A DNA stretch of 33,052 nt from a virus (taxonomy: Duplodnaviria > Caudoviricetes). Location: positions 1-33,052 of the IMG/VR virus record IMGVR_UViG_3300028588_000066, one strand, 5' to 3'. The notes below the pieces were generated by a model. The model did no database searches and was not told where the DNA came from. It saw only the letters and a list, made by a program, of their open reading frames with translations. The position numbers were made by a program, and so were the translations under genes. Numbering within the stretch: the stretch's first letter is position 1; every line of letters begins with the position of its first letter. This document shows, one piece after another, positions 1 to 33,052 of the stretch.

Positions 1-45
1 CGGACGCGCACGAGGACGGCCGGCACGAGAGCGGCACCGACGAGA

Positions 46-78
46 GACGACCTCGCCCGTCGATGCGGAGAGGTCGTC
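46..78 (-). terminator. Hairpin just downstream of the tRNA 3' end (host side), likely tRNA terminator/processing stem
   Basis: GACGACCTC (46-54) pairs with GAGGTCGTC (70-78); lies 7 nt 3' of the tRNA remnant on the - strand. Confidence 0.5.
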
Positions 79-85
79 GTGTTCG

Positions 86-127
86 TGGGCCCCGTGGGGC
101 TCGAACCCACGACCCGCGGATTAAAAG
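86..127 (-). other. Prophage attachment core = 3' half of tRNA-Lys(TTT) (truncated tRNA copy)
   Basis: - strand reads CTTTTAA TCCGC GGGTC GTGGG TTCGAGC CCCAC GGGGCCC A: anticodon loop with TTT, T-arm with TTCGA, and acceptor 3' strand. tRNA similarity stops at the anticodon loop. It lies 74 bp beyond the integrase stop. Confidence 0.9.
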
Positions 128-201
128 GGCGTGCACGGGGTTCGGCGGCGTCTGTCCCGGATTGGAGTCGACGGGCAGCCTACCGGCCCTGACCAGGACT
201 T

Positions 202-1320
202 TCAGCTGCTGCGGCGAGCTCGGAACTGGATCACATTGGAGTGGTCGGGAGCGGGGTCCTGCCCCACGTCTGCCCCACGAACCGGGCGTGCCAGGGCGGC
301 CATGACCGCGGCGCTCGGCGTGGCCGCGAGGTGCGCGTACCGTCGCGTCGTCAGCGGTGAGACGTGGCCGAGCAACCGCCCGATCTCCTCGAGCGGGACG
401 CCGTTCTGGATCAGCGTCGACGCGTACGTGTGCCGCAGGTCGTGGATCGTCAGCGGAGCGAGCCCGAGGCGTGTGACGGCCGGCGCCCACGTGCGGTTCC
501 GCCAGTTGTTGTAGCCGATCGGGTCGCCGTCAACGGTGAGCACGAGCCCCCGCGGAGATCTCGCGACGCGCGGCTCGAGCAGCTCGGCCGTCCACTCGGG
601 GATCGGGACGTTCCGCATCCGGCGCCCCTTCGGGTAGGCCTTCATCTGCCCGTTCTTGTCGTCCCACGTCTCGCTCACGCGGAGGTAGCCCTGGTCGAGG
701 TTCACGCGGTGCGAGTGCAGGCCGATGGCCTCGCCCCACCGGAGCCCGGTGGAGAGCAGCACCGCGACGACGTCGTGCCCGAGCCCCTCGAGGCCGTCGA
801 GCAGCGTCACCTGCTCGTCCGGGCTGAGGTAGCGGTCCTTCTGCGTCTCGCCGCCGCCGAGCCGCAACCGGGAGGCCGGGTTCGTTGGCAGGATCTCGGC
901 GTCGACGGCGGCCGAGAGCGACGCTGACAGCAGCGCGACGTGGCGCTGCACCGTCGCGGGGGAGAGGCCATCTTCGGTGAGTTCCGCGGCCCACGCGCGA
1001 ACGTCCTGCCGGGTGATCGCGTGCAGGGGCACGGCGCCCCACTTCGGCAGGAGCCGGTGGTCACGGCGTGACGCGTCGACCTTGAGCGTCGACGCCTCGA
1101 CGCCCCGTGTCGGCCACCACCGCTCGACCCACTCGCCCCACGTCTCCGCAGCCGCGCGCGGGTCGCGCCACCCGAGGCGACTGGCCTCGGCCTCGGCGGC
1201 GGCCGCAGCGTTCAGCGCGGGCTTCTGGTGCGGGAAGGTACCGGCGCTCCGCTTGCCGCCGTCGGGCGTGCGGTAGACGCCTCGCCAGCGCCCGGAAGGC
1301 AGCTTCTCGGTCCAGGCCAT
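202..1320 (-). CDS. int: Tyrosine integrase
   Basis: TGLRWGE (R), HDLRHTYAS (HxxR), LGH...TTRRYAH (H, Y) catalytic motifs; N-terminal arm-binding-like domain; adjacent to att. Confidence 0.97.
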   Translation of the reverse strand: MAWTEKLPSGRWRGVYRTPDGGKRSAGTFPHQKPALNAAAAAEAEASRLGWRDPRAAAETWGEWVERWWPTRGVEASTLKVDASRRDHRLLPKWGAVPLHAITRQDVRAWAAELTEDGLSPATVQRHVALLSASLSAAVDAEILPTNPASRLRLGGGETQKDRYLSPDEQVTLLDGLEGLGHDVVAVLLSTGLRWGEAIGLHSHRVNLDQGYLRVSETWDDKNGQMKAYPKGRRMRNVPIPEWTAELLEPRVARSPRGLVLTVDGDPIGYNNWRNRTWAPAVTRLGLAPLTIHDLRHTYASTLIQNGVPLEEIGRLLGHVSPLTTRRYAHLAATPSAAVMAALARPVRGADVGQDPAPDHSNVIQFRARRSS

Positions 1321-1329
1321 GCGTGTCTC

Positions 1330-1707
1330 CTAGGCGGTGCGTCGGACGTCGCGGAGGTACGTCTCGAGGATGTGCGGGGTGACGTCGAGCTCGACGCACC
1401 AGTACCCGGGGTCGGGGTGGTCGGCGGCGACGTCGGCGAGCCGGTCGGGGTCGATCAGGTGACGGGCGGCGAAGATGTCGGCCTGGCGCTCGTGCCGCGG
1501 ACGGTCGTCGCGGTGGCCGAGAGCGGCGTGTCCGAGCTCGTGTGCGAGGGTGCTGCGCTCGAGGAGGCGCCTCATGCCGCGCCGTAGGACGATGACCCGT
1601 TCCTCCGGGATCCACATCCCATTGTCGACGCGGAGCCGGCCGTGGATGACCGGGATCCCCATGCGGTCGGCGTGCTCGTACGGGTCGTACGCCCCCCTCG
1701 TCGTCAT
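1330..1707 (-). CDS. ImmA/IrrE-family metallopeptidase (anti-repressor)
   Basis: ERSTLAHELGH (HEXXH) and ERQADIFAARHLI; sits between repressor and integrase. Confidence 0.9.
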   Translation of the reverse strand: MTTRGAYDPYEHADRMGIPVIHGRLRVDNGMWIPEERVIVLRRGMRRLLERSTLAHELGHAALGHRDDRPRHERQADIFAARHLIDPDRLADVAADHPDPGYWCVELDVTPHILETYLRDVRRTA

Positions 1708-2126
1708 GCCTGGTCGGGATCCAATCGTTCGGCGCTGCGGTCGCGGCTTGCAGCGAGCTCGTCGTAGTGCTCGGCGAGCTGGGTCTCATCGAGACCACCG
1801 ACGTTCCGGTGAAGCTCTGTCACGTTGTCGCGCGGGGGGACGACGTCGGCCGGGCGGCCGTCGAAGCGTGCGCGGAAGACCTCGTCGGCCTCGATGCGCG
1901 CGATGAACGCGTCGGGCTGCATGCCGATCGCCAGGCAGAAGTCCTCGATGTCGTTGAGGGACCACTCGTACTTGCGGTTGCGCCGCTCGCGGACGTAGCC
2001 CTCGGACTTCCCGAGTCGGCGGGCGAGTTCGCGGCCGGACCAGCGTTGTGCGCCGGCCTCTCGGTCGATCGCCTCGGCGACTAGCTGTGCGAACTCGGTG
2101 GGCGCGGGGGCCTGGTGTCTTGCCAC
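1704..2126 (-). CDS. Immunity repressor, XRE/Cro-C1 HTH
   Basis: WSGRELARRLGKSEGYVRERRN HTH; divergent from the Cro-like gene; 4-bp overlap with immA. Confidence 0.85.
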   Translation of the reverse strand: MARHQAPAPTEFAQLVAEAIDREAGAQRWSGRELARRLGKSEGYVRERRNRKYEWSLNDIEDFCLAIGMQPDAFIARIEADEVFRARFDGRPADVVPPRDNVTELHRNVGGLDETQLAEHYDELAASRDRSAERLDPDQA

Positions 2127-2247
2127 GTCGTGACTGTATTGGTTGGAGACACGATCTGTCTACCTAGATACGCAAATGCGTGTCCAGAAGACAATTCACC
2201 CCCCGGGTGAGTTGCACGTGCGTGTCTAGACGCGCATGCTGTCTCTC
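2127..2247. promoter_or_regulatory. Divergent immunity promoters and operators
   Basis: - strand: TACAGT 6 nt before the repressor GTG. + strand: TTGCAC(2212-2217)-17 bp-CATGCT(2235-2240), 7 nt before ATG 2248. Near-palindrome GCGTGTCTAGACGCGC (2220-2235) with related copies at 2178-2193, 2158-2173 and 2139-2154. Confidence 0.7.
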
Positions 2248-2523
2248 ATGGAACAGAACGTGACTCGGACAGGGCACAAAGTGACACTGCGTGAGCAGGT
2301 CGCGTCCAACGTCCGCGCAGAACTCGCCGCCCAGAAGAAGGGCTCGACCGACCTCGCGCAGATCCTCCACCTCGGCTACCGGGCGGCACTCCGCCGCTTC
2401 AACGGCGAGCAGGAGCTGAGCCTGAACGAGATCTCGGCCGTGTCGCTCGCACTCCGCGTGCCGGTGTCGGCCCTCATGGCTCCTCGCCCCGTCGAGGCTG
2501 CCCTCGAGGCCGTCGCGTCATGA
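2248..2523 (+). CDS. Cro-like HTH regulator (start 2248 preferred over 2236)
   Basis: VASNVRAELAAQKKGSTDLAQILHL...RRFNGEQELSLNEI XRE-like HTH; first early gene; ATG 2236 lies inside the predicted -10. Confidence 0.8.
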   Translation: MEQNVTRTGHKVTLREQVASNVRAELAAQKKGSTDLAQILHLGYRAALRRFNGEQELSLNEISAVSLALRVPVSALMAPRPVEAALEAVAS

Positions 2524-2735
2524 CCGAGTGGCTGACCGCGAAGCAGGCAGGGGAGCGGGCGCAGCGGCACTGGCGCACCGTGACCGACGCGTGCCGAGCT
2601 GGTGAGCTCCACGGTGTGCAGCGCTCCGTGAACGCGTCCTGGCGCATCGAGGCAGCGTGCCTCGACGCCTGGGTGCGGGGCACGGCGTGCGAGCACCAGC
2701 AGACGAACGTCATCCCGCTGCGCCGTCGCGCGTAG
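2520..2735 (+). CDS. Excisionase-like winged-HTH protein
   Basis: WLTAKQAGE...TVTDACRAGELHG...WRIEAACLDAW matches the MerR/Xis pattern. Confidence 0.8.
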   Translation: MTEWLTAKQAGERAQRHWRTVTDACRAGELHGVQRSVNASWRIEAACLDAWVRGTACEHQQTNVIPLRRRA

Positions 2736-2808
2736 CTCCCTCACCCCCTCATCTCCCGGTCCCCGCGGCTCCGACTCCGCGGCTGACCCTCACCCCAAGG
2801 GCACCCAC

Positions 2809-3048
2809 ATGAACGACATCAAGAGCGAAGTGCGCTCAAAATCAGGCCAGCGCGGCCCTCGACGTCGCATGACCGGTCACCAGGTCGCCGCCGTTGTGTT
2901 CGCGATCGCGGCCTTCCTCGCCGGCGTGTTCCGCATCCTCATCGGGATCACGCACGGCGACGGGCTGCTCGCCCTCGTCTGGCTCTTCGGCCTTGCCGCG
3001 GTGATCGTGCTCTGGCACGACGCGCTCGCGGACCGGAGCGGGCGATGA
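2809..3048 (+). CDS. Small membrane protein (2 TM helices)
   Basis: Basic N-terminus, two hydrophobic stretches; AAGGG RBS; coupled to the next gene. Confidence 0.65.
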   Translation: MNDIKSEVRSKSGQRGPRRRMTGHQVAAVVFAIAAFLAGVFRILIGITHGDGLLALVWLFGLAAVIVLWHDALADRSGR

Positions 3049-3329
3049 GCACCCAAGTCGACGAGGATCTCGCGCTCCTGGCGCACCTCGACTTCCGCCC
3101 GCCGTGCGTCATCCGCGCCATGGACACCGCGCCCCGCTGCGGGAAGGACGCGGCGTTCTCGATCCGCTGCCGGACGTGCTCGTACGTGTGGCTGGTGTGC
3201 GCCGAGCACATGGCCTTCTACCGCCAGCTCGAGACCGAGACGACGAAGGTCGGGTGTCGGCGGTGCATGACCTACGTCCCGACGCTCGATGAGCTCGCCG
3301 AGATCACGCCCCTACGGACCTCGCTGTGA
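3045..3329 (+). CDS. Cys-rich putative zinc-binding protein
   Basis: C...C, CRTC, CAEH, CRRC motifs; ATGA/GTGA overlaps on both sides. Confidence 0.65.
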   Translation: MSTQVDEDLALLAHLDFRPPCVIRAMDTAPRCGKDAAFSIRCRTCSYVWLVCAEHMAFYRQLETETTKVGCRRCMTYVPTLDELAEITPLRTSL

Positions 3330-3874
3330 TCGTCGTAGGAATCGACCCGTCGCTGTCGTGCACGGGCATCGTCACGGCCGACGACTGGGGCGGTATCACG
3401 ACGGCGCGTGCCAAGACGTCGAAGCCGCCGACGTCGACGCTGCGGGCCCGCCGGCGCCGTGCCCGCATGGCGCTGTCGCGGATCCTCGCGGCGCTGCCCC
3501 CGCACGTCGACCTTTTCGTCATCGAGTCGCCGTCGCCGCGGTCGCAGCACGGAAGCCACAACGACCGGGTGGGCCTCTACTGGCTCCTCGTCGACCAGCT
3601 GCTCGCCCGGGCCGACATCGCCGAGGTGTCCCCGAAGACCCGTGCGAAGTACGCGACCGGCAACGGGAACTCCGACAAGGCGGCCGTCAAGTCCGCGATG
3701 CGCTCGGCCTTCCCCCACGTACCCGTCCCCGACGACAACGTCGCGGACGCCCTGGCCCTGGCCCTCATGGGCCTCCGCCACCACGGCTCGCCCCTCGACG
3801 GCGAGCTGACCCAGAAGCACCTCGACGCCATGGACGCCCCGTCCTGGCCCACCCCTGAAGGAGCAACAGCATGA
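3326..3874 (+). CDS. ruvC: RuvC-like Holliday junction resolvase
   Basis: VVGIDPSLSCTG, VIES, KYATGNGNSDK, DDNVADALAL motifs. Confidence 0.9.
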   Translation: MIVVGIDPSLSCTGIVTADDWGGITTARAKTSKPPTSTLRARRRRARMALSRILAALPPHVDLFVIESPSPRSQHGSHNDRVGLYWLLVDQLLARADIAEVSPKTRAKYATGNGNSDKAAVKSAMRSAFPHVPVPDDNVADALALALMGLRHHGSPLDGELTQKHLDAMDAPSWPTPEGATA

Positions 3875-4182
3875 CCGTCCAGATGAACAGCGGGAAGATC
3901 CCCGACACCGCGAACGGCCTGACCGACCTCGAGCAGGAGCTGCTCAACTTCACCGACGCGGACCGGGTGACGGCGATCGTCACGATCAAGGTCACGAAGA
4001 AGACGCACGACATGGAGTCCGGCGAGGACTACCCGGTCGTGAAGCTGACGCACATCGAGCCCATCCGGACGCCGGAGGCGCTGGCGCAGGCGAAGGAGCT
4101 GCAGCAGTCGGCGTACCAGGTGCGTACCGGCGAGACGGCCCTCGACCTGCCCGACGTCGACGCCGAGGACGTGGACGCGTGA
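3871..4182 (+). CDS. Hypothetical phage protein
   Basis: GAAGGAG RBS, coupled on both sides, GC3-rich codons. Confidence 0.75.
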   Translation: MTVQMNSGKIPDTANGLTDLEQELLNFTDADRVTAIVTIKVTKKTHDMESGEDYPVVKLTHIEPIRTPEALAQAKELQQSAYQVRTGETALDLPDVDAEDVDA

Positions 4183-5273
4183 GCGCCGCGGTGAAGGACC
4201 TCGTCGCCGAGCTCGAGCAGCGCGCCGGCGCCTCCGACCGTGACCGTGCCCTCTGGCTCGCCGAGCGGGCGCAGGGCATCACGGCCACCGAGGTGCGCGA
4301 CCTCTACCTGCGGCGCATCACCGTCGCCGGCCTGATCGCGAAGAAGCTCGCGGGCCCGGAGCCGGAGCTGACGGGCGGCTACATCAAGTGGGGCCGCACC
4401 CGCGAGCCCGTGATCGCCGCCGTCATCGAGTCCATCTACCCGGCTCTGCTGCCGGAGTCGCGCGTCTTCCACGCGGCCGACAACGCGCGGTTCCTCGGCT
4501 CGCCCGACGGCGTCGGCGTCGTGAACGACGCCCTGGTGGTGTCCGAGATCAAGACGTCGAAGTACCCGATCGGACTCGGCTCCGACACGGAGGCGAAGAA
4601 GGGCTACCAGGCGCAGATGACGTGGGTCATGCGCGTCACCGGGGCCCGCCGCTGCCTCTACGCATGGGAGCTGCACGACGACGTCTTCCTCGAGCGGGCG
4701 AACGGCGAGTACGAGCCGGAGCCCGTGGGCCTGGTGCCCGTCATGGAGTGGCTCGACTACGACGAGGCACTGGCGAAGCAGCTCGAGACGATCGCCGTCG
4801 GGTTCCTCGTCGCGCTGGACGCGGCGAAGGCCGGCGACGTCGCGGAGATCGACGAGGAGCTCGACACCCTCGCTCTGAACTACCTCCGCGGGCTCGAGGT
4901 GGAGAAGGAGGGCAAGGCCCTGAAGGAGGTGTCGTACCGCTCGATCATCGAGATCGTCGACGCGGGCGAGTCGGTGGTGCAGGAGTCGTCGCTGGCTCGG
5001 GTGTCGTGGTCGCCGGAGGTCGTCGAGGAGAAGCCCGTCGTCGAGCTCGACCAGGTGCGCGCGAAGGCAGCGGCCCCGGCGGGGCTCTACGAGCGCCTCG
5101 AGCAGGCGGAGGACGACCTGCGGCAGGCGAAGGACGCTCTCGAGCGGGAGCAGCAGGCGGTGACGGCGCACGAGGCGGCGTTCCGTGTCGAGGTGCGCAC
5201 GGAGCGCGTCGTCGTGAAGAAGGCAGCGCTGCGGGTCACCGCGGCCAAGGGCACGAAGGAGGCCAAGTCATGA
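4179..5273 (+). CDS. YqaJ/lambda-exonuclease-like recombination nuclease (RecE role)
   Basis: WLAERAQGITATE, WGRTREP, SPDG, EIKT, YQAQ motifs; directly upstream of Bet. Confidence 0.9.
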   Translation: MSAAVKDLVAELEQRAGASDRDRALWLAERAQGITATEVRDLYLRRITVAGLIAKKLAGPEPELTGGYIKWGRTREPVIAAVIESIYPALLPESRVFHAADNARFLGSPDGVGVVNDALVVSEIKTSKYPIGLGSDTEAKKGYQAQMTWVMRVTGARRCLYAWELHDDVFLERANGEYEPEPVGLVPVMEWLDYDEALAKQLETIAVGFLVALDAAKAGDVAEIDEELDTLALNYLRGLEVEKEGKALKEVSYRSIIEIVDAGESVVQESSLARVSWSPEVVEEKPVVELDQVRAKAAAPAGLYERLEQAEDDLRQAKDALEREQQAVTAHEAAFRVEVRTERVVVKKAALRVTAAKGTKEAKS

Positions 5274-6223
5274 CCGGAACGGTGGTGGCACTGCCCGCAA
5301 CGGGCGACGCGTCGCAGTGGACGGAGACGGAGAAGGCGCTCGTCGAGGCGGCCGGCCTCGTGTCCGGGCCGCCGAACAACAGGCAGCTGGCGCCGCGGCC
5401 CGTCGTGGAGGCGTTCCTGCTCCACGCCCGCCGCACCGGCCTCGACCCGATCGCCCGGCAGATCTACTGCATCGAGCGGAAGGGTCGCTGGGGCACGCAG
5501 GTGTCGATCGACGGCGCCCGCCTCGTCGCTGAGCGCACGAAGGAGTACCGGGGCCAGACCCCGACGCAGTGGACGAACGACGGCGTGACGTGGGCCGACG
5601 TCTGGCTCGACTCGAAGCCGCCGAAGGCAGCCCGGGTCGGCGTCTACCGCGAGGGATTCGTCGAGCCGCTGGTCGCCGTGGCGACGATGGACGCCTACAA
5701 CGCGGGCGGCCCGATGTGGACGAAGATGCCCGCTCTCATGCTCGGCAAGTGCGCGGAAATGCTCGCGCTGCGGAAGGCGTTCCCGCAGGACCTCTCGGGT
5801 CTGTACTCGACCGAGGAGATGGACCAGGCGGGCCAGCCGAAGCAGGCCGCGCAGGTGCCGGCGCAGCCCGCCCTCGTGGAGCCGGAGTCGTCCGGGCGCG
5901 ACTGGGTGGCGGAGGCGCGCACGAAGGCGTCGACGGCCGAGATCAACGCGCTGTGGGGCGAGGTGCCCGGGCACGAGCGGTCGCCGGAGCTCATGGCGTC
6001 GTTGCGGGCCGTCGGTGTGGCGCTGTCGCAGGAGGCCGCGGCTGAGCCGCCGTCGCCGGAGCCGGAGAAGCCGTGGGCGTCGCAGGGTGAGCCGGCCGGT
6101 GCGGAGTGGGTGACGCGTCCGATCCCGAACGGTGACGACGTGCGTCCGGGCGAGGAGGAGACGCCGCCGCTCGAGGGCATGGAGCCGGAGGCGCCGCGGA
6201 CGGGTGGTGACGACCGTGCGTGA
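5270..6223 (+). CDS. bet: Single-strand annealing protein Bet/RecT
   Basis: RTGLDPIARQIY, QVSIDGARLVAER, WTKMPALMLGKCAEMLALRKAFPQDLSGLYSTEEM; ATG 5270 with AAGGAGG RBS overlaps the YqaJ stop. Confidence 0.92.
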   Translation: MTGTVVALPATGDASQWTETEKALVEAAGLVSGPPNNRQLAPRPVVEAFLLHARRTGLDPIARQIYCIERKGRWGTQVSIDGARLVAERTKEYRGQTPTQWTNDGVTWADVWLDSKPPKAARVGVYREGFVEPLVAVATMDAYNAGGPMWTKMPALMLGKCAEMLALRKAFPQDLSGLYSTEEMDQAGQPKQAAQVPAQPALVEPESSGRDWVAEARTKASTAEINALWGEVPGHERSPELMASLRAVGVALSQEAAAEPPSPEPEKPWASQGEPAGAEWVTRPIPNGDDVRPGEEETPPLEGMEPEAPRTGGDDRA

Positions 6224-6719
6224 GGGCAGGACGCTGAACCTTCCGGCCACGACGAAGGACACCGAGCGGTGGCTGACGCCGAGGTGGATCCTCGACGCTC
6301 TCGGTGACTTCGACCTCGACCCGTGTGGCGCACCGGGCTGGCCGACCGCCGACGAGGTGTTCACCCCGGAAACACACGGCGACGGCCTGTCGCTGCCGTG
6401 GCGGGGCCGAGTGTGGCTGAACCCGCCCTACGGCAGCACCATGGGGTCCTGGCTGCAGCGCATGGCCGAGCACGGGCAGGGCACCGCGCTGATCTTCGCT
6501 CGCACCGACACAGCAGCGTTCCACGACTTCGTGTGGCCGCACGTCGATGCGCTCCTGTTCCTCCGCGGGCGCCTGACCTTCCTGCTCCCTGACGCGACGG
6601 CCGCTTCGGCGAACAGCGGCGCGCCGAGCGTCCTGCTGGCCTACGGGGCAAACGACGCCGAGCGGCTCCGCACGTCGGGCATCGCCGGGCACTTCGTGGA
6701 CCAAAGGGCAGCCGCATGA
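6216..6719 (+). CDS. Phage DNA N6-adenine methyltransferase (phage Dam family); start 6207 or 6216
   Basis: WLTPRW, FDLDPC, DGLSLPW, VWLNPPYG, ARTDT, RGRLTF motifs. Confidence 0.88.
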   Translation: MREGRTLNLPATTKDTERWLTPRWILDALGDFDLDPCGAPGWPTADEVFTPETHGDGLSLPWRGRVWLNPPYGSTMGSWLQRMAEHGQGTALIFARTDTAAFHDFVWPHVDALLFLRGRLTFLLPDATAASANSGAPSVLLAYGANDAERLRTSGIAGHFVDQRAAA

Positions 6720-7231
6720 ATGGCGTCGACGAGGCCACGGGCGAGGTCATCGAGGGCGGCACGCTCGACCCGAAGGTCGCCGAGATCCTGCGCACGGTGG
6801 GGATCCACCACCCGTCGAAGGACGACGCCCTGCACGTGGCCCTCGTCGACGCGATCTGGCGGACCCTCGGCGGCTCGTACGGTGCGCAGCTCGTCGCGAT
6901 GCGGTTCGAGGTCGCGCAGGCCCTCCGGCAGGCCGGGGAGGACTACGCGAAGGCGAAGCACCAGACCGAGCGGATCCTCGCCCGGGAGACGGTGCGGCTC
7001 GTCGCGGGCCCGGAGAAGGTCACGCGGGCGCTGGCCCAGCAGATGGCTGAGGCGTCCGATGAGTACGACGCTGCGCGGCTCACGGAGCTGGTGCAGGAGA
7101 AGCGGGAGCAGTGGTTGCGGAAGCTGCTCGACACCTTCGCTGCGGCGATGGACAACCACCGCACGGATCGCGCGGACGACCGTGCGGCCAGTCGGTACGG
7201 AGCTTCGGGCTACGTGCCCGAGGAGAGGTAG
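6716..7231 (+). CDS. Hypothetical alpha-helical phage protein
   Basis: ATGA-coupled, GC3-rich, in operon. Confidence 0.7.
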   Translation: MNGVDEATGEVIEGGTLDPKVAEILRTVGIHHPSKDDALHVALVDAIWRTLGGSYGAQLVAMRFEVAQALRQAGEDYAKAKHQTERILARETVRLVAGPEKVTRALAQQMAEASDEYDAARLTELVQEKREQWLRKLLDTFAAAMDNHRTDRADDRAASRYGASGYVPEER

Positions 7232-7237
7232 GCCGTC

Positions 7238-7444
7238 ATGGCTGACAAGAGAGAGACGTACGCCGGCCTGCTGACCGGCGACCAGATCGGGAAGACCATC
7301 ACGGTCCCCGACCGCGACGGTGACCTCGTCAAGGGCGTTGTGCGGGTCATTGTGCACCAGCCCGGCAATGTTGTGGCCTTGTTCATGGGCGAACTGGCGC
7401 TGCCCCGCATGGTGGCGGCTGATGCGATCGCGGTCGTGTCATGA
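7238..7444 (+). CDS. Small hypothetical protein
   Basis: GAGG RBS; ATGA overlap with the next gene. Confidence 0.6.
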   Translation: MADKRETYAGLLTGDQIGKTITVPDRDGDLVKGVVRVIVHQPGNVVALFMGELALPRMVAADAIAVVS

Positions 7445-7821
7445 ACGGCGACTTCAGCGTCGACGTGAAGACGTCCATCCCCGCGGCCGAGTTCCGGTTC
7501 CTGAGCCAACTCGCCAAGCGCGAGAAGACCACCGTCGGCGTGCTCGTCGCGAGGGCTGTGCACAAGCAGCTGACCAACAAGCCGGTCCGCCCGGTCGTCG
7601 ACGTCACGACTCCGGACGTCAGCATTTCGCGGGGTCGCGGCGGACGGATCTTCGGGGCTGAGCAGGTCGAGGCGCTCCGGTCGCTGTACGAGGAGGGGTA
7701 CTCCGACGTGCAGATCGCACGGCGGCTCGGCTACTCGGTGTCGACGGTGCATCGGCGCCGGAGCGAGCTGGGCCTTCCGAGCACGCGGCCGCAGTACGCA
7801 CCCATCCGGAGGGCGTCGTGA
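7441..7821 (+). CDS. DNA-binding protein (RHH-like N-terminus, C-terminal HTH)
   Basis: LYEEGYSDVQIARRLGYSVSTVHRRRSELGL HTH. Confidence 0.75.
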   Translation: MNGDFSVDVKTSIPAAEFRFLSQLAKREKTTVGVLVARAVHKQLTNKPVRPVVDVTTPDVSISRGRGGRIFGAEQVEALRSLYEEGYSDVQIARRLGYSVSTVHRRRSELGLPSTRPQYAPIRRAS

Positions 7822-9053
7822 GCGGGCCCCAGATCGTGTCGCTGTTCAGCGGCTACGGCGGGCTCGACATGGGCGTGCAAGCCGTCATCGGTGGCGAGGT
7901 CGTGGCGCACGTCGAGTTCGACCAGGCGCCGTCGCGGATCCTCACGCACCACTGGCCCGAGGTGCCGAACTTGGGCGACGTCACGGCCGTCGACTGGGAC
8001 GCTCTCCCGCATGGCGACGACGTCGTGATGACGCGCGGGTTCCCCTGCCAGGACGTCTCGCTCGCTGGCCTCCGTCGGGGGCTGCGGGACGGCACGCGGT
8101 CGGGCCTCTGGTCCGAGTTCGCGCGCGGCACCGACGCGGTCCGTCCGGGCCTCGTCGTCATCGAGAACGTGAGGGGGCTGCTCAGTGCAGCGGCAGATCG
8201 GCAGATGGAATCAAGCCCGTGGGATGTGGGAGACAGACACGATGGACCTGCTCTCCGAGCACTCGGAGCCGTTCTCGGCGACTTGGCCGACCTCGGGTAT
8301 GACGCGTCGTGGTGTGGCCTACGAGCTGCCGACGCCGGTGCTCCTCACGGCCGGTACCGGGTCTTCGTCCTCGCCCGTCCTGTCAACGCCGCTGACCACG
8401 ACCGCGACGGGGGTGCAGACGCTCGAGCGGCAGGTGGGCGGCCGCGGCTCCGCGTTGCTCCCGACGCCGAAGACGTCCGACCACACCGGCCCGGGAGTGC
8501 ATGGCACGGGCGGCCAGGATCTGAGGACCGAGATCTGGTTGCTCAAGACGCCGACCTCGCAACTCGCGGTGAACGGGGGGTCGCAGCATCCGGACAAGCG
8601 GAAGGCGGGCGGGCACGGCCCGACGCTGGCGGACGAGGTCGAGCACCTGCTGCCGACGCCGACGGTCGTGATGAACGACGGGGAGCAGCCGGTGACGTGG
8701 CTCGCACGGCGGGAGCGGATCCTGGCGAAGGGGATCAACGGCAACGGGATGGGGATGCCGCTCCCGATCGCGCTGCTGCTCCTCGAGAGTGGGGCCAGTA
8801 CGGAGCCGCCGTCGACCGGTGGGAACGAGTCACTGGACGGGTAGCCCCGGCGCCCACGAAGGGCGACGGCAAGGCCGGCCAGCAGCGCCTCTCGGCGGAG
8901 TTTGTCGAGTGGATGATGGGCCTCCCCCAGGGCCATGTCACCGGTGCAGGCCTGACCCGGAACGAGCAGCTGAAGGCGCTCGGGAACGGCGTCGTGCCCC
9001 AGCAGGCGTCGCTCGCAGTGCGGCTGCTGCTCGAGCGGGAGGCCGCAGCGTGA
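7818..9053 (+). CDS. DNA (cytosine-5) methyltransferase, catalytic frame
   Basis: Motif I SLFSGYGGLD, IV GFPCQD, VI VIENVRGL, VIII PHGRYRVFV, IX RLSAEFVEWMMGLP, X LKALGNGVVP. Confidence 0.92.
   Translation: MSGPQIVSLFSGYGGLDMGVQAVIGGEVVAHVEFDQAPSRILTHHWPEVPNLGDVTAVDWDALPHGDDVVMTRGFPCQDVSLAGLRRGLRDGTRSGLWSEFARGTDAVRPGLVVIENVRGLLSAAADRQMESSPWDVGDRHDGPALRALGAVLGDLADLGYDASWCGLRAADAGAPHGRYRVFVLARPVNAADHDRDGGADARAAGGRPRLRVAPDAEDVRPHRPGSAWHGRPGSEDRDLVAQDADLATRGERGVAASGQAEGGRARPDAGGRGRAPAADADGRDERRGAAGDVARTAGADPGEGDQRQRDGDAAPDRAAAPREWGQYGAAVDRWERVTGRVAPAPTKGDGKAGQQRLSAEFVEWMMGLPQGHVTGAGLTRNEQLKALGNGVVPQQASLAVRLLLEREAAA
8185..8844 (+). CDS. Nested +1-frame ORF with repeated LxTP modules; candidate target-recognition/beta subunit of the C5 MTase
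   Basis: GAGGGGG (8171-8177) 7 nt before the GTG; third positions G/C-rich in this frame while the host frame uses many A/T-ending codons; LPTP, LSTP, LLPTP, LLKTP, LLPTP repeats. Confidence 0.75.
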   Translation: MQRQIGRWNQARGMWETDTMDLLSEHSEPFSATWPTSGMTRRGVAYELPTPVLLTAGTGSSSSPVLSTPLTTTATGVQTLERQVGGRGSALLPTPKTSDHTGPGVHGTGGQDLRTEIWLLKTPTSQLAVNGGSQHPDKRKAGGHGPTLADEVEHLLPTPTVVMNDGEQPVTWLARRERILAKGINGNGMGMPLPIALLLLESGASTEPPSTGGNESLDG

Positions 9054-9406
9054 GCAGCCCGACCCCGCGAGCCCTGCTTGCGACCCTCGACCAGCGCGAC
9101 GGCCACCGCTGCGCCTGGACCGGCCAGGAGTCCGACCGGCTCGTCCCGCAGCACCGTCAGGGCGGCGCCGGCGGCCGCCGCGACAAGCACCGCCCGTCGA
9201 ACGTCGTCTGGCTCGACAGCATCCTGAACGGCCGCATCGAGGCCGAGCCGGACCTGCAGGCCGAGGCGCTGCGGCGGGGCATCAAGATCTCGGGCTTCGC
9301 CGACCCGACCGCGACACCGATCGAGCACGCCGTGCACGGCCTCGTCCTTCTGGACGACGCCGGCCAGTGGGCACCAGTACCGAAGGAGACAACACCATGG
9401 CGATGA
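9050..9406 (+). CDS. Degenerate HNH-like protein
   Basis: RDGHRC...QHRQGG...SNVVWLDSILN follows the HNH layout but lacks most Zn cysteines; GTGA-coupled to the MTase. Confidence 0.6.
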   Translation: MSSPTPRALLATLDQRDGHRCAWTGQESDRLVPQHRQGGAGGRRDKHRPSNVVWLDSILNGRIEAEPDLQAEALRRGIKISGFADPTATPIEHAVHGLVLLDDAGQWAPVPKETTPWR

Positions 9407-10254
9407 CGGACTACGGCACGCCAGACACCCCCGGCTTCGCGGCCGTCCCGAACTGGATGATCCGCGACACCACGATCAGCACCTACGCGATCGCCGTCTA
9501 CGCGGCCCTCGCCTCCCACAGCGGCCGCGGGGGCATCCATCCCTCGCACGAGACGATCGCCGCCGAGGCGCGCTGCAGCAAGCGGAAGGTGCAGGACGCC
9601 CTCGACGAGCTGCGGGACCTGGGCGTTGTCGCCTCGATCAGGCGGAACGGGCGTGGCGGCCGTACGAGCAACAGCTACACGCTCCACCCGAACGGGATCG
9701 AAGTAGCGGCACACGGTGCCGTTACTGCGCTGAGCCCAACGGCACGGGGCGACGTAGGTAACGGCACCACGTGCCGTCAGGTAACGGCACCACGTGCCGA
9801 GGAAGAAGAACCCAGTGAAGAAGAACCCGTTAAGAAGACCCCCCTACCCCCTGCGGGGGTGAGCCGGGATGTCGCGAAGGTGACCGGTGTCGAGACTCTC
9901 CTCTTCGAGAGCTTCTACAAGGTCTACCCGCGGCACGTCGGTCGCCAGGCGGCCGAGAAGGCGTTCGCGAAGGCGCTGCGGGTCGCGCCGGCCGAGCGCA
10001 TCGTGGCGGGCGCAAAGCGGTTCGCGGCCGACCCGAACCTCCCGCCCAAGGAAGACGCGCGGTTCATCCCTCACCCATCGACCTGGCTGAACGAGGGCCG
10101 GTGGGACGACGACCCCCTGCCGCCTCGCGGTGGTGGCCGGGGGCAAGAGAAACAGCAGCAGGCGATCGACCTGGTGGAGAAGTACCGACGGAAGGAACAG
10201 GGACATGCTGCACTCAGAAGTGGCGGAGATGCTCGCTTGGGCCTCCGGAGTTGA
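9397..10254 (+). CDS. Replication initiator (N-terminal winged HTH)
   Basis: FAAVPNWMIRD, HPSHETIAAEARCSKRKVQDALDEL, FYKVYPRHVG, IPHPSTWLNEGRWDD; AAGGAG RBS; followed by loader and DnaB. Confidence 0.88.
   Translation: MAMTDYGTPDTPGFAAVPNWMIRDTTISTYAIAVYAALASHSGRGGIHPSHETIAAEARCSKRKVQDALDELRDLGVVASIRRNGRGGRTSNSYTLHPNGIEVAAHGAVTALSPTARGDVGNGTTCRQVTAPRAEEEEPSEEEPVKKTPLPPAGVSRDVAKVTGVETLLFESFYKVYPRHVGRQAAEKAFAKALRVAPAERIVAGAKRFAADPNLPPKEDARFIPHPSTWLNEGRWDDDPLPPRGGGRGQEKQQQAIDLVEKYRRKEQGHAALRSGGDARLGLRS
9702..9843 (+). repeat. Putative replication origin: palindromic iterons plus A-rich repeats inside the initiator gene
   Basis: AGGTAACGGCACCACGTGCCG at 9756-9776 and 9779-9799; related CGGCAC-N3-GTGCCG at 9707-9721 and a half site near 9738; then GAAGAAGAACCC twice and AAGAAGACCC. 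Confidence 0.8.
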
Positions 10255-10555
10255 CGGTCGTCTGCTCAACGAGATGAGCGTGGAGGCGTGGCACCAGATC
10301 GTCGGCCGGTTCGACACGGCTGACGTGCAGCAGGCCGTCCGGGACCACTACACGGAAGTGTCCCGCAACATCTACCCAGCCGACGTCGTGAAGCGCCTCG
10401 AGGCAGCTCTGGAAGTCGTGGCCCTGCCTTCGGGCACGGCCGAGCTGCTCGCCGAGCAGAAGGCCGCGTGGTGCCGTGAGCACAAGGTCACGGTGGAGGA
10501 GTTCGACGCGCATCAGGACGACCACGAGTGGATCCGGGCGGTGCAGCGTGGCTGA
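10205..10555 (+). CDS. Helicase loader/inhibitor (G39P-like)
   Basis: VEAWHQIV...QQAVRDHY...IYPADV pattern; position between initiator and DnaB. Confidence 0.6.
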   Translation: MLHSEVAEMLAWASGVDGRLLNEMSVEAWHQIVGRFDTADVQQAVRDHYTEVSRNIYPADVVKRLEAALEVVALPSGTAELLAEQKAAWCREHKVTVEEFDAHQDDHEWIRAVQRG

Positions 10556-11222
10556 CCCCTACTACCAGGACGACCTGGTCACGCTCTTCCACGGTCGTGC
10601 GGAGGAGATCTCCGAGTGGACCACGGCCGACGTGCTGCTCGTCGACCCGCCCTACGGCATCGACTACAACTCCGGCAGCCGCCGGGAGGCCGTCGCTGCC
10701 TCCATCCTCGGCGACAAGGACACCGCTGTTCGTGACGCGATCCTCGCCCTGTGGGGAGCGCAGCGTCCCGCGCTGGTGTTCGGCTCCTGGCGGGTCGAGC
10801 GTCCCGCAGGCACGAAGATGCTGCTCGTCTGGGACAAGAAGGGCGCCCTCGGCATGGGCGACTTGTCGATCCCGTGGAAGCCCGGGCACGAGGAGATCTA
10901 CGTCCTCGGCGCTGGCGCCTGGCGCGGCGACAGGACCTCCGACGTGCTCCGGGTCGCGCCCGTGCAATCAACGTCGCGGAACGGGCGCCTGCACCCGCAC
11001 CAGAAGCCCCTCGCGCTGATGGAGGAGCTGGTGCGCAAGCTGCCCGGCGGCGTGGTCGCGGATCCCACGGCTGGCGTCGGCAGCACGCTGCTCGCGGCGT
11101 CGCGGCTCGGGCAGCGTTCCGTCGGCGTCGAACTCGACGAGGCCTACTGCGAGGCGATCGTGAAGCGGCTCGAATCTGACCGCGCGCAGGCTCTTTTCGG
11201 CGACTGGGACGGTGCCGCATGA
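10548..11222 (+). CDS. DNA N4-C/N6-A methyltransferase, beta class
   Basis: DPPYG first, then HPHQKP and DPTAGVGST, GVELDEAYC. Confidence 0.9.
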   Translation: MADPYYQDDLVTLFHGRAEEISEWTTADVLLVDPPYGIDYNSGSRREAVAASILGDKDTAVRDAILALWGAQRPALVFGSWRVERPAGTKMLLVWDKKGALGMGDLSIPWKPGHEEIYVLGAGAWRGDRTSDVLRVAPVQSTSRNGRLHPHQKPLALMEELVRKLPGGVVADPTAGVGSTLLAASRLGQRSVGVELDEAYCEAIVKRLESDRAQALFGDWDGAA

Positions 11223-12529
11223 ACGACACGATCCAGGACAGGGCCCCGCAGCACGACACCGCGGCCGAGCAGTACGTCGTCGGCAGCATGATGCTGTCCC
11301 CGAAGGCGGTCTGGGAGGTGCTTGACGGGCTCACCCCGTCGGACTTCTACCTCCCGAAGCACGAGCTGATCGTCGCGGCCGCGGCCCGGCTCGCGCACCA
11401 GAACCAGCCGATCGACCCGATCACCCTCGGCGACGAGCTCGGTCGCGGCGGGGAGCTCGAGAAGGCCGGCGGCGCCGCCTACCTCCACGAGCTCTACGGC
11501 GCCCCCACGACGGCGGTGAACGTCGGCTACTACGTCGACATCGTCAAGGACCGCGCGCTCCGTCGTCGCTTAGCAGCCGCCGGGACGCGGGTCGCGCAGA
11601 TGGGCCTGTCGACCGAGGGCGACGCGTTCGAGCTCGCCGACAACGCGCGCACCGAGATCGAGCAGGTCGCGGCCGGCGCCCGCGTCGACGTGCACGCCGT
11701 CGGCACGACGATCGACGCCCTGATCGACCGGCTCGACGAGAAGCCCGAGTACGTGCCGACCCCGTGGCCGTCGCTCGACAAGCTGATCGGCGGGCTGGCC
11801 GCCGGGAACCTCGTCATCGTCGGCGCCCGACCCGGCGAGGGGAAGACGATCGTCGGCCTGCAGTGCGCGACCCGGCTCGCTCACGAGGGCCTGGTCGCGT
11901 TCATCAGCCTCGAGATGGGCGAGGACGAGCTGCAGATCCGCCTCATCGCGCAGTACGGCGAGGTCCACATGAAGAACCTGCGGAACCGCACCCTGAACAC
12001 CGAGCAGTGGAACCGCGTGCGGATCGCCCGCCAGCGGTTCCAGGAGGCCCCGATCTTCATCGGCGACGACATCTCGACGCTGACGCAGATCCGCTCGTTC
12101 GTCCGCTCGGTCGCGCGGAAGGGGAAGCTCGCGGGCGTCGTCATCGACTACCTGCAGCTGATCGAGGGCGGCGGCAAGGAGAACCGGCAGCAGGACGTCG
12201 CGGACTTCTCGCGGGGCCTCAAGAAGATGGCGAAGCAGCTGCAGGTGCCCGTCATCGCGCTGTCGCAGCTGTCGCGGCCGCCGGCGCAGCGGACGACGCG
12301 GACGCCGCAGCTGACGGACCTGCGGGAGTCGGGCGCGATCGAGCAGGACGCCGACGTGGTGCTGCTGCTCTCGTACGACCGCGCGAAGAAGCCGGGCGAC
12401 CTCGAGGTCGTCGTGGCGAAGAACCGGCACGGCGAGATGGGGACGGTCGTGCTCACGTGGCAGGGCCAGTTCGCGCGCCTGCAGGACAAGACCTGGGACC
12501 CGTTCGGGTCGACCCAGCTGGATCTCTAG
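11219..12529 (+). CDS. dnaB: Replicative DNA helicase DnaB-like
   Basis: GARPGEGKT Walker A, SLEM, VIDYLQL, ALSQLSR, DLRESGAIEQDAD, KNRHG. Confidence 0.97.
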   Translation: MNDTIQDRAPQHDTAAEQYVVGSMMLSPKAVWEVLDGLTPSDFYLPKHELIVAAAARLAHQNQPIDPITLGDELGRGGELEKAGGAAYLHELYGAPTTAVNVGYYVDIVKDRALRRRLAAAGTRVAQMGLSTEGDAFELADNARTEIEQVAAGARVDVHAVGTTIDALIDRLDEKPEYVPTPWPSLDKLIGGLAAGNLVIVGARPGEGKTIVGLQCATRLAHEGLVAFISLEMGEDELQIRLIAQYGEVHMKNLRNRTLNTEQWNRVRIARQRFQEAPIFIGDDISTLTQIRSFVRSVARKGKLAGVVIDYLQLIEGGGKENRQQDVADFSRGLKKMAKQLQVPVIALSQLSRPPAQRTTRTPQLTDLRESGAIEQDADVVLLLSYDRAKKPGDLEVVVAKNRHGEMGTVVLTWQGQFARLQDKTWDPFGSTQLDL

Positions 12530-12538
12530 GAGGACGAC

Positions 12539-12757
12539 ATGCCCGAGACACCATTCACCGCCGACGACCTCGAGCGCATCGCGAAGGCGCTGCGCGAGTG
12601 GGAGCGACTCCTACTCGACAAGGACGGGGGGTTCCGGCGCCGCTCGGAGCTCGTGAAGAGCATCGAGGTCACCCGGCCCGACGATGACGGCGAGGCGATC
12701 GGCCACTTCGTCATCGAGGACGGCTGGGTCGGTATGCGCTTCGACGGGGAGCACTGA
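12539..12757 (+). CDS. Hypothetical protein
   Basis: AGGAGG RBS, coupled to the next gene. Confidence 0.7.
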   Translation: MPETPFTADDLERIAKALREWERLLLDKDGGFRRRSELVKSIEVTRPDDDGEAIGHFVIEDGWVGMRFDGEH

Positions 12758-12966
12758 TGCCGATCACCAGGACCCGAGAGGTCGAAGTCGCCGACGCCTA
12801 CGGCGACGACATCGGAGGCGTGACCGTCGTCGTCGAGGGCGGCCACCAGTCCCTCACCCCGGAGGAGGCCGACGAACTCGGCCAGGCCCTCATGCACGCC
12901 GCCCTCGAGGCGCGACAGACCACGCGGCTGCAGCAGCAGACCACGACCGACAACACGGCCTTCTAG
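12757..12966 (+). CDS. Hypothetical protein
   Basis: TGATG coupling; LTPEEADELGQAL helix pattern. Confidence 0.7.
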   Translation: MPITRTREVEVADAYGDDIGGVTVVVEGGHQSLTPEEADELGQALMHAALEARQTTRLQQQTTTDNTAF

Positions 12967-12984
12967 GCCAGGAAGCAGAGCATC

Positions 12985-13470
12985 ATGAGCAACCCGAACA
13001 TCACCATCAACGGCCGACTGTCGAAGGACCCCGAGGGTCGCGTCGCGAACGGCAAGAGCGTGGCCGAGATCACGGTCCCGCAGCAGCGCTCGAAGCGCAC
13101 CGACGACGGCCGCTGGGAGAACGTCGGCGGCACGTCGTGGATCACGGCGACCTTCTGGGAGGGCGACGCCGACGCCGTCATGGCCTCCCTGTCGAAGGGC
13201 AGCGAGGTCATCGTCACCGGCCAGCTGGCGACGCAGGAGCACCAGACCCGCGAGGGCGAGCAGCGCACGAAGCTCGTCATCGAGTTCCCGAAGGTGGCCC
13301 TCGTGCTGAAGGGCGACCAGGGCGGCCAGGCGCCGCGTGGGGCGACGAGTACCGGGCAGCTGGCATCCGCGGCCGCCGAGCCCTGGGCGACCGCCCAGCC
13401 GGGCGGAGGCGGCGACGCCTGGGCCACCCCGCAGGGCGGGACCACCTACAACGACGAGACCCCGTTCTGA
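12985..13470 (+). CDS. ssb: Single-stranded DNA-binding protein
   Basis: ITINGRLSKDPE OB-fold start, SLSKGSEVIVTGQL, acidic tail NDETPF. Confidence 0.93.
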   Translation: MSNPNITINGRLSKDPEGRVANGKSVAEITVPQQRSKRTDDGRWENVGGTSWITATFWEGDADAVMASLSKGSEVIVTGQLATQEHQTREGEQRTKLVIEFPKVALVLKGDQGGQAPRGATSTGQLASAAAEPWATAQPGGGGDAWATPQGGTTYNDETPF

Positions 13471-13886
13471 TGAGCGCCGTCATCGAACACGACGTCGTCG
13501 TGAAGGACCGCTACGACTTGGCGATCGATCGCCTGCCGCTGGTGCCGCGACAGGCCCGCGCCGTGCGCACCGTCCGCAGCATGCTCGTCGCCGCCGACCA
13601 GATGATCGACGCCGACGGGTTCGACCGCTTCACGTCGGCCGACGTCGCCGCTGCGGCAGGCGTCAGCATCGGGATCTTCTACCGGTACTTCCGCGACCGG
13701 GTGGCCGTGCTCGACGCGCTCTACCCGGACCGCTACGAGCTGCTCCGCCCCGGCGCGCTCAAGGCGCACGACGACGAAGTGAAGGCGCAGTCGCTCGAGG
13801 AAGTCATGACGCACCTCGTCGGCCCGGTCGTGTCGTTCGAGCAGCTCCGCATCCGCGTGACCGCTCTGCGAGAAGGGCGCGGCTGA
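13470..13886 (+). CDS. TetR-family HTH protein with short atypical C-terminus
   Basis: PRQARAVRTVRSMLVAA...FTSADVAAAAGVSIGIFYRYFRDR; TGATG-coupled on both sides. Confidence 0.8.
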   Translation: MSAVIEHDVVVKDRYDLAIDRLPLVPRQARAVRTVRSMLVAADQMIDADGFDRFTSADVAAAAGVSIGIFYRYFRDRVAVLDALYPDRYELLRPGALKAHDDEVKAQSLEEVMTHLVGPVVSFEQLRIRVTALREGRG

Positions 13887-14116
13887 TGGGAGGCGACAAG
13901 CGCGAAGCCGCCCTGCACGGCGCCGACCCTGCGCACGACAAGCTGCGCGGCGCGACGCCCATCGACACCACACCGCCCCCGGTCGACCGGACGAAGCTGC
14001 TCGCCTGGCTCCGGTCGAAGAAGGGGCACCGCAACCCGCTGACCGGCGCGATCTACGAGGGCCTGACCGCCCGGATCGAGCGCGGCGACTTCAACACAGA
14101 GGAGGCCCGGCCGTGA
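13886..14116 (+). CDS. Hypothetical protein
   Basis: Coupled ATG; GTGA overlap with the next gene. Confidence 0.65.
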   Translation: MGGDKREAALHGADPAHDKLRGATPIDTTPPPVDRTKLLAWLRSKKGHRNPLTGAIYEGLTARIERGDFNTEEARP

Positions 14117-15012
14117 CCGAGCTCGACACCTTGACCACCCCCACCGACGAAGACCTGCTCCACCTTGCCGCCGCCCGCGCCCGCCGCCGCCTCCTCGAGG
14201 TCGACGGCCTAGTCGCCTTCGTCCGAACCCTCGTCGTCCCCGCCATGGGCGGCGCCTCCGACGGCATGCCCCGTGCCGCCTCGAAGACTGCCCCCCTGCC
14301 GCTCCGCGCCGACGCCGTCGACGACAGCGACGACATCTACGCCCGCATCATCGAGTGGGTCTCCTACTGGGCCCGCGAGCTCACCACAGAGCCCCCGATC
14401 GCCCTGCAGGTGAAGTGGGCGGGGAAAGACGAGCCCGCCGGGTTCCGTGCCGGCACGACGCCCGCCGGCGCCGGGCTGCTCACGAAGCTGCTCACCACGT
14501 GGCTGCTCACCCGCCAGGACCGCATCCTCGAGCACGACGCCGCACAGGTCTACCTCGACGACGTCGCCGACATGGTGTGGAAGCTGCGGGCCAAGTACCC
14601 GCGAGCACCACGTCCTGAGCGCGGCGTGCTCGAGCGGCCCTGCCCCGTCTGCGATCGCTTCACCTTCGGCGCCACCTGGCCTGGCGAGGCGGCCGTCGAC
14701 GAGTTCGAGCTGGTCTGCTCGTTCTGCGGCCACACCGAGTCGGCCGCCGCGTTCATCCGGGACGGCCGTGTGCGGGAGCTGCTGCACGAGCTGCGCGAGG
14801 AGCACGCCGACCCGAGGTCGGAGTGGTGGACGAAGCGGCAGGCGCAGGCCGAGCTCGACATCACGAAGCGCACCCTCGACCGGTACATCGCGGAGGGCTC
14901 CCTGCCGACGTACACGACCGACGGCACCGTCTACGTGAACACCGAGGAGCTGCTCGCCCTGTGGCGGGCGAAGCGGCAGAAGCCGCAGGCAACCCAGGTC
15001 AAGCGCACCTGA
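14113..15012 (+). CDS. Zn-ribbon plus C-terminal HTH protein; candidate late-gene regulator
   Basis: CPVC...CSFC; WWTKRQAQAELDITKRTLDRYIAEG winged HTH; last gene of the early operon. Confidence 0.75.
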   Translation: MTELDTLTTPTDEDLLHLAAARARRRLLEVDGLVAFVRTLVVPAMGGASDGMPRAASKTAPLPLRADAVDDSDDIYARIIEWVSYWARELTTEPPIALQVKWAGKDEPAGFRAGTTPAGAGLLTKLLTTWLLTRQDRILEHDAAQVYLDDVADMVWKLRAKYPRAPRPERGVLERPCPVCDRFTFGATWPGEAAVDEFELVCSFCGHTESAAAFIRDGRVRELLHELREEHADPRSEWWTKRQAQAELDITKRTLDRYIAEGSLPTYTTDGTVYVNTEELLALWRAKRQKPQATQVKRT

Positions 15013-15033
15013 CGACGCGCCGGATCCGCGTAG

Positions 15034-15063
15034 TTGACGGCCTGTCTCGATTCTGATTAAGAT
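15034..15063 (+). promoter_or_regulatory. Sigma70/SigA-type promoter (candidate late promoter)
   Basis: TTGACG-18 bp-TAAGAT, AT-rich island in GC-rich DNA. Confidence 0.7.
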
Positions 15064-15099
15064 AGCCCCAGCGAACCCGTCCGCTCCACGGACGAGAGC

Positions 15100-15135
15100 A
15101 CAAAGCCCCCTCCACCGCGAGGGGGCTTTGTCGTT
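15100..15135 (+). terminator. Intrinsic terminator
   Basis: Perfect 13-bp stem ACAAAGCCCCCTC/GAGGGGGCTTTGT with TTTGTCGTT tail. Confidence 0.75.
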
Positions 15136-15209
15136 CCCCCCGCACCTCCCTCCGTCGCCCTTGCGCGGGGAGCGGTCAGACCCACCGGCTGTCGGAAGCG
15201 ACCGGGTCT

Positions 15210-15248
15210 AGCGAGGCCGCGCACGGCTAGAACGTGCGCGGCCTCGCT
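15210..15248. terminator. Strong hairpin, probable terminator of the convergent - strand gene
   Basis: Perfect 16-bp stem AGCGAGGCCGCGCACG/CGTGCGCGGCCTCGCT, 6 nt beyond the stop at 15255. Confidence 0.6.
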
Positions 15249-15254
15249 CACAGT

Positions 15255-15470
15255 TCAGCTTTCGGTCGATCCTGAGCCCGGCTGAGCACCACCGTCGATG
15301 TAACGGAACGCCAGGGCCAGATCACGGATCGCGGCTGTCTGCCCCGCCATCGTGTAGTCCGAATCTCGGATGCTGTCGGCCGCCTCCAAGATCAAGCTGT
15401 GGAGCTCCGAGACAACGTCGCTACGCCTTGCCCGCTTGCTTTCGGTCCCGCTAGTGCCTTCATTGCTCAC
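15255..15470 (-). CDS. Small antisense moron protein (71 aa), unknown function
   Basis: GAAGGGG RBS before GTG 15470; visibly more AT-rich than neighbours; helical sequence; own hairpin. Confidence 0.65.
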   Translation of the reverse strand: MSNEGTSGTESKRARRSDVVSELHSLILEAADSIRDSDYTMAGQTAAIRDLALAFRYIDGGAQPGSGSTES

Positions 15471-15529
15471 GATGTACCCCTTCGTTTGTGATGGATCTTC
15501 AAGGTACTGGCGGGGGCCGACACTGAACC

Positions 15530-15746
15530 TCGGCGCGCACCACCCACACGCACAGCGCATGGCGGCTCCTCCTGCTGAACCCGGTGTGACGCCCGGCCAG
15601 TGGACGCGGAGTACGCACACCCACCAGCGGGGTGCCGCTGCGCGCCGATCCCACCTTCGAGCGGGGCCGTCAACGCGGCCTCACTGTCCGCGAAGGACGC
15701 CCACGACGCCGTGACTCTCGGTGAGGCGTACCTGCGGCCCCGCTCG
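15530..15746. ncRNA. Candidate structured non-coding RNA (two closed domains)
   Basis: TCGGCGCGCA(15530-39)/TGCGCGCCGA(15639-48); CGAGCGGGGCCG(15658-69)/CGGCCCCGCTCG(15735-46) enclosing nested stems. Confidence 0.4.
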
Positions 15747-15749
15747 TCG

Positions 15750-16217
15750 CTAAGCCTCGGCCTCGCCAATCAAGGCCTCGCGCGCAACTCGGAGTGCTTC
15801 GAGTTCGGTTACGCCAATCTCGAACGAGGGCAGGCTGGTGGACGCGTAGTCCTTCGCCGGCCGAGAGAATCTCCTCTGCGCAGGGCCAGGCCCCGGTCCG
15901 ATGTACGGGCCCGAGGCCAGCTCGGCGAACTGATGCACGGTGGCGTCTACGACGAGGACGACGCAGCCGCGGCTGTCCCGCAGCTCGAGCCAGGTGTGAG
16001 CGTTTGACCAGCGCTCCGGATCGGTGCATGTGACTCGGTGCCATGACCCGAGGCCCAGGTCATCCAGCACGACACCCAGAGCGTACGAGGCAGCGTCGCA
16101 CGCGCCCCGGGGGAATCCGTCGAGTACGGAGCGCACTTCCTGCTGGGGTCGCTCCGCAAGGGCGCTCACTGCCGTCCGCACGACCCGTTCGACTTCCCTC
16201 ACGCTCAGTTCGTCCAT
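15750..16217 (-). CDS. Transglutaminase/papain-like Cys-His-Asp protein (moron)
   Basis: FPRGACDAAS...AHTWLE...VVDATVHQF; TACGGT 6 nt upstream of the ATG (leaderless signature). Confidence 0.75.
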   Translation of the reverse strand: MDELSVREVERVVRTAVSALAERPQQEVRSVLDGFPRGACDAASYALGVVLDDLGLGSWHRVTCTDPERWSNAHTWLELRDSRGCVVLVVDATVHQFAELASGPYIGPGPGPAQRRFSRPAKDYASTSLPSFEIGVTELEALRVAREALIGEAEA

Positions 16218-16243
16218 GCATCGACCGTACTCAGGAGGACAAC

Positions 16244-16579
16244 GTGAACCCCGTCGACATCGCCCGTGTCTGCCATGAGGCGAACCGGGTCGTGCAGCTC
16301 ATTGCTAAGGACCCTGCCCCATCGCCCGCATGGGACAGCGCACCCGAGTGGCAGCGCGAGTCCGCGGTCGAAGGCGTGCGTGAGGCTCAGGCCGGCGCCA
16401 CCCCCGAGCAGCTGCACGAGTCCTGGTGCGCCTTCAAGGCCAAGGCCGGCTGGGTCTACGGCGAGACGAAGGACAGCGACGCGAAGACGCACCCGTGCCT
16501 CGTCGCGTACGCCGACCTGCCCCTCGACCAGCGGCAGAAGGACAGCGTCTTCGCCGCTCTCGTCGCCGCTCTCAGCTAA
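16244..16579 (+). CDS. RyR (ryanodine receptor repeat) domain protein
   Basis: HESWCAFKAKAGWVYGETKD...KTHPCLVAYADLP...QKD; AGGAGG RBS before GTG 16244. Confidence 0.88.
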   Translation: MNPVDIARVCHEANRVVQLIAKDPAPSPAWDSAPEWQRESAVEGVREAQAGATPEQLHESWCAFKAKAGWVYGETKDSDAKTHPCLVAYADLPLDQRQKDSVFAALVAALS

Positions 16580-16591
16580 CACGGGCCGAGC

Positions 16592-16903
16592 ATGCCGGTC
16601 TGCACCGAGCACGGGTGCCCCGAGATCCTCCCCACCTCAGGCCGCTGCCCCACCCACACCCGGGCATCGTCCAGGAGGAGGGGGTCACGACAGGCACGGG
16701 GGTACGACAGGGCCCACGACGCCGAGCGCGCACGCCTCGCACCCATCGTCGCGACGGGCACAGTCAGCTGCGCACGCTGCGGCCACCTCATCGGCGCACG
16801 CGCACCGTGGGATCTCGGACACACCGACGACCGCACCGCGTGGACAGGGCCCGAGCACCAGCACTGCAACCGGCAGGCCGGGGGAAGGAAGGGGCACGCA
16901 TGA
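16592..16903 (+). CDS. HNH endonuclease, packaging-associated
   Basis: CTEHGC, CPTH, CARCG, WDLGHTDD, GPEHQHCNR; upstream of terminase. Confidence 0.85.
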   Translation: MPVCTEHGCPEILPTSGRCPTHTRASSRRRGSRQARGYDRAHDAERARLAPIVATGTVSCARCGHLIGARAPWDLGHTDDRTAWTGPEHQHCNRQAGGRKGHA

Positions 16904-17100
16904 CCCAGCACCACCGCCTCACGCTGCACGCAGGCGAGCACGTCATCCCCCTGGCCCAGCTCCACCACCCACGGATTACAGCAGACCAGCTGCTCACCCC
17001 GCACCAGGGACCGACCACACACATAGACGCCACACCACACAGCACCACACCACCGACCCCGCACACACAGCACGACACCAACGAGCCCACAGGCCCGTAG
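16900..17100 (+). CDS. His/Thr/Pro-rich hypothetical protein
   Basis: ATGA coupling to HNH and AAGGGG RBS; composition driven by C/A skew. Confidence 0.4.
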   Translation: MTQHHRLTLHAGEHVIPLAQLHHPRITADQLLTPHQGPTTHIDATPHSTTPPTPHTQHDTNEPTGP

Positions 17101-17164
17101 GCGCGACAACACCGACCAACCCACCCCGACGACCACCCCCCCTGCCGCCGCCGCACACGACGCC

Positions 17165-17230
17165 CCAGGGGTGGGGGGACCCCCCTCCGACCCCGCCCCT
17201 GGCGGACCGCCGGGGATGGGCCTCAGAAGT
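17165..17230. other. Candidate cos/packaging-initiation region
   Basis: Non-coding gap between HNH and terS; inverted repeat CCAGGGGTGGGG/CCCCGCCCCTGG; strand skew changes here. Confidence 0.45.
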
Positions 17231-17312
17231 GCGCGGGGTTCAGACATTCGCGGCTCCTCCCCTGGTGGGGCCTCCCTGACGCGGTCCGTGGCCGCTGAGG
17301 ACGTGATCCCGC

Positions 17313-17789
17313 ATGCCCCGTGGTGGCTCTCGAAACAGGTCTGGCCCGCAGCCTGATCCTGACTCCCTGACCAGTGAGCGTCGGGGCCTGACCTACAAGC
17401 TGCTGCCCCGTGAGGGCTTCACTGGGCGGGTGCCGGCGTGGCCTTTGCCGACGGCGACGCCCCGCGAGCGAGCGCTGTGGAAGTCGCTCTGGCGGACCCC
17501 GCAGGCCGCCGCGTGGAACGCGGAGCGGTGGCGGGTCTACGCGGTCGGGATGTACACCCGGTGGGCGGTCCGGGCCGAGGATCTCGAGGCGTCCGCGTCG
17601 ACCCTGGCGCAGGTGCACCGCCTGGCCGACCAGATCGGTCTCACCCCGGCGGGGCTGAAGGAGAACGGTTGGCGTCTCGCCGTCGACGAGCTCGGTGCGA
17701 AGCGTGACGCCGCGGCTCCGGCGACGACGAAGACGACGAGCTCGACGAGCACGGGCCCGACGGTCCGTCGGCTGAGAGCTGCGGAGTGA
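17313..17789 (+). CDS. terS: Terminase small subunit
   Basis: MPRGGSRNRSGP start, W..LWRTPQAAAW, IGLTPAG; coupled to terL. Confidence 0.85.
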   Translation: MPRGGSRNRSGPQPDPDSLTSERRGLTYKLLPREGFTGRVPAWPLPTATPRERALWKSLWRTPQAAAWNAERWRVYAVGMYTRWAVRAEDLEASASTLAQVHRLADQIGLTPAGLKENGWRLAVDELGAKRDAAAPATTKTTSSTSTGPTVRRLRAAE

Positions 17790-19447
17790 GCGAGTACGTC
17801 GTCGACTTCCCGACGCTCGGCGACATCCAGGACGCGTGGCTCGCGCAGCACGCTCGGGTCCCGAACGGCTTCCAGCGCGGCCGCGAGTTCGTGCAGGCCG
17901 ACTGGCAGTTCTGGTGCACGGCGAACCACTACCGGGTGCGCCCGGAGGCTGAGTGGGTCCCGGAGGCGCCGCTGCTGAACCAGGCGTTCGTCTACCGGCG
18001 TTCGCAGATCGTCGGCCCGCAGAAGATCGGGAAGGGCCCCTGGTCCGCGGGCATCGTCGCGCTCGAGGCGGTCGGCCCGACGATCTTCGGCGGCTGGGCG
18101 GGGAAGGGCGACGGCTACGCCTGCTCTGAGCACGGCTGCGGGTGTGGCTGGGAGTACGAGTACCTGCCCGACGAGCCCATGGGGATCCGGCACCCGTCAC
18201 CCCTGATCCAGATGACGGCGATCTCGGAGGAGCAGGTCAACAACGTCTGGCGGCCGCTGCGCGCGATGATCTCGCTCGGGCCGCTGTCGGACCTGCTGCT
18301 CCCCCGCGGCAACTTCATGAAGATCGCAGGCCAGAACGACGATCCCGAGCTCGACCGCATCGACAAGGTGACGGCGTCCGCGCTGTCGCGGCTCGGCAAC
18401 CCGCTGAGCTTCGCGCTGCAGGACGAGTCGGGCCTCGCGACCCGCGAGAACAAGATGCGCGACGTCTACGAGACGCAGCGTCGCGGTGCCGCCGGCATGG
18501 GCGGGCGCTCGATGGAGACGACGAACACGTGGAACCCTGCGGCGGACAGCGTCGCGCAGTCGACGAGTGAGTCGTCGGCGAAGGACGTCTTCCGCTACTG
18601 GCGGCAGCCGCCGGCGCACCTGTCGTATCGCAACAAGCGTGAGCGGCCGCGGATCCACGCGTTCGTCTACGAGGGCTCCCCGTGGGTCGACCTCGACTCG
18701 ATCGAGGCTGAGGCGGCCGAGCTGCTCGAGCGGGATCCCGCTCAGGCGGAGCGCTTCTTCGGCAACCGGGTCGTCACGGGCACGGGCGCCTGGCTCGCGG
18801 ACACCGCCCTGGACGCGTGGAAGACGAAGGTCGAGATCCGCGACCGGCCCCTGTCGGAGCCGGTGTGCCTTGGCTTCGACGGCTCGGACGTCGACGACTG
18901 GACTGCGATCCGCCTCGAGACGTTCGACTTCCACCAGTTCACGCCGGTCGACGCGATTGGCCGGCCGACGATCTGGAACCCGGCGGAACACGATGGGCGA
19001 ATCCCGCGCGAGGACGTCATGGCGGCGTTCGCGCATGTGTTCGCCAGCTACGACGTCGTGCGCGCCTACCTCGACCCTCCCGGGTGGGAGTCGCAGGTGT
19101 CGGCGCTGCAGGGCAAGTACGGCGAGAAGCGCGTCATCGAATGGGCGACGTACCGGATCAAGCCGATGCACGAGGCGCTCGAGCGGTTCCGGAACGACAT
19201 CGTCGACCCGAAGTCGGGGCTCTCGCACGACGAGGACCGGGCGGTGGAGACGCACCTGAAGAACGCGGTCATGCGGGGCCGGACGGGGAAGACCTACATC
19301 CTCGGCAAGGCGTCGCACACCCAGAAGATCGACGCCGTCATGGCGTCGACGCTGGCCCATGAGGCCGTGAACGACGCGATCGCGGGCGATGACATCGCGA
19401 AGCGCAAGGCGCCGGCGATCTCGACGACGTTCTACGGATTCAGCTAG
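17786..19447 (+). CDS. terL: Terminase large subunit
   Basis: GPQKIGKG Walker A, ALQDESG Walker B, LGFDGSDVDDWTA and KIDAVMA nuclease motifs. Confidence 0.93.
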   Translation: MSEYVVDFPTLGDIQDAWLAQHARVPNGFQRGREFVQADWQFWCTANHYRVRPEAEWVPEAPLLNQAFVYRRSQIVGPQKIGKGPWSAGIVALEAVGPTIFGGWAGKGDGYACSEHGCGCGWEYEYLPDEPMGIRHPSPLIQMTAISEEQVNNVWRPLRAMISLGPLSDLLLPRGNFMKIAGQNDDPELDRIDKVTASALSRLGNPLSFALQDESGLATRENKMRDVYETQRRGAAGMGGRSMETTNTWNPAADSVAQSTSESSAKDVFRYWRQPPAHLSYRNKRERPRIHAFVYEGSPWVDLDSIEAEAAELLERDPAQAERFFGNRVVTGTGAWLADTALDAWKTKVEIRDRPLSEPVCLGFDGSDVDDWTAIRLETFDFHQFTPVDAIGRPTIWNPAEHDGRIPREDVMAAFAHVFASYDVVRAYLDPPGWESQVSALQGKYGEKRVIEWATYRIKPMHEALERFRNDIVDPKSGLSHDEDRAVETHLKNAVMRGRTGKTYILGKASHTQKIDAVMASTLAHEAVNDAIAGDDIAKRKAPAISTTFYGFS

Positions 19448-19461
19448 ACGAAGGAGGCGGG

Positions 19462-20973
19462 ATGGCCGTCACAGACCACGCGGTCGCACGCGACCGGCTC
19501 GCCCTCGGGCTGTCGCAGCTCGCAGGGCGAGCCAAGATCGTGCAGCGGCGCGAGGACTACGTGCACGGCAAGCAGGATCTGCCGTTCGCGCCCTACGGCG
19601 CCTCGGCCGAGTACGAGGATCTTCGGGAGCAGGCGCCGGCGAACATCCTCGGCATCGCGATCGGGGCGCCGACGCAGCGCATGCGTGCGGACTCGATGAA
19701 GACGAGCCTGTCGGACGAGGACGAGAAGAAGCTCTGGTCGGGCGCCTGGCATGCGAACAAGCTCGACACCCGCCAGGACCTCGTCTACCGCTCGATGATG
19801 ATCCACGGCCGAGGCATCGTCTCGTGCTGGCCGAACCAGGCGCGTCGCGATCGCCCGATCGTCAGGCCCGAGTCGTACGCGCGCGTGCACATCGAGATGG
19901 ACCCCGACGACCCCTTCACGCCGCTCTACGCCGTGAAGTCGTACACGGTCACGGACGGAGCCAGCAACGGCCTCATCCTGCCGGCGTCGGTGAGTCGCGA
20001 GCGGCAGGTCGGCATCGTCTACGACGCGACGACGATGGTGCGCTTCGAGCGGCCGGCGGCAGGCGGCGAGTGGACGGCCACCGCGGACAGCACGCACCCG
20101 ATGCGCCGCGTGCCGTTCGCGGTCTACGACTACCAGCCGGACGCCGACGGGCGCCCGTGGTCGGCGATAGACCCTCTGATGCCTCAGCAGGACGCGCTGA
20201 ACACGATCCGCTTCAACACGCTCCTGGCGATGCAGTTCGCTGCGTTCCGGCAGAAGATCGTGACAGGCTTCGACCCGCGCGTCGTCGACAAGGACGGGAA
20301 CGTCCTCTACAAGACGAACTCGGACGGGACCCCGGCGCTCGACGCGAACGGGCGGATGCAGCCGCTGCTGCAGTCACCGGGCCGCGTCGGCGTCGACCGG
20401 ATCATGGCCTTCCCCGGCGCCGACACGAAGGTCTTCGACCTGCCGGAGTCGAACCTGGCGAACTACGTCGAGGTCTGGGACATGTTCCTGACGACGTTCT
20501 TCAGCACGGCGCAGATCCCGCCGCAGTACCAGCTCGGGCAGATGGTGAACCTCTCGGGTGACGCGCTGACGGCGGCCGAGTCGACCCTGGCGTCGCTCGT
20601 CAAGGAGCTGCAGCTGGCGGCCGGCGAGGGCCACGAGGACATGCTCGAGCTGGCCTACTACGCGTCCGGCGGCACGGAGGACTTCGAGCCCACGGCCGAG
20701 ATGGACTGGCTCGACGCGGAGGCGCGCTCGTTCTCGCAGGTCGTCGACGGCGTGCAGAAGCTCATCTCGACGGGGTTCCCGAAGCGGGCCGCGTACGAGA
20801 TGCTCCCGGGCGCGACGAAGACGAAGCTCGACGACTGGATGGACCTGATCGACGAGGAGCGGACGAACACCCGCCTAGCGCAGATCACGCGCCCCTTCGC
20901 CGACGTGACCATCCCGGCGCCGCTCGAGCTCGAGGCAGGAGGCGACGATGCCGCTCCCAGCAGCGGCGGTTAG
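19462..20973 (+). CDS. Portal protein (SPP1 gp6-like)
   Basis: 503 aa after terL; DYVHGKQ, QDALN, NLSGDAL motifs. Confidence 0.9.
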   Translation: MAVTDHAVARDRLALGLSQLAGRAKIVQRREDYVHGKQDLPFAPYGASAEYEDLREQAPANILGIAIGAPTQRMRADSMKTSLSDEDEKKLWSGAWHANKLDTRQDLVYRSMMIHGRGIVSCWPNQARRDRPIVRPESYARVHIEMDPDDPFTPLYAVKSYTVTDGASNGLILPASVSRERQVGIVYDATTMVRFERPAAGGEWTATADSTHPMRRVPFAVYDYQPDADGRPWSAIDPLMPQQDALNTIRFNTLLAMQFAAFRQKIVTGFDPRVVDKDGNVLYKTNSDGTPALDANGRMQPLLQSPGRVGVDRIMAFPGADTKVFDLPESNLANYVEVWDMFLTTFFSTAQIPPQYQLGQMVNLSGDALTAAESTLASLVKELQLAAGEGHEDMLELAYYASGGTEDFEPTAEMDWLDAEARSFSQVVDGVQKLISTGFPKRAAYEMLPGATKTKLDDWMDLIDEERTNTRLAQITRPFADVTIPAPLELEAGGDDAAPSSGG

Positions 20974-22234
20974 CCACTACCAGGAGCAGCAGGAGATCGC
21001 CGCGGCTGCCGTGGGAGACGTCGCCGACCTCTGGTCAGGCATGGGCGAGAACTTCGACCTGTCCTGGTCTCTGATCGGCGGCGACGTCTTCGCGACCGTC
21101 GTGCAGGCGCAGGGCCTCGCGGCGGCCTCCGGGCTCCGCTACGTGCCCGAAGTCGTCGACGAGCAGGGCCTCGACGCATCGTCGGTCGCCCCGATCAACG
21201 CGGCACGGTTCGAGGGAGGCACGCGCGACGGGCGGCCCGCCGAGACGCTGCTGCACGGTGCCGTCTACACGGCGAAGCGCGAGATGCTGGCCGGCGCCGG
21301 CACGGCGGGCGCCCTGAAGGTCGCGGGCGAGTGGCTGCAGGACGTCGTCCTCGACGTCGTGCGGGACGCGAACCGCCAGGCCGTCGGCGCCGCCATGGGG
21401 ACCACCCCGAAGGTGTCCGGCTGGGTCCGGATGCTGAATCCGCCGTCGTGCAAGTTCTGCATCACCCTCGCCGGGAAGTTCTTCCGGTGGAACCAGGGGT
21501 TCCAGGCCCACCCCGGGTGCGACTGCCGGCACATCCCCTCGCAGGAGGCGATCGCGGGCGACTTCACCGTCGACCCGTACGCCTACTTCAACGGCCTGCC
21601 CGCAGCGGAGCAGGACCGCCTCTTCGGCAAGAACGACGCCCGGGCGCTGCGCGACGGCGGCGACATCTACCGGGTCGTGAACATCCGGAGCCGCGGCCTG
21701 TCGGACGACGCCCTGAAGTCCTCCGGCGATCGCCGCGGCTGGCAGTCGAGGCGGTGGGACACCCCGTCGAAGATGACCGTCGACGACGTCTACCGCACCG
21801 CGCGGAACCGCGACGACGCCGTGCGCCTCCTCCGGGAGAACGGCTTCATCACGGGCGACCAGGTCGCGGGCGGCAATCTGAAGGGCAACGCGGGCGGCGG
21901 GCAGTTCGGCGACCTCGCCGCCGGCGCCCTCGGTCGCGGCGGCACCCGGAAGGGCGCGACGGCCGCGTACCGGAAGGCGGTCGCCTCGGGCGTCCGGGAT
22001 CCCCTCGAGCCCGCGACGCAGACGGCGGCGGAACGTCGCCTCCACACGGCGGTGTTGCGGAAGCAGGCCGTCGACCGCGGCAGCAACCCGTTCACCGCGA
22101 ACAGCCAGCGTGACCCGCTCACCCCGGAGATCCGGGCAGCGGTCGAGCGCGACTACCAGCGCCAGCTCGCCCGGCTGGCCGACGGGCCCGAGCAGGTGCG
22201 CACTCTCGCGCGTCTCCTCGGCGTCCTCAGCTAG
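20948..22234 (+). CDS. Minor capsid/MuF-like head morphogenesis protein
   Basis: GWVRML...CKFCITLAG...HPGCDCRHIP; between portal and scaffold. Confidence 0.75.
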   Translation: MPLPAAAVSHYQEQQEIAAAAVGDVADLWSGMGENFDLSWSLIGGDVFATVVQAQGLAAASGLRYVPEVVDEQGLDASSVAPINAARFEGGTRDGRPAETLLHGAVYTAKREMLAGAGTAGALKVAGEWLQDVVLDVVRDANRQAVGAAMGTTPKVSGWVRMLNPPSCKFCITLAGKFFRWNQGFQAHPGCDCRHIPSQEAIAGDFTVDPYAYFNGLPAAEQDRLFGKNDARALRDGGDIYRVVNIRSRGLSDDALKSSGDRRGWQSRRWDTPSKMTVDDVYRTARNRDDAVRLLRENGFITGDQVAGGNLKGNAGGGQFGDLAAGALGRGGTRKGATAAYRKAVASGVRDPLEPATQTAAERRLHTAVLRKQAVDRGSNPFTANSQRDPLTPEIRAAVERDYQRQLARLADGPEQVRTLARLLGVLS

Positions 22235-22300
22235 ACCCCGCCGGCGCCCCGCCGAGCGGTCACTTCGACGCCCCCGGCGTCACCTCCCAAGGAGATCAGC

Positions 22301-23017
22301 ATGACCATCTGCACCCACCCCACCGCGCTCGGCAAGCTGCCCGCGCACCTCGACCGCTTCGGCCTCATCTCGGGCCGCCAGGCGTACCCGCTGCGCCTCC
22401 GCTTCGGCGACGAGGGCGGCGACGGAACGGGCGCCGGCGGTGACGGCGGAGCGGGCGACGGTGAGGGCGACGGCGAGGACGGCGACAAGCTCGGGGACGC
22501 CGGCGCCCGTGCTCTCGAGCGCGCGAAGCGGCGGGACAAGGAGTCCCGCGCCGCACTGAAGGAGTACGCCGACCTGGGCCTCACCGCTGCCGAGATCAAG
22601 GCGATCGTCGACGAGAAGAACAAGGGCACGGCGCCCGACGCCGACGCGATCGCGAAGCAGGCCCGCCGCGACGCCGACAAGGCCGCGAACGAGCGACTGC
22701 ACGGGCGCCTCCGCTCGTCTTCGGTGCGCGAGCAGGCCGCGTCGCTCGACTTCATCGACCCGTCCGAGGCGCTCGCGCTCGTGGACCGGAAGGCGCTCGA
22801 CGCCGTCGAGGTCGACGACGACGACGAGGTCGACTCCCCCGCGATCAAGAAGCTGCTCGAGGAGCTCGCGACCAGGAAGCCGCACCTCCTCAAGACCAAG
22901 GACTCCGTCGCCGACTCCCGCATCGCGGGGATCGGCGCGAGGGGCTCGGGCGCCAAGCCCGAGTCGAAGCCCGGCCGCGACCGCATGCGCTCCGCTTACG
23001 AGTCGTCCGGAAAGTAA
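22301..23017 (+). CDS. Capsid scaffolding protein
   Basis: Gly/Asp-rich segment, coiled coil, KPHLL motif; directly before the capsid gene. Confidence 0.8.
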   Translation: MTICTHPTALGKLPAHLDRFGLISGRQAYPLRLRFGDEGGDGTGAGGDGGAGDGEGDGEDGDKLGDAGARALERAKRRDKESRAALKEYADLGLTAAEIKAIVDEKNKGTAPDADAIAKQARRDADKAANERLHGRLRSSSVREQAASLDFIDPSEALALVDRKALDAVEVDDDDEVDSPAIKKLLEELATRKPHLLKTKDSVADSRIAGIGARGSGAKPESKPGRDRMRSAYESSGK

Positions 23018-23065
23018 CGCTCCCGCACCCCGCGAGGAGCTCAACCACCGAAAGGAGGCAGCCGC

Positions 23066-24001
23066 ATGGCTGTCACTCTCCCCCAGGCTGCTCTCCTCTC
23101 GGAGAACGACCTGCAGCGCGGCGTCATCGAGACGTTCGTGCAGTCGTCGGTCATCCTCGACCGCATCCCGCTGATGGACATCGAGGGCAACGCGTACGCC
23201 TACAACGAGGAGGCGAGCCTGCCGGGCGTCGCCTTCCGTGGCGTAAACGAGGCCTACGTCGAGTCGACCGGCACGGTGAACCAGAAGTCGGAGTCGCTCG
23301 TCATCCTCGGTGGCGACGCCGACGTCGACCGGTTCATCGTCAAGACCCGCGGCAACCTGAACGACCAGCGTGCCGTCCAGACCGGCATGAAGGTCAAGGC
23401 GGCGTCGTACAAGTTCCAGGACGCGTTCTTCAACGGCGACGTCGCGGTCGAGCCGAAGGGCTTCGACGGGCTGAAGAAGCGTCTCGTCGGCGGCCAGGTG
23501 CTCGACGCGGCGACCAACGGCCTCGGTCCGGTCACCGCGGGCCACGACTTCTTCGACGCGCTCGACGCCCTCATCGCCTCGGTGAACGGCGACGTGTCGG
23601 CGCTCTACGCGAACAAGAGCGTGATCGGCAAGATCAAGTCCTCGGCCCGCCGCCTCGGCGGGACCGACTACTTCGTCGACGAGCTCACGCAGAAGCGCAC
23701 GCTGACGTACAACGGCATCCCGCTGCTCGACCCGGGCGTCAACGCGGCCGGCGCCGCGATCCTGCCGCAGACCGAGACCGTCGGCAGCTCGAGCACGACG
23801 TCGTCGATCTACGCCGTCAAGTTCGGCGAGGACGAGGGCGACCAGGGCGTCACCGGCCTCAACAACGGAGGCGTGCAGGTCGAGGACCTCGGACAGCTGC
23901 AGGAGAAGCCCGCGTACCGCACCCGCATCGAGTTCTACACGGGCCTCGCCGTCTTCGGCGGCAAGGCAGCGGCCCGCCTCCGTGGCGTCCTGGCCGCCTG
24001 A
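23066..24001 (+). CDS. Major capsid protein
   Basis: 311 aa, strong RBS, FRGVNE, GFDGL, YRTRIEFYTGLAV; position after scaffold. Confidence 0.9.
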   Translation: MAVTLPQAALLSENDLQRGVIETFVQSSVILDRIPLMDIEGNAYAYNEEASLPGVAFRGVNEAYVESTGTVNQKSESLVILGGDADVDRFIVKTRGNLNDQRAVQTGMKVKAASYKFQDAFFNGDVAVEPKGFDGLKKRLVGGQVLDAATNGLGPVTAGHDFFDALDALIASVNGDVSALYANKSVIGKIKSSARRLGGTDYFVDELTQKRTLTYNGIPLLDPGVNAAGAAILPQTETVGSSSTTSSIYAVKFGEDEGDQGVTGLNNGGVQVEDLGQLQEKPAYRTRIEFYTGLAVFGGKAAARLRGVLAA

Positions 24002-24018
24002 GCGAAGGAGAAGAACGC

Positions 24019-24387
24019 ATGGCTACGACCAAGAGCACTACGCCCGCCGAGAAGGCCGCTGACGAGACGCCCGCCGTCGAGTCCCCGGCCATCCCCGAGG
24101 AGACGAAGCTCGACAGCTCCGTCGAGAAGCCCTCGACCACCGCCCCCGGTGACGGCCCTGCCGACACCACCGACCCCTCGGAGACGGCATCCTCCGTGAC
24201 CCCCAGCCCCGACGAGACGGCGATCGCGGCCGGCACGGTGAACGCCGTCAAGCCGACCACGAAGCCCGCCGCCAAGAAGTCGACGGGCAAGGAGCGTGTC
24301 GAGAAGTTCGAGGCGACCAAGCCCGACGGCACGGTCGTCAAGGTCGAGCGCAACATCGAGACCGGCGTCTCGAAGATCGTCGACTGA
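24019..24387 (+). CDS. Virion-associated hypothetical protein, low-complexity N-terminus
   Basis: AAGGAG RBS; Thr/Pro/Glu-rich region then compact beta-rich C-terminus. Confidence 0.7.
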   Translation: MATTKSTTPAEKAADETPAVESPAIPEETKLDSSVEKPSTTAPGDGPADTTDPSETASSVTPSPDETAIAAGTVNAVKPTTKPAAKKSTGKERVEKFEATKPDGTVVKVERNIETGVSKIVD

Positions 24388-24403
24388 CGGGAGGGGGACG
24401 CTC

Positions 24404-24802
24404 ATGGACAACCCGGCTCAGCTCGAGCACGTCACGGGCAGCTTCGAGCGTCCCCTGACCGTCGGCGAGGAGAAGGCCGTACCCGAGTGGCTCGACACCG
24501 CCTGGCGGAAGCTGCAGCGGCGCGTGGCGGGCATCCCGGCGCGCTGCGAGCTCGCAGACGACACCCCGGGCCACCTGGCCGTCGAAGACGTCCGTGACGT
24601 CGTCGTGGCGATGGTGGAGCGCAAGCTGCGCAACCCGGACGGAATGCGCTCCTGGAACGGCGACACCGAGGGTGGCACGGTCGACAGCACGCTGTCGTCG
24701 GGCCAGCTCTACGTCACGGACGACGAGGTGCGCGACCTTGCCCCGCGCGATCCTGACGGGTCGGCCGGCGGCGCGTTCTCGATGCAGCTCGGGAGGCCCT
24801 GA
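24404..24802 (+). CDS. Head-to-tail adaptor
   Basis: VVVAMVERKLRNPDG...GQLYVTDDE...GAFS pattern. Confidence 0.8.
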   Translation: MDNPAQLEHVTGSFERPLTVGEEKAVPEWLDTAWRKLQRRVAGIPARCELADDTPGHLAVEDVRDVVVAMVERKLRNPDGMRSWNGDTEGGTVDSTLSSGQLYVTDDEVRDLAPRDPDGSAGGAFSMQLGRP

Positions 24803-25212
24803 TGGTCTCCCCGTCGATGCGGGCGATCGCGCGGCGCCGGGCGGAGGCACGGATGACGGACTCGTGCACGGTGGTCCGCGAGACGCGCTCAGAGGATCCC
24901 GACCCGGCGACGGGGAAGCACGCGACGACGTCGACGACGATCTACAACGGCCCCTGCGAGTTCGTCGCGGCGAACACCGCCGTGCACGAGGTCACTTCGG
25001 CCGGCCGCCCCGTCGCCGAGCAGGGCGCCACCCTCCGCGTCCCCGTGGACCACGAGGGCTCGGCGCAGATCAGCTCCGGCGACACCGCCACCGTCCACCT
25101 GTCCTCGCACGACACCACGGCCCCGCCGCTGGTCGCGCGCGTGGGCGGCACCCACCAGCAGACCTTCGCCGCCTCTCGGCGGCTCCCCGTGGAGGTGGTG
25201 ACTCGTGGCTGA
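24802..25212 (+). CDS. Head-to-tail stopper/closure protein
   Basis: AEARMTDSCTV...IYNGPC; synteny. Confidence 0.7.
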   Translation: MVSPSMRAIARRRAEARMTDSCTVVRETRSEDPDPATGKHATTSTTIYNGPCEFVAANTAVHEVTSAGRPVAEQGATLRVPVDHEGSAQISSGDTATVHLSSHDTTAPPLVARVGGTHQQTFAASRRLPVEVVTRG

Positions 25213-25615
25213 CGACGTGACGATCGACACGAGCGAGCTCGACCGCCTCGTCGTCGACCTGACCAACGCGCCGGTGTCGATCGCTCGTCAGGTCCGGTCG
25301 GCGCTGCAGGTGAACGCGCAGCGCGTGAAGGAGTCGTGGCGAGAGAAGCTGGCCGGGAACGCGTTCGCGCCTCGCGTGCCGTTCTCGATCACCTACGACA
25401 CGAAGATCTCCGACGACGGCATCGAGGTCGAGATCGGCGCCCAGAAGGGAACCGGCCGGCAGGGTGGTGTCGCGCTGCTCCTCGAGTACGGCGCCCCCCG
25501 GCGCGGGCTGGCCCCTCGCGGGTACGGCCTCGCCGCGCTGCAGGAGAACCTCGAGGACCTCGAGCGCGGCATCTCGCGCGCGCTCGGGTCGGCGCTGCAG
25601 GACAACGACCTGTGA
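25205..25615 (+). CDS. Neck/tail-completion protein (HK97 gp10-like)
   Basis: SITYD...EIG...LLEYGAP pattern; synteny. Confidence 0.7.
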   Translation: MADDVTIDTSELDRLVVDLTNAPVSIARQVRSALQVNAQRVKESWREKLAGNAFAPRVPFSITYDTKISDDGIEVEIGAQKGTGRQGGVALLLEYGAPRRGLAPRGYGLAALQENLEDLERGISRALGSALQDNDL

Positions 25616-26064
25616 CCGCGGCCGAGACGCGCGCCCTGCGCGACAGGGTGCGCACGCACGCCCAGCTGGCCGACGCGACCTTCGTGGCGACCGACCAGGA
25701 CCCGGACGCCGACCTGGACGCGCCTCGCACGCTGACGGCCCCGCCGTACGTGCTCATCTACCCGGGCGGCGGCGTCGACGGCCAGGACCGTGTCACCGGC
25801 CCGTACGCGGACCGCGACCCGTCGTTCTCGCTGCACTGTGTCGGCGAGTCCGCTCTCGCCGCCGAGATCGTCGCGGACTGGGTCGACGCCGTGCTCCGCC
25901 CTGGCGGCCGCGGCGTCAGGCTCGACGTCCCCGGGCGCCGTGTCGGTGCTCTCCGCCGCGTCGACGTCGGGCCGGTGCTCGACGACGACAGCACGAGGCC
26001 GGTCGTCTGGTACGTGCCGGTCATCTACCGGTTCCGGTCGCAGCCGGGTCCGATCCCCACCTGA
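25612..26064 (+). CDS. Tail terminator protein
   Basis: PPYVLIY...LHCVG pattern; GTGA coupling; precedes the tail tube. Confidence 0.7.
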   Translation: MTAAETRALRDRVRTHAQLADATFVATDQDPDADLDAPRTLTAPPYVLIYPGGGVDGQDRVTGPYADRDPSFSLHCVGESALAAEIVADWVDAVLRPGGRGVRLDVPGRRVGALRRVDVGPVLDDDSTRPVVWYVPVIYRFRSQPGPIPT

Positions 26065-26077
26065 TCCACCACCCTCC

Positions 26078-26105
26078 GCCCTCGGCTTCGGCCGGGGGCT
26101 TTCTC
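26078..26105 (+). terminator. Intrinsic terminator inside the late operon
   Basis: GCCCTCGGC-TTCG-GCCGGGGGC followed by TTTCT; cUUCGg tetraloop. Confidence 0.7.
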
Positions 26106-26124
26106 ATGCCGAGGAGGCACCCCC

Positions 26125-26376
26125 ATGGCCGAACAGGTCGAGGTCGTCGTGGACGGCCGCAAGTTCCACATCGCAAGGCCGACGCAGGAGCGCTGGCCCG
26201 ACGACTACCCGCTCACGACGACGAAGAGCGGCAAGCCGACCGCGGCCGCCAAGCGCGCGGAGAAGGTCGTCATCGAGAAGGCGCCCACCGCCGACACCAC
26301 CCTGACCGCCGACGACCTCAAGGCCGCCGGATCCACCGATGCCGGCGACGGCGCCACCACCCCGAAGGAGGCCTGA
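26125..26376 (+). CDS. Small hypothetical protein
   Basis: GAGGAGG RBS; GC3-rich. Confidence 0.7.
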   Translation: MAEQVEVVVDGRKFHIARPTQERWPDDYPLTTTKSGKPTAAAKRAEKVVIEKAPTADTTLTADDLKAAGSTDAGDGATTPKEA

Positions 26377-26378
26377 CG

Positions 26379-26885
26379 ATGGCCGATCGCGAACTGCTCG
26401 TCCCGGAGAACATCGAGTCCGACGGCACGCTGCTGCTGCTCGCGGCTCCCCGCTCCGCGTTCACCACCTGGCCGCCGACGGCCGCGCAGCTCAACGCCGC
26501 CACGACGAAGGACATCACGTACTCGCTGACGTCCTCCGGCTGGAACCACGGCAAGGCGCAGGAGACCACCACCGACGACCGCCTGACGCTCCGCGAGGTC
26601 CTGGCGAAGCCCGGGCGGATCACCCACACCGTCGAGGTCCAGTACTTCTACGGCTCGGAGGAGGACGTCGTCGACCCGCTCTTCGTCGAGGGCGCCGACA
26701 TCGTCATCGCGGCCCGGTACGCGGTCCTCTACGAGGAGGCCGTGACGGCCGCCGACAAGTTCGACTTCCTCGAGCTCGAGTGCGGCGCGAAGCGCCGTGA
26801 CCAGCCGTCGGCGAACGGCCGCTGGACGAAGACGCAGGCGCTGCACCCCCGCGGCAAGGTCCTCGAGGACGTCGTCATCGCGTAG
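26379..26885 (+). CDS. Major tail (tube) protein
   Basis: PTAAQLNA...DITYSLT...DDRLT pattern; AAGGAGG RBS; precedes the chaperones. Confidence 0.85.
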   Translation: MADRELLVPENIESDGTLLLLAAPRSAFTTWPPTAAQLNAATTKDITYSLTSSGWNHGKAQETTTDDRLTLREVLAKPGRITHTVEVQYFYGSEEDVVDPLFVEGADIVIAARYAVLYEEAVTAADKFDFLELECGAKRRDQPSANGRWTKTQALHPRGKVLEDVVIA

Positions 26886-26898
26886 CGCCAGCACCACC

Positions 26899-26975
26899 GT
26901 GCGGGTGGGCGTCCTCCTCCCCGGAGCGCCCGCCCGCACTTCACCCACATCCGGGGACGATCCGGGGAGGATCCC
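26899..26975 (+). promoter_or_regulatory. Hairpin/pseudoknot overlapping the RBS of the tail assembly chaperone
   Basis: 13-bp stem 26899-26911/26927-26939; loop TCCTCCCCGGA is the exact complement of TCCGGGGAGGA (26961-26971). Confidence 0.7.
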
Positions 26976-27503
26976 ATGAGCAAGATCAGCGACATCGCCC
27001 AGAACTACCGCCCGCCGACGCGCACCGTCACCGTCATGGTGACGCCGAACGACGACGCGATGCGGCGCCGCGAGGAGCTGCTGACCGCGATCGTCGACGT
27101 CGAGAAGGCCGCGAACGAGCGTCTGGCGCGGAAGGCGCCGACCGCGAAGCTGCGGGAGGAGCTGGCAGCGCTCGAGAAGAGTGAGGCCGAGTTCATGCGC
27201 ACGCTGCGCTTCACGAAGCTCGACGGCATCGAGTGGGCGGAGCTCACGGCGAAGTACGGCCCGCGCGAGGACGTCGCCTTCGACGCGCAGCTCGGCTACA
27301 ACCACCACGCCGTCGCCCTCATCGCCGCGAAGGTGAACGGGACCGACGTCACCGACGGCGCCGAGGAGCCCCTCGACGACGCCGACTGGGAGACGATCCA
27401 CAAGGTCGCGTCCGGGTGGGACATCGAGAACATCGCGACCGTCGTGCTCGAGATGAACGTGATGCGGTCCGCGCGGACGATCGGCCGCCTAAAAAAAGAC
27501 TGA
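26976..27503 (+). CDS. Tail assembly chaperone (gpG-like)
   Basis: Between tail tube and tape measure; ends CTA AAA AAA GAC TGA. Confidence 0.88.
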   Translation: MSKISDIAQNYRPPTRTVTVMVTPNDDAMRRREELLTAIVDVEKAANERLARKAPTAKLREELAALEKSEAEFMRTLRFTKLDGIEWAELTAKYGPREDVAFDAQLGYNHHAVALIAAKVNGTDVTDGAEEPLDDADWETIHKVASGWDIENIATVVLEMNVMRSARTIGRLKKD

Positions 27504-28003
27504 TCGAGGACCCCGAGCTGCGCGGCGAGCTGGTGCAGGCGCGCGCGCTCGGGGTCTCGCTTCGTCGTCTGCAGGGCTGGGAGCCCTCCTCGCGCACCGA
27601 GTACGAGTACGACGACGACGGCCGCCTGGTGGCCGCGACGACGACGCAGGAGCCGGAATTCGGGCCGACGGACCATGACTGGCTCGTGGCCCTGGCTGCG
27701 CTCGAGGCGGAGGAGGGCCCGCACGGGCACCTGATGTCCGACGCGCTGTCGGCCGAGGCTGACCCGGCGAACCCGGATGGCGCGTTCGAGTTCGTCGCCG
27801 GCCACCCCGTGCAGAGCCCCGAGGGGGCGTGGGTCCGGGCGCCGCTCATCGATTACGCCGAGAAGGCCCGCCTCGACATGCGCGATCGCCTGCAGGCGGC
27901 GGACCCGAAGGCGCACCTGAACGGTGTCGTGATCCCGGTCTACAAGGTGCCGCGTCGTCGCCGCGTGTCACCGCTGAAGCACACAACTCCACAGCAGCAG
28001 TAG
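27491..28003 (+). CDS. -1 frameshift extension of the tail chaperone (gpGT-like)
   Basis: Slippery A AAA AAA at 27491-27497; the -1 frame is open to 28003 (RLIEDPELRGEL...). Confidence 0.85.
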   Translation, partial: KKRLIEDPELRGELVQARALGVSLRRLQGWEPSSRTEYEYDDDGRLVAATTTQEPEFGPTDHDWLVALAALEAEEGPHGHLMSDALSAEADPANPDGAFEFVAGHPVQSPEGAWVRAPLIDYAEKARLDMRDRLQAADPKAHLNGVVIPVYKVPRRRRVSPLKHTTPQQQ

Positions 28004-28037
28004 CCCCGGCGCGGGCCCGACGGATCGAGGTCACGCG

Positions 28038-30899
28038 ATGGACGCACGCTCCGTACGGCTCAACATCACCGCCAGCATGCGGGGCGTCGTCGAGGAGTTC
28101 CAGAACGGGGCTCGGGCTGCGAACCAGTTCTCGACGACGCTCGGCAAGGAGCTGAAGCCGGCCCTCGCGGCGATCGCCGTCGGCGCGGCCGCGGGTGTCG
28201 GCCTGGCAGTGTCGAAGTTCGCTGACTTCGACGCGGCGATGTCGAACGTCCAGGCGTCTACGCACGAGACCGCCGACGTCATGGGGCAGTACCGCCAGGC
28301 TGCGCTCGACGCGGGTAGCAGCACGGTGTTCAGCGCGACGGAGTCTGCGAACGCGATCGACGAGCTCGCAAAGGCGGGCTTGTCGGCGAAGGACATCCTC
28401 GGCGGCGGCCTGACTGGGTCGCTCGATCTGGCGGCTGCGGGCGGGCTCGGTGTCGCACGGGCGGCCGAGATCGCGTCGACGACGCTGCAGCAGTTCGGCC
28501 TGAACGGGTCGAAGGCCAGCCACGTCGCCGACGTGCTCGCGGCTGGCGCTGGCAAGGCCATGGGCTCGGTCGACGACCTCGCGAACGGCCTGAAGTTCGT
28601 TGGCCCCGTGGCGGCGTCGCTCGGGGTCAGCCTGGAGGAGACGACGGGCGTGCTGGCGCTCTTCGCGCAGCAGGGCATCATCGGCGAGCAGGCCGGCACC
28701 TCGCTGCGCGGTGTGCTCGCTTCGCTGACGTCGCCGTCGAAGGAGGCCGGCAAGGAGATCGAGCGCCTCGGCCTCAACCTCTACGACGCCCAGGGCAACT
28801 TCCTCGGCCTCGAGAACGCCGCCGGCGAGCTGTCCAAGGCGTACGGGACGATGGACCAGGAGTCCCGTCAGGCGTCCCTCGGCATCATCTTCGGCCGAGA
28901 GACGATCACCGCGGCCACGGCGCTGTACCAGTCGGGAGCAGAGGGCGTCGCCGAGTGGTCGAAGGCTGTCGACGACAGCGGCTACGCGGCCGAGACGGCC
29001 CGGCTGAAGCTCGACAACCTGAAGGGTGACGTCGAGGCTCTCGGCGGTGCTCTCGACACCGCGCTGATCCAGACCGGGTCGAGCGCCAACGGCACACTGC
29101 GCGAGCTCGTGCAGGGCGCGACCGGTCTCGTGACCGCCTACGCGGAAGCGCCGGCGCCGGTGCAGGCCCTCGGCCTGGCGCTCGGCGTCGCGGCCGCGGC
29201 GGCGGCGGCCGCCGGTCTCGGGTTCGTCACCCTGGTGCCGAAGATCGCGGCGACTCGGGCCGCCATGCAGCAGGCGAACATCACCGGCGGTGTCCTCGCG
29301 AAGGGCATCGGCAAGGGTGGGGCACTGCTGCTCGGTCTGACGGCTCTCACGGGCGGCTTCGCCGGCCTCGGCGCGCAGGGCCAGCTCACCGCTGACCAGA
29401 TCGCCGACGTGAACAAGGCCCTGAAGTCGGTCGACTTCGAGAACGTGAACAAGCTGTTCGCGAAGTCCGGGATCGGCTTCGACGTCCAGGAGGGGCAGAG
29501 CTTCAAGTCGAACGACGCGCTGGCGTCGCTGAAGAAGCTCACGGGCGGTTTCAACGACCAGGCCGACATGAAGTTCACGAAGTTCCTCGACGGTCTGACG
29601 TTCGGCCTGACGGACCTCTCGGCGGTCTTCAAGGAGAACGAAGCGACGTTCACCCAGATCGGGTCGACCTTCTCTGAGATGGCGGGCACCGACTACGGCG
29701 GCGCGTCGAAGAAGTTCGCGGCGATGGTCAAGGAGATGGGCGGCGGGGCGGACACCGTCGAGCGGCTGCTCGAGGTCATGCCCGACTACAAGGCCACCCT
29801 GACGGACCTCGCGACCGCTGCCGGCGTGACCGTGACCGACCAGGAGCTGTTGAACCTTGCGATCGGCAAGGGTGACCTGGCCGCGAAGCTCGCGAAGGGC
29901 TCCGCTGACGAGCAGCAGCAGGCGCTGACCGAGCTCGGCGGCGCGGCGGAGTCGGCTGAGGGCGACATCGACGACCTCGCTGAGGCGATCGCCAACTTCG
30001 GGAAGGCGCAGTTCGACACGAACGCGGCGACGCGTGACTTCGAGGCCGCGATCGACGACGCGTCGAAGGCGCTTGAGGACAACGGCCGCACCATGGACGT
30101 CTCCACCGAGGCGGGCCGGTCAAACCAGGCCGCGCTCGACGACATCGCGAGCTCCGCGCTCTCCCTGTCGTCGGCGATCATCTCGCAGACGAACGACCAG
30201 GAGGCCGCCTCCGCTGCGATCCAGCGTGGGCGCGACGCGTACATCGCAGCCTCGGTCGCTGCGGGGGTCTCCGAGGAAGCAGCGAACGCGTACGCCGACC
30301 AGCTCGGTCTGATCCCGTCGAACGTCTCGACGGCGATCCAGGCGACCGGCGTCTCGAAGACGCAGGCCGACATCGACGCGATCCAGGCCAACCTCGCGCA
30401 GACGATCCGTGAGATGACGATCTCGATCCACGCGGCCGTCGACCGCTCGCAGCTCGACTCGCTGCTCGCAGGCATCCGCAACGCTCGCTCGGAGCTCGCC
30501 GACCTGAACGGCGCCGCCTCGGGCAGCGGCCGCATGGGGACGTACGCCTCGGGTGGCCCCGTGTACGGGCCTGGAACGGGGACGTCCGACTCGATCGTCG
30601 CGCGGCTGTCGAACGGCGAGCACGTGTGGACCGCGCGTGAGGTCGCGGCGGCAGGCGGCCACGGCAACATCCTGGCGCTGCGCCGCGAGGTTCTCGCTTC
30701 TCGGAGGGCTCCGGGCTTCGCAGATGGCGGCCCTGTCTACGCGCAGGCCCCTCGCTACGTGGAGCCGTCGCTGCGCCTCGTCACGCAGCCCTCAGGAGCC
30801 GTCACCCGGGAGGGGGACCGCTTCTACATCACGGCACCGACCAGCCCGGTCGCGGTCGCTCAGGCCGTCTCTCGACGGCAGCAAGGGAGGACCATCTGA
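28038..30899 (+). CDS. Tape measure protein (TP901-like core)
   Basis: 953 aa, Ala-rich; FDAAMSNV, FSATESANAIDELAKAG, AGTSLRGVL, ASGGPVYGPGTGTSDSI. Confidence 0.95.
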   Translation: MDARSVRLNITASMRGVVEEFQNGARAANQFSTTLGKELKPALAAIAVGAAAGVGLAVSKFADFDAAMSNVQASTHETADVMGQYRQAALDAGSSTVFSATESANAIDELAKAGLSAKDILGGGLTGSLDLAAAGGLGVARAAEIASTTLQQFGLNGSKASHVADVLAAGAGKAMGSVDDLANGLKFVGPVAASLGVSLEETTGVLALFAQQGIIGEQAGTSLRGVLASLTSPSKEAGKEIERLGLNLYDAQGNFLGLENAAGELSKAYGTMDQESRQASLGIIFGRETITAATALYQSGAEGVAEWSKAVDDSGYAAETARLKLDNLKGDVEALGGALDTALIQTGSSANGTLRELVQGATGLVTAYAEAPAPVQALGLALGVAAAAAAAAGLGFVTLVPKIAATRAAMQQANITGGVLAKGIGKGGALLLGLTALTGGFAGLGAQGQLTADQIADVNKALKSVDFENVNKLFAKSGIGFDVQEGQSFKSNDALASLKKLTGGFNDQADMKFTKFLDGLTFGLTDLSAVFKENEATFTQIGSTFSEMAGTDYGGASKKFAAMVKEMGGGADTVERLLEVMPDYKATLTDLATAAGVTVTDQELLNLAIGKGDLAAKLAKGSADEQQQALTELGGAAESAEGDIDDLAEAIANFGKAQFDTNAATRDFEAAIDDASKALEDNGRTMDVSTEAGRSNQAALDDIASSALSLSSAIISQTNDQEAASAAIQRGRDAYIAASVAAGVSEEAANAYADQLGLIPSNVSTAIQATGVSKTQADIDAIQANLAQTIREMTISIHAAVDRSQLDSLLAGIRNARSELADLNGAASGSGRMGTYASGGPVYGPGTGTSDSIVARLSNGEHVWTAREVAAAGGHGNILALRREVLASRRAPGFADGGPVYAQAPRYVEPSLRLVTQPSGAVTREGDRFYITAPTSPVAVAQAVSRRQQGRTI

Positions 30900-31930
30900 T
30901 GGAGTTGCAGCCGGACCAGGTCTACGCCCAGCTCGGCCCGATCGTCTTCGGGGCGGTCGACGAGTTCGGCGTCGACTGGTCGCTGCAGGCCCTCGACGGA
31001 TGGGGTGCGACAGCCAGCACGAGGCGGTTGGAGCAGAAGCCGCGGCAGGCTGGGTCGTGGGCGTCGCGCGGTTTTGCCGTCGGTCGGTCGGTCGCGCTGT
31101 CCGGGAAGATCTTCGCTCCCACCGCGCCGGCCCTCTCTGATGCGATCGACCGCCTGAACGCGGCAGCGGACATCAACTCCGTGCGCCTCACCGTCGTCGA
31201 GGCGGGGCGTGCGCGGTGGGTCGATGTTGGCCGTAGCGACGACGTTCTGACGAAGTGGCTGACGGCCACGGAGGCGACCTGGTCGGTTCAGGTGGAGTCC
31301 ACCGAGTCGCGCAAGTTCGCCGCTGACCTCTCCGGCTCGTCGGCTCTCCCGTCGACCTTCGGCGGGCTCATCATCCCGGGCGGCGGTGAGGGAGGATCGG
31401 CCGCGTCGAGCTTCACCGAGGCGCAGTTCTCGTTCATGGCGAACCGTCAAGGCTTCGCTGCCCACCCCAACGGCGCGACCGGGAACATGGAGCTCTACAC
31501 CGCCGACGGCGAACGCTCGAACGCGGCTACGCTCGCTGTCCTCGACGACATCGTGGGTGGTCTCACGATTCCGTTCACCATCGACGCCGTCACGGTGACT
31601 GGGCAGGTGTCGATCACGAACCCGGGCAACGAGACCGGTCCCGTGCGGCTCCGCATCGACGGGCCCTGCCGCGGGCCGGTCGTGACGCACGTCTCGACGG
31701 GCGCGCAGCTCATCTTCTCGTCGTCGCTCGTCCTCGGTGCCGGTGAGTGGCTCGAGGTCGACATGGAGGCCCGCAGCGTGCTCGCGAACGGGCAGGCCAC
31801 GCGCGCCCCTTGGATCACCTCTCGCGGCTGGTCGGGCTTCACACCCGGCCCGAACACGTGGACGTTCACCGCGGACTCCTTCGACCCGGAAGCACTGCTG
31901 ACCGTGGTCGCCACCCCAGCTTGGAAGTAG
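30899..31930 (+). CDS. Distal tail protein (Dit-like)
   Basis: Follows TMP; NPGN...RIDGPCRGP, LGAGEWLEVD, PGPNTWTF patterns. Confidence 0.8.
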   Translation: MELQPDQVYAQLGPIVFGAVDEFGVDWSLQALDGWGATASTRRLEQKPRQAGSWASRGFAVGRSVALSGKIFAPTAPALSDAIDRLNAAADINSVRLTVVEAGRARWVDVGRSDDVLTKWLTATEATWSVQVESTESRKFAADLSGSSALPSTFGGLIIPGGGEGGSAASSFTEAQFSFMANRQGFAAHPNGATGNMELYTADGERSNAATLAVLDDIVGGLTIPFTIDAVTVTGQVSITNPGNETGPVRLRIDGPCRGPVVTHVSTGAQLIFSSSLVLGAGEWLEVDMEARSVLANGQATRAPWITSRGWSGFTPGPNTWTFTADSFDPEALLTVVATPAWK

Positions 31931-31936
31931 GAACCC

Positions 31937-32956
31937 ATGGCCGAACGTCTCTTCCCCGCCGACGCTGTCGGCGGCACCCCCGCCTACTCCGGGCGGGGGC
32001 TCCGACAGCTGCACGCACCGTTCCTGTCTGGCGCCACCACGGCGCGTCCCTTCGGGGCGCTGTCCGGCGTCCGGCCGGGCACGTCGCCGGCCACCGTCAC
32101 CGCGACGTCGACGACGTGGCGCTGCGGGCTCCACGCCGGGGTGCTCGATGTGCAGCCAGCCGTTGAGGCGGGCGCATACACCTACGCAGTCGACGAGGTC
32201 GTGAGCGGCGACCTGGCCCCCGCTGACGCGTCGAACTCTCGAATCGACCGCGTCTACGTCCAGCTGACCGACCCGGCCGAGGCGAACGGCTCGCAGGCCG
32301 TTCCTCCGACGGTGGTCGTGCGGTACGTCCAGGGCGCGGCCGGAGCAGTCCCGGTCGCTCCTGCGCTCCCGGTGCGGTCGATGAGCCTCGCGCGCATCAC
32401 AGTCCCGAAGCAGGGCGGCGGCGCTCCGACGGTCGTGTGGGAGGCTCGCGGAGTGCCGGCGGCGGGCGGCGTCGTCGAGTATTTGACCCGGGCGATGCTG
32501 GACGAGGACCGGCCCCCGGTCGGCACGCTCGGCCGCGTCGTCGCGACGAACTCGATCTTCGAGTACCTCGGCCTCAGTGGCGGGCAGCCCGTGTGGGTGC
32601 ACGTCGCGGGCCGCCCCGACACGTCCGCGATGACCGCGATCGGGATCTACCGGCCAACCGCGGCTCCTCGCGCCCCCATCGCGACGGCGCAGGCGGGCCG
32701 TGTGCTCCTCGAGGGGAACATCACGAGCAGCATCGCAGCGAACTTCGTCGTCGGCGAGGAGTACCCGGTCGGTAAGTTCCCCGACGCCTACGGCCTCAAG
32801 GTCGCCCGGACGTTCTTCGTGGACGCGAACCAGTCCCGGTCGCACCTGCTCGTCGTGGCCCCCGACGGGACGATCTCGTTCCGCCCGACGTCGGCCTTCA
32901 CCGCCGTGCTGAACCTCTCGATCGAGGGCATCAGCTGGGCCGACAAGCGACTCTAG
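31937..32956 (+). CDS. Minor tail protein
   Basis: ADASNSRIDRVYVQ...PVAPALP...LARITVP pattern; beta-rich C-terminus. Confidence 0.7.
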   Translation: MAERLFPADAVGGTPAYSGRGLRQLHAPFLSGATTARPFGALSGVRPGTSPATVTATSTTWRCGLHAGVLDVQPAVEAGAYTYAVDEVVSGDLAPADASNSRIDRVYVQLTDPAEANGSQAVPPTVVVRYVQGAAGAVPVAPALPVRSMSLARITVPKQGGGAPTVVWEARGVPAAGGVVEYLTRAMLDEDRPPVGTLGRVVATNSIFEYLGLSGGQPVWVHVAGRPDTSAMTAIGIYRPTAAPRAPIATAQAGRVLLEGNITSSIAANFVVGEEYPVGKFPDAYGLKVARTFFVDANQSRSHLLVVAPDGTISFRPTSAFTAVLNLSIEGISWADKRL

Positions 32957-32966
32957 GAGGTTCCGG

Positions 32967-33052
32967 GTGACGTACACGTGGCTCGCGTCGGAGATCCTCT
33001 CTGGCCGCATCATCGGTGACCTGCCCGACCTGTCGATCGACACGGTGAAGCG
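32967..33052 (+). CDS. Next minor tail gene, truncated by the window edge
   Basis: AGGAGG RBS then GTG; MTYTWLASEILSGRIIGDLP... Confidence 0.65.
   Translation, partial: MTYTWLASEILSGRIIGDLPDLSIDTVK

Follow-up and report, generated by a model that had tools for sequence, protein, structure and literature searches.

Multispecific C5 methyltransferases of Bacillus phages (SPbeta MtbP, phi3T, SPR) have tandem recognition domains. Specific recognition in C5 methyltransferases lies mainly in the variable region, according to the available text of PMC3404938. M.EcoHK31I (YGGCCR) is described as a natural alpha/beta C5 methyltransferase with a nested beta chain that carries motif IX (PMC2836561, PMC3404938), and silent removal of its beta starts is reported to abolish methylation (PMC2836561). 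M.AquI (CYCGRG) is described as a two-chain C5 methyltransferase split after motif VIII (PMC3404938). For Corndog genes 7/6, Cresawn 2015 reported overlapping frames that both have coding potential, with a strong internal ribosome-binding site; the available text of that study (PMC4351075) leaves the choice between two products and recoding undecided and records that mass spectrometry found no products of the two genes.

We analysed a stretch of phage DNA of 33,052 nucleotides, referred to here in its entirety as the window, in which two overlapping reading frames share one gene. These likely supply two chains, alpha and beta, of one orphan phage methyltransferase, the modules of beta being the likely recognition region. 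The likeness to M.EcoHK31I, as far as the available accounts of that enzyme go, is that the second chain lies wholly inside the alpha gene, in another frame and with its own start, and that the alpha chain of both carries motifs I-VIII and X; in the window the nested frame is also under selection. The division of labor between the chains is different. The M.EcoHK31I alpha chain holds the recognition domain and its beta chain motif IX (PMC2836561, PMC3404938), whereas the window alpha chain holds both IX and X and no candidate recognition region, and the window beta chain is made of tandem exchangeable modules. The window gene moreover lies in a phage, with no partner restriction enzyme evident. 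The M.AquI wiring does occur among relatives (25 of the 143 scorable IMG/VR loci), but the window keeps IX and X on alpha and has its second gene nested rather than downstream. Like the Bacillus phage enzymes, members of the family are orphan phage methyltransferases with tandem units of 25-45 residues between motifs VIII and IX; those enzymes, however, are single chains read in one frame, and our module profile does not match MtbP (see below). The family is modular in the manner of the multispecific phage enzymes, and no homology to them was detected by sequence comparison. Split methylases of cluster F phages, which PMC4351075 likens to Corndog 6/7, match the window beta chain, and the link to Corndog runs via cluster F. 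That paper describes wiring of the AquI type, and neither a nested form, a module array nor the handover form reported below is described in the available text of that paper. A literature search, with most subscription papers, REBASE and bioRxiv supplements outside its scope, did not turn up any account of the nested modular form, and none is given in the available portions of PMC2884959, PMC9957025, PMC11954522, PMC6536676 and PMC4626039.

Results

A methyltransferase gene enclosing a second open frame

The window is a temperate siphovirus genome of about 70% GC, with matches to integrase, YqaJ, RecT, DnaB, portal, capsid and tape-measure proteins as well as a terminase. The methylase gene, whose relatives come from actinobacterial phages and genomes, sits in a recombination/replication block beside two further orphan methylases (Table 1). 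A scan of 23 ORFs turned up no evident partner restriction enzyme, and no tRNA was found. A short ORF downstream of the methylase gene matches an HNH PHROG.

Table 1. Positions of the features in the window.
Feature	Position	Strand	Basis or remark
Dam-like orphan methylase gene	6132-6719
Alpha chain, 411 aa: C5-methyltransferase motifs I-VIII, low-complexity linker, C-terminal domain with IX and X	7818..9053	+	motifs, profile matches
Motif IV, catalytic PC; codon 8034-8036 is Arg, versus Gly/Ala in relatives	8034..8054	+	
Beta SD GAGGGGG (8171-8177) and GTG start (8185)	8171..8187	+	spacing 7 nt
Beta chain, 219 aa, nested wholly within alpha	8185..8844	+	open frame, GC3, profile match, selection
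Beta N-terminal arm, W..W hairpin, WPTSGMTRRGVAYELPTP	8197..8337	+	lies across alpha motifs VII-VIII, with constraint on both frames
Frame-0 linker, 138 aa (modules read out of frame)	8376..8789	+	stop-free across family, protein unconserved
Module 1, VLSTP...QTLERQVGG	8377..8454	+	rare type, also in P0002 and phage MidnightRain
Module 2, LLPTPKTSD...DLRTEIW, type M	8455..8538	+
Module 3, LLKTPTSQ...TLADEVEH, type A	8539..8646	+
Module 4, LLPTPTVVMND...PLPIAL, type C	8647..8775	+
Frame-0 C-terminal domain: WGQY..RWE helix, motif IX (8886-8927), motif X (8967-9008)	8790..9008	+
N6/N4 orphan methylase gene	10476-11222

A preliminary description of this DNA had read frame 0 as a C5 methyltransferase with motifs I, IV, VI, VIII, IX and X, and this reading holds. 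The frame is open and the motifs, numbered by the usual C5-methyltransferase convention, occur in order: FSGYGG at 7845, GFPCQD (with the PC of motif IV) at 8037, ENV (motif VI) at 8163, PHGRYRVFVLA at 8343, RLSAEFVEWMMGLP at 8886 and QLKALGNGVVPQQA at 8967. Alpha matches PF00145 (E 3e-28) and phrog_363 (E 5e-63). On these sequence matches alpha is a cytosine C5 methyltransferase, and production of 5-methylcytosine is predicted. An HhaI-like fold was found for the single-chain relative P0110 rather than for the window protein itself, the best match of P0110 being M.HhaI (E 1.5e-13). A BFVD search returned C5 methyltransferases only, and the ESM Atlas returned unnamed clusters together with low-TM matches to PF00145 clusters. 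The Gly/Ala/Arg/Asp-rich stretch pointed out earlier between motifs VIII and IX is a linker with 31 Ala, 24 Arg, 22 Gly and 20 Asp among its 138 residues, only 10 of which are large and hydrophobic; no variable element other than this linker was found between VIII and IX of alpha.

The +1 frame is open as first described, rich in GC3 and provided with its own SD. It is shut by a TGA at 8170, just upstream of the SD, and the SD and start are made from the frame-0 codons GTG AGG GGG ... AGT GCA directly after ENV. Over about 8382-8843 the GC3 is 0.93 in the +1 frame versus 0.54 in frame 0, which has a GC3 of 0.94 before the overlap and 0.91 after it. Beta matches phrog_1008 (E 7e-19) at family positions 74-147, and the alpha C-terminus matches positions 198-321 of the same family. 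Because phrog_1008 is matched in order by beta and then by the alpha C-terminus, a known methylase family is here divided between frames. This methyltransferase PHROG is the sole family match for beta, and no nuclease family match was found in PHROG, Pfam or NCBIfam. In a model of P0024, a relative consisting of a single chain, the arm forms ordered strands (pLDDT 73-94); the alpha insert after ENV has pLDDT below 50 and the modules are of low to medium confidence.

An independent assembly was compared over the gene. Logan contigs from run X1, which may be the source sample, tile 7800-9070 with zero differences and zero gaps, and pieces from a second study (X2) are identical to 8536-8810. An assembly error is therefore unlikely, and the compensating sequencing frameshifts that had been named as a possible refutation do not appear. 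A related phage present in both runs carries replacements whose net changes (+42, -69 and +33 bases) are each divisible by three. Among 167 loci, only the window has Arg just before G-x-P-C, and 159 have Gly or Ala there; relatives in the same runs have Gly before G-F-P-C. Because this Arg beside motif IV is unique, the window copy of the enzyme may be weakened.

Selection acts on both reading frames

If the +1 frame encodes a protein, the preliminary description reasoned, homologs should keep both frames open with a conserved start and SD, differ by indels in multiples of three as in the related phage above, and show constraint in the +1 frame. Among codons that changed between homologous segments (62 for module A and 12 for module C), the fraction synonymous in the +1 frame was 0.76 and 0.50, respectively, compared to 0.04 and 0.05 in frame 0. 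Regions that encode alpha alone showed the reverse, with fractions of 0.53 and 0.51 in frame 0 versus 0.10 and 0.14 in the +1 frame. Positions 8185-8380 had been suspected of being meaningful in both frames at once, and here the arm lies over motifs VII-VIII with both readings constrained. The +1 identity of the arm overlap (0.50) is modestly above that of alpha-only regions (0.38 and 0.47), and codon choice in alpha is strongly biased: the motif-VII Gly is GGG in 47/47 and 69/69 loci against a background of about 17%, the preceding Leu, which gives a +1 Trp, is never the commonest Leu codon CTC, and Tyr in the overlap is TAT in 23/29 and 17/19 cases versus 9% and 14%.

Beta starts recur at three places among 54 dereplicated nested loci. 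A GTG at ENV+22, as in the window, is found in 24 of these, 23 with an SD-like run; 14 have a start about 70 bases upstream, 8 an ATG at +4, 2 the upstream start and the ATG together, and 6 none of the three.

We used codon permutation to ask whether stops are avoided in frame 0 along the module array, with frame +2 and split loci serving as controls. No stops were found in frame 0 versus 76.3 expected (5,793 codons from 51 dereplicated loci), and restriction to loci found with the +1 protein only gave a similar result (0 versus 68.3). The controls behaved as expected by chance, with 186 versus 185.5 stops in frame +2 and 117 versus 123.7 in AquI-like split loci. No correctly anchored locus had its C-terminal domain behind a frame-0 stop (5/78 not scorable). 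Taken by itself, the window could show 135 stop-free frame-0 codons at 71% GC by chance (P 0.47); the openness signal comes from the family. These data show that both frames are under selection, and that stops are kept out of frame 0 over the module array though the frame-0 residues there are unconstrained, in agreement with the earlier proposal that modules are gained or lost in frame and frame 0 merely has to stay open.

The same parts are wired in four ways

The IMG/VR set comprised 149 loci and the window, of which 143 could be anchored at ENV. Sixty of these are nested like the window and 4 probably nested; 25 are AquI-like, with alpha ending after motif VIII and a +1 chain carrying IX and X; 3 have IX on the +1 chain only; and 51 are of other kinds, mostly from a more distant class. 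The arrangement with IX on beta and X on alpha was found in none of the 143. Half of the IMG/VR loci had been found with the +1 protein, and a second set was therefore drawn from GTDB by motif X alone. From this search, which favours single-frame alphas and is blind to the +1 frame, we took the best 80 of 320 by similarity to alpha; about 990 GTDB stretches hold the motif-X pattern, of which these 80 were examined. Seventy-nine of the 80 could be anchored. The arm was in the +1 frame in 79/79 (E<0.01), and motif X was in frame 0 without a stop in 77/79. The broken GTDB loci are L157, L160 and L216, and a +1 stop lies inside the array in L195 (GTDB) and L034 (IMG/VR).

Isolate phages show the same range. 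The nested form is found in Raleigh and MidnightRain, a frame switch in PFR1, the AquI-like form in phiBT1 and a damaged split form in Inventum; curated records list only the outer gene for Raleigh, MidnightRain and PFR1, and phiBT1 gp9.1 is annotated as possibly inactive. We distinguish four wirings: the nested form, the form with IX-X on the +1 chain, the form with a frame switch at a module boundary, and a single chain with arm and modules in frame. In the third of these, the handover form (10 IMG/VR loci), the +1 chain stops exactly at a module junction and the array resumes in frame 0. A third chain restarting at the beta stop was considered for these loci and rejected, a GTG overlapping the stop in 3/10 only and frame 0 being open from ENV in 10/10. 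Single chains were sought as longer proteins, from protein records alone and leaving out P0064 (likely a frameshift artefact); among 65 catalytic-domain proteins, 11 carry the arm in frame directly after motif VIII (E<0.01), the best being P0024 (E 2e-14); in these proteins the arm is followed by modules and then by IX-X.

Chain boundaries are movable between members of the family. A quick catalytic-domain tree of 75 rows, from which rows whose N-terminus was missed by the search pattern had been dropped (e.g. 4/10 single chains), mixes the wirings, with 13 changes among five groups. Its strongly supported branches force just 2 changes for the nested and 2 for the handover form, and repeated rewiring between layouts is therefore suggested at most. 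The preliminary description had regarded the +1 product as possibly a stand-alone chain, a view that the survey does not favor: because relatives wire the same parts in four ways, with the conserved arm fused in frame after motif VIII in single chains and joined to IX-X in others, the product is likely, judging from these sequences and above all from the fusions, a subunit.

Beta carries an array of exchangeable modules

The tandem modules first noticed in the +1 frame are real as an array, but they number four and not five, the first LPTP (in YELPTP) being the end of the arm where it overlaps motif VIII. Modules share a plan in which L-L-P-T-P is followed by a polar Gly-rich loop and then by x-L-x-x-x-V-x-x-L; within the loops, R, K, N, T, S and G are over-represented and hydrophobic residues are depleted. 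Modules 2-4 each open with a 17-nt direct repeat, at spacings of 84 and 108 nt, and this repeat is a plausible crossover site. From 92 nested and split loci we collected 312 modules, which occur in many orders and fall into 41 clusters of at least two (some from near-identical phages only) and 39 singletons; type A is over-counted in this collection, one search pattern having lain in type A, and because modules are also shared by recent descent, locus counts overstate independence. Two to six modules are carried by 75/79 GTDB loci, and both loci with none are broken. The modules are thus tandem units of the variable region, reordered between loci and exchanged as units at the conserved L-L-P-T-P junction.

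Comparison with known proteins gave no relatives of the modules. A module profile HMM found no match in the variable region of SPbeta MtbP (E 0.19; a single target, with short divergent modules), none in Pfam or NCBIfam, and none among solved chains (best E 0.24). The modules are of low confidence in the models of both P0110 and P0024, mostly with pLDDT below 50 in P0110.

Some beta chains end in a clamp-like peptide

At loci where beta extends through the Pro-Thr that precedes motif IX in alpha, the alpha codons are CCA in 44/56 and ACT in 36/56; where beta has already ended, each of these codons is used in 3/47. The resulting +1 tails include QLTLW (12), QLTIE (9) and QLTIW (5). The mycobacterial ImuB clamp-binding motif is given as QLPLWG in the available text of PMC10421592, and tails such as QLTLW resemble it, making them putative clamp-binding peptides. 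The window beta chain stops earlier and is without such a tail. Within the beta arm a clamp-like motif is not enriched, the strict pattern occurring in 0/53, 3/28 and 1/72.

Discussion

The nested gene-within-gene methylase is real and conserved. We propose that ribosomes would start separately at 7818 and 8185, that alpha would be read through a disordered 138-residue linker tethering IX-X to I-VIII, and that beta would dock on alpha via its N-terminal arm and fill the variable region. The modules would then set which cytosines are methylated, probably at two or more sequences; shielding phage DNA from host restriction is the likely role. Association of the chains and their joint need are predicted for the window enzyme from the sequences and models of fused relatives. 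That the enzyme consists of two chains we hold to be highly probable. Recognition resides mainly in the variable region of C5 methyltransferases, and alpha has no other candidate there; we therefore read the modules, from their position and behavior, as probable recognition elements. True multispecificity of the enzyme is a possibility to which we give slightly less than even weight.

An alternative is that two chains are made but act with one fixed or relaxed specificity, the modules being accessory (stabilizing, adding DNA affinity or serving as decoys) or used one at a time. The lack of similarity between the modules and known recognition domains, and their low model confidence, are consistent with this, and some phage m5C methyltransferases, whether or not they belong to the present family, are described as relaxed in specificity in the available text of PMC6536676. 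The modules, however, are of types that are each conserved as protein and recur in different orders and phages; nearly all GTDB loci carry at least two of them, and the two without any are broken; and alpha offers no alternative candidate for recognition. We consider accessory modules unlikely, if still a serious contender.

A second alternative is recoding, in which a frameshift, a hop or splicing from frame 0 to +1 and back would yield one polypeptide. Single-chain relatives do exist, and PMC4351075, in its available text, keeps a frameshift, a hop and an intron as possibilities for Corndog 6/7. The same study reports that RT-PCR in Corndog revealed no splicing, and no Rfam element was found in 7400-9500. 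Furthermore, the arm shares its bases with motifs VII-VIII, and both readings are constrained, so that one chain cannot hold motif VIII and then the arm. The recurring beta starts, mostly exclusive of one another and with an SD, also argue against recoding, as does frame 0, which would have no need of openness and yet stays open. Recoding is therefore improbable.

Still less probable is that the +1 frame encodes a separate protein that is no subunit, e.g. a regulator or a selfish insertion. There is precedent in the out-of-frame HNH genes inside actinophage methylases, likewise hidden genes whose host frame stays open, as described in the available text of PMC11855218. Those are patchily distributed homing endonucleases, whereas the +1 ORF here runs throughout the family, with the arm at every anchored GTDB locus, and has no nuclease motif, its one family match being to a methyltransferase; in the 25 AquI-like loci the same chain bears motifs IX and X. 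Finally, an artefact of paired sequencing frameshifts, or an open frame arising by chance at high GC content, has a negligible probability, since, although openness in the window alone could be fortuitous, the X1 and X2 sequences are unchanged, the same layout occurs in the finished isolate genomes of Raleigh and MidnightRain, and the family statistics on selection and openness agree with dual coding.

With two chains of one methyltransferase as the preferred reading, a broader and more tentative picture, which we judge somewhat less probable than not, is of a widespread actinophage family of multispecific cytosine methylases. Such a family would draw on dozens of overprinted cassettes, each specifying one target and shuffled by recombination at L-L-P-T-P; shifts of a single base at this junction would move the handover between beta and alpha, and the enzyme would accordingly occur as a single chain, as two adjacent chains or as one gene inside another. 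In many members a beta tail resembling a sliding-clamp peptide would couple methylation to replication.

The nested reading offers an answer to the question left by Corndog genes 6/7. It makes a long, selected, same-strand overlap the usual condition of a gene that is common in phages and prophages, and on this reading cloned copies of the annotated ORF would be expected to work only because the hidden second gene is carried along. Should each module prove to specify a target, the family would hold a natural swappable code of DNA-reading units of roughly 25-45 residues, and such a code, if true, would be useful for understanding phage anti-restriction and for obtaining methylases of chosen specificity.

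Frame exchange and codon usage in alpha and beta

The annotation of phiBT1 gp9.1 reads 'may be inactive'; an overlapping +1 ORF at this locus (L153), absent from the annotation, contains the conserved N-terminal arm of beta, the nested +1-frame chain, together with two modules and motifs IX–X. At ten other family loci (L011, L026, L047, L069, L072, L073, L078, L079, L080 and L083) and in PFR1 (L152), the +1 chain ends at a module junction and frame 0 carries on the array.

At loci that include L037, L091, L172 and L192, beta passes through the Pro-Thr that precedes motif IX of alpha, the frame-0 C5 methyltransferase chain, and terminates in QLTLW, QLTIE or QLTIW. These tails arise because alpha uses rare codons at this position: among the 56 loci where beta runs through, Pro is encoded by CCA in 44 and Thr by ACT in 36. 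By sequence, the tails resemble sliding-clamp-binding peptides. The beta of the window lacks such a tail. The C-termini of two other proteins of the window, QALFGD of the N6/N4 methylase and QLDL of DnaB, also look like clamp motifs.

The Arg that immediately precedes G-F-P-C (motif IV) in the window's alpha is the sole such instance among 167 loci, and the residue is Gly in related phages from the same sequencing runs. Some alphas (L012, L019, L021, L022, L038 and L058; proteins P0006, P0015 and P0046) have a long, helical-looking insert between ENV (motif VI) and motif VII. L092 has an insertion 3' of ENV, the +1 reading of which looks like a putative endonuclease-type ORF.

The three orphan DNA methylases of the window belong to three classes, and all are found in one 5-kb stretch of the replication block.

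Coordinates of features discussed
Feature	Sequence	Positions
Orphan DNA methylase	window	6132-6719
Orphan DNA methylase (alpha)	window	7818-9053
Arg codon, motif IV	window	8034-8036
Orphan DNA methylase (N6/N4)	window	10476-11222
DnaB	window	11219-12529
gp9.1	phiBT1 (L153)	1203-2300

A more remote class of C5 methylases

A second, more remote class of C5 methylases (L096-L148) also has a +1 ORF around ENV, with the terminal segment CSLS..LE..RFYLS..ACAGILRRA, and its alpha keeps a long variable region of its own. These +1 ORFs match within genes annotated as Dam-family methylases in about 450 Escherichia plasmid records, most of them 90-100 kb, and the plasmids are possibly P1-like.
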